Part shown: positions 1 through 64,000 of the stretch, piece after piece
How positions within the stretch are numbered: position 1 is the first letter of the stretch
How the letters are laid out: every line of letters starts with the position of its first letter
Virus record (IMG/VR): IMGVR_UViG_3300040816_000831
Reading direction: 5' to 3' (one strand)
Length of the DNA: 64,000 nucleotides
Origin: a virus
Made by a program: the position numbers and the translations under genes
Notes under the pieces: generated by a model
Database searches by the model: none
What the model was told of the DNA's origin: nothing
Seen by the model: the letters and a program-made list of their open reading frames with translations, nothing else

Positions 1-3000
1 AGCTATAGCGGTAATATTTGTGGTTGCTTCAACATACTGATTTACTGCAGAAGTATTTGTAAATGCAATAATTGATAGCAAATCAGCCGAATCTGCAGCA
101 GTTGTTAATACAATACTTGAACCATTAGTTGCGGTATAATCTGCAGAGTCAGTAAGCAAAATACCATTCAAGTGTACTATTATATTATCTGCGGTATATG
201 ATAATGTCTCACCGTTTGTCGCTAATCCAGTAAAAGTTGTTTGTCCAGAATCAGCCGAAAATTCATAATCTTTTATTTGAACATCAACACCTTCGACATA
301 AGATGCGATTGAGATATAATCTCCACCAACAGCTGAAGTTGTTAAAGTAACTGTCGAACCATTATTTGCTGTATAGTCATTTGAATCTACGAGTAAAATA
401 CCATTTCTGTATACCTGAATATTACCAGCTTGATACGATAATGCATTACCATCTCTATCATTTCCGGAGATTGTTGTAGCACCGGAATCTGGTAGGTACT
501 CGTAAAAAGTAACCATAGTAGAAGATGTGCCGCCAACACTAGAGGCTTGTCTAGCCTGTACGTATGCGGAATCAATTAAGTTAATAATTGATGCTGAATC
601 TAATCCACCAGCATTTGCTTCTCTCAGTGCAACATAAGCCGAATCAACTGTAGAAGTAATCAATGCAATAACTGAAGCTGAATCAGTACCCGCGGACGTA
701 CGTGCAGTAATATAAGCTGAGTCAATAATTCCGGTTACGAATGCAGAATCAACGCCAGCCTCGGCAAAGGTTAAGTTTCCACTACCATCAGTTTTTAAAA
801 ATTGGTTAGCAGTACCATCGCTGGTTGGAAACTTGTATGCGTTGTTAAATGTAATAGCACCGCTATCGTTACCATCAATCTTAAATTGCACATCACCCAA
901 ATTACTGGCATCAACTGATGTACCGTCTGTGGTAACCGCAACCGTAAACTGTGTTTTATTAGCATCATTGGTGTTGTCAAAAGCAAACTGTCCACCAACA
1001 ATAAGTGCTGAACCATTATAGTATTCGTGGTTACTTCTAAATAGATAATCACCTGATTGTATAGCACTTGGTGAGGCAATTGTACCTCTGTATCTTCTTG
1101 TTCTTACATCTGGAGCGTCAGCACTATTGTTATACTGCTCCATACGAATTTGTGCTGTTTGAGCACCTTCGCCTGTCATATGTAATGTTACGTCAGGTGA
1201 GGATTGATTAATACCTAATCTATTATTGCTAGTATCAACTGCTAAAGTGCTATCGCTTACAATGCTAGAGCCATCTCCACCAACAACAAGTAATTCGTTA
1301 GCAGAACCTAATGTAATACCAGTAACACCATCTAGGTAGTTGAGTTCTGCTACTGTTGATGTTAGTGCAGTAGTCCCATCATTTAATGTTCCGTAAGTTA
1401 CTGTACCTGTTACATTAATGCCATGAGAAAAATCAAACTCTGAATTTGATTGATTCCAAAGAATAGTAGAATCTGTTGTACTATTAACAGCATCTTGTAT
1501 TGTAATACCAGCTCCATTGGCTGAACCTGATGTATCTCCACTTCCGTAATTAAGTGTAATATTTTTATCTTCTACATCTAAAGTTGCTGTATTTAAAGTT
1601 GTGGTTGTACCTTCAACAGTTAGGTTTCCAGTAATTGTAGCATTACCTGCAACACTAATATTTGTAGAAGTAATATCATCTGATGTTAATGTTCCATCAA
1701 CTTGTACATCATTAAATTGTACATCAGCTGATGTACCAACATCTTGTCCTATTGAAATAGTTCCTGTTGAATATGTAACACCTGTGCCACCACTTAAATG
1801 AGAATCAACTCTTGCAGTTGTAAAATATAAATTACCACTTTCTGGTACAATAGAAGTATTTAATGCAGCAGTTGATGCTTGATTACTTGCATTACCAATA
1901 AATATATCACCATCGTCTAAATTAGGTACTGCATTACTTCTTCCAGCACCCATAATAAATATGGACCCAGCTGAATTATCTGACCTTGTGACTTTTGCTA
2001 TTTTTTGTATTTTTGATGATTCACCTGTTGGTGCAGTAGATGTTAATGCACCTGCTGTGGTAGAAACAAATAATTCATCACCTTCTGAAAAACTTGATGT
2101 ATCTAATCCACTTAATCTACCAAATGTGTATATTGAAACTGACGCATTTAAACTTGCATCGGCAGCAACAACACCAAAGGCTGGCATTTTTGCAGAGTCA
2201 TCTGCATCTGCTTTAGAAACAACTGTTGTATTTCCAGAGATACCAGATATATAAACAACATCACCTTTTGATAAAGCTTCTCCAGCTTTTGCTTTAAATA
2301 GTGTTGCACCTCGCAAATCACCTTGTATATCTCCAGTAATAATTGCTTCACCAGCAACTGTTAAATCACCTGATATACTTAAATCTGCAGCATCTAATGT
2401 AGTAACATTTCTACTTCCAATAACTACTTCAATTGAAGCACCATTAGGAACATTTGCATCGAAGGTTAATGTTGTACCTGAAACTGTATATGTATCTTTT
2501 TCCTGATAAACACCATCGACAAATACGATTGTATTTTCTTCTGTATCTGGGTTTGTTGTAAGAGTATATGCTGCGGTTGAACCATTACCTGTAAATGTAT
2601 TAGTGACCATATCACCAGTACCAAGCACCTTAACAAAGGTTGATATTTGTAATATGTCACTTGTAGCTGCTCCATTAACTAATACAACAGAATTACCAGT
2701 TGTTGCAGTATAATCTGTTCCATTCTCTAATAGAACACCATTTAGGAATACTTGTAAATATCCTACAACATATGAAAGTGTTTGTGAATTATCGTCTGAA
2801 CCTGAGAAACTTGTTTGGTTATTTGTGGCCGTATAAACATATTCTTTATAAACTGCTGTTTGTTGTGTCCCAGAATCTCCACCAATTTCTACAATTGATT
2901 CTGTACCTGAAATATTTTTCTTAAGGAATAGTTTACCATCATAGGTGTTAATCGCTAACTCACCTAAGTCTAAATTACTTGTAGTTGGAATGGCCCCTGC

Positions 3001-3042
3001 TGTCGCAGAACGCCTAAGCTTTATGTTAGTATTTCGGGCCAA
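1..3042 (-). CDS. Tail fibre / virion structural protein, runs off the left edge (absent from ORF track)
   Basis: TTG start at 3042 behind AGGAGA; reads MARNTNIKLRRSATAGAIPTTSNLDLGELAINTYDGKLFLKK; same frame open in the segments I translated, including position 1; NG-[IV]-LL..DYTATNG repeats and DSA repeats. Confidence 0.85.
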   Translation of the reverse strand, partial: MARNTNIKLRRSATAGAIPTTSNLDLGELAINTYDGKLFLKKNISGTESIVEIGGDSGTQQTAVYKEYVYTATNNQTSFSGSDDNSQTLSYVVGYLQVFLNGVLLENGTDYTATTGNSVVLVNGAATSDILQISTFVKVLGTGDMVTNTFTGNGSTAAYTLTTNPDTEENTIVFVDGVYQEKDTYTVSGTTLTFDANVPNGASIEVVIGSRNVTTLDAADLSISGDLTVAGEAIITGDIQGDLRGATLFKAKAGEALSKGDVVYISGISGNTTVVSKADADDSAKMPAFGVVAADASLNASVSIYTFGRLSGLDTSSFSEGDELFVSTTAGALTSTAPTGESSKIQKIAKVTRSDNSAGSIFIMGAGRSNAVPNLDDGDIFIGNASNQASTAALNTSIVPESGNLYFTTARVDSHLSGGTGVTYSTGTISIGQDVGTSADVQFNDVQVDGTLTSDDITSTNISVAGNATITGNLTVEGTTTTLNTATLDVEDKNITLNYGSGDTSGSANGAGITIQDAVNSTTDSTILWNQSNSEFDFSHGINVTGTVTYGTLNDGTTALTSTVAELNYLDGVTGITLGSANELLVVGGDGSSIVSDSTLAVDTSNNRLGINQSSPDVTLHMTGEGAQTAQIRMEQYNNSADAPDVRTRRYRGTIASPSAIQSGDYLFRSNHEYYNGSALIVGGQFAFDNTNDANKTQFTVAVTTDGTSVDASNLGDVQFKIDGNDSGAITFNNAYKFPTSDGTANQFLKTDGSGNLTFAEAGVDSAFVTGIIDSAYITARTSAGTDSASVIALITSTVDSAYVALREANAGGLDSASIINLIDSAYVQARQASSVGGTSSTMVTFYEYLPDSGATTISGNDRDGNALSYQAGNIQVYRNGILLVDSNDYTANNGSTVTLTTSAVGGDYISIASYVEGVDVQIKDYEFSADSGQTTFTGLATNGETLSYTADNIIVHLNGILLTDSADYTATNGSSIVLTTAADSADLLSIIAFTNTSAVNQYVEATTNITAIA

Positions 3043-3120
3043 TTTTGGCTTCTCCTATTTTCAATCTCTATAAAGAGTTAATTTTAAATGTTCACCCTGT
3101 ATATACAGGAATTATAAAAC

Positions 3121-3128
3121 TATTTATA
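3121..3128 (-). promoter_or_regulatory. T4-type late promoter TATAAATA
   Basis: Exact TATAAATA upstream of the fibre gene. Confidence 0.75.
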
Positions 3129-4718
3129 TTAGTAGGTTCCGCCGTCTATAATATTAGAGAATGCTGGTACTCCACCACTATCTGCTTGTAATAAACTTCC
3201 ATCTGCAGATGAAGCAGCTGTTACGTCAAGAGCATTTGAGCCATCACCATATAATACACCATTATCTGTAAATGATGATACTCCAGTACCACCGTGAGCA
3301 ACTTCTAAATCATTTGTTAATGTGACGGTTCCTGTTACGCTTAAATTATCATCAACAGTAACTGTTCCACCAGCTGAATCAATTGTTAGATTACCAGATA
3401 CTGTATCAATTTCATTATCGCCAGTAATACCAATTTGTATATTACCTAAGTCAGCACCAGTACCATATATATTACCAAATTCTGCATCACTCCAAGGTGT
3501 TGAGAAATCGTCTGATGTTACTGTTTCGTCTTTTGTAAATACAAATCTTTGTGACTGAATATCAAAACCAAAGAAACCTGTTGCAACTGCTGAACCTGTT
3601 CCCCACTTAAATCTTACACCACGGTCAAGACCATCTGATGTATTTGAGGTTGTATTGTCAGCTAATGCAAGTACTGGGTCATCAATTGTAACTGTTGTTG
3701 ATTCAACTGTAGTAGTTGTACCTTGAACTGTTAAGTTACCAGCAATAACAACTGTATCTGATGTTGCGTTACCTAAGCTAACATTACCATTAACTTGTAA
3801 AGTACCATCAACAACTGTATTACCTGTAGCGCCTGCAACAGTAAAGTTGCCTGAGCCTACGTCTAAATCTGTTGTGACTGTTAAATCATTTCCAATTGTG
3901 ACATCATCTGGTAATGCAATGTTTAGAGTTACATCAGTACCTGATTTTGAAGATGTAGTAACAATTTCATTTGCTGTACCAGTAATTTGTAAATCATCTG
4001 TTAATAAATCAACATCACCTGTACCACTATCACCATCAACTGTTAAAGCAGTAGCAACTGCAACTGTAGAAGCAGCGGTTAATCTACCTTGTGCATCAAC
4101 TGTAAAGGTTGGAATTTGTGTTTGTGAACCGTATGAACCTGCTGTGACTGCAGTATTATCTAGGTTTAATGTTACTGTATTACTTGAGCCAACAGAAGTT
4201 AATCCTGTTCCACCAGCAATTGTTAATGTTTCTGAATCAAGGTCAATTGATAAAGCACCACCTGAATCAGCTTGGAAATCTAAATCTTGAGCCGTAACTT
4301 CAGCATCAATGTATGTCTTTAAAGCTGCAGCTGTAATAAGCTGTGCATTAGTAGGAGAACCTGGCATTGTTGTTTCAATACTTGTAACGACTTGTCCACT
4401 TCCACCTGATGTTTCTAATGCTAAATTTTCAATATTAAGTGTATCAATATGTAGATTATTATCTAATATTACTGCACTACTTGCTGTTGCTGTACCATGT
4501 GTATGGTCCAACATATCGGTAAAATACTTACCGCCTATTATTTCTTGTGCACTTGCTATTCCACCGGATTCTGAACCGGTACCAATATAAACTCTACCAC
4601 CGCCGTTGCTTACTGTACCACCGCCGTATGTATAGGCGATTTCACCTGTTTTTAGAAGATTGGATGGTGCACTTGTCCCACTACTCGTAAGATGTTTTAT
4701 TCTTGTTAAAGCTGCCAT
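3129..4718 (-). CDS. Tail fibre / virion structural protein
   Basis: 529 aa, G/T/S/D-rich; GEIAY N-terminus, IPTFTVDAQGRLTAAS, GNLTVQGTTTTV, C-terminal IDGGTY typical of marine myophage fibres. Confidence 0.8.
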   Translation of the reverse strand: MAALTRIKHLTSSGTSAPSNLLKTGEIAYTYGGGTVSNGGGRVYIGTGSESGGIASAQEIIGGKYFTDMLDHTHGTATASSAVILDNNLHIDTLNIENLALETSGGSGQVVTSIETTMPGSPTNAQLITAAALKTYIDAEVTAQDLDFQADSGGALSIDLDSETLTIAGGTGLTSVGSSNTVTLNLDNTAVTAGSYGSQTQIPTFTVDAQGRLTAASTVAVATALTVDGDSGTGDVDLLTDDLQITGTANEIVTTSSKSGTDVTLNIALPDDVTIGNDLTVTTDLDVGSGNFTVAGATGNTVVDGTLQVNGNVSLGNATSDTVVIAGNLTVQGTTTTVESTTVTIDDPVLALADNTTSNTSDGLDRGVRFKWGTGSAVATGFFGFDIQSQRFVFTKDETVTSDDFSTPWSDAEFGNIYGTGADLGNIQIGITGDNEIDTVSGNLTIDSAGGTVTVDDNLSVTGTVTLTNDLEVAHGGTGVSSFTDNGVLYGDGSNALDVTAASSADGSLLQADSGGVPAFSNIIDGGTY

Positions 4719-4721
4719 TTT

Positions 4722-4967
4722 TTAAAATACTCCTCCCGTAATTGTTAAATTCTCATTCTCAATAGTTGTTGTAGCGTCCCATTTTGTTGTAGAGCCATTA
4801 TATACTAAAACTGCTCCATCTGAGGTTCCTGCAGCATTAATGTCAGTTAAATCTGTTAATGCAACGTTACCTACCTTCAACGTTTGAGCTACAATTCTAT
4901 TTGGGTCGCCTTTAACTTTAGCAGAAATATTCGGGTTTTGATTTATTCTTCCTTTAAAAGTTGTCAT
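4722..4967 (-). CDS. Small fibre-associated structural protein
   Basis: LTDLTDIN..DGAVLVYNGSTTKW fibre motif, ITGGVF end. Confidence 0.65.
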   Translation of the reverse strand: MTTFKGRINQNPNISAKVKGDPNRIVAQTLKVGNVALTDLTDINAAGTSDGAVLVYNGSTTKWDATTTIENENLTITGGVF

Positions 4968-5302
4968 TACTGTGTAACTCCTGGTGTAATTTCTAATTGT
5001 CCTTCCAGAACTCTTGTCTTTGTACCGCCAGAGCTTGTGATTTCTACATCATAAACATATCTACCGGCTTTCATAGCATTAGTTTGGCTATTTGTTAAAC
5101 TAATATTTAATACTCCACTTGTAGATGGGTCCGCAACTGCAACTGCAAAATTTACAGCTGTTGTTGATGAATATGTTTTCCTAATTTGACCTGCACCAGT
5201 ATAACCAGTCAAATCAATATTATCTCCATCACTATCAGCTACGTCAATAGAAGCTGAGTAATCAGCTCCTTGGTCCACTACTATGTTAGAGTATACTGCC
5301 AT
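4967..5302 (-). CDS. Small virion protein (BppU-like Ig fold)
   Basis: NIVVDQGADY..DLTGY..GRYVYDVEI..RVLEG..PGVT pattern common in marine myophages; late promoter at 5321-5328. Confidence 0.7.
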   Translation of the reverse strand: MAVYSNIVVDQGADYSASIDVADSDGDNIDLTGYTGAGQIRKTYSSTTAVNFAVAVADPSTSGVLNISLTNSQTNAMKAGRYVYDVEITSSGGTKTRVLEGQLEITPGVTQ

Positions 5303-5309
5303 TTTTTCT

Positions 5310-8300
5310 CTATACCTTCTTATTTATACTTTTTAATTCTTCGACTTCAGCCTTTAATTCATTAATTGCATTTATTAATAATGGAACTAATTTTTCATAT
5401 TTAACTGCTTTATAGCCATCGTGTTCTCTTGTTTCGACAATTTCTGGTACTACCTTTTCAACTTCTTGAGCAATAACACCAACATCATGTCCTTCGTAAA
5501 CTTCTTGTTTATCATTCCAATCAAATTCATATCCTTTTAATTGTCCAACTTTTTCTAATGAATTTTTTATTGGAGTAATATTATCTTTTAATCTTTCATC
5601 TGATGAATAGAAAGCAACAACATCACCCGTACAACGTATTGTATTTGCAGTAGAGCCTGATGTCTGACCTACCATTAAACCTTCAAAGTGAACATTTGAA
5701 TTGTTATTCGTTGCTTGGTTTGATGAATATGTTGTATATCCAGGACCATTTGTAAATTGGTTTAAGTTTGAATATGTTGTATTAGTATCTGTTGATGAGA
5801 TATTAAATACTCCAGTTGATGGTTCAGTGATCGTTACATTTGAACCACTTTGTAAAGTAATATTACCTGTTCTATATGAACCTGAGTCTTCTCTTATTTG
5901 AGTGACTGTATTTGTATTAGTGACAGTTTCTGTAGCTGAAGTAATACCAGTAATGTGACCATGTGTATCAAGAGTAATATCTTGAATATAAGTTCTACCA
6001 CTATTATTTACAGATGCTTGTGAAGATGTATCAGCATGATTAATTGTAATTGTACCATTACTTGATTGGTCAGTTGTAAATGAACCGCCACCACTTAATG
6101 ATGTTCCAGCTGCTATACTTATTGTTGCGTTATTTGGATTTGTAGTATTTGTAGCTCCATCAGCAACATTTATAAAACTTCTAATTGCACCTGCAGTACC
6201 ATGCCTTATAAATCCATCATTACCAGTTTCTACACAAACTTTAGTTATACCTGAAGATACATCATTTGGACTAGTATTAAAGTAATTAGCATAAATATAT
6301 CCACCCGAAGTTCTTTGTACGATTGTACTATTACTTGCTGCACTTGATGAATTTAATGCGACAGTAAATGTATTATTACCAGTTTGGTTAGCTGTAAATG
6401 TTTGTGAACCACTTAAACCGCCACCAGAAGTATTCATTGTTAAAGTACCATTACCTAAAGTAAATGACCCTGTTGAAGCTGCTGTAACGTGACCATGAGT
6501 ATCGAATGTTAAATCTTGTACAAAGGTTGTACCACTTGCATTAATGTTTGAAACACTTGAAGTATCTGCGTGATTAAATGTTATTACATTATTTGTAGCA
6601 CTGTATCCTACAGTCATTGATGTACCAGCGGCAAAAGAAACAACTTCATTTTCTGAAATAAGTCCTCGTGCAGTTCCACCAACTGTTAAATTCCATCCAT
6701 CGTATGGGTCAACTGAACCAGATGCTAAACCTGTTATATGACCATGAGTATCAAGTGTAATATCTTGAATAAATGTATTACCACTATTATTAATAGATGC
6801 TTGTGAAGATGTATCTGAGTGATTAATTGTTAAAGTATCACCACTTACTGATGTATCAATAAATGTACCACCAGTAATTGTAAGTGTATCGTTATTATTA
6901 TCTGCAACAGCTGTACCTGAATCAGAAGCTACGTTTTTAAATATGTTTTGAGATGAACCTTTATCTGTATTTGTATACGTTACAGCATAACCTGCCACTA
7001 CTTCGCTAAGTCCGCTTCCTGCAGTAAATGTTAAATTATCGCCAGGACCAAAATCAACTCCTTCAACTTGAGGAGTTGAAAGTGTAGCACTAGAAAGAAT
7101 TAGTGAACCATCTGCTTCCCATCTATCAGTTGCATAGTTATATACAATTGAGTGAGCGCCTGTAACGCCAGAAGCAACGCCACTTGGACTTGTAATTGGT
7201 CCAACCTCTAAACCAAAACCGCCTGAACTTGGTTCTGAACTTAAATCATTACCTGCAAGAACTAATGTATCTTCTACTTCTAATGTTGAAGTATTTAAAA
7301 CTGTTTGTGTTCCATTAACAGTTAAATTACCGGTAATTGTAGTATTTCCTGCTATTGTAGCATTACCATTAACTGCAAAATTATTATCACCTGGGTCAGC
7401 TCCTGTTGTGCCAACTCTTAATCCAGCTGTTCTTGTATAATCTGTGACAACTAAGTTATTACCTATCGTAACATCATTTGGTAATCCAATTGTAACTGCT
7501 GCTGTTTCTGAACCAGAACCTGATACTTCAATTTCATTTGATGTACCAGCAATAGTTGCAATATAGTTTCCTGTTGTTTTTGTTCCTAGAGCAACTGAAT
7601 TATTATCCAATGAAGTATTAAATGTTGCATTAGATAAATTTGTAACTGTCACTGAACCTGATATAGGACCTGTTCCTAATGTAATTGTAAAATCATCTAC
7701 GTTAAAATCAAAGTTTTGATTTGTTCCATCCCAATCTACACTAATGCCAGCTTCAGCATTACTTTGTATTAAATCTTTTGCATTATAGAATGTGACAATA
7801 TCAGCTGTTCCTGTTGTACCATCGTCTTCCATTCCAACTACTTGCCATGCTCTTTCTGGTTTTGTAGAAACTAATGATTCATTCCATTGTACTTTAACAT
7901 CATGATTAGTCATTGTACCTGATGGTGTAATATAATCTCTGTCTACTTGAAGACCCATTGCTGAAACTTCACCATCAAGATTAAGGAATGCTGAACCAAA
8001 GTTAGCAACACCGCCTGCAGCTGATACTAATAATGTACCATCTGATATATCTAAAGTAGTACCTGGACCAAAATCAAAAGTTCCATTACTTCCTTCAACT
8101 CTATAATTTACATTACCTGTTAATGTTTGAATAATACTACCACTACTTGGATTACCAACAGCTCTTCCTAATTTATTTTCTGATAATTCTCTTATAGCTG
8201 CTGATATATTTGTTGCACTTAGTTCATCTAATGTAGTTGTTCCATGAGTAAATGTCATATTACCTATATCTGACTCATGTTCATTTATAGCTCCTGTATG

Positions 8301-9605
8301 AGTGCTTGCACTTGTTGTTAAAGTAGCACTTCCTAATTCAGTGTGTAATTGACTTAAGGCTCCAGTGATTGTATTATTGCCTGAAGCAATACTTGTAATA
8401 CTAACATTACCTATTTGTGTTTCATGTTCTGCAATTGCACCACTTACTGTTGAAGCTGATGTTCCCATTGCACCTGCAGTAATTGTACCTAATTCAGCAT
8501 CTAATTCATTAACAGCTGAAGTAAGTGTAGTACCTGTTGTTGTAAGAGAATTATTACCTTGCAATGCGTCTAATTCATTAATCGCATCTGTTAAGTCTGT
8601 AGCTGTTGTTGTAAGCGACATGTCACCAATATCAACTTCATGTTCATTAATTGAACCAACTAAATCGTTTGCAGTTGTATTTAATGTATAGTTACTAGTT
8701 GTACCTCTTACAGCTGTTTCTATTTCATTTAAAGCTCCAACAACATTTGATGTAACGTCTGTACCTAATGAAGTATGAGCACCTAATTCTGTTCTTAATT
8801 CTTCAATAGCATCTTGGAATCCAGTAGATGATAATCCACTAAAGACAACATTACCTGTTCCATATAAATCTGTTTCATGCTCATTAACTGCATTAGTTAA
8901 TATTTTAGCTCCAGTAGATAAATTTTCTACGATTCCAACATCATCTTGTAATTCATTAACTGCATCTACTAAACTTGTTGAATCAACTATAACAACATCA
9001 CTCGTACTAGCGCCAGTTATTAACTCTATTAATATACCATGACCAGCATCAATATCTGTTTTTGCTGAAATATTAGCAGCCGCCACTCTTTTATTTGCAT
9101 CAGTGTGTGGAATACCTACATTAGCAGAAGTTGAAAATGTACCTGTGAATGATTTGAATCTTAAAGTTGTATCATCAGCAGATAATAATGTTCCACTAAA
9201 TCCATTTGATTGCGTTAATACTGCGTTTTCTACAAATTCAGATGGTATAGTAGGCGAACCTGTTAACGTTACTTTTAAACTATAATTAGGAACTTTAAAA
9301 TTTGCAGCTTCTAATCCTTGAGTTAATGATACACCTTGTTTTGTTACTCTTACCGCTCCAACTCTATATGACTCTGCAACTCCAGTTGTTTTATCGATTG
9401 TTTGTTCAGGTAATACTTCAAAACGGCCACTTAGTTCAAAAAGCTTTTGACCAGACGTAGCAGTAAATGATTCTTTTTTATCTCCAATATTAGTGTGTAT
9501 AAGGTTATCATCACCAACATTTCTAATAGAAAGTTCATTACTTTTTTGTCTAAACTCTTCTAGAGTATTTGATTTTAGTGTTCTTACTTCGTCTCTAATT
9601 GCCAT
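5310..9605 (-). CDS. Long tail fibre with C-terminal intramolecular chaperone (peptidase S74-like)
   Basis: 1431 aa; A[IV]NE[LH] repeats, DTHGH repeats, C-terminal SSDERLKDNI..GVIAQEV..V.YEKLVPLLINAINEL; late promoter at 9736-9743. Confidence 0.88.
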   Translation of the reverse strand: MAIRDEVRTLKSNTLEEFRQKSNELSIRNVGDDNLIHTNIGDKKESFTATSGQKLFELSGRFEVLPEQTIDKTTGVAESYRVGAVRVTKQGVSLTQGLEAANFKVPNYSLKVTLTGSPTIPSEFVENAVLTQSNGFSGTLLSADDTTLRFKSFTGTFSTSANVGIPHTDANKRVAAANISAKTDIDAGHGILIELITGASTSDVVIVDSTSLVDAVNELQDDVGIVENLSTGAKILTNAVNEHETDLYGTGNVVFSGLSSTGFQDAIEELRTELGAHTSLGTDVTSNVVGALNEIETAVRGTTSNYTLNTTANDLVGSINEHEVDIGDMSLTTTATDLTDAINELDALQGNNSLTTTGTTLTSAVNELDAELGTITAGAMGTSASTVSGAIAEHETQIGNVSITSIASGNNTITGALSQLHTELGSATLTTSASTHTGAINEHESDIGNMTFTHGTTTLDELSATNISAAIRELSENKLGRAVGNPSSGSIIQTLTGNVNYRVEGSNGTFDFGPGTTLDISDGTLLVSAAGGVANFGSAFLNLDGEVSAMGLQVDRDYITPSGTMTNHDVKVQWNESLVSTKPERAWQVVGMEDDGTTGTADIVTFYNAKDLIQSNAEAGISVDWDGTNQNFDFNVDDFTITLGTGPISGSVTVTNLSNATFNTSLDNNSVALGTKTTGNYIATIAGTSNEIEVSGSGSETAAVTIGLPNDVTIGNNLVVTDYTRTAGLRVGTTGADPGDNNFAVNGNATIAGNTTITGNLTVNGTQTVLNTSTLEVEDTLVLAGNDLSSEPSSGGFGLEVGPITSPSGVASGVTGAHSIVYNYATDRWEADGSLILSSATLSTPQVEGVDFGPGDNLTFTAGSGLSEVVAGYAVTYTNTDKGSSQNIFKNVASDSGTAVADNNNDTLTITGGTFIDTSVSGDTLTINHSDTSSQASINNSGNTFIQDITLDTHGHITGLASGSVDPYDGWNLTVGGTARGLISENEVVSFAAGTSMTVGYSATNNVITFNHADTSSVSNINASGTTFVQDLTFDTHGHVTAASTGSFTLGNGTLTMNTSGGGLSGSQTFTANQTGNNTFTVALNSSSAASNSTIVQRTSGGYIYANYFNTSPNDVSSGITKVCVETGNDGFIRHGTAGAIRSFINVADGATNTTNPNNATISIAAGTSLSGGGSFTTDQSSNGTITINHADTSSQASVNNSGRTYIQDITLDTHGHITGITSATETVTNTNTVTQIREDSGSYRTGNITLQSGSNVTITEPSTGVFNISSTDTNTTYSNLNQFTNGPGYTTYSSNQATNNNSNVHFEGLMVGQTSGSTANTIRCTGDVVAFYSSDERLKDNITPIKNSLEKVGQLKGYEFDWNDKQEVYEGHDVGVIAQEVEKVVPEIVETREHDGYKAVKYEKLVPLLINAINELKAEVEELKSINKKV
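5940..6835 (-). repeat. Three ~35-aa internal repeats in the tail fibre
   Basis: NH[SA]DTSS..S.N.SG.T[FY][IV]QD[IL]T[LF]DTHGH[IV]T at about 6730-6830, 6480-6580 and 5940-6050, with DNA-level similarity. Confidence 0.85.
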
Positions 9606-9808
9606 TATTTACTACCTAATTTTTTTATAATCTTTTTAAGTTCTTCTATATCTGATTTCATTTGATTAAATTCAGATTCTTTTTGTTGTAGCTTTGCTTT
9701 TTGGTCGCGCCTATTTGCAAATGCTGTACTATTAGTATTTATAACAGCATGAGTAATAGTATCTTTTTCAAATCCTGGTAAATTTTCTACTTTTTTCTTT
9801 CTTGGCAT
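9605..9808 (-). CDS. Small hypothetical protein
   Basis: 67 aa, coiled-coil C-terminus, stop overlaps fibre start. Confidence 0.7.
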   Translation of the reverse strand: MPRKKKVENLPGFEKDTITHAVINTNSTAFANRRDQKAKLQQKESEFNQMKSDIEELKKIIKKLGSK

Positions 9809-9816
9809 AATCTATC

Positions 9817-12800
9817 CTACGTTGCGCAAATTGCTCTAAAGTCTTTTACTTTAGGCGGAGTTGAAGATACAGTTGAACGTAATACTATTTTAAACTGTAT
9901 TGTACCAAAGCTCGCATTGCTTAATACTGTTTCATCAATATCATATCTTACTTCTGAATATGAATTTTCATTAACTGGTATTGATTCAGCTGGTGTTGCA
10001 GCAATAAAAGCAACATCACTAATATCTGCAGATGAACCACCTTCTAAGAATCTATAATAAAGGTCTACATTAGATGAACCTGGTCTATTTACATTCATAA
10101 ATACAGTTGCTGTATCGGCTTCTTCGTTTAATTCTACTTTCTTTGTAATATATCTAGTAAGTTCAGCACCACCAGACGTAACTGCTTCTGAACCACTATT
10201 TGAACTAACAATATTTTGTATTGTATGTACTGATGCTCTGTTCATATCTATTACTGGAGATAAAGCTTCATCAGTTGTACTTAATACACATCTAATTGAT
10301 AATGATTTATTACTACTCATATTTTGAGATTCTTGTATTGCTGAACCTACCATTTTTGGTGCAATAAATGTAAAGTTTTTATTTGGTAATATTTCAAATT
10401 CAGCTGAAGGTTGATGCGCTGCTTCTGAGCCATCAATACTTTGTGAGCTATATATAGTAGCAAAGAATCTTAAAGAGGTTCCAGGTACTTGTAAATTTTG
10501 TAATACCGGATGCATTACATCAATATGTCTGTTTTCTGATGCTGTAACTGATGAACCACCACCTGCTCCTGTTGCAGTTGCATTATTACTACCAGTTGCA
10601 GTAATTGTATAACTATCATGAGTAATATTACTTATTGTATATGTGCCATCAATATCACTTCCTGTAATACCATTTGTAGTAGCTGCTCCTGCAATTGTTA
10701 CTTGAGATGCTGAATCATGCATACCATGATTTTTATGTGTAACTGTAATAACTTTAGAACCACTTGTTGTCGCTAGTGGATTACCTACAAGTTTACGTAC
10801 AGGTAATACATCATTAACTAAAGTAATTTCTGCTGATGACCCAGTAAATGAAGCTCTATTTAGTTTAAATTTTAAATCTTTACTTTGTTCTGGTGTCCAT
10901 GTTGAAGCATTTTGTGAACTAAAGAATACACCATTATATGGTTGTTTTGTAATTCTTTCAGATGAATTTGTTAAATCAAATCCACCCATTTCAGCAACAT
11001 ATACTTCATAACCATCTGATTGTGATGTTATAACAATTGCATATTCAGTATCTTGTGAAAGATAAACTGGATAATCAAAAGCAAAGTTTGTAGCAACTGA
11101 TGCATTTGCATTTGCAAAATCAGCTATAGAAGTACCAGCTTGTGTAGCTATTTCACTTGGATATAAAATTTTATCTGCACCTGGTACTATTCTTTGTGTT
11201 GGTGTACCATTTTGAGTTGTTCTTATTGTAACTCTTACCGGTACTGCAGCATCTATTGTCTTAAAGAATAAGTCAACTGATTTTGCAAAGATTCCACCAG
11301 CTTTATCAATTAATATAGTTTCTGCTAATGGGTCTACCCATTCTGTTGTTTCATTTACTTGAGTATCGACAAGAGTTCTATCTTGATTTAATTCTGATTG
11401 TACTAATCTTGGAACTTTTGTAGATACAACTCTACTTTCCACTGATTCAATTAAACCTTGTGCATGATACTGAGCTTCGGCATAGGTGGTTTCGCTATCT
11501 TTATTGTTTGTAGAACTGTCTGTAAGTCTAAATTCTCTTACACCAGTTTGGAACTTAAGAGCGGCATTTCTTGGTATAATAAACGAACCTGTTACTATGC
11601 CTGAAGCATCTGTAATTAAATCTGAATTAGATGGATGCACAGTTACATTTTCATAACTACTTACTTGTGACCTATCAGAAAATTCAGCAAAGCTTTCTTC
11701 TGCACAATAATTTGTAACGTTAACACCATCAAAGAAAGCGTATACTTTTGTACTTGGTTTTAATAATTGCGCTTTAAAATATATTTTTCTAGAACGTATA
11801 AATGGTACAAAGTTAACTTCAACAACTCTTGTTCCATCTGTTCTTTGTACTGTATCAAAAGCCAAATCAGTTCTTAGACCAGCTCTTGATTGATTTTGTG
11901 TAGTTGTAGTAGCGGTAATTGTTGTTTGGCTATCGCCTAATCTACCTGTGCCTATTCCAAAGAATCCATCTTCAAAAGGTAAACCTCTAAAATTAACTCT
12001 ATTACCAGTTCTTTGTGTGTCTACATCAACTTCTATACCTGTCCAATTTGTTTCCCATTCGTTCCATACTGTTCCTAATATACCAGTTTCTTCTGCCATT
12101 TGAGCAAACTGGTCATAAGCTGATGAATCATCAATGATAACAGTTGGTCTTACATCTGTTTCTTTCCACTCATCACCTTCTGGTGAAAGCTCACATAAAC
12201 CTGCCCAACTAAATACGTTATATGGATTTACATTCGAAGCAAATGATGAATATGGTTGATTAATATAATTTGTTTCTGTATGAGGCATGGTTACGATTGA
12301 ACCATTTTTTACTGCTGTTCCACTATCAGAAGATAATCTTACTAAGTTTACATTTCTTTCATCAAATTTAGGTCTTAATATACCAGCATTTTTATCAATA
12401 GCTGCAGCATAATCTGGATTTGATGTATCAGCAACATTATGTCCTCTAAATCCATCTACAATAAATCCATTTTTTAATCTAGAATTATTACCATCAAAAA
12501 GTTCTACGTCAGCAGCACTTTGTTCTAATAAAGATAGTGATGTATAATATTCTAGGTTTTTAATTCTTTTGTCTAATGAACCAATATCTTTCATTGTATA
12601 TCTTCTGTTATCAATGATTTCTGGTTTTACATCACTTAGACTATATACATAAGGATTTAATTTTAAATTGTATATACCCATTGCATCTTCTGGAGTTTCT
12701 GGAGCCTTAGGTGTTAAACTTGGAACACCAACTTCTGTTTTAAATTCACCTTTACGTGTGATATAAATCTTATCGATTCTTGGCATATAGTGAGTGACTT

Positions 12801-15105
12801 CAGCAAGTGTAGCATGACCTGGTTTTGGTGGCTGCGGATTTGAACCACCTGTGTCTGTAAAGTTATTAGCACCATCAGCTTTTCTTGGTCTAAAGTCAAT
12901 ACAATCTCTTAATTGAACTAAACCTTGTTGGCTACTAAATGTTGGAATAGTATTATAATCTGCAGTTGGATATGAATCAACTGTGAAATAGTCTCCTGAA
13001 CCATGCGAATAATAATCAAAAGTAACTGTAATATTACCTGATGGTGTTGGAAATCCTGGTTTAAGATTTACTTTACCAATGTCGTAATAATTATCTCTTT
13101 GACCATTATCTAATGTAAATCTTTCAGTAATATCTGTTGATTGTGCATCTGTGACTGACACAATTCTTATAATATCTGCTTTACCTAAACTTAAAGAACC
13201 ACTTGATAAAGCTCCTGTTACAGTTACATTATCATGTGGTTGTTTTGTTTTATGTAAAAGGTTTTTCTGGACGTCTGCCATAACCTTTAAAGTTGTTGAG
13301 CCTGGTGTAACTCCACCTACATCACTAAATGTTAATGTAGTAGAACCATCGCCACCAGCTGATATTGTTGGTGAAACATCAACTAATCCTGTTCCTAATG
13401 AAGCAGTAATTGATGATGTATTAGTAAATGTTCCTTGCCCAATTGCAATACTAATTGAATTCCCTGATGTTTCAAATAGTTGTTTTACTACATAAATTGT
13501 ATCGACATCTGAAGGAGTTGCTGCAGTATATAAAGTTTTGACTGCGTTATATGGAAGTTTAAATACTAATCCATTATTACCAACATCAAATAAATTACCT
13601 ACTGAAGCTAAATCTCCAACAAAGTTTTGAGTTGTTCCTGTTTGGTTTACACTTTGTACTGAACTAAATGAATTAGAACCAGTCATTGATATATCAAATA
13701 AGTAAAGTCTTAACTCAGTTCCTATATATTCTAAAGACCGAGCTCTAGCTGTACCAATAACACTTCCACCTTGTGCAGTTGCATTATGTAAATTTAATGT
13801 TGCAAATTCATTTACATCTGGCATACCCTTTACTGTTGAAGCTGTTAACTTAACATAGTTTCCTACTGGTATACTTGTTGTTGCAACATTGACATTATTT
13901 GTAGCGTTAGCTCCTCTTGGTTTTTCTATAATTAGATTTTTTGTTGTATTATTTTGAACTCTAAATCCTTTAACGTAAGCAACTGATGGGTCTATACCAA
14001 TTGATAATCGATTATCACCGTATGTTGTGGCTGCACTTGTGTTACCAGCATCTCCATCAGCAATAATTTCTGCAGTTGTTTTAAAACCAAAATTACTACC
14101 AGTGTTTAAATATTCTCTAGGATTAATTTGAAATGGTTCAACGACGTAATCGCCAGATTCTTCAAATGTTCTTCTTGCTAATCTTTCTGTTAATTCTGTA
14201 CCACCAGTTTTATCTGTTTTATCTACTGCAGCTTTACCATCTTCTATTACAACTAATGTAATGTAATCATTTTCTGTTCTTGATGCTAATGCTAATGGTT
14301 CTTTTATAAGTTGTGTAGATATTTTATATCTATTTGCACCTGGTGCCGCTGTGTTTGGAACACCTTGTGCATTATCTAATAATGTAGTATCTGTTCCTGA
14401 ATCGACTATAGATTCTGTGACTTTTAAACCTATAATATAATTTGGTGTATTTGTATATTTGTCTAATATTAAAGAACCGGCTGGAACATAAGCAAAAGTT
14501 CCTGATATAAAGTAAACACCTTCTTCAATATTAATAGCTGAACCATATCCTGTTGGAGTTGAAATAGATGAAGCTGTATTAGAACCATCTATATTATTTC
14601 CTCCACCAACCATTCCATATCTTACAGGACTTCCATTTGAAGTTAATTCTTCTCCCGCAGCAAATGTTGATGTAGTATTATTTGAACCTGAATTAGTATA
14701 TGTAACATATAAAGTTGCAGCATCTCCACCAGAAACAGCAGCAACTTGTAATACTTTTGCAGTTACACCAGTTGTTGCACCAGTAATTGTTGTACCTACA
14801 AATTCAGATAAATAGTTATCTGCATTTAATGCACCAGCTGTTGAATGAGTAAATGATGATTCTATTTTTACAAAATCATATTCTACATTTAATGTGACTT
14901 TACCATTTACAACTCTTGAACCATCTTTAAAGGCGTATTGACCATAACGGTCTATTTGAGCTTGTAACGCTGTTTGTAATTGTGTAAGCTCTCTTGCTTG
15001 AACTGCATATCCTGGTCTAAATAAGACTCTATGATAATTTTTTGTTTCATCAAAATCATCGTAATATGGTGATGCGGTATATTTTTTTACTACTGTTGTT
15101 GCCAT
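9817..15105 (-). CDS. Large baseplate/virion protein (VrlC/DUF4815-like)
   Basis: 1762 aa; SPYYDDFDE.KNYHRVLFRPGYAVQARELTQLQ, LARRTFEESGDY, RIKNLEYYTSLSLLE, KDFRAIC end. Confidence 0.88.
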   Translation of the reverse strand: MATTVVKKYTASPYYDDFDETKNYHRVLFRPGYAVQARELTQLQTALQAQIDRYGQYAFKDGSRVVNGKVTLNVEYDFVKIESSFTHSTAGALNADNYLSEFVGTTITGATTGVTAKVLQVAAVSGGDAATLYVTYTNSGSNNTTSTFAAGEELTSNGSPVRYGMVGGGNNIDGSNTASSISTPTGYGSAINIEEGVYFISGTFAYVPAGSLILDKYTNTPNYIIGLKVTESIVDSGTDTTLLDNAQGVPNTAAPGANRYKISTQLIKEPLALASRTENDYITLVVIEDGKAAVDKTDKTGGTELTERLARRTFEESGDYVVEPFQINPREYLNTGSNFGFKTTAEIIADGDAGNTSAATTYGDNRLSIGIDPSVAYVKGFRVQNNTTKNLIIEKPRGANATNNVNVATTSIPVGNYVKLTASTVKGMPDVNEFATLNLHNATAQGGSVIGTARARSLEYIGTELRLYLFDISMTGSNSFSSVQSVNQTGTTQNFVGDLASVGNLFDVGNNGLVFKLPYNAVKTLYTAATPSDVDTIYVVKQLFETSGNSISIAIGQGTFTNTSSITASLGTGLVDVSPTISAGGDGSTTLTFSDVGGVTPGSTTLKVMADVQKNLLHKTKQPHDNVTVTGALSSGSLSLGKADIIRIVSVTDAQSTDITERFTLDNGQRDNYYDIGKVNLKPGFPTPSGNITVTFDYYSHGSGDYFTVDSYPTADYNTIPTFSSQQGLVQLRDCIDFRPRKADGANNFTDTGGSNPQPPKPGHATLAEVTHYMPRIDKIYITRKGEFKTEVGVPSLTPKAPETPEDAMGIYNLKLNPYVYSLSDVKPEIIDNRRYTMKDIGSLDKRIKNLEYYTSLSLLEQSAADVELFDGNNSRLKNGFIVDGFRGHNVADTSNPDYAAAIDKNAGILRPKFDERNVNLVRLSSDSGTAVKNGSIVTMPHTETNYINQPYSSFASNVNPYNVFSWAGLCELSPEGDEWKETDVRPTVIIDDSSAYDQFAQMAEETGILGTVWNEWETNWTGIEVDVDTQRTGNRVNFRGLPFEDGFFGIGTGRLGDSQTTITATTTTQNQSRAGLRTDLAFDTVQRTDGTRVVEVNFVPFIRSRKIYFKAQLLKPSTKVYAFFDGVNVTNYCAEESFAEFSDRSQVSSYENVTVHPSNSDLITDASGIVTGSFIIPRNAALKFQTGVREFRLTDSSTNNKDSETTYAEAQYHAQGLIESVESRVVSTKVPRLVQSELNQDRTLVDTQVNETTEWVDPLAETILIDKAGGIFAKSVDLFFKTIDAAVPVRVTIRTTQNGTPTQRIVPGADKILYPSEIATQAGTSIADFANANASVATNFAFDYPVYLSQDTEYAIVITSQSDGYEVYVAEMGGFDLTNSSERITKQPYNGVFFSSQNASTWTPEQSKDLKFKLNRASFTGSSAEITLVNDVLPVRKLVGNPLATTSGSKVITVTHKNHGMHDSASQVTIAGAATTNGITGSDIDGTYTISNITHDSYTITATGSNNATATGAGGGSSVTASENRHIDVMHPVLQNLQVPGTSLRFFATIYSSQSIDGSEAAHQPSAEFEILPNKNFTFIAPKMVGSAIQESQNMSSNKSLSIRCVLSTTDEALSPVIDMNRASVHTIQNIVSSNSGSEAVTSGGAELTRYITKKVELNEEADTATVFMNVNRPGSSNVDLYYRFLEGGSSADISDVAFIAATPAESIPVNENSYSEVRYDIDETVLSNASFGTIQFKIVLRSTVSSTPPKVKDFRAICAT

Positions 15106-15129
15106 AAATTTCTTCTCTTTCTAATTATA

Positions 15130-16737
15130 TTAGAATTCAATTATTACTTTAATATCTTCAATCTGTGTTGTGGTTCTACTAATTGGATTTCTATTTTCTA
15201 AAAATAATATTTCTCCACTTGCTCTATCAACTTCAGGGTTACCAACTGCATTGGATGATTCTAATGTATCTGCCTGGTTTGATGATTGACCAGTAACTAC
15301 TTCGCCATTTACAAAAGCCTTATATCCTGTTTTTGAATTTTGATGGTATCTTAAATAACCATTTGATGTATCTTTTTCTACTACGTAAGCTTGAGCTCCA
15401 CCTGCTCCTACAATTAACTCATCAACTGTATAATTAGCTACTGTTGCAGATGAATTAAAATCTAAATAACTTGTAGCTTTTAAAGTATCTGCTGTTGCAA
15501 TATTACCAGCTAATGGACCATTCGAGCTATAATCTCTTGGTTCATTAATTAATGTAATTTGTCTGAAATCGTTACCTACTGTTAAATCACCACCGTCGTT
15601 TCCGTCTAATTTTGTGTTAAGAGCTATAAAGAATCCACCAAGTTCTGATACTGGGTCAACTCCATGTCCTGCTTTAGGAGCAATTACTGCTCTTGCTGTT
15701 GCATCTGAACCAGCTCCACCTGAAATTACGATATCTGCTACTCTGTAATTAGTACCTTTGTTTGCAATTGTGACACCGGTCACTGCACCATTTGATACTG
15801 TAATACCACTTGTTGTTGTGACTGTTGCTCCAGTTCCGTCTCCAGTTATAGTTGCAGCTACGTTACTATTACTTGTATAACCTGTTCCACCAGCCGTGAC
15901 TTCAATTCTTTCAATACCTGCAGCTGTTGAAGACAACTCAGAAGCTTTTTGGTTTAAGTATTGAGCGTAATCTGCTTCTGATAAAACAGCTTCTGCGTCG
16001 GCATCTGCTGCAAAGGCAAAAGTTAATATAGTAGATGCAGCCACACTTCCTGATGGAGCTCCACTTAATGTTAATACTGAACCGTTAATAGCTGAAACAG
16101 TTTTAGATGAACCAATATTAGTTCCAGTCACTGTCATTCCTACAGTAATACCAGGAACAGTTTCTGTTAAGGTTATACTTGCTGTTGCTGAAGTTGCAGC
16201 TACTGTTGCACTTGCACTAAGTGGAACGGTTTTAACTGGCATATAACTATTTGTTAAGAATTTTTCAGCATCAGCAACAGATATTGTATACATATATTTC
16301 CATGTATATCCATCTGATTCAGCTGTTGGGGCTGTTAATGTTTGAGTTGGTTGAATGCTTGAAGCACCTCCACCAGCTTTTATACATTTATAAACTTTAA
16401 ATTCTGACGTAACAATATAAAATGCTTTATCGAATATACTTGCATCGTCTGAATCCCATGCATAGTATGAATTTCCTGAAGTCCAAGTATGTCTTGGTAC
16501 AACATGAGCAATATCAGCAGGTACAATTTTCTTTAAGCCTATAAGGTTTGCTCTTGCTTCTCCTATTTGGTCTAAGTTATCTGCTGGAGTAAAAGGTGTT
16601 GTATCTGTAGTATCTGATGTAGTTAAAGACCAGACATCTGATTTGCCTATTCCTACATAAACACTTGAGCCTTCTATTTGCTCTTTAAAATGTCTACCAT
16701 TTAAAGTTCTAAAATTTGATGTGATGATTGCTGCCAT
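15130..16737 (-). CDS. gp8: Baseplate wedge subunit gp8
   Basis: VYKC..DGYTWKYMYTI, GHG.DPV.ELGG, ENR.PI.R...Q.EDIK.IIEF; late promoter at 16787-16794. Confidence 0.88.
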   Translation of the reverse strand: MAAIITSNFRTLNGRHFKEQIEGSSVYVGIGKSDVWSLTTSDTTDTTPFTPADNLDQIGEARANLIGLKKIVPADIAHVVPRHTWTSGNSYYAWDSDDASIFDKAFYIVTSEFKVYKCIKAGGGASSIQPTQTLTAPTAESDGYTWKYMYTISVADAEKFLTNSYMPVKTVPLSASATVAATSATASITLTETVPGITVGMTVTGTNIGSSKTVSAINGSVLTLSGAPSGSVAASTILTFAFAADADAEAVLSEADYAQYLNQKASELSSTAAGIERIEVTAGGTGYTSNSNVAATITGDGTGATVTTTSGITVSNGAVTGVTIANKGTNYRVADIVISGGAGSDATARAVIAPKAGHGVDPVSELGGFFIALNTKLDGNDGGDLTVGNDFRQITLINEPRDYSSNGPLAGNIATADTLKATSYLDFNSSATVANYTVDELIVGAGGAQAYVVEKDTSNGYLRYHQNSKTGYKAFVNGEVVTGQSSNQADTLESSNAVGNPEVDRASGEILFLENRNPISRTTTQIEDIKVIIEF

Positions 16738-16751
16738 TCTTCTGTCCTGAT

Positions 16752-19490
16752 TTATTCAATATGTACAAATGTACTTGTGTTATTATTATTTATATCACTT
16801 GAGTTGATAGTTTGTAACGTTTTACTACCTAAAAACTCAATTGTTTGGTTAGTATTATAAAGCCTAGCTGTATTATAAAAATTATCTGTGCCTTTTCTTT
16901 GTTTGTAATTATTATTTATAATGGTTCTAAAATTTGTATTTACTACTTTAACTTTAGACTCTGGTAAAAATTTAACTGCAGTTCCTGTTGAAGTCATTAT
17001 AGAACCAGTTGCTTGTACTGGATTTGTTTTAACTTCAGTTATTAATGTATCTACATGATTATGATTACAATTAACTTCTATTATTTCTTGTTGGTCCGCT
17101 ACTCTTACTTCGTTATTTGCCTGACTTCCAATTTTAAGAACAGGGTCGTTTATATATCCACTTCCTGCATTTGTTATTGTTGCACCAGTTATCTCTCCTT
17201 TAAATATTTTAACAGCTCCTGCTATTATAGGAACTCTTAATCCTTCTGGAACTGGAGGTATACCAGTATTTGGGTCAGCTTGATATGCTGCATCTCCAAG
17301 TCTTTCTAAATCTTCTTCTGCTTGTGTCCATAATACATCATCTGAGGCAATTGTAAAATTAGCTGTTGCTGTAACGTTTGAAGATAAGAAAGCTCCTGTC
17401 GCATCTTTTGATTGAGGTATAGGGAATGTTATTGTAGGAGCAACTAAAAAGTTTTTATCTGCCAATCCTACAACATCAATTGATGCTATACTCGTTGCAT
17501 TTGGATTTGCAGGAACTGTTCCTACTAAATTTTGCCAATTTCTGCCTTCTGAATTTATAGTAATATCATCTTTATCTAATCTTCCTAATGAGTCTAAACC
17601 TACCGTCACAGACGGGTTCACACCAGTAAGTCCTGGGAGGGATATACCATTAAAAGTGATTGACAGTGACGAACCAGTATAACCAAATCCTGGCTCTCCT
17701 ATTGTAAGTGCTTCCAAAGCTCCGTCTAAAGTTGTGGCTGTTGCTGTTGCTGTTGCACCAGTTAAAGTATGCGATGTTCCGGAACCTACGCCTGATATAT
17801 TAAGTTCTGCTCCACCTGCAGTTGCTGATAAAGAAATAGCATTACCTGTTATTGTTTTAACAAAATAAGTTGTACCAGAAACTAATCCACCTATTGCAGT
17901 TCCTCCACCACTATTATATGTAATACTATCATTGGCTACCCATGAATTCTTTTGAGATGCTGTTAATGTTATATTATTATTTGAAACACTTACGATTGAA
18001 CTACTCGAACCATCAAATGTTTGAGCTGTTGGAGCAGCAATTGATAAACTTGGAGTGTTATAATCTTTACCGCCATTACCTATTGTAATTGAAGATACTG
18101 AGCCATTTGTAAGAACAGCTGTTAATGCTGCTGTTGTAAACCCTGATGGAGTTCCAGTATCTGTAGATGTTATAACAGGAACTGCAGTATAACCACTTCC
18201 TCCGGAGGTTATTGTTGTTCCATTTATTATACCACTTTTTAAATCAACTGAAACAGTACCTGATTTATGAATCTTTGCTGTGATATTAGGTAAGAAAGTT
18301 GAAACAAACATTTCAACAAGTATTGGAACATCTTCTGGTCCAATAATACCTGGTTGTCTTTCTGGTATTGCTGATAAAACTTTTCTTATTGCTAATCCTA
18401 AATCATCTGTTCTTTTTCTACCAGAAGGTTCTCCGTTTGGAGCTAGGTCTACGAAACCATTAGCATTAAAAATATCTTCTCCTAATACAGCTTTTGTTAA
18501 TTGTAAGAATACTAATATCTCAGCAAAGTAAACAAATCCGGCTGGGTGAACTAATCTATTATATGATAGGTCCCAATCAGATAAATTTTTACCAGTCTTA
18601 ATTAAATAAGAAAACTTTTGATATTTTTTACTATCTTGTACTACAATACTATCAGATAAAAATCCTTTATTATCTAAATATTGTCCACCCTTTGGAAGAG
18701 ATGCATTAACATCCCAATTACCGCTTGAAGGTATTAATACTTTATCATAAGGAAACTCTACTTCAGCAATATCATTAAATAATATTTTAAAAAATATCTC
18801 AATAGAATCTGATGAACCTCTTAATCTATAAAAGTCTATAATTTGTTTATAAAGAGTTCTTTTATCTACCGTAACTCCTCTTGGAATTGTAGCAGCAATT
18901 TCTTTTTGCATTAATTCTAAATAGCCTTCACTATTAGTATCAATATCCATTGCCTGTTCAATTGTATTCATTACATATGATGGACCTGGACCTACCCAAT
19001 TCTTTTGTATTGTTGTTAATTTAGCTGAAGAGTTATTATGAGCTGATAAACCGTTAACAGTAAACGTTTTACCTATTTCAGAGGTTGAATTGACGAGTGT
19101 GCCTGGCAGTTCATTACCATTTGTTATTGCTACATTGACATCAGTTAAAGTTATATTAGTTGTTGTACCATCAGGCGCCGTTACAACAAGAGATGAGCCT
19201 GCACCGGTTTCATCTGTAAAAAACTTATTATTTTCGTTATTAGGGTCAGGTATTCTAAATTGTGCTTGGCCATTTAATACGACATCTGTAAAAACATTAT
19301 TTTCTTGATAAATAAATTCATCCATATTCATGAATGTATAATAAGCTTTTAAAAATTTATCTAACTTATCTTTATTTTCTAATATTTCAGAAGGTATTAT
19401 TTGGTCTAGACGAATATCTTCTTTTGTTTGATTCAGCGTTCCTTGTTCGAGTTCAATCGCTCCAGGAGTTAATGTCTTTTTAAATGCCAT
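16752..19490 (-). CDS. gp7: Baseplate wedge subunit gp7-like
   Basis: FY..RGS..SI..FFKILF, QDS.KYQ.FSY.IK, LVHPAG; lies between gp6 and gp8. Confidence 0.75.
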   Translation of the reverse strand: MAFKKTLTPGAIELEQGTLNQTKEDIRLDQIIPSEILENKDKLDKFLKAYYTFMNMDEFIYQENNVFTDVVLNGQAQFRIPDPNNENNKFFTDETGAGSSLVVTAPDGTTTNITLTDVNVAITNGNELPGTLVNSTSEIGKTFTVNGLSAHNNSSAKLTTIQKNWVGPGPSYVMNTIEQAMDIDTNSEGYLELMQKEIAATIPRGVTVDKRTLYKQIIDFYRLRGSSDSIEIFFKILFNDIAEVEFPYDKVLIPSSGNWDVNASLPKGGQYLDNKGFLSDSIVVQDSKKYQKFSYLIKTGKNLSDWDLSYNRLVHPAGFVYFAEILVFLQLTKAVLGEDIFNANGFVDLAPNGEPSGRKRTDDLGLAIRKVLSAIPERQPGIIGPEDVPILVEMFVSTFLPNITAKIHKSGTVSVDLKSGIINGTTITSGGSGYTAVPVITSTDTGTPSGFTTAALTAVLTNGSVSSITIGNGGKDYNTPSLSIAAPTAQTFDGSSSSIVSVSNNNITLTASQKNSWVANDSITYNSGGGTAIGGLVSGTTYFVKTITGNAISLSATAGGAELNISGVGSGTSHTLTGATATATATTLDGALEALTIGEPGFGYTGSSLSITFNGISLPGLTGVNPSVTVGLDSLGRLDKDDITINSEGRNWQNLVGTVPANPNATSIASIDVVGLADKNFLVAPTITFPIPQSKDATGAFLSSNVTATANFTIASDDVLWTQAEEDLERLGDAAYQADPNTGIPPVPEGLRVPIIAGAVKIFKGEITGATITNAGSGYINDPVLKIGSQANNEVRVADQQEIIEVNCNHNHVDTLITEVKTNPVQATGSIMTSTGTAVKFLPESKVKVVNTNFRTIINNNYKQRKGTDNFYNTARLYNTNQTIEFLGSKTLQTINSSDINNNNTSTFVHIE

Positions 19491-21331
19491 TATTTAAATC
19501 TTGATGTTGTTGTATAATCAATAGAACCAGCTGAACCTGCAGTTGCAATTGTATCTATTTCAGGAGTAATTACTACAAAATTATTATCTATAGATATTAA
19601 TTGGTCTCTTTTTGGCGCTAGGTCTAATGAATTAGGAAGTACTGTAATTTTAATTTGAGCTGTTGTATCTGGTCTAAATTTATTTAAAATAATTGTTCCT
19701 TTATCTACATCTATTTCACCAGCATCTGCAATTACTGTTGTATTAACTTGATTAACTACTTTATAAACAATTACATTTCTTTTTGTAGAATCAGCAATTG
19801 GTTCATCACCAAAGAAATGGTCAACATTATTTATTTTAAATGCTGAAGAAGATATTAAAAATGCTGTTGAATTACCTGACTGATAGAAAGGAGATGAAAA
19901 ACTTAAACTAAAGTTATTATCTGCATTATTTAAAGGTGTAATATATTGAAACATCCTTGGTCTTACAGTAGTGTTTAATATTGATGGGTCAGAATTATCT
20001 ATATTTCTTGTTAATTGCGAGTGTCTAAATACACCATCAAATTTATTTAAATTATTAAAGTTATAATCTGTGATTGTATCTCTTACAACTGATTGTAATT
20101 CTACAGAACTTCTATCTGTTAAATTAGGATTATATTTAAATGAAACATCTAATTCTAAATAAGTAAAATTAGGGTCAACAATTTGTGGTGTAATTGATAC
20201 AACGTTTTTACCTTTTAATATTGCACCTGTAATATTTGTTTTTTCAGCTGTTGTAAGTGTATTTGCTAATAAAGGTTTAATACAAACATATACTCTTCCA
20301 TAATCAGGTGGGTCATTATCTTCACCACCCCATGTTGAGATAGAATCTATATTACTAAATTCCTTTTTAATAATAGATGCATAGTCATCGGCTGTCACAG
20401 CTCTGTTTTGTGATATAAAAGTAAGTGGAGCATTAAATCTTATTGACTCCATTGATTCTTCATCGGCTCCACCGGCAGCTGCAGTATCTAATGTCACTGC
20501 AATACTATCGTATCCACCAATTTCATCTACCATAGTAAACGAATTTGCACCATTACTTTCTTTACCTTTTGTAATTACATAATCGATTGTAACGATATTA
20601 TTATTAGTAGGTTTAAATCCAGTTACGCCATCTCCAAAATATACTTCATAATAACCACTTGGATTTTCTTGTAAATAATAAACTTTTGATGTAGAATCTA
20701 TACCTTTTAATGATTCAAATTTAGTATATACATCAAATGCTGTTGATTCTTCGTTCGCCTGTACACGTACGCGTAACGTACTGGTATCTGCGTCATAGTC
20801 TGAGAGTTGAAATTTCTGATTCTCTATATCATTATCAACTCTATATTTTAATTCTCTTGTTGTTCCTTCAACAATTATAACATCATTAAATGTCCAAGTT
20901 GAACCACTTAATGTAGCTTGTTGATTTTCTAATACAACATACTGAAACTCTTCACCACTTACAACAGTATTTAATTTAGTTCCTTTTGTAAGTTCTAATA
21001 TCGTTGGTATAACTCCACTATTTGGTTTAGTAACAACAATATCTACTTTAGCTCTTGGTGATAAAACAGACCTAGGTGTATATCCTAATAACTTAGCTCT
21101 TGTTACGACATTACCTCTTATTTGAGCTGAATCTAAAAAAGATTCATTTAATGAATAATGAGCGTTTAAAGCATTGTAATGAGTATTATAAGCTAATACA
21201 TCTAATAAAACATTAAGACCTGAACCATCAAAGTCATAATCATTAAATTCTGTTTGTTGTTTTAAAAAGTTTTTGAGATTATTTTTTATATCTGCAAAAT
21301 CTAGTTCCGTTACGTTTAAATTTGTTGCCAT
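19490..21331 (-). CDS. gp6: Baseplate wedge subunit gp6
   Basis: LDF..IK.NLK.FL..Q.EF.DYDF.GSGL..LLD.LAYNTHY, QNRAVT..DY, WGGEDN.PP.YG.V. Confidence 0.95.
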   Translation of the reverse strand: MATNLNVTELDFADIKNNLKNFLKQQTEFNDYDFDGSGLNVLLDVLAYNTHYNALNAHYSLNESFLDSAQIRGNVVTRAKLLGYTPRSVLSPRAKVDIVVTKPNSGVIPTILELTKGTKLNTVVSGEEFQYVVLENQQATLSGSTWTFNDVIIVEGTTRELKYRVDNDIENQKFQLSDYDADTSTLRVRVQANEESTAFDVYTKFESLKGIDSTSKVYYLQENPSGYYEVYFGDGVTGFKPTNNNIVTIDYVITKGKESNGANSFTMVDEIGGYDSIAVTLDTAAAGGADEESMESIRFNAPLTFISQNRAVTADDYASIIKKEFSNIDSISTWGGEDNDPPDYGRVYVCIKPLLANTLTTAEKTNITGAILKGKNVVSITPQIVDPNFTYLELDVSFKYNPNLTDRSSVELQSVVRDTITDYNFNNLNKFDGVFRHSQLTRNIDNSDPSILNTTVRPRMFQYITPLNNADNNFSLSFSSPFYQSGNSTAFLISSSAFKINNVDHFFGDEPIADSTKRNVIVYKVVNQVNTTVIADAGEIDVDKGTIILNKFRPDTTAQIKITVLPNSLDLAPKRDQLISIDNNFVVITPEIDTIATAGSAGSIDYTTTSRFK

Positions 21332-21332
21332 T

Positions 21333-21782
21333 TTATCTTAACCTTCTAAGTGGTATTTCAACGACTTGTTCTACGTTGATTCCTTTTATATTAAAAAAAA
21401 CTTCTATAAGATATTCATTCCTAGGTACGTTATCAGTTATATCAATGCTTGTTACTGATACTCTTGGTTCATACTTTTGTATAACATCTCTTATATTATT
21501 TCTTAATTCTATATTTGTTATTAACCCTGCAGGCTCAAAAAGTAATCCTCTTAAATTAGCTCCTAAATCATCTGCAAATGGTCTTTCATAAAAATTAGTT
21601 ATAAGTAAATTTTTTATTGCATTTTTAATAGCAGCATCGTCTTTTAAAGGTATAATATCCTTTCTTATAGGATGTATCTTTAAAGATAAATCTAAGTCAC
21701 GATGAGGTTTCTTTTTAGATACAACTCGTGCTTGCTCTAAATCCCCTGATATTTGCTTGTCGCCTGTATATAATCCTGCCAT
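21333..21782 (-). CDS. gp25: Baseplate wedge subunit gp25
   Basis: AIKNAIKNLL.T..YERPF...G..L..LLFE, YEPRV. Confidence 0.93.
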   Translation of the reverse strand: MAGLYTGDKQISGDLEQARVVSKKKPHRDLDLSLKIHPIRKDIIPLKDDAAIKNAIKNLLITNFYERPFADDLGANLRGLLFEPAGLITNIELRNNIRDVIQKYEPRVSVTSIDITDNVPRNEYLIEVFFNIKGINVEQVVEIPLRRLR

Positions 21783-21787
21783 ATATC

Positions 21788-21795
21788 TATTTATA
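21788..21795 (-). promoter_or_regulatory. Late promoter 5 nt before the gp25 ATG
   Basis: TATAAATA-gatat-ATG. Confidence 0.75.
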
Positions 21796-21799
21796 CTCG

Positions 21800-22801
21800 T
21801 TAACTGCTTCCTTGCTCAACTGTTGTGTTAGGAAGTTGACTTTGTGTATTATTAATTAATGTTTGTACTGATTCTGGTAAATCTATTGTTGATGGAAAGC
21901 CTATTACCTTTAAGTAATCACAGAAACTAAATGTAATTAAATCAATTATGGCACCTAATCCTATGGCATTAAAAAAATCTTCAACCTTTTGAATCCATAG
22001 TTTTATAAGATATGTCTGCCATTCTTCTGTAAACTCTCTTGCTCTTTTTAATAATCTTTCTTTTTGAAACTCTGGTATTTCTACCTTATCATCAAACTCT
22101 CCGCCTAATAAATCTAATAAACTAAATCCAAATATTTGTACCTGTTCTAATTCTTCTATTGTTTTATCTCGTATTAAAGCTTCTAAATCTATTTCTTGTA
22201 AACCTGGAAACGATGGTAATCCTAATGCGTCCCATATTTCATCAAATAAATCTATAAGACCAGAAAATCCACCAGTTAATAAGAGATTCATTTTCTTTGC
22301 AACTTCAGAACGTATATAATTTGCTACAGTTTCTTTTTTAAAATCAGCTGTTTCAAACTTATCCCATATTTTATATTCATCTGGTATTAAATCATATATA
22401 CTATCAATCTCTTCTAGTTTTATATTATCTAAAACACTACTTGGGTCAGTTAAAAAATCAATTATATTAATTTGTATGCCTAATATAGTTACGTTAAATT
22501 CAATAGGAAACAAAGTATTTATTAATTCAAGTATTTGTTTTTGTACATACATTGGAAAATCAGCTGATAACTTCGTTATCATTAATTCCCATTCTATTTC
22601 TGGTATTTCTATCTTTTCAAACTTAGGGTCGACAGAACTTATTAACTTTCTTGTATCTTCAAGAGTTTTTTTTAATTCATCAATCTCATAACGATAAGCA
22701 TGTGTAGCCAATCCACTAAATAAGTTTCTTAAATTAGCTGGAGTAGGTAATAAAACATCAGGACATTCTATTTGTGGCAATGATATACTTGGAGTTGTCA
22801 T
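21800..22801 (-). CDS. Hypothetical acidic helical protein in the baseplate operon
   Basis: 333 aa ORF coupled to gp5; no recognised motif. Confidence 0.7.
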   Translation of the reverse strand: MTTPSISLPQIECPDVLLPTPANLRNLFSGLATHAYRYEIDELKKTLEDTRKLISSVDPKFEKIEIPEIEWELMITKLSADFPMYVQKQILELINTLFPIEFNVTILGIQINIIDFLTDPSSVLDNIKLEEIDSIYDLIPDEYKIWDKFETADFKKETVANYIRSEVAKKMNLLLTGGFSGLIDLFDEIWDALGLPSFPGLQEIDLEALIRDKTIEELEQVQIFGFSLLDLLGGEFDDKVEIPEFQKERLLKRAREFTEEWQTYLIKLWIQKVEDFFNAIGLGAIIDLITFSFCDYLKVIGFPSTIDLPESVQTLINNTQSQLPNTTVEQGSS

Positions 22802-23283
22802 TATATTATTCTAATCTTACCAGTAGAAGTAAATTCTATATGTGAATTTGTTTTACCATGAGTTATTTTTATTTTTTCTGCGCCAGAAGTATTATCTAAT
22901 TCAATCTTATGACCAGCTTTTGATTCATATACTTTATTATCTACTGATGCATCATTTGGTATATCTTTTGTACCATTTGTTTGTGTAGCAATTGAACCCA
23001 TAACTATAGGGTCTTGAGCTGATGGTCCATCTGCAAAGAATCCTACAACCCATGAACCAACTTCTAAATGATGATTACTACCATTACCTTTTATAGATGC
23101 AGATGTAGTTGGCATCATAACAGTTGCCCAAGGTAAATCGGCGACATTTTCTACACCGTCATAATAACCATAAGCATTTACTCTTACTCTATTTAAATTT
23201 TTACTATCATTAATATCTTTTACTTCACCAATAAACCAAGTAAAGACTCCATTTTTAAATTGGTCTACTTTTCTATCAAACAT
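22801..23283 (-). CDS. gp5: Short gp5-like baseplate spike (OB-fold, no lysozyme domain)
   Basis: F.WF.G.V.D..D...L.RVRV...G, LPWA..MMP.TSAS, GSWVVGFF.DG..AQ.P..MGS, ES.AGH.IELDNT.G.E. Confidence 0.85.
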   Translation of the reverse strand: MFDRKVDQFKNGVFTWFIGEVKDINDSKNLNRVRVNAYGYYDGVENVADLPWATVMMPTTSASIKGNGSNHHLEVGSWVVGFFADGPSAQDPIVMGSIATQTNGTKDIPNDASVDNKVYESKAGHKIELDNTSGAEKIKITHGKTNSHIEFTSTGKIRII

Positions 23284-24616
23284 TATTACCTCTTATTTGT
23301 TCTTCAATAAATGAATCTTTTTTAACTTTAGCATTTATATTATAACCTTCTTTACTAAAATGATGAGTAAGACTTGATACGAGATATGCTCCACTTACAT
23401 AATTATCAAATATCTCTCCACTTGCTCCTTCTTTATTTCCTAATTCTTCTGATACATCAGCTTGTTTTAATATTCCAAGACTAATAATTAAACCAGGCGC
23501 AAGGTTAAAATCGCCAGTTAATTTAAGGTCTACTATAGTAGTATCTAAATTATTAATACTCATTCTACTTCTTAATAATGCTTTATCTTTAGTAGGGTTA
23601 TGATAATTATCATAACTGTCAAATGCATTATCATTATATGTTATCCAATGTTGTTTAAAATTTTTAAAATCAATAATTTTTTGACCATCAATAGTCATTT
23701 TATCATTAATTGGTGGAAAACTATTTAATCTATGTCTAGGAGAATCATATTTATGAAGAATTTTATCTCTTGTTTTAGTTGATATATCTAATTTATTTAA
23801 AACAGCTGCAAAACTTCCTTTTTGAGAAGCTTCTAATTTAGAAACATTTAATGAAGATGTCATTTTTTGTATTTTTAATCTTTCTTCTTCAAACATTTTT
23901 TCTTCTTTACTATTATACATAGTTTCTTGTGGTACTGGATTTCTATTATATTGACCATAGATACTATTTTGATTAAGTATTGAAGCGTATGAAGATAAAA
24001 CTAATCCATATTTAGCTGATTCATAAAAATATATTTGTGTACCATCATCAAAAGAATTTCTTAAAATCCAACTAATAGCATCAAGTGGCTGTAAATTAGG
24101 ATATATACCTTTAATAATACCTTTTGTTGAACTACTTATTTGTAATTTTGAATCTAAATTAGTTTTTACTATTTGAGATACTAAAGCTCCAGGCGTTCCT
24201 TGAAACGCAGTATTTAAAAGCTTTTTACTATTTAAATACATATGTTTAGAAACACATATAAGAGTATATGACTTAGAACCTGGTGTTGGTTCAGAAAAAT
24301 TTGCTACATCAGCAATATAAATTTCTAAATCAAATCCTTGGTCTCCAAGTTTTGGTTCTGTTCTTCCAATTATTAAATTAATTTTTTCATTACCAGATAA
24401 TTTTAATTCATTTGTAAGGTTAGTTGAATCTACTAGAAAGATTTCTACTACTATACCTGAACGATGTAAACCTTCATGAATTTTTATATCATGAATAACT
24501 TCTTTTAATTCAACTTTATGACCATTATTTGCTGTAATAATTGCTTGGTCAATACTATAACTTTTCGGAGACACCGATACATTATCTTTACCGATTGAAT
24601 TATAATTATTGCTCAT
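23276..24616 (-). CDS. Putative baseplate hub protein (gp27-like by position)
   Basis: 446 aa between gp53 and gp5; C-terminal GD..L.PG..I, SG.YLV..L.H.F, KKDS pattern of hub proteins. Confidence 0.65.
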   Translation of the reverse strand: MSNNYNSIGKDNVSVSPKSYSIDQAIITANNGHKVELKEVIHDIKIHEGLHRSGIVVEIFLVDSTNLTNELKLSGNEKINLIIGRTEPKLGDQGFDLEIYIADVANFSEPTPGSKSYTLICVSKHMYLNSKKLLNTAFQGTPGALVSQIVKTNLDSKLQISSSTKGIIKGIYPNLQPLDAISWILRNSFDDGTQIYFYESAKYGLVLSSYASILNQNSIYGQYNRNPVPQETMYNSKEEKMFEEERLKIQKMTSSLNVSKLEASQKGSFAAVLNKLDISTKTRDKILHKYDSPRHRLNSFPPINDKMTIDGQKIIDFKNFKQHWITYNDNAFDSYDNYHNPTKDKALLRSRMSINNLDTTIVDLKLTGDFNLAPGLIISLGILKQADVSEELGNKEGASGEIFDNYVSGAYLVSSLTHHFSKEGYNINAKVKKDSFIEEQIRGNNV

Positions 24617-25392
24617 GTGTTAATTAATTCTTTAAATGATTTTACAAAATTAGCCATACTAGCTGGCTCAATAATCCTTATTTTAGAGTTATTATCATTT
24701 GATTCTTCAAGATGTTGTCTATTAGTTACAAAAGATAAATTAGCAGGTGATACACCACCAACAATGTGGTCACTATTAGTCACTGGTTTTTTAAGAGCAT
24801 CGTCTGTTCTGTAATAATAGTATGGTGCGTCAATGTATTTGTATACATTATAAGTAGAAACTGAATCTTCTGATGTTGCTCCTACAATTAATTCTTTAGC
24901 TCCGTTTGATGAACCTATAAATGTTCCTGTTGTATTTTGTACAATTAACTGACTTAAATCAACTATTTTTTTCGTAACTTTTCCAGTTGCGCTACTTACT
25001 GAACCAGTAACTGTTTCGCCCATTTTAAATCTACCAGATAAACTATTTTCATGATTATTAAGTACTTTAGGATTAGTTTCTATTGCAAATCCATTATATG
25101 ATGTTGCCATATAATTTTGAAGTGCTTCTTGACTCATTGGCCAAGCTCTATATCCATCATGTAAATGGTCATTGACAAGAAAGAATGTCCAATAATACAT
25201 AGATGTACCATATATTCTACTTGATACTAAATCAGGTCTTTCTCCATTTTTAATATTATAAAATCGATAGCCTGAAAAGTTATCTAAAAAAGATGGTAAT
25301 GGTCTTACACTTCTAAATAAATCGACCATATTTTGTTTAATACCGGTACGATTAAAATCATATTGTACTTTTGGAAATTGTTTAAAAAACAT
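24613..25392 (-). CDS. gp53: Baseplate wedge subunit gp53
   Basis: MFF..FP.V.Y, Y.I..GERPD.VS..IYG...YYW.F.L.N, WPMS. Confidence 0.9.
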   Translation of the reverse strand: MFFKQFPKVQYDFNRTGIKQNMVDLFRSVRPLPSFLDNFSGYRFYNIKNGERPDLVSSRIYGTSMYYWTFFLVNDHLHDGYRAWPMSQEALQNYMATSYNGFAIETNPKVLNNHENSLSGRFKMGETVTGSVSSATGKVTKKIVDLSQLIVQNTTGTFIGSSNGAKELIVGATSEDSVSTYNVYKYIDAPYYYYRTDDALKKPVTNSDHIVGGVSPANLSFVTNRQHLEESNDNNSKIRIIEPASMANFVKSFKELINT

Positions 25393-26363
25393 TATGCATC
25401 TCCTGTATTTACATTTTTATCTGTGGCAATAAATGGAGATGTTTCTGCAATATAATATCCAGATTCTCTTTCGTCAATAGAATCATCAGTGTCATATAAA
25501 TCTTGACGTACAAGTACTCTTTCTTCCTGGAACCCTATAGTTAAATTAACTTCTAATGGAGCGCCACTATCTTTATGCATTGCTGTGCTTCCTTCATTAA
25601 ATGTTGATTCTAAAGAAGTTATATAACATGGTTTTATTTTTGGCATATATTGATTTATACCACCATTAGAATAAAATTGTATATCAATTAATGGTGGATA
25701 TACTAAAGCAACTGAACCAGCTCTCTTTGGATATAAAAATTTTCTAAAAGTTCTTTCAATTCTTTTAGCCATATCACTTTCTCTTTCATTTTCAGCAATT
25801 AATTTAAAACTAAAACTAAAAGTTCTTACATTTGTGCTTTCATATGCAGTTCTTGTATATGGATTTGTAGCAATACCTAGATTAATAGCACCAGCACTTG
25901 TTATTTTATCAATAGTGCTTGACCCTCCTAGTAATTTATCTTTGCCCATCATAGCAAATGCTCCAACATCAGCATTTGTTATATTAGGACCTTGGCCGCT
26001 TGCCGCGCTTTTTAATAAATTTAAACCACCTCTTATACTACCAACATCAAAATTAGCGTAATTTGCGCCATCTGAAACAGAAAATCCAGGAGGTTGATAT
26101 AAATATATTGCTACTCTTTCTGTAGCCGTAACAGGTTTAATACCAAATCGTATAAATGGTAAACCAGTTTCTTGAGCAGACCCATTTAAGTCTATAGGAT
26201 AGCTATAATGATGAAGTCTACTTAAGTCAACTCTTTCTTGACTATACTTATCCATTTCTTCTGAAACTCTGTTTTTAAACTTGTTAGTAAAATTATCAAA
26301 AAAGCTAGCTTCTTCTTCAGTAGCTGTTTCTATTGTTATGTTTTTGTCTTTTGGTTTAGACAC
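25392..26363 (-). CDS. gp48: Baseplate tail-tube cap gp48
   Basis: NPY...Y....R.F.F.FKL...N..ES..I...F, L.YP, F.E; GTG start with AGGAGA. Confidence 0.8.
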   Translation of the reverse strand: MSKPKDKNITIETATEEEASFFDNFTNKFKNRVSEEMDKYSQERVDLSRLHHYSYPIDLNGSAQETGLPFIRFGIKPVTATERVAIYLYQPPGFSVSDGANYANFDVGSIRGGLNLLKSAASGQGPNITNADVGAFAMMGKDKLLGGSSTIDKITSAGAINLGIATNPYTRTAYESTNVRTFSFSFKLIAENERESDMAKRIERTFRKFLYPKRAGSVALVYPPLIDIQFYSNGGINQYMPKIKPCYITSLESTFNEGSTAMHKDSGAPLEVNLTIGFQEERVLVRQDLYDTDDSIDERESGYYIAETSPFIATDKNVNTGDA

Positions 26364-26375
26364 CTATTTCTCCTA

Positions 26376-26418
26376 TATAAATACTTGTATGTTAATTAAT
26401 ACTATAGAGTTATTTATA
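26376..26418. promoter_or_regulatory. Pair of late promoters for the two divergent operons
   Basis: TATAAATA on + at 26376-26383 (gp4) and on - at 26411-26418 (gp48). Confidence 0.75.
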
Positions 26419-26858
26419 TGAGTTATAGCGGTAGATACACAATAAAACGTCCAGAAAAATATGCTGGTGATGCAAGAAAGGTTGTATATCGATCTTTGTG
26501 GGAAAGACAAGCATTTAAATGGTGTGAAAACAATCCAAAAGTAAAGATGTGGAATTCAGAAGAGGTAGTTGTACCTTATAAATGTACAGTAGATAAAAAA
26601 CTGCATAGGTATTTCGTCGATCTTTTGATACAGATGGAAGACAAAAAGACTTATTTAATAGAAATTAAACCAAAAAATCAAACCATTCCACCTAAAAAAC
26701 GTAGTCGTAAGACTAAAAAATATATTAATGAGATGATTACATATAGTAAGAATCAAGATAAATGGGAAGCAGCTGCTCAATTTGCTGAATACAAAGGTTG
26801 GAAGTTTCAAGTATGGACAGAAGAAACTTTAAAAAATCTAGGCATAAAGATACTCTAA
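26418..26858 (+). CDS. gp4: Head completion protein gp4
   Basis: P.KY.GD...V.YRSLWE, W.SEE.VVPY, HRYFVD, EIKP..QT, N..KWEAA. Confidence 0.93.
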   Translation: MSYSGRYTIKRPEKYAGDARKVVYRSLWERQAFKWCENNPKVKMWNSEEVVVPYKCTVDKKLHRYFVDLLIQMEDKKTYLIEIKPKNQTIPPKKRSRKTKKYINEMITYSKNQDKWEAAAQFAEYKGWKFQVWTEETLKNLGIKIL

Positions 26859-26876
26859 ATCTGTATAAATAGATAT

Positions 26877-27524
26877 ATGGCAAGTTTATTCGATACCTTA
26901 CAAGCAAATGCATTTAGAGCTGGAGTACAAGCTCGTACTAAACAATCGCGTGATTGGTTTAAAAAAGAAGTGCGAGGGTTATCTGTATCAAGACAAAAAG
27001 TTTTAGGAGATTCAGCTTTAGATAGAACTACTACTAATTTGCGTGGAAGCATGTATATGTATTTTTATGACCCTAAGCATAAAGAAACATTACCATACTA
27101 TGATAGGTTTCCATTGACAATAATGGTAGATGCTGCACCTGGCGGATTCTATGGATTAAATCTACATTATTTAAATTATAATACTCGAGCTAGGTTTTTA
27201 GATGACCTAATGGCATTTGGACCAGCTAAATCTACTGAAAGTTCTCGTCTTACACAATTAAGATATAATTTAATATCGGGCGTAAGAAAATTTAAAGAAT
27301 TTAGACCATGCTTTAAACACTATTTAGGAACTAACGTGCGTTCACAGTTTTCAAGAGTCCCAATGACAGATTGGGAGATAGCTATATTCTTACCAGTAGA
27401 ACAATTTCAGAAAAAAGGTAAAACTGCTATATGGAACGAAAGTGCTAAAATTGCAAGAAGTACTGGAGGTATAAGTATCAAAAATACTAAAGCTTATTAT
27501 ATGAGAAATAGGAAGAAAAAATGA
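26877..27524 (+). CDS. gp2: DNA end protector gp2
   Basis: MY.Y.YDPK.KETLPYYDRFPL, GLNLHYL, PCFKHYL; late promoter at 26864-26871. Confidence 0.93.
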   Translation: MASLFDTLQANAFRAGVQARTKQSRDWFKKEVRGLSVSRQKVLGDSALDRTTTNLRGSMYMYFYDPKHKETLPYYDRFPLTIMVDAAPGGFYGLNLHYLNYNTRARFLDDLMAFGPAKSTESSRLTQLRYNLISGVRKFKEFRPCFKHYLGTNVRSQFSRVPMTDWEIAIFLPVEQFQKKGKTAIWNESAKIARSTGGISIKNTKAYYMRNRKKK

Positions 27525-28156
27525 GTATAGACAGACTAAAATCAACAGTATCTAAAAAAGGTGGATTAGCAAAGGCTAATCGATTCAATGTAATGTTTAC
27601 ACCACCAAGTGGTTCACTATTAAACTTTGATGTCGAAAGTATTATTTCATCAGCCATATCAGGCAATTTTAATGCAAAGAATTTAATTAACGATCCAAGA
27701 GACATTGCATTACTTTGTGATTCAGTATCAATACCAGGAAAACAAATTAGTACATTTGAACATCAGACAGTAAGACAATCTAAAAAAATACCTTATGGTA
27801 CAATACATGATGATGTTTCACTTGGTTTTTTACTTACAAATGATTATTATATGAAAACTCTCTTTGATAAGTGGATAAATAGTATAGTAGATACAGATAA
27901 ATATTGTATCGCATATAAAGAAGATATAGTTACTGATGTAATAATACAACAGTTAGATGAACAAGATATACCAATATATGGTATAAAATTGGAGGGAGCA
28001 TTCCCTGTAAGTATGAGTGAAATAGCGTTTTCTAACGAAAGCACTAGCCAGATTCAAAAATTGAATGTGAGTTTTGCTTATGATAAATACGTACCACAAG
28101 GTGCGTTAAGTAGTACAGGTAGCGCAATAAGAAGTGCGTTATCTATATTTGGATAA
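27521..28156 (+). CDS. gp54: Baseplate tail-tube initiator gp54-like
   Basis: GG.A..NRF.V, LC.SV.IPG, F..W...I, L..AFP, V.FAY tail-tube fold motifs. Confidence 0.75.
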   Translation: MSIDRLKSTVSKKGGLAKANRFNVMFTPPSGSLLNFDVESIISSAISGNFNAKNLINDPRDIALLCDSVSIPGKQISTFEHQTVRQSKKIPYGTIHDDVSLGFLLTNDYYMKTLFDKWINSIVDTDKYCIAYKEDIVTDVIIQQLDEQDIPIYGIKLEGAFPVSMSEIAFSNESTSQIQKLNVSFAYDKYVPQGALSSTGSAIRSALSIFG

Positions 28157-28174
28157 TATAATAGGAGAAATATT

Positions 28175-28885
28175 ATGGCTTTACCAGAGCTAAATACAGC
28201 AAGGTATAGTATTGAAATACCGTCAACTGGTCAAACAGTTACGTATAGACCATACCTAGTGAAGGAAGAAAAGATATTAATGATGGCTATGGAGACTAAT
28301 GACCAAAAGGTTATTATGCAAGCTACCATAGATGTTATTAAATCTTGTGTAGATGATATCGATGATGTTGAAAGTTTAGCAATGTTTGACATTGAAACTT
28401 TATTTTTAGCATTACGAGCTAAATCAGTTGGTGAAAAGATTGATTTAAAAATGAAATGTAATGATGAAACATGCGACATGAGAACTGATGTAGTCGTAGA
28501 TTTTGAAGAAATTCAGAATCCAGTAGTTAATAATGAAGAAACTAAAATAATGCTAACAGATGATGTTGGTGTTATAATGAAATATCCATCAGTAAAACAA
28601 GTAAATAGTTTCACTGAAGTTGGAGATGAAGGAGTTGATTCAGCAATGAGTATGATTATTGCTTGTATTGACTCTGTATTTGATGCTGATGATGTATATG
28701 ATTCAAGTAATGAATCTAAAAAATCATTAACAAATTTTATTGAATCATTAAGTTCAGTACAATTTATGAAATTGACAGACTTTTTTAATTCAATGCCAGC
28801 AGTATCATGTACAATTGATTATAAGTGTGCTTGTGGAAAAGATAATACGCAAGAATTAAAGGGCTTACAAAGTTTTTTTACATAG
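28175..28885 (+). CDS. gp26: Baseplate hub assembly protein gp26
   Basis: MALP.L....Y...IPSTG..V.YRP.LVKEEK.L..A.E, LRAKSVGE, GLQSFF end. Confidence 0.92.
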   Translation: MALPELNTARYSIEIPSTGQTVTYRPYLVKEEKILMMAMETNDQKVIMQATIDVIKSCVDDIDDVESLAMFDIETLFLALRAKSVGEKIDLKMKCNDETCDMRTDVVVDFEEIQNPVVNNEETKIMLTDDVGVIMKYPSVKQVNSFTEVGDEGVDSAMSMIIACIDSVFDADDVYDSSNESKKSLTNFIESLSSVQFMKLTDFFNSMPAVSCTIDYKCACGKDNTQELKGLQSFFT

Positions 28886-29073
28886 GCCTTTCGCACGATA
28901 GTCTTGTTAACCATTATAAGACTAATTTTGCAATGATGCAACATCATGGATATAGTTTAACAGAACTAAATGATATGGTACCGTGGGAAAGGGAGATATA
29001 CATAGCTCTTTTGCAGGAACACATAGCAGAAGAAAACGAACGCATAAAAGCGGAAAATAGGAGAATGGGATAA
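28879..29073 (+). CDS. gp51: gp51-like baseplate assembly protein (-1 frame relative to gp26; first ATG at 28933)
   Basis: YIGLSHDSLVNHYKTNFAMMQHHGYSLTELNDMVPWEREIYIALLQEHIAEENER; missed by the ORF track. Confidence 0.85.
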   Translation, partial: YIGLSHDSLVNHYKTNFAMMQHHGYSLTELNDMVPWEREIYIALLQEHIAEENERIKAENRRMG

Positions 29074-29450
29074 TGGCTGAAAACCAAGATAACAGTAGGA
29101 ATGAAGTAGAAATAGACTTAGATAAGTATATGGCTATGATTGAAAAGCTTGACCAACAAGAAGATACAATCAAGGAAATGAAAGAGGAAGCTAGGCAAGC
29201 TGCAGAAAGATTAGGACCTCGTAAAAGAAAATTCATGGATTTATTCTTAGACGATAACGATTTAAACGAAAAAGCAATCATAGGATTTATATCTTTCTTT
29301 TTAATGATGTGTTTCGGTATAACCGATTTAGTCACAGCATTAGTATGGGATTTAGATTTAAAAGTTTCTGAAACAATATACACTTCATTTGTGGTAGTAA
29401 CACTAGGGTCGTTTGGTATTAGTGAAGCTGGTAAAGCATTCGGTAAATAA
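29073..29450 (+). CDS. Two-TM membrane protein with coiled-coil N-terminus
   Basis: 125 aa, AGGAGA RBS, two hydrophobic segments. Confidence 0.75.
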   Translation: MAENQDNSRNEVEIDLDKYMAMIEKLDQQEDTIKEMKEEARQAAERLGPRKRKFMDLFLDDNDLNEKAIIGFISFFLMMCFGITDLVTALVWDLDLKVSETIYTSFVVVTLGSFGISEAGKAFGK

Positions 29451-29460
29451 GGATTAAAAT

Positions 29461-31311
29461 ATGGCATTAAAATCTGGACCTGGGTCCACTCCATTTGATG
29501 ATTTAGTCGATAGTGTAAAGAAAATGAATAGTGACCAAAATGCTATAGCAAAAGAAGCTGCAGTATATTCAAAAGAATTACAAGAACATTTAGAAAAAGA
29601 TTCTATGAATATGAGTCAATCACAAATTGACGCAATGCAAGATTTAATAATGACTTTAAAAGAAGGTCGATTAGATGATTTAGAAAATGATAAAGAACAG
29701 CTTTTACGCGACCGTATGGAAGCAAGAAGAGATGATGAAAGAAATGATAGCTTATTAGATATATTTAAACAGTTAAAAATGCAGTTTAAACTATTACAAG
29801 ATGCCTTTAAAGGTAAAGATGGTATGAGTATAATAGGACTTATATTCAGAACAGCTTTAGTTGGATTTGTAATAGGTCTAGTCCAAGGGTTTATAAAACC
29901 ATATATGGTAGGAATTAAAGCAATCAGTGGAGCTGTATCAAATGTAGCTAGCAAAGCTTATAAATTTTTTGCATTTGATAAACTATTTAATGCAATTAAA
30001 CTTGGATTTACAAATTTTAGAGTTGGTTTTGTTGACCTTTTTAAAAATAGTCGATTAGCTAAATTTTTCCAAGGTGTCAGTAAAGACTCTCTTGGAGCAA
30101 GATTTTTCAATCAAGTTAAACTAGCATTTAAAGATTTTGGTACATTTGGTAAAAACATAATTAATTTTGTAAAAGCTCTTGGTTTTGCGTTTATTGGTTT
30201 GTTTACAGGTGCGCCTACTGCATTTAAAAGATTAGCTGATGCAAAATTAGCATTCTCTCCTAAAGGATTTGTCTTTAGAGTCTTAGGAGGTCTTGTTAAT
30301 TTTGTTAAAAAGCCATTTACATTAATAATCAATAAAGTAAGAGGAGCTTTTACAGGATTATCGTTTGCTTTAGCTGGTATTGCAGATAAAATTGGAGGAC
30401 TATTTAGTCAAGGTGGTAAGACAACTATCTTTACAAAAGCCGCTAATAGGATAAAAGATTTATTTGCTAAACAAGGTCCATTGTCTAGATTCTTTGGTTT
30501 CTTTACTAAAATACAAGGAGTATTTAGAGGAATAGGACAAGTAGTTGGTAAACTACTATGGCCGCTTTTTGCGTTAATTGGATTTATAAAAGGTGCTACT
30601 ACAGAAGCTAAAAAAGAAAAAGATACAGCTAACAAAATTATAGCTGGGTTTATTGGTGGTATAGGTGGAGTATTTAGAATTCTTATTGGAGAATTCGCAG
30701 ACTTCTTAAAACAAGCACTAGGATTCTTAATTGATTTAATACCTGGCGTTGATGGTGTAAGAGAAAAATTTGCACAATTCTCATTTGCTGATTTCTTTGA
30801 TAAAATATTTGACGCGTATAAAAATGCAGTTCTTGGATTATTGAATACAATAAGAGATTCAATTGCAGATATCGGTGTTGGTGGCTTAATAAAAAATATT
30901 ATGCTAAGCCTAATGTCTATCTTTATGAAAATAGCAGCATTTCCAAAGGCAATTGCAGCAGGTGCTTTATCAGCAATAGCAGCAGCTATGCCAGGTGGAG
31001 AAAGTCCGAAAGAAGCTTTTTCTCGTAAATTTAATGAAGTTATGTCTAAAGGACAAGCTGCGGCTGATGCCTTTGAAGCAATGAAAGAAAAAAGAGATGG
31101 TAGAGATTCAGATGGTAATATAATTAAAGCGTTATCTGATGAAGGCAAAATGCTAGCAATGGAAGCAAAAAGAGAAAAATATCCAGCTGGTCCACCTACT
31201 CAACAGCTTTCATATCAAAATGTTACTGGCGGTGCTACAGTAATAGTTAATGGTGACGCTCCATCAGAAGCGGGTATGAAATTTAAATTCTTTAATCAAT
31301 ATTCAGACTAA
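29461..31311 (+). CDS. Tape-measure protein (gp29-like)
   Basis: 616 aa; helical N-terminus then G/F/K-rich amphipathic repeats; downstream of gp26/gp51. Confidence 0.7.
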   Translation: MALKSGPGSTPFDDLVDSVKKMNSDQNAIAKEAAVYSKELQEHLEKDSMNMSQSQIDAMQDLIMTLKEGRLDDLENDKEQLLRDRMEARRDDERNDSLLDIFKQLKMQFKLLQDAFKGKDGMSIIGLIFRTALVGFVIGLVQGFIKPYMVGIKAISGAVSNVASKAYKFFAFDKLFNAIKLGFTNFRVGFVDLFKNSRLAKFFQGVSKDSLGARFFNQVKLAFKDFGTFGKNIINFVKALGFAFIGLFTGAPTAFKRLADAKLAFSPKGFVFRVLGGLVNFVKKPFTLIINKVRGAFTGLSFALAGIADKIGGLFSQGGKTTIFTKAANRIKDLFAKQGPLSRFFGFFTKIQGVFRGIGQVVGKLLWPLFALIGFIKGATTEAKKEKDTANKIIAGFIGGIGGVFRILIGEFADFLKQALGFLIDLIPGVDGVREKFAQFSFADFFDKIFDAYKNAVLGLLNTIRDSIADIGVGGLIKNIMLSLMSIFMKIAAFPKAIAAGALSAIAAAMPGGESPKEAFSRKFNEVMSKGQAAADAFEAMKEKRDGRDSDGNIIKALSDEGKMLAMEAKREKYPAGPPTQQLSYQNVTGGATVIVNGDAPSEAGMKFKFFNQYSD

Positions 31312-31337
31312 AAAAAAGGGGACCATTCAGTCCCCTT
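31310..31337 (-). terminator. Intrinsic terminator between converging tape-measure and gp32 genes
   Basis: AAGGGGAC-cattca-GTCCCCTT stem with 8-U tail on the minus strand. Confidence 0.85.
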
Positions 31338-31353
31338 CGAAAATTAAATTTAA

Positions 31354-32268
31354 TTAACTTTCTTTAGCTAGTTTAGCAAAATAGCTGAGCGTATCATCTT
31401 CATCAGACGAATCAACTGGAGTAGTACCCATTGCTTCCGCATTGGATGTACTCATTCCTTGAGTTGGCGCTGCAGTTTCATTCATTACTGGTGCTGCTAC
31501 TGGAGCGTGTCCTGCATCAATACCTAGTACTTTATTCAACTTCATTGAAAGCTCATCGTAAGTTTTATAATTACTTGGCTCTAAGAAATCTTGTAAAGAA
31601 TAAAGTTTGTCATAAACTTCGGTTAATCTAGACTCGTCGCCGTCATACAATGATGATGATGAACTAAATTCTGATTTATCGTAGTTTACCCAACCTTCTA
31701 CTTTTCTGATTTTGATTTTGAAGTCTGCGCCTTCCCAGAAATCGTAAGGATTTACTGGGTTTTCATCAGCGAACTGAGGTTGCATGACGTCCATAATCTT
31801 ATCAAAGATTTTCTTACCAAACTTATAAAGAAATACCTTTCCTTCATTTTCTGGATTTGACGGGTCAGAAACAATTAGTACATTACTTACGTAGTGTAGC
31901 CTTCTTTTTCTATCCCTAGCAGTTGCTTTATCTTCGTCTCTACCAGAGTTCCAAAGTACAGAGTTATGCTCCGATACTGGGTCCTGCTGTCCAATGGACG
32001 TTAAAGAGTTTTCGATATACCATAAGCCAGTTGGTCCCTTGAATCCATGGTCCCAATATCTTACCCAAGGTAAGTCCTCACCATCTTTTGCTGGTAAGAA
32101 TCTGACAACGGCATAACCGTTTCCTGCTTTATCTCTTGTAGGCTTCCAAAATCTATCATCCGCATAGGAATTAGTAGTTTCTGGTTTTGCTGAAGAGACT
32201 GCTTCTGCTGCTTTTACGAGTTTGTCGATTGACGAGCCTCGCATGCTCTTTAGATTTTCTAGTGACAT
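31354..32268 (-). CDS. gp32: Single-stranded DNA-binding protein gp32
   Basis: DDRFWKP..DKAGNGYAVVRFLP, WYIENSLT, FWEGADFK.KIRKV.G..NYD.SEF, acidic tail. Confidence 0.97.
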   Translation of the reverse strand: MSLENLKSMRGSSIDKLVKAAEAVSSAKPETTNSYADDRFWKPTRDKAGNGYAVVRFLPAKDGEDLPWVRYWDHGFKGPTGLWYIENSLTSIGQQDPVSEHNSVLWNSGRDEDKATARDRKRRLHYVSNVLIVSDPSNPENEGKVFLYKFGKKIFDKIMDVMQPQFADENPVNPYDFWEGADFKIKIRKVEGWVNYDKSEFSSSSSLYDGDESRLTEVYDKLYSLQDFLEPSNYKTYDELSMKLNKVLGIDAGHAPVAAPVMNETAAPTQGMSTSNAEAMGTTPVDSSDEDDTLSYFAKLAKES

Positions 32269-32331
32269 ATATTTCTCCTGTATTTACACTGTATTACTGA
32301 ATTATCCACTTTATTCATTATATAATAGTAT

Positions 32332-32360
32332 ATTATACCACACTTCTATGGTTTTGTAAA
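32332..32360 (-). promoter_or_regulatory. Sigma70-like promoter for gp32
   Basis: TTTACA-17 nt-TATAAT with TG extension. Confidence 0.8.
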
Positions 32361-32939
32361 GGTTTCTTTTAATAAATTTAAACATTTATTTCTATCAAAC
32401 TTTACAAATGGTTTGTATTTCATAATTTTTCTATAAATATCAGGCCATATAATAGTGTCCGTAATATTTTTATTTTCGCGTTCTACAAATCCAATTATTG
32501 AATCCAAGATAACTACTGTTTCCAATAGTATTTCTTCTTGCATCCAAAGCTTTATAATCAATGGATGATTATTATCTTCTGCTTCTAAAAGAGAATCAAA
32601 CGATACATCCATATCATTAAGTTTATTTATATCAGTTTGAAACTGATACGTTAAAGATTCCATAATTTTTTTATGGTCTCTATAATATCTTTCTCCACCT
32701 TCATTAAGCATATCACCGACATACTTAACGTCGTTTTTAAAGTTAGCTATATAAAAATCTTTTAATTCATTTTCATATGTCTTAGCTAGCTTTGCAAAGA
32801 AAAACTTATCTTTTCGTTTAAAGAATGACGTAGGTTTTACTGAAGTCTTAAAATGATATTTAATCGCATCATATCCATCTGTTTCGAAATGTAATTTAAG
32901 TGCGTTATATAATTTATAAGATTCAAATGGGTCATTCAT
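32346..32939 (-). CDS. gp59: Helicase loader gp59
   Basis: Y..Y.ALKLHF....YD..KY, F.KRKD..FF.KL, ET.VILD; gp33-gp59-gp32 synteny. Confidence 0.9.
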   Translation of the reverse strand: MNDPFESYKLYNALKLHFETDGYDAIKYHFKTSVKPTSFFKRKDKFFFAKLAKTYENELKDFYIANFKNDVKYVGDMLNEGGERYYRDHKKIMESLTYQFQTDINKLNDMDVSFDSLLEAEDNNHPLIIKLWMQEEILLETVVILDSIIGFVERENKNITDTIIWPDIYRKIMKYKPFVKFDRNKCLNLLKETFTKP

Positions 32940-33187
32940 AGAGGTAGTTTATTACCTCTCTTTGATTTAATTAAATGTAAGCCTGAAGCTTCTTCTTCAA
33001 TCTTTTGCTTTAAAGAATCTGTTAAGAGCTTCTTAAGATTTTTATAATCCATACCTCTTTGTTCTACGACATAAGATGCTGCATCGATATATGACATACT
33101 ATTATTTGCTACAAGATGCTCTACTGCTGCAGAGAATCTCTTCTTTGTCATAATCTTTTGCTCTATTGGATTATCTTTATCCGACAA
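32936..33187 (-). CDS. gp33: Late-transcription coactivator gp33
   Basis: TKKRFS..VE..V....SYIDA......, L...LK.KIE.EA..L.L; probable TTG start overlapping the ahpC end. Confidence 0.85.
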   Translation of the reverse strand: MSDKDNPIEQKIMTKKRFSAAVEHLVANNSMSYIDAASYVVEQRGMDYKNLKKLLTDSLKQKIEEEASGLHLIKSKRGNKLPL

Positions 33188-33698
33188 ACTCTTCACCTTC
33201 ATTCCAAGCACAACCTGTAAGACCACCTGCTTGTAAAGCTTTCAATGTTCTTAATACTTCTTGTGCGTTTCTTCCTGTATCTAAAGCGTTAATAGATACA
33301 TGTTGTATAACTCTATTCTTATCAAAGATAAATGTTGCTCTGTATGGAACACCTTCATCTTCATTAACAATACCTAGTTGATGTGATAGTCCTAATCCAC
33401 AGTCAGCTGCTAATGTATGATTAATAGTACCAATTAAATTATTATCTTGTTTCCAAGCTAATTTACAGAACTCATTATCTCCACTTATTCCAATAACATT
33501 AGCATCATCGACTAAACAGTCAAACCCAGCTATTTCTGTTGGACATATAAAGGTAAAGTCCTTAGGATAGAAATAAACTACACTCCACTGTTTTTTCTGT
33601 GGCATATAACTTTCGTTTACTTCAACTCTCACAAATTCATTTTTTTCGTTAATTCCTTGCAGTGAGAATGCAGGAAACTTTTCTCCGACTGATAGCAT
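33177..33698 (-). CDS. ahpC: Peroxiredoxin (AhpC/Tsa)
   Basis: FYPKDFTFICPTEI, RATFI.D, GRN..EVLR.L.ALQ. Confidence 0.93.
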   Translation of the reverse strand: MLSVGEKFPAFSLQGINEKNEFVRVEVNESYMPQKKQWSVVYFYPKDFTFICPTEIAGFDCLVDDANVIGISGDNEFCKLAWKQDNNLIGTINHTLAADCGLGLSHQLGIVNEDEGVPYRATFIFDKNRVIQHVSINALDTGRNAQEVLRTLKALQAGGLTGCAWNEGEEFVG

Positions 33699-33707
33699 AT
33701 TATCCTC

Positions 33708-34829
33708 CTAAAATACTCTCATTAATATACAGTCAGCATTAACTCTGCCTGTTGGTTTATCTATTTTTGTTGTTAATGTATCCCAAATCTTTTCAATTTG
33801 TTTTTCTGTTTTATTTAAAATCATTGGTAGTATTTCATCTGGCTTTCTTAAAGTAGCTTGTCTAGACTCTTTAGTAAAGTTTTTTACTGAAGTGCCTGAT
33901 ACTTCGAAGCCACTTACTGAGTCTGTAAAGTATTCAATAAGTTTCTTGTTCTTTCTATTATAGACATACAGCTTGTGTTTGCCAGGTATCATTACAGGAT
34001 TAATCGAGGTTAACTTAACGTCGTTATCTTCTGTACAATACTTTAACTTACTAACCTGTTGGTCTGAAGCTTTAACTTTCTTAGCTCTTGGTAGTTTAGT
34101 AGCCTTAAACGAATCTTTTAATCTATCTAAATCAGCAAATATTTCTCTAAACTGCTTAAGTATTTTATTTTTTTCGCCTTTAGTCCAGTGAGAATAAGCT
34201 TCGACACATTGGTCGCAAGTCTTTTCATATGCCTCATTGATGTTATTATATTCAGTATCTAATAATTCTCTGAATATCTTGATGGCATTACCTTTTAAGT
34301 TATGACCTTTAAATCTGTTATAAGCACTAAACTTTCTATTAAAGTCTCCTTCTAACCAACCTTCAACTATTTCTAAATCAAAATCAGCGTATATAGTATC
34401 CATCACTTTTCTGCGAGTTCTTTCAGCAGGACTGATAACAACTACTACAGCTTTTTTAGCTTCTTCGACTTTCTTTTCTTTTAAGCCGATTTTATATTGA
34501 ACATTAATAAAATCTTTAATCTTATCTAATTGTTCATCTGAATAGACCCATCCTCTATAATGTAGTTTAATCAGTTTATTAACTGACATAAATTTATAGT
34601 CTTTAAGTCTTTTAAGTACTGCTACTTTCTTTTTATCGTATCCACAATAGTCCATTGCAAACTGATAAGTTGTAGGCATGTAATCCTTAGTCTTATAAAA
34701 ATAGTTATACCATGAAGCTCCTCTTGTCCACTCTCTATCGTTGAACTCTGATTCCTTAGTATAAATTGGTTCTGGTCCAAGATACTTATCATCTAGACTT
34801 GGTCCTCTTTTTCTTTTATTTGCTGCCAT
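33708..34829 (-). CDS. Hypothetical protein
   Basis: 373 aa, basic; own promoter and AGGAGA RBS; ends GRVN.DCIL.RVF. Confidence 0.8.
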   Translation of the reverse strand: MAANKRKRGPSLDDKYLGPEPIYTKESEFNDREWTRGASWYNYFYKTKDYMPTTYQFAMDYCGYDKKKVAVLKRLKDYKFMSVNKLIKLHYRGWVYSDEQLDKIKDFINVQYKIGLKEKKVEEAKKAVVVVISPAERTRRKVMDTIYADFDLEIVEGWLEGDFNRKFSAYNRFKGHNLKGNAIKIFRELLDTEYNNINEAYEKTCDQCVEAYSHWTKGEKNKILKQFREIFADLDRLKDSFKATKLPRAKKVKASDQQVSKLKYCTEDNDVKLTSINPVMIPGKHKLYVYNRKNKKLIEYFTDSVSGFEVSGTSVKNFTKESRQATLRKPDEILPMILNKTEKQIEKIWDTLTTKIDKPTGRVNADCILMRVF

Positions 34830-34855
34830 ATTTCTCCTTAATTGTTTATATGTAT

Positions 34856-34884
34856 ATTATAACACATTTTAAGTCGTTTGTAAA
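34856..34884 (-). promoter_or_regulatory. Sigma70-like promoter
   Basis: TTTACA-17-TATAAT with TG extension. Confidence 0.8.
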
Positions 34885-34904
34885 CGATTTTTGTGAATAA
34901 AGGT

Positions 34905-34952
34905 GGCCGAGCCTCTGCGGGTGATAAGGAGTCGCATTGTTGAGACTCAGCC
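34905..34952 (-). ncRNA. Candidate regulatory RNA hairpin with an anti-Shine-Dalgarno loop
   Basis: 11-bp stem GGCUGAGUCUC/GAGGCUCGGCC (two G-U pairs only on the minus strand), 4-bp inner stem UGCG/CGCA, loop ACUCCUUAUCACC. Confidence 0.6.
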
Positions 34953-34961
34953 GTTGACATA

Positions 34962-35084
34962 TTAATCTTTCTCCCAAGGTAATGGGATTTGTTTTCCTTT
35001 TCTTTGTTCTTCAGCGACATGGCTTGACATGTATGCAAACACCATTGCTCCTATTGTAATTAATATAGTAAAAAATGTATTCAT
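34962..35084 (-). CDS. 40-aa membrane peptide (not in ORF track)
   Basis: MNTFFTILITIGAMVFAYMSSHVAEEQRKGKQIPLPWEKD; TAATG coupling and GAGGAG RBS. Confidence 0.65.
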   Translation of the reverse strand: MNTFFTILITIGAMVFAYMSSHVAEEQRKGKQIPLPWEKD

Positions 35085-35440
35085 TAGTTTCTCCTCATAT
35101 TAGCAATATCAGTTGCTTCTTCTTGAGAGATAACTGGTACAGCATTTGATTTATGCATAGTGGCAATACCTTTTACTAAGGTGCCAGTATACTTCATTGT
35201 TTCTTTTTTACTACAATCGCTAGCGATTTCATGGTAATTACCATTCTTCATATATTCTTCCATTAAGGAATTATATTGTACAGCTTGTCTTTCTCGTATC
35301 TTATTTAATTGAGATTCTCTTAAAGCTGCTGATTGAAAAGCCACTGGCTTCTTTTTAACTCTATTAGCTGCGTGGTTTTTTCTCTTCCTTCCACAAGGTG
35401 AATACCTTAGTGAACCCATATAGAAGCTCGTAACAGCCAT
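35084..35440 (-). CDS. Hypothetical protein
   Basis: C-terminal YTGTLVKGIATMHKSNAVPV motif seen in T4-like phages. Confidence 0.8.
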   Translation of the reverse strand: MAVTSFYMGSLRYSPCGRKRKNHAANRVKKKPVAFQSAALRESQLNKIRERQAVQYNSLMEEYMKNGNYHEIASDCSKKETMKYTGTLVKGIATMHKSNAVPVISQEEATDIANMRRN

Positions 35441-35571
35441 TACTTAGGACCTCCATTATGTCCAATCATTGATTTTTCTTGTTGTTCTTTTTTCCATCTT
35501 AAAAAATCAAGTGCAACTTCTCTTGTGGTGTGTGTTAACGTACTCACTGGACGTCTTTTTTTATTTTTCAT
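35440..35571 (-). CDS. 43-aa hypothetical protein (not in ORF track)
   Basis: MKNKKRRPVSTLTHTTREVALDFLRWKKEQQEKSMIGHNGGPK; fills the gap and overlaps both neighbours. Confidence 0.65.
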   Translation of the reverse strand: MKNKKRRPVSTLTHTTREVALDFLRWKKEQQEKSMIGHNGGPK

Positions 35572-35816
35572 AATCTGTAAATTTGTCCTAATATATTATC
35601 TACTTCGGGGTCATTCAAATGACCAATAACATCATTGGTTATTTCAGTGTCATAACAAAGTTCGCCTTCGTGTAAAACAGCAAGTTCCCATAGACTTTTT
35701 TTATATCCATAAGAACCTTTGTGCTTGATTACACTTGCACCATAACCATTTGGAAATCTATATACTTTTTGTATACCTTCCATGTGATTGTTTGTTTCTA
35801 TTAGATATTCGTTCAT
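35568..35816 (-). CDS. Hypothetical phage protein
   Basis: F.NGYGASVI....SYG....LWELAVL..G..CYDT.IT.DVIG.L motif. Confidence 0.8.
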   Translation of the reverse strand: MNEYLIETNNHMEGIQKVYRFPNGYGASVIKHKGSYGYKKSLWELAVLHEGELCYDTEITNDVIGHLNDPEVDNILGQIYRL

Positions 35817-35823
35817 AATGTAT

Positions 35824-35852
35824 ATTATATCATACTTTTTTGTAAATGTAAA
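35824..35852 (-). promoter_or_regulatory. Sigma70-like promoter, leaderless spacing
   Basis: TTTACA-17-TATAAT, 7 nt to ATG. Confidence 0.8.
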
Positions 35853-35861
35853 GGATTATTT

Positions 35862-36134
35862 TTAGCTATTTTGTGAATAAGCACTAATTAAATCATCGCC
35901 TGTCATTTCATATTTTGTAAATAAGAATGTTTCGCCGTTTGATAAAGTTCTTTCAACAAGGCCATTATTATATTCCTTATCAATAACTCTTTTACCACTT
36001 TCAGTATCTTGCGGTCTATTATCATACCACATTGAACTTAATGAATGAGCATGTAATGATTTAACACCTTTTGCCCAGTCTTCAGCTGCTAGTTTAATTC
36101 GTTGCTTTTCAACTCTTTCGTCGTATTGGCCCAT
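35862..36134 (-). CDS. Hypothetical early protein
   Basis: 90 aa ORF with upstream purine-rich RBS. Confidence 0.7.
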   Translation of the reverse strand: MGQYDERVEKQRIKLAAEDWAKGVKSLHAHSLSSMWYDNRPQDTESGKRVIDKEYNNGLVERTLSNGETFLFTKYEMTGDDLISAYSQNS

Positions 36135-36274
36135 TGTCCTTTTTCTCCTCTTTCTGCTAATTTAATTAATTGTAATCTTTTTTGTTCCCATAACAATTTA
36201 AAGTCTGGGTCCTGTGCTCTATCTCTTGCATCTTGCAAAGAGATTAATTTGTGTAATACACTCATTAGTTCCAC
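36089..36274 (-). CDS. Hypothetical early protein
   Basis: 61 aa ORF tiling between neighbours. Confidence 0.6.
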   Translation of the reverse strand: MELMSVLHKLISLQDARDRAQDPDFKLLWEQKRLQLIKLAERGEKGQWANTTKELKSNELN

Positions 36275-36573
36275 TCCTGGTCTAGTTTAGACGCGTGATA
36301 AGCATCCATATAAGTTGTATCTTGTAAAAACCTAGATACATCTTTTTCTGAATGATACATATTTTCTGGTGAATTGAAATCTAAAGAGCCTGGCATATGT
36401 TCCCCAGCTTTTTTGACAGAAGCTGTAAGCCTCTTGTGTAATTTCATTTCTTCTTTTTGTTTAGTTTTAATTGCTGCTTTTCGAGCATCTAGATTTGAAA
36501 TAATATCTTTCATTTCATACTCTTCTTTTATTTGCAGCAATTCAGCTTTTAGCTTATCAAATGTTTTAGTCAT
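36265..36573 (-). CDS. Hypothetical early protein
   Basis: 102 aa, AGGAGA RBS. Confidence 0.7.
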   Translation of the reverse strand: MTKTFDKLKAELLQIKEEYEMKDIISNLDARKAAIKTKQKEEMKLHKRLTASVKKAGEHMPGSLDFNSPENMYHSEKDVSRFLQDTTYMDAYHASKLDQEWN

Positions 36574-36766
36574 TTAAATATTCTCCTTCAATTAAATTAG
36601 ACCATGTACCACCCATACCAAATGGCGCGTACTGTAATTTTGTGACAACGCATTGATTGTCATATTGCTTTTTTTGTTTACCTTGAATATATTTAGCGAG
36701 TGACTTTGCTTTATTCTCGTCCTCTGCATAGATATATGACTCAGTTGTAATTAAAAATCTTTCCAT
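36566..36766 (-). CDS. Hypothetical early protein
   Basis: 66 aa, TAAGGAGT RBS. Confidence 0.7.
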   Translation of the reverse strand: MERFLITTESYIYAEDENKAKSLAKYIQGKQKKQYDNQCVVTKLQYAPFGMGGTWSNLIEGEYLND

Positions 36767-36776
36767 AATTTACTCC

Positions 36777-37286
36777 TTAAAATGTTATGTTTCTTTCAAT
36801 TCTTGATTCTACTACTGCATTCTCTTTGAGCCATGCTCCAGCTTCTTTATCGCCAACACAAAAATCGCCGTCTTCCATTAAGAATTCTTTCTTATAGTTT
36901 TCACGGTCGTTAGTCCATGTCTCAGTTGTTTCGAGAATTTCTTTTCTCATCCAACCATCTTCACGGTTATCAGTAATTTTGATGAAATTAACATCACCAA
37001 AAAGGTCAAAAGAAAACTCTGTGACTGAATCCCAGTCAGCGCAAACTTGCTCTGTGTGAGGAACAACTTTTACGTCGTTGACGTATTCTTCTGAACCACC
37101 GTTTGACTTGACTAAGTCAGTGGTTATATATGGCTTGACTCTAGCCACGAGAGTAGCAATCTCATTTTCATTGAGCTCGCCGCAATTCGACATTACGTAA
37201 GTAGTGCCGCCCTTGAACTTCATGTACGGGTCTTTTGAATCCCCGTAGTTCTCGAGATATTGTGTGTGTATTACTAATTTTTTCAT
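36777..37286 (-). CDS. Hypothetical early protein
   Basis: KLVI.TQY.ENYG....PY.KFKGG.TY motif; extended RBS TGATAAGGAGT; promoter upstream. Confidence 0.8.
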   Translation of the reverse strand: MKKLVIHTQYLENYGDSKDPYMKFKGGTTYVMSNCGELNENEIATLVARVKPYITTDLVKSNGGSEEYVNDVKVVPHTEQVCADWDSVTEFSFDLFGDVNFIKITDNREDGWMRKEILETTETWTNDRENYKKEFLMEDGDFCVGDKEAGAWLKENAVVESRIERNITF

Positions 37287-37321
37287 ATTCTTAACTCCTT
37301 ATCAATTTTGAATATATGTAT

Positions 37322-37350
37322 ATTATAACATACTTTTGAGCAAATGTAAA
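37322..37350 (-). promoter_or_regulatory. Strong early promoter
   Basis: TTTACA-17-TATAAT, TG extension, A-tract upstream. Confidence 0.82.
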
Positions 37351-37402
37351 GGTTTTTTTTCACTTTTTGGTGAAATAATTGTGAGAAAGTGTTGTTCTAT
37401 TC

Positions 37403-37528
37403 TCAAGTATTATCTCCATCTCTATATTTAATTCTTGACTTGTCAAACAGTCTATCTGCTTGTCTTTGCATAGACCTTTCGACTGCTTTATCAAGCCAAT
37501 TACGAAACCATTGCCTTATCTTACCCAT
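37403..37528 (-). CDS. 41-aa hypothetical protein
   Basis: MGKIRQWFRNWLDKAVERSMQRQADRLF, start just after the phosphatase stop. Confidence 0.55.
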   Translation of the reverse strand: MGKIRQWFRNWLDKAVERSMQRQADRLFDKSRIKYRDGDNT

Positions 37529-37529
37529 C

Positions 37530-37967
37530 TTAAAAGTTCCCCGGTGCAACTTGAAAACATGGAATACCATTAGCTCTCCACATTTCAACAACCTGGTCTC
37601 TGTCATCAAATACCATGTCTGGTTTCCAGTCAGCTTTAATAAGCTCATCTAAAACTCTTTGTTTGAACTGATGGTCAGGCTCAAAGCTATCATCTGGTCT
37701 CATAAAAAGATGCGACCAAAATACGCCCATTGTCTGTTTAAGCTGATGCTCAGTCAACTCTCTTTGTCTTTCTTTACGAGCTGAAACAATAACTATTTCA
37801 TGGCCAGCGTCATACATTGATTCTGCAACTTCAAAGACATGCTCCATACGAGTGTCATCTTGTGTTGCTTCTTCAAAAGCTTTCCAATCAGTTGATACTC
37901 CTTCGACAAAATGTCTTCTGTGTTCAACATCCATTAATGTTCCATCTACATCAAATATTATTTTCAT
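37530..37967 (-). CDS. HAD phosphatase (PseT/PNKP phosphatase domain only)
   Basis: IIFDVDGTL, VSAR, LFMRP.D....D..FK, VFDDR.QVV.MWR..G..C.QVA.G.F. Confidence 0.88.
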   Translation of the reverse strand: MKIIFDVDGTLMDVEHRRHFVEGVSTDWKAFEEATQDDTRMEHVFEVAESMYDAGHEIVIVSARKERQRELTEHQLKQTMGVFWSHLFMRPDDSFEPDHQFKQRVLDELIKADWKPDMVFDDRDQVVEMWRANGIPCFQVAPGNF

Positions 37968-38257
37968 TATGCTACTACCTCTTGTAAATCGTTAACCCAA
38001 TATCCAGACATTCCAATTGCTGAATTATCGCAACCTTGTCCTTCAAAAAACCATTCGATATTAATACCTTTAAATGTTACGTAAGGTAAGATATATGTAT
38101 CATATTTAACTTCTTTGTTAATATCATTATTATACGCTCTTACTACGATATCTGTATCGTTGATTTCTTTGACATAGCCTTCGAAAGTTTTACCACTAGT
38201 TGTGAACTTGATGCCATCATCTTGTCCTACTAAATCTTTTATATCTACTATTCTCAT
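37967..38257 (-). CDS. Hypothetical early protein
   Basis: 96 aa, TAATG-coupled. Confidence 0.7.
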   Translation of the reverse strand: MRIVDIKDLVGQDDGIKFTTSGKTFEGYVKEINDTDIVVRAYNNDINKEVKYDTYILPYVTFKGINIEWFFEGQGCDNSAIGMSGYWVNDLQEVVA

Positions 38258-38556
38258 TATGCTACCTCTCTATAACCTGCTGCTTTACCATAAAAGCCAA
38301 GTGCTTCTAATTCTAGTACTATTTTATTGAACGCTAAACCTTCGTTATACTGAGGATAAATACCTACAGTCATTGGGTCGCTAATAAATAGTTGACATTG
38401 CTCTAACTCTGGATTTTTAGCAACGTACTCATTTACAATAGTTTTCCCTTTTGCAAAAAGTTTTTCGTCTCTAGTTCTTAATTCAAACTCTGTGATTTCA
38501 AAGCCTTTCTCTGTTAGTGATGGTTCTGGTTGGTTTCCTAATATTCTTATACTCAT
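38257..38556 (-). CDS. Hypothetical early protein
   Basis: 99 aa; extended RBS GATAAGGAGT; promoter upstream. Confidence 0.75.
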   Translation of the reverse strand: MSIRILGNQPEPSLTEKGFEITEFELRTRDEKLFAKGKTIVNEYVAKNPELEQCQLFISDPMTVGIYPQYNEGLAFNKIVLELEALGFYGKAAGYREVA

Positions 38557-38589
38557 TTTAACTCCTTATCTTTTAAACTGTATAGGTAT

Positions 38590-38618
38590 ATTATACCCTA
38601 GTTGGGAGCAAATGTAAA
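38590..38618 (-). promoter_or_regulatory. Early promoter
   Basis: TTTACA-17-TATAAT. Confidence 0.8.
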
Positions 38619-38673
38619 GGACTTTTGGGAAAATAATGAAAATAATTACACAACAATCACTATGTCAGCAGTT

Positions 38674-39282
38674 TTAACCGCGTTTAGGACAATAAGGATT
38701 GTTTTTATTTTCACTAAGAAGTTTATAATTATTAATGACAACAGAACCTACTATTAAATTTATCAGTGTAAGGTCCTCATCAGTATAAATTTCCGCCTTA
38801 GGGTGAAATATAGTGGACATAAAAATAATCTTATGAAGAATTAAACGGTCTTTATGAGGAACGCTTGGTAAAGTTGGATTGCGCTCTTGTATACAAGAAT
38901 ATTTTAGCCCTTTTATTGTTGAATGAACATCTAATGCATTTAGTATATACCATGTAATCCATACCTTTTTATCTCGATTATATTGCTGGTGTGTATATGG
39001 TGACTTTTTCGCTTTTTCCTTTGACCAGGATTCGATCGACTTCAGCGAATTCTCGAGATGTACAGCTTCGATAAGTTTCTGGTCCCAACAACACTCGAAT
39101 CCCATCATAATTTCTTGTTTGGCCTTCGAGTCTAGCACCAAGGTTGACGGCATCTCCAATGACGGAATAGTCAAATCTAGATTCGCTTCCCATGTTTCCG
39201 ACGATGCATGTGCCGGTATTGATACCAATGCCAATATCAATCCTAGGTAAACCTTGGTCTTCAAGTTGTTGTATAAGTTCAT
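38674..39282 (-). CDS. Exported/membrane protein whose N-terminal half overprints the cyclase gene
   Basis: GAGG-6 nt-ATG; signal-peptide-like MNLYNNLKTKVYLGLILALVSIPAHA; C-terminal LNALDVHST..GL.....E.NP resembles DUF5658-type membrane proteins. Confidence 0.6.
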   Translation of the reverse strand: MNLYNNLKTKVYLGLILALVSIPAHASSETWEANLDLTIPSLEMPSTLVLDSKAKQEIMMGFECCWDQKLIEAVHLENSLKSIESWSKEKAKKSPYTHQQYNRDKKVWITWYILNALDVHSTIKGLKYSCIQERNPTLPSVPHKDRLILHKIIFMSTIFHPKAEIYTDEDLTLINLIVGSVVINNYKLLSENKNNPYCPKRG

Positions 39283-40816
39283 CAGCTGCCTCACATATCT
39301 CTATAGATGTTTTAACGGCTTTATCTGCATGGTTACTACATGGTAATGGGGCGTTCCAAAATGCCATAATACAATCACCCATAAATTTATCTATTGTTCC
39401 GCCATTCTTAAGAACAATCTTTGTCATTGTATCTAAATAATTATTTATAAGAATTACTAATCCTTCTGGGTCATCATTGTTTTTATAATGCTCAGATATT
39501 GGAGTGAATCCACATATATCCATAAACATAAAGGTCATTTCTTTTCTTTCACCACCAAGCTTGAGTAATGATGGGTCTTTTTGTAATTGCTTAACTAAGT
39601 CAGGAGACACATATGTACCAAATTGTTTCTTTATTTGTTGTCTTAATTTAAATTGAATATAAAAGTTATTGAAACTCGCTGAGGTGAGTAAAAGTATATA
39701 TATTATTAGAGTAGCTGATAAATCGAGGAGTATAGAAAATTCGTACCAGGCGTAGTAAGAAGCAAGACCAGATAAGAACGCAGAGGCGACGAAGAATACA
39801 GCACCAATCCAAATCGGCAAATAGTAAACCGATAGAACAATTAAAAGAGAGCCCAGAACAATCATCCCCAACTCAACCATAAATGTCCATTGTGGTCTTG
39901 ATATTGGTTTATCTGATATTATTGTCTGTAAAGCGTTTGCTTGTATTTCATGGGGATATAATAAACCAGCTGGTGTAGATACCTGAGGAACAATACCTTT
40001 TGCTGTGACTCCTATAATGGCTGTCTTTCCTTTTAAATCTGGTAAAGGTTGTCCATCATAATCAATCGATTCGAAATGAGTATTCCATTTTAACCATATA
40101 CTTCCTCTTTCATCTGTTGGTATTATAAAAGGTCTTAATATAATACTTTCAATTCCTGTTTCATTTAATTTAATTGTATATGATTTTTTATCTTGCATTG
40201 CACGTACTGTTTCTAATGCAAATGATGGATATAAATCTCCATTAACTTGAGATAATAACGGTATTCTTCTTGTTAAGTTATCTACTTCAGGAGCTCCGTT
40301 TAATAATCCTGCGCCCCAAGCATTCGATTCAAGAGAATCAATATTAGTAATTAAACCTCCATAACGATAAGTTAAATCTAATACATCACCACTATATCCA
40401 AATGTTGCATATCCTACATAAGGAGCTTTTTTTGACCTACCATTAGCATCTGCGTCTTGTGATAATATAATACCATTATCTTTTATCCAAGATGCAAAAA
40501 CTTCATCTCCACCAAACCTATCTGCTTCTGGAAACATAATAGTGAACCCTATCATACCAGCATTCGAGTTTCTTAAATCAGATATCACCGCTGCGTGATT
40601 CTGACGTGGCCAAGGGTATTGTCCATAGGCTTCGAGTGAAGACTCGGATATATTAATCAACACTATATCGTTTGAATGTTCTACTGGAATTGATTGTATA
40701 TATTGGTCGAATATACTGAGTCTAAATTGTTCTAATATCTGTGGGTCTGCAATCCGTATAACACAAAGTGTAATACCTAATAGAATTGTAGTCCATATTG
40801 AAGTTAAATATTTCAT
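38978..40816 (-). CDS. CHASE2-domain class III adenylate cyclase
   Basis: N-terminal TM, CHASE2 (GQYPWPR..A, F.E.DR..GD..FA, D...RRIPL), three TMs, cyclase motifs FMDICGFT, IDKFMGD, DYSVIGDAVNLGARLEG. Confidence 0.93.
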   Translation of the reverse strand: MKYLTSIWTTILLGITLCVIRIADPQILEQFRLSIFDQYIQSIPVEHSNDIVLINISESSLEAYGQYPWPRQNHAAVISDLRNSNAGMIGFTIMFPEADRFGGDEVFASWIKDNGIILSQDADANGRSKKAPYVGYATFGYSGDVLDLTYRYGGLITNIDSLESNAWGAGLLNGAPEVDNLTRRIPLLSQVNGDLYPSFALETVRAMQDKKSYTIKLNETGIESIILRPFIIPTDERGSIWLKWNTHFESIDYDGQPLPDLKGKTAIIGVTAKGIVPQVSTPAGLLYPHEIQANALQTIISDKPISRPQWTFMVELGMIVLGSLLIVLSVYYLPIWIGAVFFVASAFLSGLASYYAWYEFSILLDLSATLIIYILLLTSASFNNFYIQFKLRQQIKKQFGTYVSPDLVKQLQKDPSLLKLGGERKEMTFMFMDICGFTPISEHYKNNDDPEGLVILINNYLDTMTKIVLKNGGTIDKFMGDCIMAFWNAPLPCSNHADKAVKTSIEICEAADELIQQLEDQGLPRIDIGIGINTGTCIVGNMGSESRFDYSVIGDAVNLGARLEGQTRNYDGIRVLLGPETYRSCTSREFAEVDRILVKGKSEKVTIYTPAI

Positions 40817-40828
40817 AAAAGTGTTATA

Positions 40829-41140
40829 CTAAAACTGTACTGAGATACCACATCCACATGCTGATTTTTCAGCTGGATTAATTATTTTGAATTGCTCTTG
40901 TATTCCTTCGACGACGTAATCTAAGGTTGCCTTTTCAAGGTATGGCATGGAGAGGTCATCGATGAGAATGTGGAAGGAACCGTAGTCAAACACATGGTCG
41001 TTACCATTAATTTCGGATTCGTAAGCAAATATATATTCGAACCCAGCACAACCACCGCCAGTAAGACCAATCCTAATTTTATCCCGTTTTGCATTAGTTT
41101 TTGATATAAGTTTTTCAATTGCTGCATTTGTTATTTCCAT
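40829..41140 (-). CDS. iscA: A-type Fe-S carrier IscA/HesB
   Basis: GGGCAGFEY, LDY, F...NP.....CGCG.S. Confidence 0.92.
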   Translation of the reverse strand: MEITNAAIEKLISKTNAKRDKIRIGLTGGGCAGFEYIFAYESEINGNDHVFDYGSFHILIDDLSMPYLEKATLDYVVEGIQEQFKIINPAEKSACGCGISVQF

Positions 41141-41802
41141 TATGATATTGTAAATGTATGGTCTTTATTTTGATAGCTATCTCTTAATGTCCAATCACTA
41201 TTTTCTGATTTTATCCAATCAATATCAAAGAATGATAATTGGCCTTCAGTGTTTCCACCTAAAACAGTATCATATATAAATGTTTCACCATTTATCCAAT
41301 ACATATAATTATTAAAATCTTGTATAGTATCTGTTATATTAAATACATTCTTAACATCGTTTGTTATTTTTTCTTTTGAATACAAATTAAATATTAATTG
41401 ACCACCATCATTTAATAATGTTTTTAATTCTGTAATTGATTTTAAAATATATTCATAACTACAATGTGTAAAAATATTATGAGCAAATATAATATCATAT
41501 TTTGCTCCTATATGAGTAAAGTTTATTTTTTTATTACCTTCTGAATTATAAGATGGATGATATGCATTTAAACAAATAAAATTTTGACTTGGGTATAATC
41601 CTTTTAAGTCTTGTATAAATTCTTCTTGCACATCTACACCGGTGTATGTACAGTTTAAATCATCTGGAAATGATTTTATTAAATTGCCTGTATTACATCC
41701 AACATCTAATAATGTTTTTCCTTCAGCATCTACTTTAAGACAATGTTCATATAAATATTTTTTTCCTTGTGTACTTACTTTAAATCCTTTATCTTTAATC
41801 AT
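41140..41802 (-). CDS. Class I SAM-dependent methyltransferase
   Basis: LLDVGCNTG, YTGVD, YDIIFA..IFTH, L..GG. Confidence 0.85.
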   Translation of the reverse strand: MIKDKGFKVSTQGKKYLYEHCLKVDAEGKTLLDVGCNTGNLIKSFPDDLNCTYTGVDVQEEFIQDLKGLYPSQNFICLNAYHPSYNSEGNKKINFTHIGAKYDIIFAHNIFTHCSYEYILKSITELKTLLNDGGQLIFNLYSKEKITNDVKNVFNITDTIQDFNNYMYWINGETFIYDTVLGGNTEGQLSFFDIDWIKSENSDWTLRDSYQNKDHTFTIS

Positions 41803-42251
41803 TCTGCTTCTCCGTACCAGTTCCACCTTCCATTTTCTGGTGGATTATTATGTCCTATCATTGAATCAGGTTCCCAATTTTCTATAGCTTTTTTAATTGC
41901 TTCTTCTGCTAAAACTGAACAATGTAATTTTATTGGAGGTAATTGAAGAGCATCAGCAATATCTTTATCTTTTATTTGTTTTGCTTCTTCAATAGTTTTA
42001 CCTTTTAACATTTCTACAAACATTGTACTTGATGCAATTGCTGAACCACAGCCATAAGTTTTGAACTTGACATCTTCTATGACATCTCCTTTCATTTTTA
42101 AATCTAATTTCATTACATCACCACAGGCTGGAGCACCAACCATTCCTGTTATAACTGTTTTATCATTAGGGTCAAATCTTCCAACAGAATGTTTAGCTGG
42201 ATTTGCCAATACTGATTCGAACCTATCTACTACTTCTTTACTATATGCCAT
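41799..42251 (-). CDS. iscU: Fe-S scaffold IscU
   Basis: GAPACGDVM, KFKTYGCGSAIASS, LPPIKLHCSVLAE. Confidence 0.95.
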   Translation of the reverse strand: MAYSKEVVDRFESVLANPAKHSVGRFDPNDKTVITGMVGAPACGDVMKLDLKMKGDVIEDVKFKTYGCGSAIASSTMFVEMLKGKTIEEAKQIKDKDIADALQLPPIKLHCSVLAEEAIKKAIENWEPDSMIGHNNPPENGRWNWYGEAE

Positions 42252-42901
42252 TAATTACCTTGTGTTACTGATACTGAACAACCACCAACTGTATTACAAT
42301 TTTGTGTAAGTGAATATGCTTGATTTGTAGTACCTTGCTGTAGTAAATTTAAAGTTGTTTCTTCTGTTCCTTGAAGAACAACCTGTGCGTTATGATTTGC
42401 ATTACCCTTTTGCATGACATTTGCTATTGAACCGTCTGAAGTTCCATAAAAATAAACATGTGCATAATGACTACCAGTTCCTTCTTGCCATAAATCAACT
42501 TCTACATCGGCAACATGAACGTCCATATTAAATGTATGAGTTCCGTTTTGATATACATCAATAGTGTTATCATTATCCCATATATGTCTTCCGTATGTAG
42601 CACCACCACTTTGGTCAACATTTTCTACATTACCGGTACCATCTACATCACCACCCCAGGCTTTACCTGACCCCCAATAAGAAACCCAACCAATATAATT
42701 GTCATTACCTGTTTGATTAAAATTAAAGGTATTATTTGCATGGTCAAATGAAAAATTAATTTCATTACCAAATCCTATTTGAGATATAGTTAAATCTAAA
42801 TTATCACCACCTGAAAGTTGTTCAATGTGAATATGATTATCATCAGTAGGTCCAGCATATAACATTGATGCTAAAAAATATAATGGTAATAACTTATACA
42901 T
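42251..42901 (-). CDS. Curlin-like secreted beta-solenoid protein
   Basis: Signal peptide, then repeated hydrophobic-x-Q-x-G-x-x-N/H strands. Confidence 0.75.
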   Translation of the reverse strand: MYKLLPLYFLASMLYAGPTDDNHIHIEQLSGGDNLDLTISQIGFGNEINFSFDHANNTFNFNQTGNDNYIGWVSYWGSGKAWGGDVDGTGNVENVDQSGGATYGRHIWDNDNTIDVYQNGTHTFNMDVHVADVEVDLWQEGTGSHYAHVYFYGTSDGSIANVMQKGNANHNAQVVLQGTEETTLNLLQQGTTNQAYSLTQNCNTVGGCSVSVTQGN

Positions 42902-43018
42902 TTTTAATGCATTTCTCTGGATGCCAAGGCGCTATCCAGTACTTATATATTATTCTTTTTATTTGCGTAAACATATATTGTCTTTTTTCCAGTTGTGTAA
43001 ACTGAAACTAATAATTTC

Positions 43019-44176
43019 TTAGTTTCCTTGGTTGATGAAGATTTCAATTCCTTCTCCGCTTCCAAATGTTATTATTCCTTGGTAACCTTCCACATTTGTA
43101 TTTATAAATCCGTTACCACCAGATGCTATAGTTATATTTATAACACCATTAACTGTTCTATATAAAATTAAATTACCGTCTTCTTCAAAGATATTATATT
43201 GTGAATCCTTATTTAATCCAAAGTTACCGCCTTTTAATACCCAACCAGCACTTGAATCTCCACCTGCTTGAGCATCATCTAATGTTGCAGTTGTTCTTAC
43301 TAATTCCTCAACTACATCCAAAAGGTCTGGTAAAAAATCTCCAGCTAATGCATCGTAATTTAATCTATCTCTTGCATCGTAATCTTCATCTAAATAATCT
43401 TCTATATCTTTCTCCAATTCATTATATTCAAGGTAATCAATATCAAGTATTCCTTGGTCATCATCTAAATCATTCTGTACTTGTTCTTCAATCGCTTCTT
43501 TTACTTCTTGTGGAGGATTAACAATAAACATATTATCAATCATTGACGGAGTAATACCATTAATTTGTATAGGATTGGTTGGTATTTTATCCAATGATGA
43601 TACCATTGTTGCTTGGTAGGCTTGATTTAAAGTAATTGTACCACCTAAATTTGTTACTGTTATTTCACCTGATGGATTACCATATTGGTCAGGTAATAAA
43701 ACAATTAAGCTTCTACCTAATTCATCAATGGTTGTTGTAAAATCTGTTCCACGAATACCAATTGTGGCTGTAGGCGTTTGTATATCAATGTTTGCTTTAT
43801 TAATTAAACCAAGAGAACCTGAAGCAAATCTTGCTGTTCCCATAGTAAACTTCATTGACATTTTGGATAATGATGGGTCAGGGTCATAATATATTTCGTC
43901 TATTAATACCTCTGTATGTTCTTTTAAATCCAATTGAGCATTATCCAAAAACTCAATTTTCATTTTACCATTTGCTGTTTCTGCAATATCGTTTAGTTCT
44001 ACAGCTGGCATATACGCGCCAGATACTGTAATCTCTTCTTTATCTCTTATAATTTGACCTGAACCGGTCTGTTCAATCACTTCGCCGATGGGGTCGGCTA
44101 AGACCCCACCGATGAATAACAAATTAAGAATCGCTAGATGAATCTTTTTGATTGATTTGAATTGTTGCATTATCAC
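43019..44176 (-). CDS. Exported FecR-domain protein
   Basis: Signal-like N-terminus; ET..G...I.F.D...L.L..HT, I.TPTATIGIRGTDF; acidic C-terminal half. Confidence 0.85.
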   Translation of the reverse strand: MIMQQFKSIKKIHLAILNLLFIGGVLADPIGEVIEQTGSGQIIRDKEEITVSGAYMPAVELNDIAETANGKMKIEFLDNAQLDLKEHTEVLIDEIYYDPDPSLSKMSMKFTMGTARFASGSLGLINKANIDIQTPTATIGIRGTDFTTTIDELGRSLIVLLPDQYGNPSGEITVTNLGGTITLNQAYQATMVSSLDKIPTNPIQINGITPSMIDNMFIVNPPQEVKEAIEEQVQNDLDDDQGILDIDYLEYNELEKDIEDYLDEDYDARDRLNYDALAGDFLPDLLDVVEELVRTTATLDDAQAGGDSSAGWVLKGGNFGLNKDSQYNIFEEDGNLILYRTVNGVINITIASGGNGFINTNVEGYQGIITFGSGEGIEIFINQGN

Positions 44177-44864
44177 TTGTAATATCCAAAGTTATTATTG
44201 CATTTGGTGAAACACATGCAACATCGTTACCTGCACAAGTACCAGATATTTGATTAATATCAATATCAGCACTATCACCATTTAATTCAACGGTCATTTC
44301 ATTAGCACCATCAGATTGTAATGTATTGATGTTATTAGAACTACCGGTTATGTCCCAATTCCATACAACGTCATCACTCTCCCAATCAACATCAAAGATG
44401 TTGTTGCTACCAATGAGTATTAAATCCGCATCCAATCTTTCTGCACTGTAAACATAACCTTGGTCTAAGTCAAAAGTATTACTACTTCCTGTTACGTCAA
44501 AGTTTATGTCTGAACTATCAGCACTTCCGATATATCCAATGTTCCAATCTATTTCGTTTGAATCGCCTGCAAAATCAAGCTTATAAGTTGAGCTATCTGC
44601 TACAACTGGTCCAAATAAAATATTTTGGTTCCCTGTGAAGTCCAAATCAAAGTTTAAGCTGGAACCTGTAATAGACATAGCTGAGCTACTTGATGAAAAA
44701 TCATCTCCGCCTATTTTGTTACCAAACCCTAATTGGTCTATATACAAACTGAGTGTATCACCAGATTGTAATATATTAACTTCGTTATCATCAGTGGCTT
44801 GTGCAAAAACGAATCCAGTCGACACTAATAGTCCAGATAGGACCACACTATATAGTTTATTCAT
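44124..44864 (-). CDS. Curlin-like secreted beta-solenoid protein
   Basis: Signal peptide MNKLYSVVLSGLLVSTGFVFA; repeats such as IDQLGFGN, FDVTGSSN, WDITGSSNN. Confidence 0.75.
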   Translation of the reverse strand: MNKLYSVVLSGLLVSTGFVFAQATDDNEVNILQSGDTLSLYIDQLGFGNKIGGDDFSSSSSAMSITGSSLNFDLDFTGNQNILFGPVVADSSTYKLDFAGDSNEIDWNIGYIGSADSSDINFDVTGSSNTFDLDQGYVYSAERLDADLILIGSNNIFDVDWESDDVVWNWDITGSSNNINTLQSDGANEMTVELNGDSADIDINQISGTCAGNDVACVSPNAIITLDITSDNATIQINQKDSSSDS

Positions 44865-45774
44865 TTTCGTTATACCCCTCGATTTCCCAATAACCACGTC
44901 TGTGGCCTTGGTAGATTAATTCCAGTACTCCAGCCTCAATGGCTGTTCGCACTGCGTAAGTCACCGACTCATTATTTCCAAGTCCGTCTTCAAACTCTAC
45001 TAATTGTGTTCCTTCTTCAATGTATTTAAATACATCGCCTCCAGTACCATAACTAAATACAGTTTTTCGAGTTTGTACATTTAATAATACTTCACCTGTT
45101 AGAACCGAAATGGCTCTCATACTTATTGTGACAACATCTTGACGATATTGTCTACTTACACCAACACCAAGAGTTCGTGCGCCTCGGCCTCCTGATTTAA
45201 TGTCAGTATCATAACCAATAATACCACCTTCAATAATTATTCCTGCGAATAAAAGTGGATTCAATTCTTGATATTTTTCTTGACCTTGCTTTTTAGCAAC
45301 ATCTTGTCTTGCACTTCGAATGATTTGTCGTTCTCTTACTAAATGGTCTATACCATTTCTTTCAACAACACGGAACCATGAATTTTGACCTGCAGTTTTT
45401 AAAGCATCAACTACCATTTCAACTCCACCTTGAGTTACGGCTGTTGAAAAATCTGCAATACCAGGTCTTGCTTTTCTTTGACCTGTTTTGTCTGTGAATT
45501 GATATACTGCAACCACTGGCATTTCTTTTGCTGGTGGTATTTCTAATAATTCAATATAGGAAGGCATTCTTACAACCTCTGGATTTTCTACACAAATATA
45601 TGGCATTGCTTTGGTAAAGATTCTACCAGATGCCTTTGCATAATTCCATACATCGTGGTTATATTCTGGTCCCCACATATTAGGATTACAATTTTGTGGT
45701 AATTCAGACCATTTTGGAACTGCTGCGCAACCTTGTAATAGTAATATTGCAGTTAAAAGATATTTAACCACCAT
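44857..45774 (-). CDS. csgG: Curli secretion channel CsgG (lipoprotein)
   Basis: Lipobox LLQGC; VAVY.F.DKTGQRK, FSTAVTQG, WF.VVER.G...L..ERQIIR, EGGIIGYD, G.GAR.LG.G...QYR.D.VT. Confidence 0.93.
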   Translation of the reverse strand: MVVKYLLTAILLLQGCAAVPKWSELPQNCNPNMWGPEYNHDVWNYAKASGRIFTKAMPYICVENPEVVRMPSYIELLEIPPAKEMPVVAVYQFTDKTGQRKARPGIADFSTAVTQGGVEMVVDALKTAGQNSWFRVVERNGIDHLVRERQIIRSARQDVAKKQGQEKYQELNPLLFAGIIIEGGIIGYDTDIKSGGRGARTLGVGVSRQYRQDVVTISMRAISVLTGEVLLNVQTRKTVFSYGTGGDVFKYIEEGTQLVEFEDGLGNNESVTYAVRTAIEAGVLELIYQGHRRGYWEIEGYNENE

Positions 45775-46306
45775 CACCACCTGTGCCAGTATCAGGGTCT
45801 TGACCAAAATTGCCTGTTCCTACTGGTATTTCTATAACTGTTGTTGTACCTTCAGTATCAACAATTGTCATTTTAATAACATCAGTTCCTTCAGCATTAG
45901 TTATAACTTCCCATGTTATGATACTACCTTCAAGTGCAAATGAACCAAAGTTTGATGCAGTATCATTACTGAACATTGATTCAACTAATTGTTTTGATAA
46001 TTGAGCATAAATTCTACTTTCTAAGTTTCGAATAAACTTTGCAAGTGTTGTGTTTTCAGCTTCTCTTTGAGCGGCTTTTGCAGCAGAATCTAAAGCTTCT
46101 TGGATTGCTTTCTTTCTGCTATGTTCTTGGTTTTCAATAGTAAGATAGTGTGCACCTGTTCCTACACCACTGAATGATGGATTTTTAAATTCGTGCACGA
46201 TTGGAGATGCATTGGTATCTGGCGATACAGCCATAAGAGAAATTATGAATAAACTAGCTAGAGTTATTATTTCTGCTTGTTCTTTTATTTTTGTTTTTCT
46301 GCTCAT
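45764..46306 (-). CDS. csgF: Curli assembly protein CsgF
   Basis: Signal peptide then V.EFKNPSFSG......L...Q; F..NLESRIYAQLS.QL; adjacent to csgG. Confidence 0.85.
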   Translation of the reverse strand: MSRKTKIKEQAEIITLASLFIISLMAVSPDTNASPIVHEFKNPSFSGVGTGAHYLTIENQEHSRKKAIQEALDSAAKAAQREAENTTLAKFIRNLESRIYAQLSKQLVESMFSNDTASNFGSFALEGSIITWEVITNAEGTDVIKMTIVDTEGTTTVIEIPVGTGNFGQDPDTGTGGDGG

Positions 46307-46544
46307 TTTCTTTATATTCCAATACTGTATCAACTTTTTGTTGAAGTCTGATTAAATCCTGGTCAAGCATTCTCATTTGGTCAATTACTTTTATTAACTG
46401 GAAATGCATTTTTTCTATTGCTGGGTCTATATGTTCATTTATAAAACTATAAACAAAATATACAAAATACCCCAATCCTATTACCATAACTGTTGGAAAA
46501 CCATAATCAGCTACCAACTGAGCCACTGTACCCATTTCTTCCAT
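46254..46544 (-). CDS. Small N-terminal-TM coiled-coil protein (holin/YvrJ-like)
   Basis: LVADYGFPTVMVIGLGYFVYFV then heptads. Confidence 0.7.
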   Translation of the reverse strand: MEEMGTVAQLVADYGFPTVMVIGLGYFVYFVYSFINEHIDPAIEKMHFQLIKVIDQMRMLDQDLIRLQQKVDTVLEYKENEQKNKNKRTSRNNNSS

Positions 46545-46545
46545 A

Positions 46546-46842
46546 TTAATCTCTTCTTACATCAAGCTTGCCGTCTTCAATGAAATTTTCTGCTCTTGCA
46601 ATTCTTTCAATGTCAGGTCTTAATTCTAATGCACTACTTACTAATAAATCTATTTTTATCATTTCGTTACTCATTGTTCGTGCTCTATTCTCTAGAGATT
46701 CACAAAACATAGTAAGTGTGCTTATATCATCAACTATTCCTTCAAAGATTTGTTTTATAATGATGAATATAAAATATCCCATTGCTAAAGCTCCTGCAAT
46801 AGGTAGCCCCAAATCTTGTAAAATAACTAATGCTTCTTCCAT
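46546..46842 (-). CDS. Small N-terminal-TM coiled-coil protein, paralogue of its neighbour
   Basis: ILQDLGLPIAGALAMGYFIFII then heptads. Confidence 0.7.
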   Translation of the reverse strand: MEEALVILQDLGLPIAGALAMGYFIFIIIKQIFEGIVDDISTLTMFCESLENRARTMSNEMIKIDLLVSSALELRPDIERIARAENFIEDGKLDVRRD

Positions 46843-46843
46843 C

Positions 46844-47095
46844 TTACCAGCTAGAAGCTACTTTAACTGCTAGCGATGTTGCTGCTCCTGTAAGAGTATC
46901 TGTAGATGTTTTTTTAACTAATTCAACTGAATTAGCTGTCATTGTAAATGTACCAATTGTAGTACCACCAGCATTTTTTAATGTAATAAGCTGTACACTT
47001 GCTGAATTATTTACAATTCTCACAAGAGTAGCAAATCCAAGATTAGTTGCTGAAGCTAAATTTGCTTCGGTACCTTTTAATTTGACTGCTGCCAT
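46844..47095 (-). CDS. Small late beta-rich protein, probably virion-associated
   Basis: 83 aa, GAGGA RBS, late promoter upstream. Confidence 0.7.
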   Translation of the reverse strand: MAAVKLKGTEANLASATNLGFATLVRIVNNSASVQLITLKNAGGTTIGTFTMTANSVELVKKTSTDTLTGAATSLAVKVASSW

Positions 47096-47130
47096 TATTA
47101 TATCCTCTAATTATAATTATTATATACAGT

Positions 47131-47138
47131 TATTTATA
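47131..47138 (-). promoter_or_regulatory. Late promoter heading the curli/cyclase operon
   Basis: TATAAATA just downstream of a terminator. Confidence 0.7.
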
Positions 47139-47159
47139 AGACTTAGCATGCTAAGATAC

Positions 47160-47190
47160 AAAAAAAGGGAGCAATGAGCTCCCTTCTTTT
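47160..47190. terminator. Intrinsic terminator, possibly bidirectional
   Basis: AAGGGAGC-aatga-GCTCCCTT flanked by A and T runs. Confidence 0.85.
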
Positions 47191-47200
47191 TAAAAACAAT

Positions 47201-47443
47201 CTACTTTTTAGCAGCTGTTTTCTTTGGTCTACCTTTTTTAGCCGGTGCTTTTTTAGCTACTGGCTTTTTAGCGGCAGGTTTTTTTCTTGGCTTATGCTTT
47301 GGTGTCTTACCATCTACATAAGCTTCATTTACTTTAGGTGTTGATTTATCATCAGCAACATAATGTCCCTTAGAATTTCTAGCTCTTACGCCAGAAGCTT
47401 CAGGTTCAGTATTATCAAAAAGTCTTTTCAACCAATTAAACAT
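47201..47443 (-). CDS. Small protein with Lys/Ala/Pro-rich histone-like tail
   Basis: RARNSKG.YVADD.STP.VNEAY motif, KKPAAKK repeats; late promoter at 47464-47471. Confidence 0.75.
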   Translation of the reverse strand: MFNWLKRLFDNTEPEASGVRARNSKGHYVADDKSTPKVNEAYVDGKTPKHKPRKKPAAKKPVAKKAPAKKGRPKKTAAKK

Positions 47444-47453
47444 ATTTCCTCCA

Positions 47454-47636
47454 TTATTTTATATATTTATAATTAATAAACTCTTCCCAACGGAAGTAGT
47501 CTTTTCTCTCATGACACCAAAACCAACCTTTATTAGCCTTTATATCTCCTCGAGTCTTTTCATTAGCCTCTCGGCTCTGTTTGTTACTTGCTTGTACCAT
47601 CTTGAATCTCTGCCCTCTTTTGCAGCTTCTTTCCAA
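47454..47636 (-). CDS. Small protein overlapping the lysozyme 3' end
   Basis: C-terminal KGWFWCHERKDYFRWEEF fills the gap; start uncertain. Confidence 0.45.
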   Translation of the reverse strand: MERSCKRGQRFKMVQASNKQSREANEKTRGDIKANKGWFWCHERKDYFRWEEFINYKYIK

Positions 47637-48556
47637 TCACCACATTGCAGCGCTGCATTGTGTTTATTAAATTTACTTAAGCGCGTAAGTCCCATATTAA
47701 ACATCATATTTGCTACGATTTGTTTTACCTCTTCAGGATAACCGTCCCAACCATCATGTAATTTTTTACAATCATGTATTACATTTTGTAAATCTTGTAA
47801 AAAACATTCGTTAACTCTATTCTCTGAGACTGTAGTACCCACCGGTAACCCATGTTCTGAGTCTGTGTCCAAGATGAGATGGCCAATACCGAATGTAGGA
47901 TAACCAAGATGGTCATTATAAATTTCATATACCACTCCTTCATCTATTTTTAACTGTTCTTTTAATTTATCTGAATCCATATTTTCTTTCCTCATTTCTT
48001 GCAAAAATTCTTTTTGCATATTATCTCTGGTAATAATATCTTTATCCTTACCTGGTATATTATATATATCCGGATTTTTTATATTAAATACTAATTTTAT
48101 AAAATCTTTTATTTCTATTGGATAGTGTAAATTTAATTTACCATATCTCCATTTATATTTATTATTAACACCTAGTAATTTAAATTCCCAAAAATAATCA
48201 TTTATTTTACGAGGTCTTTCTCTATAAATTCTATTAGATGGATTCTGTTCAAGTTTATATTTTTCAATATTACTTAAATTCATATCACCAGTTCTATTAT
48301 ATTCTTCTATTCCAGCAAATACTTTTGTATCTTTAAAAACTTGTATATCAATAGTCATACATTTTCCTACACAATATTCTTTAAAGTCTTTAACTCTTTT
48401 GCCTAAGCTATTTGTAGGTTCACCAATTAAAATAATATCAATATCTTTTGTTGCGTTAAATGGAAAATTGCTCCATAAATATATCTCGCAATCATTAAAT
48501 ACTTCTATTAAATTATAGTCTTTGACACATTGTATAAAGTTATCAATTTTTCCCAT
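47540..48556 (-). CDS. GH24 T4-type lysozyme (from ATG 47980) in frame with an upstream nucleotidyltransferase-like domain
   Basis: LKIDEGVVYEIYNDHLGYPTFGIGHL (E-D-T triad), NMMFNMG, DSRWYKQV.NRA.RL; N-terminal IYLW....T.DIDIIL..IDI. Confidence 0.88.
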   Translation of the reverse strand: MGKIDNFIQCVKDYNLIEVFNDCEIYLWSNFPFNATKDIDIILIGEPTNSLGKRVKDFKEYCVGKCMTIDIQVFKDTKVFAGIEEYNRTGDMNLSNIEKYKLEQNPSNRIYRERPRKINDYFWEFKLLGVNNKYKWRYGKLNLHYPIEIKDFIKLVFNIKNPDIYNIPGKDKDIITRDNMQKEFLQEMRKENMDSDKLKEQLKIDEGVVYEIYNDHLGYPTFGIGHLILDTDSEHGLPVGTTVSENRVNECFLQDLQNVIHDCKKLHDGWDGYPEEVKQIVANMMFNMGLTRLSKFNKHNAALQCGDWKEAAKEGRDSRWYKQVTNRAERLMKRLEEI

Positions 48557-48559
48557 ACA

Positions 48560-49462
48560 TTATGTTGTAGCAGCTCTAAAGGTATCTGCAACTAGTACTT
48601 CACCGGTAGCTCCTACTTTATTATATATCGTTAAAACTTCTGTGCCATTTGCTCTTATTTGCCAATAGATGCTTGCATTTGATTGCTGAGCTCCTATACG
48701 TGCATTTGAATAGTAATTTGTCACACTTCCAACATCTTCTGTTGTAGCAAACATTCCAATAGAACAACTACCAGTAGTATTTCTCATTGTTTTATACCCA
48801 TAAGTTCCTGATAATGGCAATCGTACATAACCACCATCAGTTCCGGAAAGTTTTGTTTTAGATACTCCTGAAAGTGCAGAATCTCCATTACTATATATGG
48901 ATGAACCGTCCATAGCTCCGAAAGAATTGTGTGCTGCCCAAGACCTACCAGCAAATGATGAACTTGTAAAACCACTGCCACCACCACTATAAGCATGAGC
49001 TAAATTTGTATATACCATTCTTGCTTCTAAGGATGTTATTGTACCATTATAACTTATAGTATTTTCATTTGTTGTAAGTGTAATATCATTACTGTTACCT
49101 TCATCATCAAAACTTCTATCTGCATCATTTACAAATTTCCATTTTAAAGTTTTAGCTGATGTATCTAGAGTCATAACTAATACAGTACATGCTGTAACAT
49201 CACTTCCAGAATCATCTTGTGCGGATATATCCATAATGTTAGTTTCATTTGTAGTAATACTGCCTGGTGCAGATGGAGGCCAAAAACTGTCTATATAGCC
49301 ACGAAACTCACCCATTCCATGAGGAGCAGTACCGTCAACAGTAGATGTTCCACCTCCTGGAATTGCATTAGTTGAGAGCGTGGTAAGGGAATGACTATTA
49401 ACACTAGCAACTTCTGTATTAATAGCTGCCATGCTTACATTTGTTTGTGGTATTTGAGGCAT
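48560..49462 (-). CDS. Putative fibre-tip adhesin / virion protein
   Basis: N-terminal VSM..IN.E...SL..LS...DG.APH.M.EF.GY module followed by G/S/T-rich beta region. Confidence 0.6.
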   Translation of the reverse strand: MPQIPQTNVSMAAINTEVASVNSHSLTTLSTNAIPGGGTSTVDGTAPHGMGEFRGYIDSFWPPSAPGSITTNETNIMDISAQDDSGSDVTACTVLVMTLDTSAKTLKWKFVNDADRSFDDEGNSNDITLTTNENTISYNGTITSLEARMVYTNLAHAYSGGGSGFTSSSFAGRSWAAHNSFGAMDGSSIYSNGDSALSGVSKTKLSGTDGGYVRLPLSGTYGYKTMRNTTGSCSIGMFATTEDVGSVTNYYSNARIGAQQSNASIYWQIRANGTEVLTIYNKVGATGEVLVADTFRAATT

Positions 49463-49728
49463 TATTTAACTATTCCTGATATTAAATCTTCAAAGGCTTC
49501 TACTTTTTCTGTCCTATTTGGCCAGTAAATATAATCCTTTTCTGGGTTTGCTTTTAAATTTGATAAGAGAGGCAATATAGCATTATAGAGCTTATTAAGT
49601 TTTTCTTCATTTATTTCTGCAGATGCTGCAACTGTTGAAGCTTCTGTTGATAATTTCTGTACAGCTTCTAATTCGTTTTCATCAACAGCTGTAAATCCAA
49701 AATCGAATTTATCGATATCTATGCTCAT
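49462..49728 (-). CDS. Hypothetical late protein
   Basis: FDFGFTAVDE.EL, PLL.NL..NPEKDYIYWPNR; late promoter at 49750-49757. Confidence 0.8.
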   Translation of the reverse strand: MSIDIDKFDFGFTAVDENELEAVQKLSTEASTVAASAEINEEKLNKLYNAILPLLSNLKANPEKDYIYWPNRTEKVEAFEDLISGIVK

Positions 49729-49931
49729 AGTTGTTCCTCTATATTATTATATTTATAATCTCTAGGTAGCTCTTTAGTTTTATCTTTATGTATTTGTGTA
49801 CTACCATGACTAGGAGTTTTCTTTCTTACTTTTGATTTACCAAATATCTTTTCCCAATTGTCAGCATACAGTTCTTCGTTTGAGTTTCTTCTTTTAGAAC
49901 CTTTTCCGCCATGCCATTGTTTATTATCCAT
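49725..49931 (-). CDS. Small basic hypothetical protein
   Basis: WHGGKGSKRR....Y..NWE.IF motif. Confidence 0.7.
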   Translation of the reverse strand: MDNKQWHGGKGSKRRNSNEELYADNWEKIFGKSKVRKKTPSHGSTQIHKDKTKELPRDYKYNNIEEQL

Positions 49932-50073
49932 AATAAAAATATAATGCTCCAATTATTAATACAATCGCTAAAACAGTACTTATAATTCTTTTTCTAAATA
50001 AGCTTTTTTGTTTCTTTCTCCATGCATCTAAATTAAGGACTTCCTTAATTCGCTGTAAATTATTCGAAGACAA
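49924..50073 (-). CDS. 49-aa C-terminal-TM protein (not in ORF track)
   Basis: TTG start after GAGGTGGAG; ...KRIISTVLAIVLIIGALYFYYG. Confidence 0.55.
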   Translation of the reverse strand: MSSNNLQRIKEVLNLDAWRKKQKSLFRKRIISTVLAIVLIIGALYFYYG

Positions 50074-50254
50074 CTCCACCTCTCCTCACTAATTCATTTT
50101 TAATTTTTTGTTTATCCTTTGGTTTAGTATTTGACGCATTATATTTTTCAATTAAATCCGTTTTACTAAATCCTTTAATATAAGGATGAACTGTTGTAGC
50201 TTTTTTAGTAGCTCTATCTATTGTCGTATGCGACTTTCCTAATTTTATTGGCAT
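50060..50254 (-). CDS. Small basic hypothetical protein
   Basis: AGGAG RBS; K.KQKI.NELV.RG motif. Confidence 0.7.
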   Translation of the reverse strand: MPIKLGKSHTTIDRATKKATTVHPYIKGFSKTDLIEKYNASNTKPKDKQKIKNELVRRGGVVFE

Positions 50255-50263
50255 AATATACTC

Positions 50264-50869
50264 CTATTTTATTCTTTTAACGCTTCCTTTTAAGTTAGCA
50301 AGATACGCAAACATATCTACTTCAGGAAACTCTCTTTTCAAATCAAGTAAAGCTTTTAAATTTTCTTTGTGGTCATCAAAGAGTCTTATTCTACTGTACT
50401 CTCCCGTTTTTAAATACTTTCTAAATATAACTTTTTTATTTTCAGCACTTGAGCCGCTCATATTACCAGCTCTTTCGATGTATACATCTTTCATTGGTAT
50501 ACCATGAGATTCGAATGTCTTAACAAAAAGCTTTTTATCGTCCATGTTAGCTCTTGCTGTGACGATAATAACCTTTGAACCTTTAGCAGTCGCATTACGT
50601 ATAATTGCCTTTGCTTTTTCTACCATTCGACCTATAGGAGTAGCAGTTTGATAAAACAGCTTTGCTGATTTAAACTCTCCATAGTCATACTCTTCATGCT
50701 TTCTTAGTTTATAACTATTAAACTCCATAGGAGTCAAAGCTTTTGTTTTTCCAGTATTTGTATTTACTACGATTACACGAGCCTTTGACACAAATAAAGT
50801 GTCATCTATATCAAATATAGTCAATCCTTTACCTGCTTTTTCTGCTAAAAACTCGTTAAACTTTTTCAT
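50264..50869 (-). CDS. HAD-family phosphatase-like protein with putative capsid-targeting N-terminus
   Basis: IFDIDDTLF, IVTAR, LFDD..ENL; starts MKKFNEFLAE. Confidence 0.8.
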   Translation of the reverse strand: MKKFNEFLAEKAGKGLTIFDIDDTLFVSKARVIVVNTNTGKTKALTPMEFNSYKLRKHEEYDYGEFKSAKLFYQTATPIGRMVEKAKAIIRNATAKGSKVIIVTARANMDDKKLFVKTFESHGIPMKDVYIERAGNMSGSSAENKKVIFRKYLKTGEYSRIRLFDDHKENLKALLDLKREFPEVDMFAYLANLKGSVKRIK

Positions 50870-50875
50870 AGATAT

Positions 50876-50916
50876 ATTATACCACACTTTTTATTAAATG
50901 TAAATATCTATTTATA
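50876..50916 (-). promoter_or_regulatory. Tandem sigma70-like and late promoters
   Basis: TTTACA-17-TATAAT (50876-50904) plus TATAAATA (50909-50916). Confidence 0.75.
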
Positions 50917-50922
50917 AGATTT

Positions 50923-51120
50923 TTACTTGCAGTAAGTCTTTATTGCCTCAATTTTATCATGTGCGTCAGCTATCTTTTCAACTTCTTTTTCAATAGTTTC
51001 TACTATATCGATATGTTCACCAATACCTACTGGATTCCGTTGATAGACTAATATATTAGCATGTGCTACTACAATCTCGCCTTCTAGCTTTTTAATTAAA
51101 GCTTCTAATAGATAATTCAT
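50923..51120 (-). CDS. Hypothetical protein
   Basis: ANI.VY..NPVGIGEH.DI.E.I motif of marine phages. Confidence 0.75.
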   Translation of the reverse strand: MNYLLEALIKKLEGEIVVAHANILVYQRNPVGIGEHIDIVETIEKEVEKIADAHDKIEAIKTYCK

Positions 51121-51121
51121 T

Positions 51122-51796
51122 TTATCTCCCAAATAATTTTCTTCTTTTATATTCTGCTATTGTTTCCAATAACTTTTTCGTCCATCTATCTCTGTCTTCT
51201 ATAAAGACTTGTGGTCCTTCATCTCCAGCAATACAAACAACTAATTGTTTTATAGGTACACCAGTTCTTTCTTCCCACATAATAGCATAAGCTGAACATT
51301 GCATAAAGTATGAACTAATCCATTCTTTCTTTTTTAGCTTACGCGATGTTTTCCAATCTATAATTGAATCAACACCTTTCCATTGACCAACTAAATCTAC
51401 TCTTCCAGCTAAACCTAAGTGTTTAGAAAAAAGAGGAGCTTCTTGTTGATAAACCTTTGTAACACATTCATCTAAAACAGGTTGTATGTCTTTAAATGTT
51501 TGTACGTTATGTGGCATTTCTCCTTTAAGATATTCAGGGTCATTTGCTACATACTTTTCTATAATGTTATGTACTGTTGTTCCACGACTACTTGCGATAC
51601 GCGATACTCTATTTGCTTCCTCTTCGCCTACGCGTGCACGCCACGCTTGTATTGCTTCTTCTGAGAGTATTGATAATACTGTCGTAACTGATGCGTATTT
51701 ATTTCCTTCTGGGTCAGTATAAAATCTTCCTTTATCTCCCGTGACAGCTTCTAGGTCATTATAACCTAAATCAACTGCTTCATGTTTAAACTTCAT
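51122..51796 (-). CDS. PD-(D/E)xK exonuclease
   Basis: R.Y..P.G..Y.SVTTVL, RGT.VH, LAGRVD, IIDWKTS, YF.Q..AYA. Confidence 0.88.
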   Translation of the reverse strand: MKFKHEAVDLGYNDLEAVTGDKGRFYTDPEGNKYASVTTVLSILSEEAIQAWRARVGEEEANRVSRIASSRGTTVHNIIEKYVANDPEYLKGEMPHNVQTFKDIQPVLDECVTKVYQQEAPLFSKHLGLAGRVDLVGQWKGVDSIIDWKTSRKLKKKEWISSYFMQCSAYAIMWEERTGVPIKQLVVCIAGDEGPQVFIEDRDRWTKKLLETIAEYKRRKLFGR

Positions 51797-52038
51797 TTTG
51801 ATTTAATATTGCTCCTATCTTTTGGTGGCATACCAGACTTAATTCTATCTTGTACTTCTTTCCAACCACTACCAGCTCTTGTAAGTACTGATTTACCCCC
51901 ATCGTGGTCTATATTTAAAGTGGTGTAATGTGATACCACATCAGGGTTTTGTTCTAGAAATTTTACTTTATTATCATACGAAAAGAATTTTTCAAACACT
52001 TCTCCAGTTTTTTTATTTCTAAATTCATATGTTGGCAT
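51793..52038 (-). CDS. FmdB-like small protein lacking cysteines
   Basis: MPTYEF.N..TGE.FE, GW.EV..RIK. Confidence 0.7.
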   Translation of the reverse strand: MPTYEFRNKKTGEVFEKFFSYDNKVKFLEQNPDVVSHYTTLNIDHDGGKSVLTRAGSGWKEVQDRIKSGMPPKDRSNIKSK

Positions 52039-52949
52039 TATACTAACTCCTCTAATCGTTTCATTGTTGATGGTATATCATAACACAAATAATCATTAAC
52101 GTACCATATTAAAAATTGTCTACTTAATTTTTTATTAAACCAATTCATATTATCTATACATTCATTTAATTGAGTTAAGATTCTTAAATCTTTTGTTATC
52201 CAATGATAATCAGGATAACCATAAGAAATTATTGGTACATCATGCATCATACATTCAATACCTGATGTACTATTTTCTATTATTGCTACCTTTGTTTTAG
52301 GTAATATAGCATGTATTGATTCGAATTTAGAGAACACTTGATGACCAGCCTTTTGCCATTTTTCTATTTGGTCATTTAAATTAGGTACGACATGAGATGC
52401 TTTTCTAATTCTTGGATGTAATTTAATAACTAAATTATCTCTATCATTTAACTTTTCAACTACTTGACATAGCTTATCCCAATGATTACCAAATCCAAAT
52501 CCTTTTACTGTTTCATCTTCTGGCATTTGACCTAGGATTAATATGTGGTCTTTTTTAATATTAAAAGGTTCAGTCCATTTAAAGAGACCAGCATTATCCC
52601 ATTTGTTTGCTCTTCTCTCTATCATATCTTGTACATCATTCCATTCGCTATCTTGCACTTTTCTAAATTCATATTCAACTGGTTCTTCAAATGTAATACG
52701 AGAACTATTAGCATATCCTAAATCACATATTTGAAAGTGTTGACTTGTTGGAGCTGTAGGTTTAAATATAATAGAATTTTCTGGCATATCAGGTTCAGTA
52801 TCTCGAGAGGTATGATTATAGATATGTAAGTCGGGATTATCTTCTACTTTTTTATGACCTAACATATCCATCGCATGCTCTATACAATTAGCTGCATAAG
52901 CAAATTGACCTTTAAAGGTATACCTATGTTCGTATAATTTATATCGCAT
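52038..52949 (-). CDS. KpsS/KpsC-like capsule glycosyltransferase
   Basis: ILILGQMPED, VIKLHP, IIENSTSGIECMM...PII.YG.P.Y. Confidence 0.72.
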   Translation of the reverse strand: MRYKLYEHRYTFKGQFAYAANCIEHAMDMLGHKKVEDNPDLHIYNHTSRDTEPDMPENSIIFKPTAPTSQHFQICDLGYANSSRITFEEPVEYEFRKVQDSEWNDVQDMIERRANKWDNAGLFKWTEPFNIKKDHILILGQMPEDETVKGFGFGNHWDKLCQVVEKLNDRDNLVIKLHPRIRKASHVVPNLNDQIEKWQKAGHQVFSKFESIHAILPKTKVAIIENSTSGIECMMHDVPIISYGYPDYHWITKDLRILTQLNECIDNMNWFNKKLSRQFLIWYVNDYLCYDIPSTMKRLEELV

Positions 52950-53487
52950 TAAACCAACTTGGTATAGGCCTTTTAGTCCATACCATACTGAATTTTTCTT
53001 GTTTAGTATGATAGAAAGCTCTGTAAGATTTAACTGCATCTTCAAACATACATTCAGGATTAGAACCCATTGCAAGTTTGAATGGAGTCATATGTTTTAC
53101 TGGTATATTTGTAGGTACTTGTTTTAACTCTTTTCTTAGTTTAGTATCTGTTGAATGTATTTTACCATAACGAAATGTATATTCGTCGCATAGCGCAATG
53201 AAATGTTCATAGTGCCATTGATAATTAGCTTTTGATTCTCTTGTCCATACTGTTGATGGATGATTGAAATGACATGCTTTGTATAGTATATCTTCACGGT
53301 CATCATAAAGCTTCCAGTATTGAAGCATTGCGCCAGACTTAGATGGTCTACGTTCCATAGTACCATCAAGCATACGATGAACTGTTGATAGCATTTGTGC
53401 TGATTCAACAATCATTTTAACTACATGTTTATCGCATTGCTCTTGAGCTGCAAGTACTGGGTCATTGTTGAGTATAAAAATGTTCAT
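52939..53487 (-). CDS. Pyrimidine-dimer DNA glycosylase-like protein
   Basis: MNIF.L..DP..AA...CDKHVVKMI.E.AQMLST, H.NHP...W.R, EY..RYGK.H. Confidence 0.8.
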   Translation of the reverse strand: MNIFILNNDPVLAAQEQCDKHVVKMIVESAQMLSTVHRMLDGTMERRPSKSGAMLQYWKLYDDREDILYKACHFNHPSTVWTRESKANYQWHYEHFIALCDEYTFRYGKIHSTDTKLRKELKQVPTNIPVKHMTPFKLAMGSNPECMFEDAVKSYRAFYHTKQEKFSMVWTKRPIPSWFNAI

Positions 53488-53494
53488 AATATAT

Positions 53495-53523
53495 ATTATA
53501 CCACAAAACGTGGTAAATGTAAA
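53495..53523 (-). promoter_or_regulatory. Sigma70-like promoter, leaderless spacing
   Basis: TTTACA-17-TATAAT, 7 nt to ATG. Confidence 0.8.
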
Positions 53524-53526
53524 GGA

Positions 53527-53955
53527 TTATTTTAATAATAGTCCAGGGAAAGTATCATTAACTAATTTTTTAGTTATACCTTTTACTTTCATTTTTTTAT
53601 CTTTAGCCGCTATAAGTAATTCTGCTTCTTCTTCATTAAGTGATTCAAGTAAATTTAAAAACAATCCTTCTCTCTTAAGAGGTTTCATATTATTTGCTAT
53701 AGGACCTTTAAAGAAATACTTAAATTGATTATATGCTTTATTTAGTATAGTATATTCATATCCTTTAGGCGCATCATCTTTTTTATAAGACGGAGCTCCT
53801 GTTGGTAATAAAGATATTACACTATCATCATAGTTTATTCTAAGTATGTCAGTAAGACCTGGTGATTTATTAAGCTGTAAGAACTTTATTCGTTCATCAC
53901 GCTTTACGATTTTGCCTGCTTCTGCTAGGACTTCCGATATTAATTTTCTAGCCAT
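53527..53955 (-). CDS. Hypothetical protein found next to rnh in T4-like phages
   Basis: ISEVL, LP.G.P.Y, RE..F..LLE.L...EA.LL..AKDK. Confidence 0.8.
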   Translation of the reverse strand: MARKLISEVLAEAGKIVKRDERIKFLQLNKSPGLTDILRINYDDSVISLLPTGAPSYKKDDAPKGYEYTILNKAYNQFKYFFKGPIANNMKPLKREGLFLNLLESLNEEEAELLIAAKDKKMKVKGITKKLVNDTFPGLLLK

Positions 53956-54802
53956 TGTAAAATTCCTCCACGACCTCAATCAAATGATTGCATCTTTTTT
54001 TAATTAAATAGTTCAACACTCTCATGTTAGGCGTTTTTGTTTGCCCGTTAAAAGTATTTATAATGTTTTCTTGTATGTCTTCTGGTATATCAGTTAAATC
54101 GATAAGCTTTTTATTACGTTGATAGTTGCGATATATCTCATCATCCATGTGTTCTCTTAGACTATCAGCATTTTCTAACCAATTATCTATCTTTGTTTGT
54201 CTTAAAGGAGTTTGGCTTTTTTCAGATATAAATGTATCATCAGCTGAAAGAACGTTTGGTATACCATCACCACTATCTCCTCTCATTACATGATTAAACA
54301 AATAAGTTCTTGGATTTTTATCAGTGACAAATTTCTTTTGTATAGGACTATATTGTTTTACATTGTTAAACTTTTGTAGTTGTATAAAGTCTTTATCGGA
54401 TGATATAATCATTACTGGTTCAGCTTGGCCAAACTCTTGTGTTTGCATTGTAAGTGTACCAATAACATCATCAGCTTCTACGCCTTCTAAGTGTACAACT
54501 TTGTATGGCATATATTCATTTATTTCATCTCTTACTGTATGTAGAATCCTAAAGATTTCTGACCAATCTTGTCCTGAACTATCTCTGTTCTTTTTACGAG
54601 ATGCTTTATATTCTGGAAAGAATTCTTTTCTCCATGTATTCATACCATCAGCACATATAACAAGTTGTCCATATTCTTCTCTATATCTCTTGTTATACAT
54701 TCGAATACTGTTAAGTATCATATGCCTTATCATGCTTTCATCATTTAGTTTTTGCACTATTATGTTAGATAGTGCGATTTGCGAATAATCAATTAGTATC
54801 AT
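53948..54802 (-). CDS. rnh: T4-type RNase H (5'-3' exonuclease)
   Basis: MILID.SQI, WR...FP.YK..R, EADD.I, ISSDKDF.QL, GD.GDG.PN.LS. Confidence 0.95.
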   Translation of the reverse strand: MILIDYSQIALSNIIVQKLNDESMIRHMILNSIRMYNKRYREEYGQLVICADGMNTWRKEFFPEYKASRKKNRDSSGQDWSEIFRILHTVRDEINEYMPYKVVHLEGVEADDVIGTLTMQTQEFGQAEPVMIISSDKDFIQLQKFNNVKQYSPIQKKFVTDKNPRTYLFNHVMRGDSGDGIPNVLSADDTFISEKSQTPLRQTKIDNWLENADSLREHMDDEIYRNYQRNKKLIDLTDIPEDIQENIINTFNGQTKTPNMRVLNYLIKKRCNHLIEVVEEFYNG

Positions 54803-55250
54803 CTGGGTCCTCTTCCGGTGGGTCTAAATCAAAATCAGGAGTAAAGAGTATTTCTTGGTCACTACCTTCTGGTGTGAATACAAAATCAGCTAAATCATGA
54901 TTTGCTTCTTCATTTAAAAGAATCATTTCTTTTACTTTAATATAAGCATTATCGAGTGTTTGGTGTAATCCATGTGGAATGCCATAGTATCTATTAAACA
55001 TTGCATTTAACATATTAACTATAACAAACATATCTCTTGATTCTTGTACCGTTTCATCTCTAAAATTTAAGTCCATTAATCCTTCGCTTACTTGTCCTGA
55101 ATTAATAAACTCTTCCATTACTTCTAATAGAAAATGAGATGATTCGACACATTCGTTACTTAAATCGTCTAAAATTTCTGAATCTTCTTTTACTTGTATA
55201 TCTTCTTTCGTTGGAAATGGGATAATATTGTCTTTATATTTTTTCGTCAT
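54789..55250 (-). CDS. Acidic hypothetical protein
   Basis: NIIPFP N-terminus; promoter upstream. Confidence 0.75.
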   Translation of the reverse strand: MTKKYKDNIIPFPTKEDIQVKEDSEILDDLSNECVESSHFLLEVMEEFINSGQVSEGLMDLNFRDETVQESRDMFVIVNMLNAMFNRYYGIPHGLHQTLDNAYIKVKEMILLNEEANHDLADFVFTPEGSDQEILFTPDFDLDPPEEDPDDTN

Positions 55251-55257
55251 ATACTAT

Positions 55258-55286
55258 ATTATACCATACTTTTAAGCAAATGTAAA
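55258..55286 (-). promoter_or_regulatory. Sigma70-like promoter, leaderless spacing
   Basis: TTTACA-17-TATAAT, 7 nt to ATG. Confidence 0.8.
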
Positions 55287-55289
55287 GGT

Positions 55290-55727
55290 TTATTTTAAGT
55301 TTTTTACTGCATTCCCACCAATTCTACAATTGATTATTCCATTATAATAGTCTTCAGTCATCAACACTTCTCTGTCAAACTGTTCCTTAGTTTCCATATA
55401 AGCGCATTCACCTTTTGATTTACATAAATGTAGTATTTCTCTATAGAAAAAGTCTTCACCCATACTTGCAACATCATCTTGTAGATGTTTATTAGAACCA
55501 TAATAGGTACGCCAATCTGATTCGACTTTAAGTCTTTGACGTCTTTTTCTTTTTTTAGTAATAGGTAACGTTTTAGGCTTCCAAAAGAATTTTTTGCCTA
55601 TATACTTTTTATTTGTTGCTCGATTAGTAATACAATAGACAAAGCCATACCAATCTTTACCGTATCTTTCGAAAGTAAAAGGTTCATCCGGATTAAATGC
55701 AACGCCTTGATATATCCATTTATTCAT
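55290..55727 (-). CDS. GIY-YIG family endonuclease
   Basis: YGFVY.ITN..T.KKYIGKK, ESDW..YYGS, F.REIL..C, YYN. Confidence 0.85.
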   Translation of the reverse strand: MNKWIYQGVAFNPDEPFTFERYGKDWYGFVYCITNRATNKKYIGKKFFWKPKTLPITKKRKRRQRLKVESDWRTYYGSNKHLQDDVASMGEDFFYREILHLCKSKGECAYMETKEQFDREVLMTEDYYNGIINCRIGGNAVKNLK

Positions 55728-55851
55728 TAAAGTCTAACTCTTCTGCATCATCATCAGTTGGTTCACCACAATGAGGACAAAAATTAATTTTTATTTCGTC
55801 ATCTGGTTTTATGATTATGCGTGAAAAACAATATTCGCACTCTAAAATCAT
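55720..55851 (-). CDS. 43-aa zinc-ribbon protein (not in ORF track)
   Basis: MILECEYC...FCPHCGEP with acidic tail. Confidence 0.75.
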   Translation of the reverse strand: MILECEYCFSRIIIKPDDEIKINFCPHCGEPTDDDAEELDFNE

Positions 55852-56075
55852 AACTCTAAATCAACTAATTCTTTTAGTTCTGTATATCCACCTATTTTAT
55901 TGCCATCAACTATAATCTGTGGGAATGTTCTTGCACCTGGAAATGTTTCTAGCATTTCATTTCTATCAAAATCTGTTCCAAGCTGTTTATATTCGTAATC
56001 TATACCTTTTTGCTCACACATATTTTTTGCCATATCGCAATAAGGACATTGTGTTTTTCCATATATTATAATCAT
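55848..56075 (-). CDS. Glutaredoxin
   Basis: CPYC, ARTFPQI, IGGY. Confidence 0.93.
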   Translation of the reverse strand: MIIIYGKTQCPYCDMAKNMCEQKGIDYEYKQLGTDFDRNEMLETFPGARTFPQIIVDGNKIGGYTELKELVDLEL

Positions 56076-56272
56076 TTAAATATTACTCCTATTATTTTAA
56101 AGCATAATAACATAAATCCAAATACGCCTACTTGAACTACTGACATTATTGCTATTTGTTTCATTGGGTGAACGTCAACAATTTTCTCAATCCAAGATTC
56201 ATCAGGAGAGAGATTTACGATTTGTAATACTTTCTTTTCTGTTTCGGGTTTTGTGAACCAAGGTACAAACAT
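56072..56272 (-). CDS. Small membrane protein
   Basis: 66 aa with C-terminal hydrophobic helix, coupled to nrdB. Confidence 0.7.
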   Translation of the reverse strand: MFVPWFTKPETEKKVLQIVNLSPDESWIEKIVDVHPMKQIAIMSVVQVGVFGFMLLCFKIIGVIFK

Positions 56273-57345
56273 TATAAACTTAATCCTTTTAATGTAGAAC
56301 TATTGACGTCCTGTTTAACTCCACCAGTTATATATGAAGTTATTTCTGTTTCTTGTGGTGCAACTTGTACGTTACCTCCAGATATCCATTTCTCTGTCCA
56401 AGGTAATGGATTCATCTGAGGAACAGTATAAGGACATGGTAATCCAATTGCTCTCATTCTTTTACATCCAATCCACTCTACATAATTTTCTAATATAGTT
56501 TGATTAAGTCCTATCATTGAACCATCTTTAAATAAGTACCTTGCCCATTCTTTTTCTTGTTCTATAACATTTACAAAAAGCTGTACAGCTGCTTCTTCTT
56601 CTTTCTTTGCTATCTTTTGAAAATCTTTATCTTCTTTTAATAGATTTTTAATCATAACTGTAGTTGCTGCAAGATGAGTATTTTCATCTCTTGCTATAAA
56701 TTTAATAATCTTAGCATTACCTTCCATCTTTTTAAGTTCAGCAAATGCCCAACTGCAAGCAAAGGATACATAAAAACGTATTCCTTCAAGAGCATTCGCC
56801 GAAAGCATTGCCATATATAAAGATGTTTTGTGTTGCATTTTATTAGTAGCAGAATTGTTATCTGTTATTAAGTCATCGTATAGTCTTGCAATATCAGAAC
56901 CACAATCCATAATTTCTTTTATATCAAGCATGCTATCAAAAACAATAGAAGGGTCAGAATAGACATTGCGAATAATATGAGTATAACTACGGCTATGAAT
57001 AGTTTCAAAAAAGGACCAAGTCTCAATCCAGTTTTCAATTTCGGGTAACGAAGCAATAGGAAGGAAAGCAAGGTTTGGGGCCCGACCTTGTACAGAGTCC
57101 AAAAGTATTTGCCTTTTGAGATTAGATGTGAAAATATGTTGTTCATGGTCGGTTAAATCGTTAAAATCCTTTTTATCTTTGGATACGTCGACTTCTTCTG
57201 GTCTCCAGAAGAATCCTAATTGTTTATCGGTAATTTTTTCGATTTGTGGATATTTGACTTGGTCGTATCTTGCAATATCAACTCCTTCATCTAAAAACAT
57301 ATTTTTAATTAAGTGTGATTTTTTATTTTTTTGTAGTATTGCCAT
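56272..57345 (-). CDS. nrdB: Ribonucleotide reductase class Ia beta subunit
   Basis: FFWRPEE, QILLDSVQGR, ETIHSRSYTHI, LEGIRFYVSFAC, IARDE..H, VQVAPQE. Confidence 0.97.
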   Translation of the reverse strand: MAILQKNKKSHLIKNMFLDEGVDIARYDQVKYPQIEKITDKQLGFFWRPEEVDVSKDKKDFNDLTDHEQHIFTSNLKRQILLDSVQGRAPNLAFLPIASLPEIENWIETWSFFETIHSRSYTHIIRNVYSDPSIVFDSMLDIKEIMDCGSDIARLYDDLITDNNSATNKMQHKTSLYMAMLSANALEGIRFYVSFACSWAFAELKKMEGNAKIIKFIARDENTHLAATTVMIKNLLKEDKDFQKIAKKEEEAAVQLFVNVIEQEKEWARYLFKDGSMIGLNQTILENYVEWIGCKRMRAIGLPCPYTVPQMNPLPWTEKWISGGNVQVAPQETEITSYITGGVKQDVNSSTLKGLSL

Positions 57346-57556
57346 TAGGTTTCCATGATATTGTCGATTTTTCGGTTATTGCATCTTGTGCACATTGTAT
57401 ATATTCCTTGTCTTCTTCTGAAAGCACTGACCAAAATTTGCTTATAGTAAGTGTATGGTCATAAACTACTTGTGGTCTTTTTAAATGATAATCTTCTTCC
57501 ATCCAAGCTTGAAGAATATCCATTCTTTGATTTATTTTATTATTTAAATTTTGCAT
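57323..57556 (-). CDS. Hypothetical protein between nrdA and nrdB
   Basis: 77 aa; MD.LQ..ME..YHL..P, SKFW.VLSEED.EYI. Confidence 0.7.
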   Translation of the reverse strand: MQNLNNKINQRMDILQAWMEEDYHLKRPQVVYDHTLTISKFWSVLSEEDKEYIQCAQDAITEKSTISWKPNGNTTKK

Positions 57557-59850
57557 GAATCACAATCTTCATCATTTTCATTATAAGTTTCTGATTCTCC
57601 ATCATACGCATGATGTGTTTCTCCATCTGTCATTTCTCCTGCTCCATCAAACGTATTAAAATAGTACAATTGTTTTAATCCATATTTGTATGCAGTGACA
57701 GTATCTTGTATCATCACTGACATTGGAATCTTATTATCCTCATAATGTTCTGGATTATAAGATGTATTAACAGAGATTCCTTGGTCTATATATTTCTGTA
57801 ATATACCACATATAGCTAAGTATCCTTGAGGAGATTTTTGGTCCCACAGAAGGTCGTACTTATTTTTAAGATGATGATAACCTGGCACTACTTGTGCCAT
57901 CACTCCATCTTTACTCTGTTTATATGATACTAAAGCTCTTGGAGGTTCAATACCATTTGTACTATTACTTATTTGAGCGCTTGTTTCGGCTGGCATTAAC
58001 GCCATTAGAGTCGAGTTCCGGATGCCAGTTTCTCTGAGTTGCTTACGCAAATCTTCCCACGGTAAACGTTCTCTGTACTCTACAAGATTATCTATTGCAC
58101 TCTTATAAGTATCGATTGGAAGTATTCCTAAAGAATATTTCGTATCTGTATTATATATCAATTTTCCTTTTTCAGCTGCAAGGTTTGCTGAACTTTTTAT
58201 TAAATAATATGACCATGCTTCAGCGTATTCATCAACAATTTTATATGCTGATTTGTCATATTTAAAGCCTCTCTTTGCTAAGAAATAAGCTAGATTAATA
58301 ATACCTACACCTAAAGGTCTTCTATTCATTGTACCTTTTTCAGCTGCTGGTATTGGATATCCTTGGTAATCTAATAACTCATCAAGAGCTCTTACAGTAA
58401 GGTCACAATATTTTTCAAATTCATGTGGCTCGTTTATAAGACCCCAATTGATTGCTGATAATGTACATAAGGATATTTCTCCTTCTTCATCATCTTGACT
58501 ATTTAAAGGAGTTGTTGGTAAATCAATTTCACAACATAGATTACTCATTCTTATTGGAGCTTTTTCTGCTATGAATGAACTATGGTCATTAGCATGGTCT
58601 ACATTCATAAGGTATATTCTACCAGTATCTTTTCTTTCTGTTAAGAACATTTGGAACACATCAAGTGCTGGTAATGTTTTCTTTCTTATACTCGTCATAC
58701 GTTCTGCTTTCTCATATAACTCTTTAAACTTTTCTTGGTCTACAAAGAATGATTCATATAAGCCAGGTACTTCATTAGGGTCAAAGAAAGTTATATTACC
58801 GCCTGATAATAATCTTTCATACATAAGTTTATTAAACTGAAATGCATAATCCATGTGTCTTACACGATTTTCTTCTGTGCCTTTATTGTTTTTAAGTACT
58901 ACTAGGTCTTCAAATTCATAATGCCATAAGGGCAGATATACAGTTGCGGCTCCTCCTCTTACACCTCCTTGAGAGCAGGATTTCACAGCTGATTGGAAAT
59001 ATTTTAAGAATGGAATCAATCCAGTATGTACTACTGAACCATCTCCAACTTTAGCACCATTTGCTCTTATTGAGCCAGCGCCTATTCCTATACCTGCCTT
59101 TTTACTTATGTATCTAACAATAGAAGTAGCAGTAGCATTAATAGAGTCAAGGGAATCTCCTGATTCAATAAGGACGCAAGAACTGAATTGTCGAGTTGGC
59201 GTTCTAACTCCTGCCATAATTGGTGTAGGGAGTGATATATAAAATTGAGATATTGCATCATAGTAATCCTTAACATATTTTAATCTATTTTCTTTGTACT
59301 TACCAAAAAGAGTCATTGCAATCATCATATACAATATTTGTGGAGTTTCGTATATCTTCTTTGTTCTTCTATCTTGAACTAGATACTTACCACGAAATTG
59401 TTCCATTCCTGCATATGTAAATGTATCATCTCTTTCATGTTTTAGATAGCTGTCTAATTCACATATTTCATCTTCTGTATATGTATTAACAATCTCACTA
59501 TCATACACTCCTAACTCTATATTTTCTTCTATAATTTGAGTTAATGGTGGAGGTGTATATTCTCCATAAGCTTCTTTTCTCATCTTATATGATATAAGAC
59601 GAGCTGCTACGAATTGATAGTTTGGTGTATGTTCTGAAATTAATTCAGCTGCTGATTTGATTAAAAGCTCATGGATATCATAAGCTGCGATTTTATCATA
59701 GAGTTGTATATTAGCTTTAAGTTCTATTTCAGACATTGATACGCCTGATATATCTTCAACAGCCCATTCTAAAACTTTGTGAACTTTATCTAAATCAAAT
59801 GGTTTTATTGACCCATCTCTTTTTGTGACATTTATTGTAGTTGTATTCAT
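57544..59850 (-). CDS. nrdA: Ribonucleotide reductase class Ia alpha subunit
   Basis: ATP cone VTKRDG, RQFSSC, SNLCCEI, LMP.ETS.QISN.TNGIEP, C-terminal CDSCKI. Confidence 0.97.
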   Translation of the reverse strand: MNTTTINVTKRDGSIKPFDLDKVHKVLEWAVEDISGVSMSEIELKANIQLYDKIAAYDIHELLIKSAAELISEHTPNYQFVAARLISYKMRKEAYGEYTPPPLTQIIEENIELGVYDSEIVNTYTEDEICELDSYLKHERDDTFTYAGMEQFRGKYLVQDRRTKKIYETPQILYMMIAMTLFGKYKENRLKYVKDYYDAISQFYISLPTPIMAGVRTPTRQFSSCVLIESGDSLDSINATATSIVRYISKKAGIGIGAGSIRANGAKVGDGSVVHTGLIPFLKYFQSAVKSCSQGGVRGGAATVYLPLWHYEFEDLVVLKNNKGTEENRVRHMDYAFQFNKLMYERLLSGGNITFFDPNEVPGLYESFFVDQEKFKELYEKAERMTSIRKKTLPALDVFQMFLTERKDTGRIYLMNVDHANDHSSFIAEKAPIRMSNLCCEIDLPTTPLNSQDDEEGEISLCTLSAINWGLINEPHEFEKYCDLTVRALDELLDYQGYPIPAAEKGTMNRRPLGVGIINLAYFLAKRGFKYDKSAYKIVDEYAEAWSYYLIKSSANLAAEKGKLIYNTDTKYSLGILPIDTYKSAIDNLVEYRERLPWEDLRKQLRETGIRNSTLMALMPAETSAQISNSTNGIEPPRALVSYKQSKDGVMAQVVPGYHHLKNKYDLLWDQKSPQGYLAICGILQKYIDQGISVNTSYNPEHYEDNKIPMSVMIQDTVTAYKYGLKQLYYFNTFDGAGEMTDGETHHAYDGESETYNENDEDCDSCKI

Positions 59851-59860
59851 TATATTATAT

Positions 59861-59889
59861 ATTATACCATACTTTCACTTGAAAGTAAA
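59861..59889 (-). promoter_or_regulatory. Sigma70-like promoter for nrdA
   Basis: TTTACT-17-TATAAT, 10 nt to ATG, no SD. Confidence 0.75.
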
Positions 59890-59905
59890 CGTTTATTTTA
59901 AGTTT

Positions 59906-60418
59906 TTAGCCTCTTATTTCGGCTACATTTTCAGGAGTCTGTACTCCAACTCCGACACCCTTCTCACCGTTAGGCATCGTAACGTTTCTATAATATATAA
60001 CGACTTCACCTAATTGTTTTATGTATCTTTTAAGTTCTTGCATATCTTCAGCCATAACTTTATAGTCACCAACTGATGTAGCTACAAAAACTACTTCGCC
60101 ATTATTTTGTTCCTTCATTTCATCAAGGAATCTATCCAAATATGTATAACCTTCTGGCCAATCAGGATTTTCTCTTTCAGATAAGTCACATGTTTTTGGT
60201 CTCTTATCTTCTATTTTTTTACATGGATTTGTTATTCTTGCTTCTGATACAACCCACCATTTAGGTGCTGTTAATTCCACAGGACGTGGTAAATCCGGTT
60301 GCATAATATCTATTTGTATTGGTTTGGATATTACTTCTACTTTTTTCGTAGGTAATAATGAACAACCACTAATCGCTAGTATTAGGATTGTTGATATTAA
60401 ATAATTTTTCTGTATCAT
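59906..60418 (-). CDS. Outer-membrane spanin (o-spanin) lipoprotein
   Basis: Lipobox ISGC, Pro-rich; overlaps the i-spanin end. Confidence 0.75.
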   Translation of the reverse strand: MIQKNYLISTILILAISGCSLLPTKKVEVISKPIQIDIMQPDLPRPVELTAPKWWVVSEARITNPCKKIEDKRPKTCDLSERENPDWPEGYTYLDRFLDEMKEQNNGEVVFVATSVGDYKVMAEDMQELKRYIKQLGEVVIYYRNVTMPNGEKGVGVGVQTPENVAEIRG

Positions 60419-60752
60419 CTTCCATTCCCTCCATCACTTTTTCACTTGCATTATTAAATCTATTTTCCATTAATCCAGGCTTCTTTAGAGCAAGTAAGTC
60501 TAAATTATGTCTGGAGAATATTGCGAGATACTCTGATTTTTCCTTTTCGATTTGAGCATTTTGTCTGCTCATATTCATAAGAGCTTTACCTTGTTTTTCG
60601 TATTGCTCTTTCATAATTGCCATTGTTTGTTTTTGTTCTTCAACAGCAGCTTCTAATTTTATATTATTTTGAGTGAGTGTTTGGTTTTCATTATATAGAT
60701 AATAACCACCTAATCCCATCACAAGAATAATACCAATAAACATTTGATTCAT
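60369..60752 (-). CDS. Inner-membrane spanin (i-spanin)
   Basis: N-terminal TM then long coiled coil, KPGL.E..N. Confidence 0.75.
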   Translation of the reverse strand: MNQMFIGIILVMGLGGYYLYNENQTLTQNNIKLEAAVEEQKQTMAIMKEQYEKQGKALMNMSRQNAQIEKEKSEYLAIFSRHNLDLLALKKPGLMENRFNNASEKVMEGMEDDTEKLFNINNPNTSD

Positions 60753-60994
60753 TATTCGTCCTCTATCTTATATCTGAGCCCTTGCATACCTCTAATATGT
60801 ATAACTCTTTTGTCATCAGTTCTAAACTTTAATTCTTTGAAATTTGCTTTGATTACTTTTCTCACATGCTCATAAACTTGGTCGTCGGCATTACCCCATT
60901 GGCTATCGAATGATACGTATATTGTATATCTTTTTTGAAATAAGCGAATAAACCATTTGATTTTTTCCCACAAGTTAATAACAAAATCTTTCAT
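60752..60994 (-). CDS. Hypothetical protein
   Basis: 80 aa, coupled to the spanin gene. Confidence 0.7.
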   Translation of the reverse strand: MKDFVINLWEKIKWFIRLFQKRYTIYVSFDSQWGNADDQVYEHVRKVIKANFKELKFRTDDKRVIHIRGMQGLRYKIEDE

Positions 60995-60995
60995 A

Positions 60996-61289
60996 TTATA
61001 ATTTTTCGATATCTACGCCAAGAACATCTAATACTACTTTACGTATTTTTTTATCATCTGTTCCCCAATGCTTACTGTATGAGTTAAATTTAATAGAATC
61101 TCTATTAATATTTACATCTCTACCATATACATCATATCCAGCCTTTTTAAATGCCTGTTCAACGTCATATCCGTATGCGCCATTTCTTAGCTTAAGTTCC
61201 ATTCCACCAGGTCTCCAGTACCTAAAGTCGTTTTTATCAAACTTATAAGCTTCACTTAAACTCTTTTTAAATTCATTAAATGTTTTCAT
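60996..61289 (-). CDS. Putative internal head protein
   Basis: MKTFNEF....L.EA N-terminus. Confidence 0.6.
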   Translation of the reverse strand: MKTFNEFKKSLSEAYKFDKNDFRYWRPGGMELKLRNGAYGYDVEQAFKKAGYDVYGRDVNINRDSIKFNSYSKHWGTDDKKIRKVVLDVLGVDIEKL

Positions 61290-61509
61290 CTATCTTGCTC
61301 CCTTTCAGCATTTTCTTGTTTCTGCTATCTAATATTCTTCTAATAAAGGCTTTACCTTCTTTAGTTCTACCATCGTAAACTCTTTTCTTATGTTTTTTAT
61401 GAGCTGCTTTACCCATTGCATCTGCTGGCATTGATACACCACCGCCACCTACAGAATTTGCAGCTGCGTCTTCCCACATTGCTTCGTATTCTTTAAATGT
61501 TCTTCTCAT
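61276..61509 (-). CDS. Putative internal head protein
   Basis: TFKEY....EDA.ANSVGGG; DGRTKE. Confidence 0.6.
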   Translation of the reverse strand: MRRTFKEYEAMWEDAAANSVGGGGVSMPADAMGKAAHKKHKKRVYDGRTKEGKAFIRRILDSRNKKMLKGSKIDENI

Positions 61510-61960
61510 TTCTTATTTTTTTACCTATAGCTTTTATATCTGACATTTTTAATTTCTTTTTCTTTAAACCTTTTATTGACTTTGATACTTTCTTACGAGT
61601 TTTTGCTGGTACTAATACTAATAATAAAGCTCCTAAAGTTACTGTAGCTCCAACAATTAATACCTTTTCAAATATTGCAGCAGCTAATGTTGCTGAAATA
61701 TTTCCACCTAACCCCTTTGCAATATCCATTACTAATTGAGTTCCAAACTCTTGAGTTTCTATAATACTATTCCAACCATATTTGGCAGCTATGCCTCCTA
61801 ATACAGTTCCACCTATTGCACCTTTTATTCCTCCAAAAGGAAAAGGAGCAACCAATTTAGCAACATTGATACCAGCTCTTGTTAATCCAAAACTGAGTAT
61901 GCGCGCTGCAGCTATAAAAGGAAATGCTTCATCTAACTGAGCATGCTCTTTAAATGTCAT
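61493..61960 (-). CDS. Putative internal head protein with hydrophobic helices
   Basis: MTFKEH..LDEA, glycine-rich hydrophobic segments, basic tail; late promoter at 62028-62035. Confidence 0.6.
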   Translation of the reverse strand: MTFKEHAQLDEAFPFIAAARILSFGLTRAGINVAKLVAPFPFGGIKGAIGGTVLGGIAAKYGWNSIIETQEFGTQLVMDIAKGLGGNISATLAAAIFEKVLIVGATVTLGALLLVLVPAKTRKKVSKSIKGLKKKKLKMSDIKAIGKKIRNEKNI

Positions 61961-62553
61961 TACCTGCATATGTCACCATTAGTTATATAAAGGTCTTGAT
62001 TCGTCTTTGAATGTTTGACCCTATAGATATTTATATTCGAGAAGCTTCCAATTGGTGCTTGTAATTCTTTTACTACAACTCTTTGATTTTTTAAAGCAAT
62101 AACTTCACCTGTTGTAGCTGATGCTATATCTTCTGTTAATATGTAATTACCTGGAAAGAGATTAAAGTCTTCGTCTTGATACCATGTACTTTCATTAAGT
62201 TCACTTGAATCAATGTCAATTTCCAATACTTTTTCTAGAGTCTCTAACATTTTCTTTTCTGTCATTCCAGTATGTTCTTTTATAAGAAAAAGAGCTGCGC
62301 CATAACGAGCTACTACAGACTTTCCGCCTGGCACTTTACCTATTAGTCTTTTAAGATTAAAAACGAGTCTATGAAAAACAGTATAAGCTGATTTTTGTTC
62401 TGGCTTAGTTCTTTGTGATGCCTTTTTAAGTACTTTACCTTTATCATCTATAATACCAAGTTCAAAAGCTTTTGTCTTTTCAAACGGAGTGACAAGCAAC
62501 TTTAGAAACCTAAAGGCATAAAATAAATCTCCTGCTCTTGATATAATTCCCAT
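61960..62553 (-). CDS. Hypothetical protein of T4-like phages
   Basis: D..YAFRFLKLL.TPF....AF.LGIID..G, YT.FHRLVFNLKR. Confidence 0.8.
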   Translation of the reverse strand: MGIISRAGDLFYAFRFLKLLVTPFEKTKAFELGIIDDKGKVLKKASQRTKPEQKSAYTVFHRLVFNLKRLIGKVPGGKSVVARYGAALFLIKEHTGMTEKKMLETLEKVLEIDIDSSELNESTWYQDEDFNLFPGNYILTEDIASATTGEVIALKNQRVVVKELQAPIGSFSNINIYRVKHSKTNQDLYITNGDICR

Positions 62554-62927
62554 TATAGTTTTCTTAATGCCTCCACAATACTTGGGTCCATTACAATTTC
62601 AACCTTTTCATCCTCTGGCAGATAATGAAGATAAACTAAAAATGGTTTAATATATTGATAGTGATTTTTCTCTATCTTAAACCACATCATTTTATTGCAT
62701 GCTTGTATACCAAATACGTTATAAAGAACTATTATGTGATTGAGAATTAGCCTCTCTTGTAATTCACCGTGTTCTTCGTATCTTGTAAGCAGCCTTTTAA
62801 GATATTTAAATCTTGAAAGGTCATTCTTAAATTCTTCAACATCCGTACATTCCGGATTGTTATAATTTTGAGCTGCAAAAAGTTTAAAGTTTTTGTCTGT
62901 CAATTCATCAAATAATTTTTTCATCAT
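62553..62927 (-). CDS. Hypothetical protein of T4-like phages
   Basis: NF.LFA...Y.NP.C...EEF..DL.RFKY.KRL, RLILNH.IVLYNVFG. Confidence 0.85.
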   Translation of the reverse strand: MMKKLFDELTDKNFKLFAAQNYNNPECTDVEEFKNDLSRFKYLKRLLTRYEEHGELQERLILNHIIVLYNVFGIQACNKMMWFKIEKNHYQYIKPFLVYLHYLPEDEKVEIVMDPSIVEALRKL

Positions 62928-62950
62928 ATATTATATATAACGAAAGTTAA

Positions 62951-63448
62951 TTATGTTTCTAAAGTAAAATCTGTGCTCTTATTAAGAAAAACTACTTCCC
63001 ATCTATCATCAGATGATATAAAGCAATAATGTATTTTTCCTTTATTTGGTCCTTCAATTATTTGCCATATCCAACTTGTATGTCCATAAGGAACTTTTTT
63101 ACCTTTGGATTCATCTGCAATAGCTCTCATAAATATCTTCATTCTATTTTGAGCATTCCAGAAATTTCCATATTTGATATCATCAGTGTCCCATATATGC
63201 TTATATTTTTGTTGTAAGTCTTTATAGTTTTTAGCAAGAACATGTTTTTTTTCAGCTGGTTTTCCTGAAGGAACTGAACCTAGACCAAGTACTTGAACTC
63301 TACCACCATAAACGTTTTGTCCACTTACTCCATAGTTTTGCGCTGAACGACCTGTATGAATTACATTTACTTTAAGACCTGGCTTTAATTTTGCAATAGA
63401 AACTTTAGCTTCATTTAATTCTTGTCTAAGTGTAAAATAATCTTTCAT
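62951..63448 (-). CDS. Hypothetical protein, possibly head-internal
   Basis: MKDYFTLRQELNEA start. Confidence 0.65.
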   Translation of the reverse strand: MKDYFTLRQELNEAKVSIAKLKPGLKVNVIHTGRSAQNYGVSGQNVYGGRVQVLGLGSVPSGKPAEKKHVLAKNYKDLQQKYKHIWDTDDIKYGNFWNAQNRMKIFMRAIADESKGKKVPYGHTSWIWQIIEGPNKGKIHYCFISSDDRWEVVFLNKSTDFTLET

Positions 63449-64000
63449 TATTCCTCCTCGTCATCGTTGTCATCAGAACTTTCGTCAAACATACCTGAAT
63501 CTTTCATCATTTTAAGAGCATCTTTTTTAGCTCTATCTAAATTTTGCTTATTGATTTTTTCAACAGATTTTTTAATCATCTCGTATCTTTTTTTCATTTG
63601 AGCTGCTGACATAGCTTCTTGAACTTCTTCTTCATCATCAGATTTTCCTTTAGCGTCAATTTCTTCTGCTTTAGCTTTATAGTTCTTATCAATATAGTTA
63701 AAGAATTCTTTCTTTTTAGAATCATCTAAATCGCCAGGTGATTCAACTCCGAATTTTTTAAGAGCAGCATTAAAGAATTTTTGATAAGCTTTTTGCTTTT
63801 CTGATTCTTTTAATTTAGCTTCATCTTCTTCAGGCTCAACTTCTTCCATTAACTCAGGAAATAGTTCTTCTATTTCGTCATTGTCCATGAGGTAAGCATC
63901 TGATTTTAGAAATTTAATAAGATTATCATTACTTCCACTTACGTCAGCAGTAGTATTACCTGTTGATTTAATTTTTACTTTAAATTTCTTTTCAAGCTTT
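63448..64000 (-). CDS. Acidic/Lys-rich prohead-core-like protein, 5' end outside the window
   Basis: Frame stays open from 63888 to the edge; AYQKFF..ALKKFGV.SP..L....KK.FF.YID.NY module. Confidence 0.65.
   Translation of the reverse strand, partial: KLEKKFKVKIKSTGNTTADVSGSNDNLIKFLKSDAYLMDNDEIEELFPELMEEVEPEEDEAKLKESEKQKAYQKFFNAALKKFGVESPGDLDDSKKKEFFNYIDKNYKAKAEEIDAKGKSDDEEEVQEAMSAAQMKKRYEMIKKSVEKINKQNLDRAKKDALKMMKDSGMFDESSDDNDDEEE

Follow-up and report, generated by a model that had tools for sequence, protein, structure and literature searches.

A conserved, single-copy RNA hairpin with an anti-Shine-Dalgarno loop at the end of the early-gene region of marine T4-like phages, and its possible role in early translation

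The DNA analyzed here, a stretch of 64,000 nucleotides referred to as the window, derives from a T4-like myovirus of marine or estuarine waters that has not been cultured. The G+C content of the window is 32.8%, the CHASE2 cyclase that it encodes is 44% identical to the counterpart in Pelagibacter phage HTVC008M, and the DNA runs containing the stretch are estuary metagenomes. No near-identical or close phage was found in the phage collection, and no tRNA or tmRNA was detected in the window. At positions 34905-34952, an intergenic hairpin is surrounded by genes that are all located on the minus strand. Upstream of the hairpin lies a 40-aa open reading frame (34962-35084, minus strand), whose stop codon precedes the hairpin by 9 nt, and downstream lies the gene of a 373-aa protein of the family phrog_11903 (33708-34829, minus strand). 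Between the hairpin and the 373-aa gene, an early-type promoter (34856-34884, minus strand) is composed of TTTACA, a spacer of 17 nt, and TGnTATAAT (TTTACA-17-TGnTATAATATAC), and begins 20 nt after the end of the hairpin. The ribosome-binding site (RBS) of the gene, UAAGGAG, occupies positions 34840-34834, about 65 nt downstream of the hairpin. The genes for gp59 and gp32 are found just downstream of this region, so that the hairpin is positioned at the end of the variable early-gene region and at the start of a conserved replication block (phrog_11903, gp59, gp32).

Five early-type promoters of the TTTACA-N17 form are present in the window, where none would be expected by chance. Two of these, of the form TTTACA-N17-TATAATATAC, precede genes 37286 and 38556 (operon promoters at 37322-37350 and 38590-38618, respectively, both on the minus strand), in agreement with the original prediction that strong early promoters stand directly ahead of both genes. 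At a further early promoter (35852-35824, minus strand), the ATG of the gene at 35816-35568 is located only 7 nt after the −10 box; the mRNA of this gene, at the head of the operon that runs up to the hairpin, is probably leaderless. For the gp32 gene, a separate early-type promoter and a leader are located at about 32283-32360 (minus strand), and the leader block AAAGTGGATAATTCAGTAATAC is almost unchanged in distant relatives (about 6270-6341 in contig L071, and about 6440-6510 in contig L045). By analogy with T4 gene 32, the gp32 leader is a candidate translational operator.

The original prediction described a minus-strand fold made of an 11-bp stem and a 4-bp stem, with two G-U pairs pointing to the minus-strand RNA. 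Both stems, as well as both G-U pairs, are present. Folding of the minus strand over 34905-34952 gave a minimum free energy of −22.8 kcal/mol (z = −4.7), which was equaled by none of 200 shuffled sequences, whereas the plus strand folds more poorly (z = −1.7). The lower stem, with seven G-C pairs among its 11 bp, is formed by a 5′ arm (34942-34952) and a 3′ arm (34905-34915, pairing with 34952-34942). It is followed by a 5-nt bulge, AACAA (34937-34941; AUCAA in most close relatives), and by a short upper stem of 3-4 bp (within 34916-34936; 34936-34933 paired with 34919-34916), which closes a 13-nt apical loop, ACUCCUUAUCACC (34920-34932). The tail after the stem, ACCUUUAUUC (34895-34904), contains a weak U-tract, with UUUAUU beginning 3 nt past the stem. 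The bases of the loop are predicted to be 97-100% unpaired in a 320-nt context, and this hairpin is the sole place in the 64 kb where CTCCTT is unpaired in the loop of a strong hairpin.

Conservation was assessed in relatives that were fetched via the downstream 373-aa protein (80 viral-contig loci and 80 metagenome-contig loci), with the count restricted to the 155 loci that have an intact upstream flank. At 154 of these 155 loci, the phrog_11903 gene is preceded by a hairpin in whose loop CUCCU is unpaired, and 76 distinct hairpin sequences were present among the 160 loci. The one exception, L289 (48% protein identity; 3030-3356), contains the promoter and the gene with no hairpin, and is a natural loss of the element. 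A covariance model (R1) gave exactly one match per locus, including one in the window (73.7 bits), and one match in each of four contigs of 49-128 kb.

In an alignment of 28 close variants (A2), 99.2% of the cells contain standard pairs, and both-sided changes were observed at 10 of the 11 pairs of the lower stem, in which all cells pair. The upper stem shows a compensated U-A to C-G change in six rows. The covariation score of this alignment was reached by none of 500 shuffles, and the pairing fell to 32-44% when the partner columns were slid against each other. On the gene strand, 44 cells are G-U or U-G pairs, which would be A-C mismatches on the other strand, indicating that the minus-strand RNA is the selected molecule. 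The strong covariation and the G-U pairs bear out the proposal of a functional RNA on the minus strand. In distant lineages, with protein identities down to 48%, the stems (11-17 bp) are unrelated in sequence, and the loops are larger (19-27 nt) and mostly G-free. The ACUCCUU of the loop is invariant across all of these very divergent relatives, usually followed by AUCA, in support of the anti-Shine-Dalgarno (anti-SD) loop that had been postulated.

A search of the window against Rfam (release 15) yielded no family at the gathering threshold, and only chance matches, with E above 1, were obtained for positions 34780-35100. Among 13 divergent relatives, the sole Rfam match was to a tRNA elsewhere in the sequence. 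A tRNA gene was observed at 3152-3223 in the early region of relative L268. Literature searches found no prior description of the element, and no cultured phage carrying it was found, either in the phage collection or by scanning HTVC008M. The hairpin is, thus, a structured RNA of the minus strand, conserved and as yet uncatalogued, and is carried by marine T4-like phages that are relatives of the pelagimyophages, and the RNA motif is new and robust.

The loop was proposed to be complementary to the RBSs of three early genes over 11, 10, and 8 nt, and all three complementarities proved to be exact. The RBS of gene 37286, UGAUAAGGAGU (37294-37304, minus strand), is an 11-nt complement of the loop, with a calculated duplex energy of −17.6 kcal/mol. 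The RBS of gene 38556, GAUAAGGAGU (38561-38570, minus strand), matches over 10 nt, and the RBS of gene 36766, UAAGGAGU (36772-36779, minus strand), over 8 nt. These are the only genes in the window with RBS matches of at least 8 nt to the loop. The sequence GATAAGGAGT occurs three times in the window, compared with 0.1 expected: once in the loop, when read on the plus strand, and twice on the minus strand, at 37294-37303 and 38561-38570. A strong SD of the AAGGAG type is rare in this phage: the motif was found in the RBS window of 5 of 89 crude gene calls, and four of these five are located in the early block at 34.8-38.6 kb. When the 89 RBS windows were ranked by duplex energy with the apical region, gene 37286 was second and gene 38556 was fifth.

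Long complementarity to promoter-proximal early RBSs, which the original prediction had put forward for the window, recurs in almost every lineage. In nearly every lineage with 2.3 kb or more of flank upstream, RBSs were identical to the complement of the loop over 10-15 nt, for example over 15 nt in L268, 14 nt in L276, and 13 nt in both L058 and L059. The matched RBSs are located directly behind promoter-like −10 boxes, 1.2-4.2 kb upstream of the hairpin.

The proposed check of covariation between loop and early RBSs gave a divided answer. The 11-nt core complementarity is solid, and is co-conserved in both partners, whereas the flanks co-vary weakly. In a clade with the loop ...CUCCUUUUU, the RBSs read AAAAAGGAGUAAA (13 nt). 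An orthologous 73-aa gene, 88% identical between two phages, has differing RBSs, each of which matches the loop of its own phage. In lineages with a UAUCA loop, the next position pairs with the base before UGAUA in L268, L252, L041, L276, L055, and L059; in L056, the position after UAUCA does not pair with that base. On average, the duplex with the phage's own loop is extended by 0.68 positions, compared with 0.40 ± 0.14 when the loops are permuted among lineages (p = 0.034). When the SD core was held fixed and the flanks were shuffled, the own loop exceeded the shuffle mean in 14 of 17 genomes, with single-genome p values of 0.03-0.8. The matrix of own- and foreign-loop match lengths is not diagonal, the loops of L055 and L059 fitting the RBS of the window better than its own loop does; strict one-to-one co-evolution is, therefore, not claimed. 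In the close variants, the upper stem takes up the flank of the loop, which does not lengthen the duplex in any of them. Co-evolution of the loop and the RBS flanks is, on these sequence comparisons, suggestive but not proven.

The reading that we favor, with a confidence not far from even, is that the hairpin is an anti-SD element that closes the early region and represses the first early cistrons, either in trans or through long-range pairing in cis. According to this model, a stable hairpin would be transcribed as part of the early mRNAs, and its large, mostly G-free loop would present ACUCCUU, together with UAUCA in most lineages, as the anti-SD. The loop would pair with the unusually strong RBSs (such as that of gene 37286) of promoter-proximal early cistrons 1-4 kb upstream, and, with these sites occluded, the first early genes would cease to be translated as soon as the early region had been transcribed to its end. 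In about half of the lineages, early transcription would probably also be terminated or attenuated by the hairpin; termination would be a further effect where a U-tract is present. In the trans route, a 3′ end or a processed fragment would carry the loop, and in the cis route the pairing would occur within the same long transcript. We infer the loop-RBS pairing, the repression, and its cis or trans mode from these complementarities and their conservation. No other strong intergenic hairpin is found between the early promoters and this hairpin, and transcripts from 38618, 37350, and 35852 should, therefore, reach it. RNA from the region is represented by contigs from four RNA runs. A metatranscriptome contig (X19, 633 nt, two mismatches) has its end at about 34908-34913, within the 3′ arm. 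A second contig, from an oligo-dT library and belonging to a relative, spans the hairpin, the promoter, and the gene. Contigs of this kind show neither transcript ends nor strand, and the two are not counted as evidence here.

By analogy, the element functionally resembles regulators that act through an anti-SD in the 3′-UTR. On the mRNA-sense strand, the anti-SD is exposed behind a coding region, and the extended complementarity to SDs (10-15 nt) is kept in relatives, although the co-variation of the flanks is weak. In the icaR mRNA of Staphylococcus aureus, a pyrimidine-rich anti-SD in the 3′-UTR pairs with the SD at the 5′ end and blocks initiation (PMC3868564). The proposed cis route would follow the same 5′-3′ UTR pairing, and such logic, which involves RNA alone, suits early transcripts initiated at 37350 or 38618 and extending as far as the hairpin. 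The icaR mRNA differs in being cellular and monocistronic, and its pairing creates an RNase III site, whereas in the phage the putative partners would be 1-4 kb apart on a polycistronic mRNA, or would meet in trans, and the motif is displayed on a covarying hairpin. RNAIII and RsaE are types of base-pairing sRNAs with C-rich loops. Such sRNAs, and those derived from 3′-UTRs, have been reviewed (PMC9438474). The phage element shares with them a terminator-type hairpin at the 3′ end of an mRNA, and an exposed seed complementary to RBSs; unlike them, it is internal to an operon and lacks a U-tract in many lineages.

The constant features across loci are a hairpin immediately 5′ of the phrog_11903 gene, a stable stem, and ACUCCUU in the loop. 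The upstream genes are of at least three unrelated kinds among the relatives, and the stop codon of the upstream gene is located 5-9 nt before the stem, whichever gene it is. About three quarters of the variants, including the window, have a promoter between the hairpin and the gene. In many deep lineages no promoter intervenes, and 4-25 nt separate the end of the hairpin from the SD or AUG of the gene. The SD of the phrog_11903 gene itself varies from AAGGAGU to none. In L004, L013, L017, L019, L044, and L051, a small hydrophobic ORF of about 30 aa is inserted between the promoter and the 373-aa gene, and the hairpin remains upstream of the promoter. A gene-blind scan with a 14-mer of the loop yielded 115 viral contigs, in which every genuine hairpin adjoins the gene, the remaining occurrences being chance matches in coding sequence. 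In HTVC008M (147 kb, scanned in full), neither a hairpin with an anti-SD loop nor a phrog_11903 gene was found.

This strict linkage, which went unmentioned in the original prediction, keeps alive the main rival explanation: that the hairpin is an operator or leader of the phrog_11903 gene, acting in cis, with the invariant loop as a protein recognition site, for example in autogenous translational repression. On this view, the loop would resemble an anti-SD only incidentally or secondarily. The operator hairpin of T4 gp43, which adjoins its RBS, provides a model for such autogenous repression. We regard this explanation as unlikely on balance. In its favor, hairpin and gene are neighbors at 154 of 155 loci, with protein identities as low as 48% and whatever the gene upstream, and gene and hairpin are absent together from HTVC008M. 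The strict linkage and the compact lineages, in which no promoter intervenes, are best explained by an operator or leader. The loop also stays invariant while the SD of the gene ranges from AAGGAGU to none, as would be expected of a protein site. Several of the same facts weigh against the repression of early cistrons. A trans regulator does not predict strict linkage to a downstream gene, the hairpin often lies within 4-25 nt of the RBS of the gene with no promoter in between, and L289 has lost the hairpin yet keeps the gene. HTVC008M, without gene or hairpin, nevertheless has an RBS of the form GUGAUAAGGAG.

Neither the family nor the fold of the 373-aa protein is informative. Its N-terminus is basic, its middle part is long and helical, and its C-terminal β domain, of 95 aa, is conserved; it belongs to no Pfam family, has no PDB sequence match, and its PHROG family, which is found near rnh in phiM12, is uncharacterized. 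No significant fold match was obtained for the whole protein or for the C-terminal domain, and a protein atlas gave only a 0.76 lead. A faint similarity of the C-terminal domain to KTSC/Sm-like folds (Z 4.0-4.2; Foldseek probability 0.66) would suit an RNA-binding protein, but these matches are below the noise level of the tools, and thus give no sign of RNA binding. The promoter between the hairpin and the gene, present in the window and in roughly three variants out of four, would produce a proximal transcript without the hairpin. No hairpin accompanies the distant homologues of the gene in phiM12 and Cr30. The operator reading also leaves the early-RBS matches of 10-15 nt, and the clade-level co-variation, unexplained.

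A second rival, which we consider improbable, is that the element is an ordinary terminator or insulator stem-loop, in a cassette resembling the promoter-early stem-loops (PeSLs), at the border of the hyperplastic early region, its loop being kept for an unrelated reason. The PeSLs of T4-type phages are short, multi-copy, sequence-variable stem-loops (PMC2839356, PMC4122927). The order found here, with a stem-loop directly upstream of a sigma-70-like early promoter (TTTACA-N17-TATAAT), an SD, and a start codon, at the edge of the variable early region, corresponds to their definition (PMC4122927), and the genes upstream differ between relatives. PeSLs, however, are dispersed in many copies and serve as recombination sites, whereas the element here is long and covarying, with an invariant loop, and is present in a single copy in the window and in each contig of about 100 kb; no such hairpin accompanies the other four early promoters of the window. 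The lower stem is G+C-rich, as in intrinsic terminators (11 bp with 7 G-C pairs; 11-17 bp in relatives), and one RNA contig ends at the hairpin. A run of at least five U follows the stem in about 18 of 41 viral-contig variants, as counted by eye from their flanks; over half of the variants, however, lack it, and several hairpins are inside an operon. A scan of the window for consensus terminators did not call the hairpin. The loops of intrinsic terminators are short (3-8 nt), whereas the hairpin in the window has a 13-nt loop together with a bulge and an upper stem, and the loops elsewhere are of 19-27 nt. Three canonical intrinsic terminators were observed on the minus strand of the window (47141-47196, 44081-44136, and 31313-31368), with perfect G+C stems, loops of 4-6 nt, and, in two cases, a U-run after the stem. 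The loop sequence of a terminator is unconstrained, and a plain terminator leaves the invariant 7-mer of the loop unexplained.

A third possibility, already raised as an alternative in the original prediction, is that the loop acts in cis on the RBS of gene 34829 in read-through transcripts. Transcripts from the proximal promoter, which are without the anti-SD, would then be translated. For the T4 genes e, soc, 49, and I-TevI, the RBS is silenced in long early transcripts, and transcripts from a proximal promoter are translated. The order of hairpin, promoter, RBS (UAAGGAG), and gene in the window and in most variants is compatible with this arrangement, as is the position of the anti-SD upstream of an internal promoter, and in most close relatives 7-10 nt of the downstream RBS are complementary to the loop. 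In the T4 cases, however, the SD forms one arm of the hairpin, whereas here it is outside the hairpin (about 65 nt downstream in the window, and 4-15 nt outside the stem in compact lineages). In these compact lineages, the linker would probably be too short to let loop and SD form a pseudoknot past a stem of some 15 bp. The proximal promoter does not differ in type from the early promoters upstream, and cis control would, therefore, provide no temporal switch. Four lineages (L058, L068, L275, and L277) keep ACUCCUU although their downstream gene has no SD, and others have GGAG only. Because the loop is kept where the downstream SD is absent, cis control is unlikely as the conserved role, and we give it a low probability overall.

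It is very improbable that the CUCCUU loop mimics the 3′ tail of 16S rRNA and, as a decoy, draws away a protein that would otherwise bind or cut this tail (e.g., bS21, S1, or a nuclease): the anti-SD hexamer is within the loop and the related phage HTVC008M encodes ribosomal protein S21, yet HTVC008M has no hairpin, no protein partner was found, and the conserved UAUCA extension fits the flanks of phage RBSs and not the 16S tail. HTVC008M encodes S21 and a RegA-like translational repressor (L215, 41228-41431 and 46394-46840), and both are relevant to the handling of SD-led translation in such phages. In the same phage, a 255-nt intergenic stretch before gp195 (145182-145436; L214, 13183-13437) is G+C-richer, apparently structured, and unannotated, and could be an RNA gene; the RBS of gp195 is GTGATAAGGAG. 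Three other candidates were discarded for the hairpin of the window. A plus-strand RNA or CsrA-type GGA loop, and a DNA cruciform or origin, are ruled out by the G-U pairs, and a tRNA-like minihelix by the tail after the stem, which is not conserved.

The favored explanation, repression of the first early cistrons by the anti-SD loop, has difficulties of its own in addition to the linkage. The flank statistics are weak, given the spread of the single-genome p values and the non-diagonal cross-matrix. Pairing over 11 nt inside a closed 13-nt loop would probably be strained, unless the weak upper stem opens. The proposed outcome, inactivation of early mRNAs through their SDs, has a counterpart in T4, in which the endoribonuclease RegB inactivates early mRNAs via GGAG-containing SDs once these mRNAs are no longer needed. 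RegB is a protein nuclease, whereas antisense occlusion by an RNA is proposed here, and no RegB was found among the ten window proteins that were scanned. To our knowledge, the large phages of the most abundant marine bacteria are without the T4 regulators MotA, AsiA, and RegB.

In metagenomic contigs, the hairpin indicates where the variable early region gives way to the replication genes, and it constitutes a new motif for Rfam. Its 76 or so natural variants represent a ready-made mutational series. We tentatively suggest that a whole clade of abundant marine T4-like phages may rely on one RNA hairpin as the built-in timer of their early genes, in place of a protein such as RegB or RegA: at the end of the early region, a loop resembling the 16S tail would pair with the private strong RBSs of the first early cistrons and serve as their off-switch. 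A single-copy, covarying RNA of this kind is a concrete candidate for RNA-only control of early translation, and of the timing of the early-to-middle transition, in these phages.

Follow-up and report, generated by a model that had tools for sequence, protein, structure and literature searches.

Introduction

The closest described relatives of the locus reported here are found in pelagiphages. Wittmers et al. 2022 (PMC9599517) described the order HK-CsgF-CsgG-CsgA/B-FecR-CsgA/B-AC in podo- and myo-pelagiphages, and reported metatranscriptome expression of this viral type VIII secretion system (T8SS) region. FecR and AC were termed putatively regulatory. According to the literature, the host is without any curli genes. 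In bacteria, CHASE2 proteins have been described in two relevant settings. In S. meliloti, outer-membrane NsrA and the CHASE2 cyclases CyaK, CyaD1 and CyaD2 turn an extracellular protein signal into cAMP (PMC7529298, PMC13001267). The secreted FecR-domain protein SMc02177 is a Clr target of the same regulon, and is not needed for signal perception in the S. meliloti assay (PMC7529298, PMC13001267, PMC5498481). Separately, a Burkholderia/Pseudomonas operon encodes a response regulator, a LysM/FecR protein, a CHASE2 histidine kinase and DUF4136 (PMC5192318).

Here, we analyse a viral DNA stretch of 64,000 nucleotides (IMG/VR record IMGVR_UViG_3300040816_000831; hereafter, the window). It derives from a marine T4-like phage and carries, on the minus strand, a late operon combining a curli-type secretion kit, a periplasmic FecR-domain protein and a receptor adenylate cyclase. 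The region has the same gene set and order as the pelagiphage T8SS region, and the window belongs to that cluster (PMC9599517, PMC7029224, PMC9004378). A preliminary description of this DNA named no characterisation of the cluster as a signalling unit. The unit is already in print, as a 2022 paper covers the cluster together with FecR and the cyclase (PMC9599517). The gene cluster is not new; a probable role as a single envelope-spanning sensor linked to lysis is put forward as a candidate reading.

Results

Organisation of the operon

On the minus strand, the order is late promoter, 83-aa gene, TMa, TMb, CsgF, CsgG, Cur1, FecR, Cur2, IscU, methyltransferase, IscA, CHASE2 cyclase and overprinted gene. 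Every gene of the co-oriented run in the preliminary description is at its place on this strand. The features are as follows.

~47160-47190: predicted hairpin with T-run, terminator of the upstream gene, directly before TATAAATA
47131..47138 (-): putative T4-type late promoter motif TATAAATA, read from sequence
46844..47095 (-): 83-aa protein, phrog_19805, function unassigned; first gene after the late promoter, outside the conserved core
46546..46842 (-): TMa, 98 aa, core member (phrog_18771, hydropathy, alignment)
46254..46544 (-): TMb, 96 aa, TMa paralogue, core member (phrog_18771, alignment)
45764..46333 (-): CsgF homologue with signal peptide (Pfam CsgF E 4e-15; phrog_35372)
44857..45807 (-): CsgG homologue, outer-membrane lipoprotein channel (Pfam CsgG E 1e-50)
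44124..44864 (-): Cur1, curlin-like protein 1, with signal peptide (alignment, family Curlin_rpt matches, AF2)
43019..44176 (-): secreted FecR-domain protein with signal peptide (Pfam FecR E 1e-7, above curated cut-off; phrog_37870)
42251..42901 (-): Cur2, curlin-like protein 2, with signal peptide (family profile matches, alignment)
41799-42251 (-): NifU_N/IscU (Pfam)
41140-41826 (-): SAM methyltransferase (Pfam)
40829-41140 (-): Fe-S_biosyn/IscA-like (Pfam)
38978..40816 (-): CHASE2 class III receptor adenylate cyclase, 612 aa (Pfam CHASE2 and Guanylate_cyc)
38674..39294 (-): putative overprinted gene, likely ATG 39282 (frame open in most relatives; stop depletion)

As previously proposed, a late promoter motif heads the run; it lies between the hairpin and the 83-aa gene, ~35 nt 5' of the latter. 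Note that, across the whole window, the motif is not enriched (22 found, 16 expected). No minus-strand terminators were predicted inside the module, and all genes form one predicted late transcription unit. Contigs from RNA libraries of three studies cover the module genes, although these are contigs only and DNA carry-over is possible. The 83-aa gene is absent from HTVC008M, Melnitz and a second phage lineage described below. By signal peptide or topology, all products are extracytoplasmic, except for the catalytic domain of the cyclase.

Envelope components

The CsgG protein matches E. coli CsgG at 4e-46 and has the lipobox L-Q-G-C. Translation of CsgF probably begins at the ATG at 46306, and an F-K-N-P-S-F-S-G stretch is kept near the mature N-terminus. 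Cur1 contains ~8-9 G-x-x-N/Q-x-G repeats and is predicted to be all-beta (AF2 pTM 0.75, strands only); Cur2 has repeated Q-x-G-x-x-N/H units. Single Cur1 and Cur2 sequences score below the Pfam curlin cut-off. At family level, 13 of the 19 Cur1 members match Curlin_rpt, and the Cur2 profile finds both 8c50, a curlin-repeat protein (1e-11), and 8enq, E. coli CsgA (1.5e-6). Cur1 and Cur2 are also homologous to each other (hhalign 99.4%). Profile matches and mutual homology thus bear out the earlier label 'curlin-like' and, on this evidence, both proteins are real curlin relatives. Cur2 is optional in the second lineage. A search of five related phage genomes for CsgE (PF10627) was empty, in agreement with the absence of a recognisable csgE reported before.

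The small proteins TMa and TMb both belong to phrog_18771 and have a single N-terminal hydrophobic helix. In TMa, this transmembrane helix precedes a long helix and a charged C-terminus (hydropathy). Hence, of the 'two holin-like paralogues' suggested initially, the paralogy holds. The holin likeness is not borne out; Pfam, phrog and further searches gave no Pfam family, no holin family match and no histidine-kinase domain. The histidine kinase (HK) label used for small proteins elsewhere (PMC9599517) is likewise at odds with the lack of a kinase domain here.

The FecR protein has a FecR/PupR-type head (~27-221), an acidic, low-confidence linker of ~100 aa, and a small C-terminal beta domain (~328-382) in the AF2 model. 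No anti-sigma domain, DNA-binding part or membrane anchor was evident from sequence, topology or the model. The fold of the head is that of the PupR cell-surface-signalling domain (CCSSD 6ovk; Z 15.2, rmsd 2.6, 139 residues aligned).

The cyclase, the overprinted frame and the inserted genes

The cyclase has a 1+3 helix CHASE2 layout, according to hydropathy: TM1 (~4-28), periplasmic CHASE2, a hydrophobic block at 309-382, read as ~3 helices, and the cytoplasmic cyclase domain (425-606). It matches P. aeruginosa CyaB (3r5g) at 5e-34. Alignment places D433, D481, K477, N558 and R562 in the expected motifs, and ~180 viral homologues retain the motifs of the metal Asp, the Lys and the Asn/Arg residues. 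The residues listed in the preliminary description are therefore present, save for its Lys/Asp pair; at the specificity Asp/Thr position the protein has S551 (class IIIb-like). The closest solved relatives (CyaB, CyaC-type and bPAC) are all adenylate cyclases. Five related phage genomes contain no gene for a cNMP-binding protein. Compared with the published description of the cluster, the CHASE2 identity of the phage cyclase is new.

The gene following the cyclase had been called an exported protein. While a signal-peptide-like start is present, the open reading frame overlaps the cyclase 3' end, occupying its +1 frame for the first ~100 codons. The remainder is a membrane-type hydrophobic region, with a weak match to DUF5658 (Pfam 8.5e-4, below cut-off). 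Stops in this frame average 1.4 per 315 nt, compared with 9-11 elsewhere in the cyclase gene. Such statistical support for the putative overprinted gene is new, and the conserved unit in this lineage also takes in the overprinted membrane protein.

Conversely, the IscU, methyltransferase and IscA genes, originally counted as operon members, form an inserted cassette (40829..42251, minus strand) between Cur2 and the cyclase. In relatives, such genes are found at that place, 5' of TMa, or not at all; a methyltransferase before the cyclase was seen in this window only, among the loci inspected. Hence, they are floating inserts outside the conserved unit.

Conservation across phages

The core order TM-TM-CsgF-CsgG-curlin-FecR-curlin-cyclase is strict. 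It was kept in 55/55 related myophage contigs with enough flank, and is repeated in HTVC008M and Melnitz. In CsgG-anchored myophage loci, FecR is present in 76/76, and the cyclase in 55/55 with at least 7.5 kb downstream of CsgG. Reciprocally, all 55 cyclase-anchored loci have CsgG and FecR. Note that a few contigs entered these myophage counts twice. The second lineage, with non-T4 head genes, has the same order, with FecR in 53/53 loci and the cyclase in 23/27. The four loci missing the cyclase retain the T8SS and FecR. Because the cyclase is dispensable there, and FecR in no locus, the primary association of FecR is with the secretion kit. It follows that FecR has a role without the phage cyclase, which is an add-on in those loci. 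The proposal that the T8SS, FecR and CHASE2 cyclase genes are inherited together is supported in two phage lineages. Since most loci come from these two lineages, shared ancestry accounts for much of the co-occurrence.

Identity to the window differs from gene to gene. In locus L085, the values are 67% for the cyclase and 43% for FecR; in L014, they are 47% and 59%. This discordance suggests that parts of the module have recombined while the gene set stayed complete. Rank correlation of identity, a crude measure, is 0.84 for FecR-CsgG and 0.52 for FecR-cyclase.

Bacterial FecR-CHASE2 neighbourhoods

According to the preliminary description, FecR-domain genes are often neighbours of CHASE2 cyclases in bacteria. 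Consistent with this, an FecR gene was found in 15/40 alphaproteobacterial CHASE2 cyclase regions and 0/20 control regions (p = 0.001). Type I secretion genes are in 17/40 of the CHASE2 regions, and some bacterial FecR domains head Ig/cadherin/RTX surface proteins. The closest bacterial relatives of the phage FecR protein are beside CHASE2 cyclases (L129, L131) or TPR/Slam-like proteins. This enrichment, in many cases accompanied by a secretion system and by adhesins with a FecR head, is new. CsgG or CsgF was detected in 0/40 bacterial CHASE2 regions; the T8SS link is therefore phage-specific, with no cellular precedent.

Proximity to lysis genes

The module is in or beside a lysis cassette in both phage lineages, which is a new observation. 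A lysozyme-domain gene is no more than 2.5 kb from the module edge in 26 of 31 myophage loci. In L304 and L335, FecR is directly followed by Rz/Rz1 spanins and endolysin and, in L125, endolysin is two genes past the cyclase. L304 also has other small membrane proteins upstream, which are holin candidates. In HTVC008M and Melnitz, no lysozyme gene was detected adjoining the module. Position beside lysozyme, spanin and endolysin genes lends indirect support to lysis timing as the output.

Discussion

Tentatively, and at slightly less than an even chance, we favour the view that TMa, TMb, CsgF, CsgG, Cur1, FecR, Cur2 and the cyclase are an envelope-spanning sensor making cAMP. The phage would install this late-expressed device in a host without curli genes. 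CsgG and CsgF would form an outer-membrane channel, with Cur1 and Cur2 as substrates that build a surface beta-solenoid structure. The FecR protein would stay in, or span from, the periplasm, connecting CHASE2 on the periplasmic side with the channel or fibre. The inner-membrane cyclase would then produce cytoplasmic cAMP depending on the condition of the envelope or surface. Given the place of the module in or next to lysis genes in both lineages, the signal would most likely serve to control the late programme or lysis timing. We infer physical contact between the parts, an outside-in direction, a cAMP product and this output.

It is rather unlikely, in our judgement, that two functions merely travel together. 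If so, the T8SS and FecR would make curli-like fibres or an open pore, to be used in aggregation ('sibling capture'), superinfection exclusion or uptake, and the cyclase would separately lift host cAMP and reprogramme metabolism. FecR could be a periplasmic CsgG adaptor or plug, replacing the missing CsgE, with no relay to the cyclase. Several observations agree with this. FecR is in all T8SS loci (76/76 and 53/53) and the cyclase is missing in 4/27 of the second lineage; five related phage genomes yielded no CsgE; FecR identity follows CsgG best, by a crude measure; and unrelated genes (IscU, methyltransferase, IscA) can separate Cur2 from the cyclase. Fibre and uptake ideas have also been published (PMC7029224, PMC9599517). 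However, FecR is enriched by bacterial CHASE2 cyclases that have no CsgG there (15/40 against 0/20). Hence, the FecR-CHASE2 pairing predates and outlives the T8SS link. Furthermore, all 55 myophage loci, and 85% of those in the second lineage, keep the cyclase at the same module end, and Melnitz-infected cells were not seen clumping (PMC9004378).

The published reading runs from the inside out, with the cyclase and FecR regulating viral curli production or secretion. Here, cAMP would act on T8SS expression or gating, as cAMP-CRP and CsgD do in Enterobacteria. We consider this improbable. As a sensor domain outside the cytoplasm, CHASE2 points to outside input, and the secreted FecR protein has no DNA-binding or anti-sigma part. 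No cNMP-binding regulator was found in related phage genomes, and the module showed no regulator of the CsgD type. The 'putatively regulatory' label (PMC9599517) favours the published reading, as does the single late transcription unit with no internal minus-strand terminator predicted, but co-transcription from the late promoter leaves little room for transcriptional feedback on the same operon.

More doubtful still is a lysis device rather than a sensor, where TMa and TMb are holin and antiholin, CsgG and CsgF a repurposed outer-membrane pore that aids in breaking through the envelope, and the cyclase a mere modulator. A secretin or pinholin was proposed for Melnitz (PMC9004378), the module sits between small membrane proteins and spanin/endolysin genes, and each of TMa and TMb is a small single-helix protein whose C-terminus is charged. 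Yet they match no holin family, L304 and L335 already have Rz/Rz1 spanins for the outer membrane, and the upstream small membrane proteins of L304 could supply a holin. Two conserved curlin homologues and the FecR protein would also have no role. Finally, it is very improbable that the cyclase makes a non-cAMP nucleotide, or depletes ATP, against host cyclic-nucleotide defence, with the extracytoplasmic partners unrelated: although the second specificity residue is Ser, usually Asp or Thr, and five related phage genomes encode no cAMP receiver, the first specificity position is Lys, Ser is a conservative substitute for the class IIIb Thr, the closest solved relatives are all adenylate cyclases, and CHASE2 and the FecR linkage favour a regulated receptor over a constitutive enzyme.

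Comparison with known systems

Within the pelagiphage cluster, the cyclase shares 44% identity with its HTVC008M (KC465899) counterpart and 36% with the Melnitz (MZ577097) one. The window differs from published T8SS regions in having IscU, methyltransferase and IscA inserted before the cyclase. The pelagiphage papers name neither the CHASE2 domain, the bacterial FecR-CHASE2 link nor the overprinted gene. With enterobacterial CsgBAC/CsgDEFG systems, the module has in common CsgG, CsgF and a pair of curlin-repeat proteins that bear signal peptides. Unlike those systems, the phage module has FecR and a cyclase inside the operon, with no CsgE found and no CsgD-type regulator seen.

Among signalling systems, NsrA-CyaK/CyaD1/CyaD2-Clr of S. 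meliloti also has inner-membrane CHASE2 cyclases, which require an outer-membrane partner to sense the extracellular protein signal. That partner is the large beta-barrel NsrA, whereas the phage module has CsgG/CsgF with curlins; the cAMP receiver is Clr, whereas no receiver is encoded in five related phage genomes. The Burkholderia/Pseudomonas operon resembles the module in its signal-peptide FecR protein, whose gene adjoins that of a CHASE2 sensor likewise built as 1+3 helices. It differs in its histidine kinase output, LysM on the FecR protein and lack of a secretion system. Alphaproteobacterial neighbourhoods L249-L287, for which our literature searches found no characterisation, combine a CHASE2 cyclase, FecR and machinery that exports a repeat-rich surface protein. 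In some, the exporter is a type I ABC/HlyD pair, accompanied by Ig/cadherin/RTX proteins of which some have a FecR head; in others, a TPR/Slam-like protein encoded upstream of FecR takes this place. Export is never type VIII, and the FecR domain is sometimes fused to the exported protein. Lastly, the FecR head is folded like the C-terminal signalling domain with which PupR binds its outer-membrane transducer (Z 15.2). Compared with FecA-FecR-FecI and PupB-PupR, the module is without an anti-sigma domain, membrane helix, ECF sigma factor and TonB-dependent transducer. By analogy, it may work like such a relay, though no member of it.

Organisation of the module

All genes of the module lie on the minus strand of the window and abut or overlap. 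Pfam and PHROGs assign the small paralogous membrane proteins TMa and TMb (both phrog_18771), CsgF, CsgG and the FecR-domain protein. They also assign IscU, a SAM methyltransferase, an IscA-like protein and the protein combining CHASE2 with a class III cyclase. With profiles included, the genes are in place and the run reported in the preliminary description is essentially right. Sites in and around the module, including copies of the T4-type late promoter motif TATAAATA, are as follows.

47540-48556, minus strand: lysozyme-domain protein (Pfam), ~700 bp upstream of TMa
47201-47443, minus strand: gene for an 80-aa basic protein, very lysine- and alanine-rich, between the lysozyme-domain gene and the module
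End of the upstream gene, minus strand: hairpin and T-run, then TATAAATA, a ribosome site and an 83-aa gene
47131-47138, minus strand: late promoter motif TATAAATA, ahead of that ribosome site and 83-aa gene
43099-43142, minus strand: two TATAAATA motifs within the 3' end of the FecR gene, ~200 nt ahead of the gene for Cur2, the second of two curlin-like proteins
38674-39294, minus strand: overprinted ORF, probably starting within the catalytic domain of the cyclase, at ATG 39282
38618-38590: predicted strong sigma-70-like site, directly past the module end at 38674

No terminator-like sites are predicted on the minus strand between the motif at 47131-47138 and position 38674. The only sizeable intergenic gap in the module (42902-43018) is preceded by the two motifs at 43099-43142, which may be an internal late promoter. 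Just outside the module, the gene for the 80-aa basic protein has its own TATAAATA, at 47464-47471, and a hairpin terminator follows it. No family match was found for this protein. Module genes are covered by RNA-library contigs from three studies, with single contigs spanning Cur2, FecR, Cur1 and CsgG; as these are contigs only, they do not allow strand, level or DNA carry-over to be assessed. GenBank phages gave no megablast match to the module, and relatives there are found at the protein level only.

The FecR and cyclase genes accompany the secretion genes in two phage lineages

The isolated phages HTVC008M (KC465899) and Melnitz (MZ577097) have the same gene order, without the Isc and methyltransferase genes. 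Among IMG/VR loci anchored on CsgG, and with sufficient downstream sequence, FecR was found in 76/76 and the cyclase in 55/55, while cyclase-anchored loci with sufficient upstream sequence had both CsgG and FecR (55/55); a few contigs are counted twice in these figures. Identity to the window varies discordantly from gene to gene: the related contig L085, for instance, has 67% for the cyclase and 43% for FecR; for L014 the values are 47% and 59%. This suggests recombination inside the module, with the set left unbroken.

A second lineage, with non-T4 head genes, has the order TM-CsgF-CsgG-Cur1-FecR-(Cur2)-cyclase, at 32-50% identity. Cur2 and the insert separate the FecR and cyclase genes in the window; in L125, of the second lineage, the two are directly adjacent. 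CsgG-anchored loci of this lineage carry FecR in 53/53 cases and the cyclase in 23/27. Hence, FecR never parts from the secretion genes, whereas the cyclase sometimes does. Among the csgG-bearing loci of these two lineages, the co-occurrence foreseen in the preliminary description holds throughout for FecR, and incompletely, in the second lineage, for the cyclase.

These counts bear on the main rival to a single envelope-spanning device. Here, FecR would belong to the secretion kit, for example replacing CsgE, and the cyclase would be a separable accessory. The 4/27 second-lineage loci missing the cyclase speak for this, as does a crude measure by which FecR tracks CsgG more closely than the cyclase. 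We consider this rival rather unlikely, and tentatively retain the single device.

Two further observations concern the loci themselves. The IscU, IscA-like and methyltransferase genes (40829-42251, minus strand, in the window) are mobile in this phage group, as in the related contigs L010, L013, L022, L027 and others. They occupy the interval between Cur2 and the cyclase, lie upstream of TMa or are absent; a methyltransferase between IscU and IscA occurs in the window only, among the loci seen. The run had been described as one operon. The conserved unit within it consists of the type VIII secretion, FecR and cyclase genes, which are syntenic, and does not include the three insert genes. Separately, module-bearing phage contigs L120-L125 are binned in species-representative MAGs labelled Sphingobacteriales, Rhodobacterales, Planctomycetaceae and Parvibaculum, probably as binning contaminants, which could mislead inference of host or origin.

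A predicted adenylate cyclase, and a gene overprinted on it

The nearest solved relatives of the cyclase are adenylate cyclases: P. aeruginosa CyaB (3r5g, 5e-34), CyaC-type enzymes and photoactivated cyclases. In the alignment with CyaB 3r5g, the metal-binding residues D433 and D481 have their counterparts, as do N558 and R562, the Asn/Arg pair of the transition state. In class III cyclases, adenine is specified by Lys with Asp (IIIa) or Lys with Thr (IIIb). The first of these positions is K477, and the second is Ser551, where CyaB has Thr. Hence, the Lys/Asp pair reported earlier is not exact, although the remaining catalytic residues are as described. A motif check of ~180 homologues found the catalytic residues, including the Ser, kept in both viral lineages. 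Judged by sequence, the protein is a class III (IIIb-like) adenylate cyclase with a CHASE2 sensor, and cAMP is its predicted product. CHASE2 is matched across residues 17-326 (Pfam, 1e-39). The hydropathy profile has a helix at residues 4-28, the CHASE2 domain, a hydrophobic block at 309-382 and then the catalytic domain. By this order, CHASE2 is periplasmic and the enzyme cytoplasmic.

The overprinted ORF overlaps the last ~100 codons of the cyclase, and its frame is open in most relatives. In the final 315 nt of 80 distinct cyclase genes, stops in the +1 frame average 1.4, and 37 genes have none; every other 315-nt window, and the +2 frame, has 9-11. The depletion of stops supports a real overlapping gene, with a small membrane protein as its product. 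This protein has a signal-peptide-like N-terminus, a hydrophobic C-terminal half and a weak Pfam match to DUF5658. A further TATAAATA, at 39442-39449, lies ~160 nt ahead of the ATG. Some relatives (L006/L064:7436-7666 and L112:1064-1285) have a separate small gene directly upstream of the cyclase, whose product is paralogous to the DUF5658-like part of the overprinted protein.

The FecR-domain protein has a cell-surface-signalling fold

The FecR protein matches Pfam FecR (1e-7) and has a cleavable-looking signal peptide ahead of its head. Sequence, hydropathy and the AF2 model reveal no anti-sigma domain and no anchor or membrane-spanning helix, and Pfam identifies no sigma factor gene in the module. 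The AF2 model is confident for the head (residues ~30-200, pLDDT ~85). Confidence is very low for a ~100-residue acidic segment and modest for a small C-terminal beta domain. The head resembles the C-terminal cell-surface-signalling domain of PupR (6ovk; Z 15.2, rmsd 2.6, 139 aligned) and the periplasmic domain of a Bacteroidetes anti-sigma protein (4m0n; Z 13.0). A match to the 'cell surface anchoring domain' of 5ix9 was set aside, being too weak (Z 6.5) and limited to the first half of the head. We also rejected a curlin-like C-terminus for FecR (it ends I-N-Q-G-N, and Cur2 ends T-Q-G-N), as the FecR and Cur2 families align in hhalign with a probability of 0.4%.

The secretion kit

CsgG matches its Pfam family at 1e-50 and E. 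coli CsgG at 4e-46, over residues 79-313, and has the lipobox L-Q-G-C. CsgF exceeds the Pfam CsgF cut-off (4e-15); a single-sequence search of the PDB gave no match. The curlin-like proteins Cur1 and Cur2 are each weak in Pfam when searched singly. As families, they are homologous (hhalign 99.4%), and the Cur2 profile matches both 8c50, a solved curlin-repeat protein (1e-11), and E. coli CsgA (8enq, 1.5e-6). In addition, Curlin_rpt is matched by 13/19 members of the Cur1 family. The AF2 model of Cur1 is all-beta (pTM 0.75), but Foldseek with this model gave only weak beta-helix matches, none significant. Hence, the curlin assignment is based on sequence profiles instead. On these, Cur1 and Cur2 are curlin-repeat (CsgA/CsgB type) subunits of type VIII secretion, as the preliminary description had proposed, and may form fibres. 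In line with the reported lack of csgE, five related phage genomes (HTVC008M, Melnitz and three large contigs) gave no CsgE (PF10627) match, while the E. coli control was positive.

FecR domains recur beside CHASE2 cyclases in bacteria

An initial search with the FecR protein yielded near-identical viral proteins and nothing with bacterial context. The nearest cellular relatives have 28-34% identity and lie in the following bacterial regions.

L129, Nitrospira: gene order TPR, TPR, FecR, CHASE2 cyclase
L131, gammaproteobacterial SAG: FecR relative beside a CHASE2 cyclase, a TPR protein and a subtilase
L126, L128 and L130: FecR relative beside TPR or TPR and Slam-like proteins

CHASE2 occurs in 88/201 sampled alphaproteobacterial genomes. 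For 40 of these 88, ~13 kb was fetched around the best CHASE2 gene; 20 regions from the same genomes were controls.

Gene content of alphaproteobacterial CHASE2 regions and controls
Cyclase output domain on the CHASE2 protein: 38/40 CHASE2 regions
FecR-domain ORF near the CHASE2 gene: 15/40 CHASE2 regions
FecR-domain ORF: 0/20 control regions
Type I secretion ABC or HlyD genes: 17/40 CHASE2 regions
TPR protein of the family found upstream of FecR: 7/40 CHASE2 regions
CsgG or CsgF: 0/40 CHASE2 regions

The excess of FecR near CHASE2, over controls, is significant (Fisher p = 0.001), in agreement with the clustering of bacterial CHASE2 cyclases with FecR stated in the preliminary description. 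In some regions (L129, L268, L272, L278 and others) a secreted FecR gene sits beside the CHASE2 receptor gene. Elsewhere, the FecR domain is N-terminal in giant surface proteins and is followed by Ig/cadherin domains (L253:72-2891, L260:1651-5745, L270:7179-13022 and L276:7471-10302). These giants, all alphaproteobacterial, are encoded within ~3 kb of CHASE2 adenylate cyclase genes, and those of L253 and L260 also carry RTX repeats. Type I secretion genes are present in two of these regions: HlyD in L253, and ABC with HlyD adjoining the FecR-headed protein in L270. No published description of this neighbourhood, a FecR-headed giant protein with a CHASE2 cyclase, was found in the literature searched. 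Together, the region counts and FecR-headed proteins indicate that the bacterial CHASE2 cyclase recurrently occurs with a FecR domain and an exporter of a repeat-rich surface protein.

The module lies by lysis genes

The lysozyme domain encoded upstream of TMa spans residues 206-334 of the window protein and is fused to a ~200-aa N-terminal part without assignment. Its homologue in the second lineage stands alone, as an endolysin of ~130-190 aa. Among myophage loci with sufficient flank, 26/31 have a lysozyme-domain gene within 2.5 kb of the module edge. In L125 the endolysin is two genes past the cyclase. Two cyclase-less loci of the second lineage (L304:5377-6515 and L335:2750-4264) have FecR, directly followed by overlapping Rz-like/Rz1-like spanin genes and an endolysin. 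This order places the secretion module inside a lysis cassette there.

TMa and TMb are small, with a single helix and a charged C-terminus, and their genes are near lysozyme or spanin genes; L304 has further small membrane proteins upstream. No holin family was matched in Pfam, PHROGs or the protein Atlas. The automatic Atlas cluster name, 'MotA/TolQ/ExbB', is without Pfam support. A published histidine kinase label (Wittmers et al. 2022, PMC9599517) also lacks Pfam support: the proteins are 78-116 aa long, and 18 family members gave no HisKA/HATPase Pfam match at E up to 0.1. Location near lysis genes gives positional support to a link between module and lysis, and to TMa and TMb as candidate holins.

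Discussion

The module is not new as a gene set. The cluster, including FecR and adenylate cyclase, was published for both phage families by Wittmers et al. 2022, who found it at every ocean station surveyed, showed it to be ubiquitous and to have a metatranscriptome signal, and termed FecR and the cyclase putatively regulatory (PMC9599517). To this cluster the window adds one more member, which carries an Isc/methyltransferase insert. CHASE2 is not mentioned in that paper (PMC9599517). The texts of Zaragoza-Solas et al. (PMC7029224) and Buchholz et al. 2022 (PMC9004378) mention neither cyclase nor FecR, and the latter proposed a role for the pore in lysis timing.

Our tentatively favoured reading, with a chance a little short of even, is one device that spans the envelope. 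Its outer part would consist of CsgG/F and the curlins, connected by FecR to the CHASE2 cyclase. The cAMP output would probably feed late-stage or lysis control. Note that a cNMP-binding domain, as a cAMP receiver, is encoded in none of five related phage genomes. The signalling interpretation first offered is a reasonable candidate, and comparative data lend it support.

A more elaborate version strikes us as distinctly improbable. It supposes a widespread, uncharacterised bacterial surface-sensing design, of exported repeat protein, periplasmic FecR head and CHASE2 cyclase, with the phage module as its type VIII form. In this version, FecR would cross the outer membrane. Its folded head would remain on the periplasmic side, by the CHASE2 domain, with the ~100-residue acidic disordered linker threading the CsgG channel and the small beta domain of the C-terminus located externally on the curlin fibre. 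Through cAMP, lysis time would then be set by what happens at the infected-cell surface, such as the arrival of a second phage, contact, or debris left by lysed neighbours. Such a lysis-inhibition-like circuit would be unrelated to T4 RI/T.

Two published systems are precedents in the bacterial comparison. In S. meliloti, the extracellular protein sensed by the outer-membrane protein NsrA and the CHASE2 cyclases CyaK and CyaD is free ribosomal uL2, a protein also present in bacterial lysates (PMC7529298, PMC13001267). The second is a LysM-FecR/CHASE2 kinase operon (PMC5192318).

The hosts, SAR11 and OM43, are among the sea's most abundant bacteria. Reading FecR and the CHASE2 cyclase as a sensor pair of bacterial origin, and taking the lysis-cassette position into account, makes the question of function concretely and cheaply testable. 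If the pairing is true, the phage would encode a receptor for reading the cell surface. There would then also be a first way into what is sensed by bacterial CHASE2/FecR systems, which are common (88/201 alphaproteobacterial genomes with CHASE2) and almost unstudied. If it is false, what is left is one more member of an auxiliary gene cluster already in print.

Compared with the enterobacterial curli (type VIII) system, the phage module has CsgG, CsgF and curlin-repeat subunits in common; CsgE is enterobacterial and was not found in the five related phage genomes. With the FecR/PupR cell-surface-signalling regulators it shares the periplasmic FecR-type domain, but not their anti-sigma domain, membrane helix or ECF sigma partner. 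The bacterial triad of CHASE2 cyclase, FecR domain and export system is matched by the phage, where type VIII secretion and curlins take the part of the exporter.
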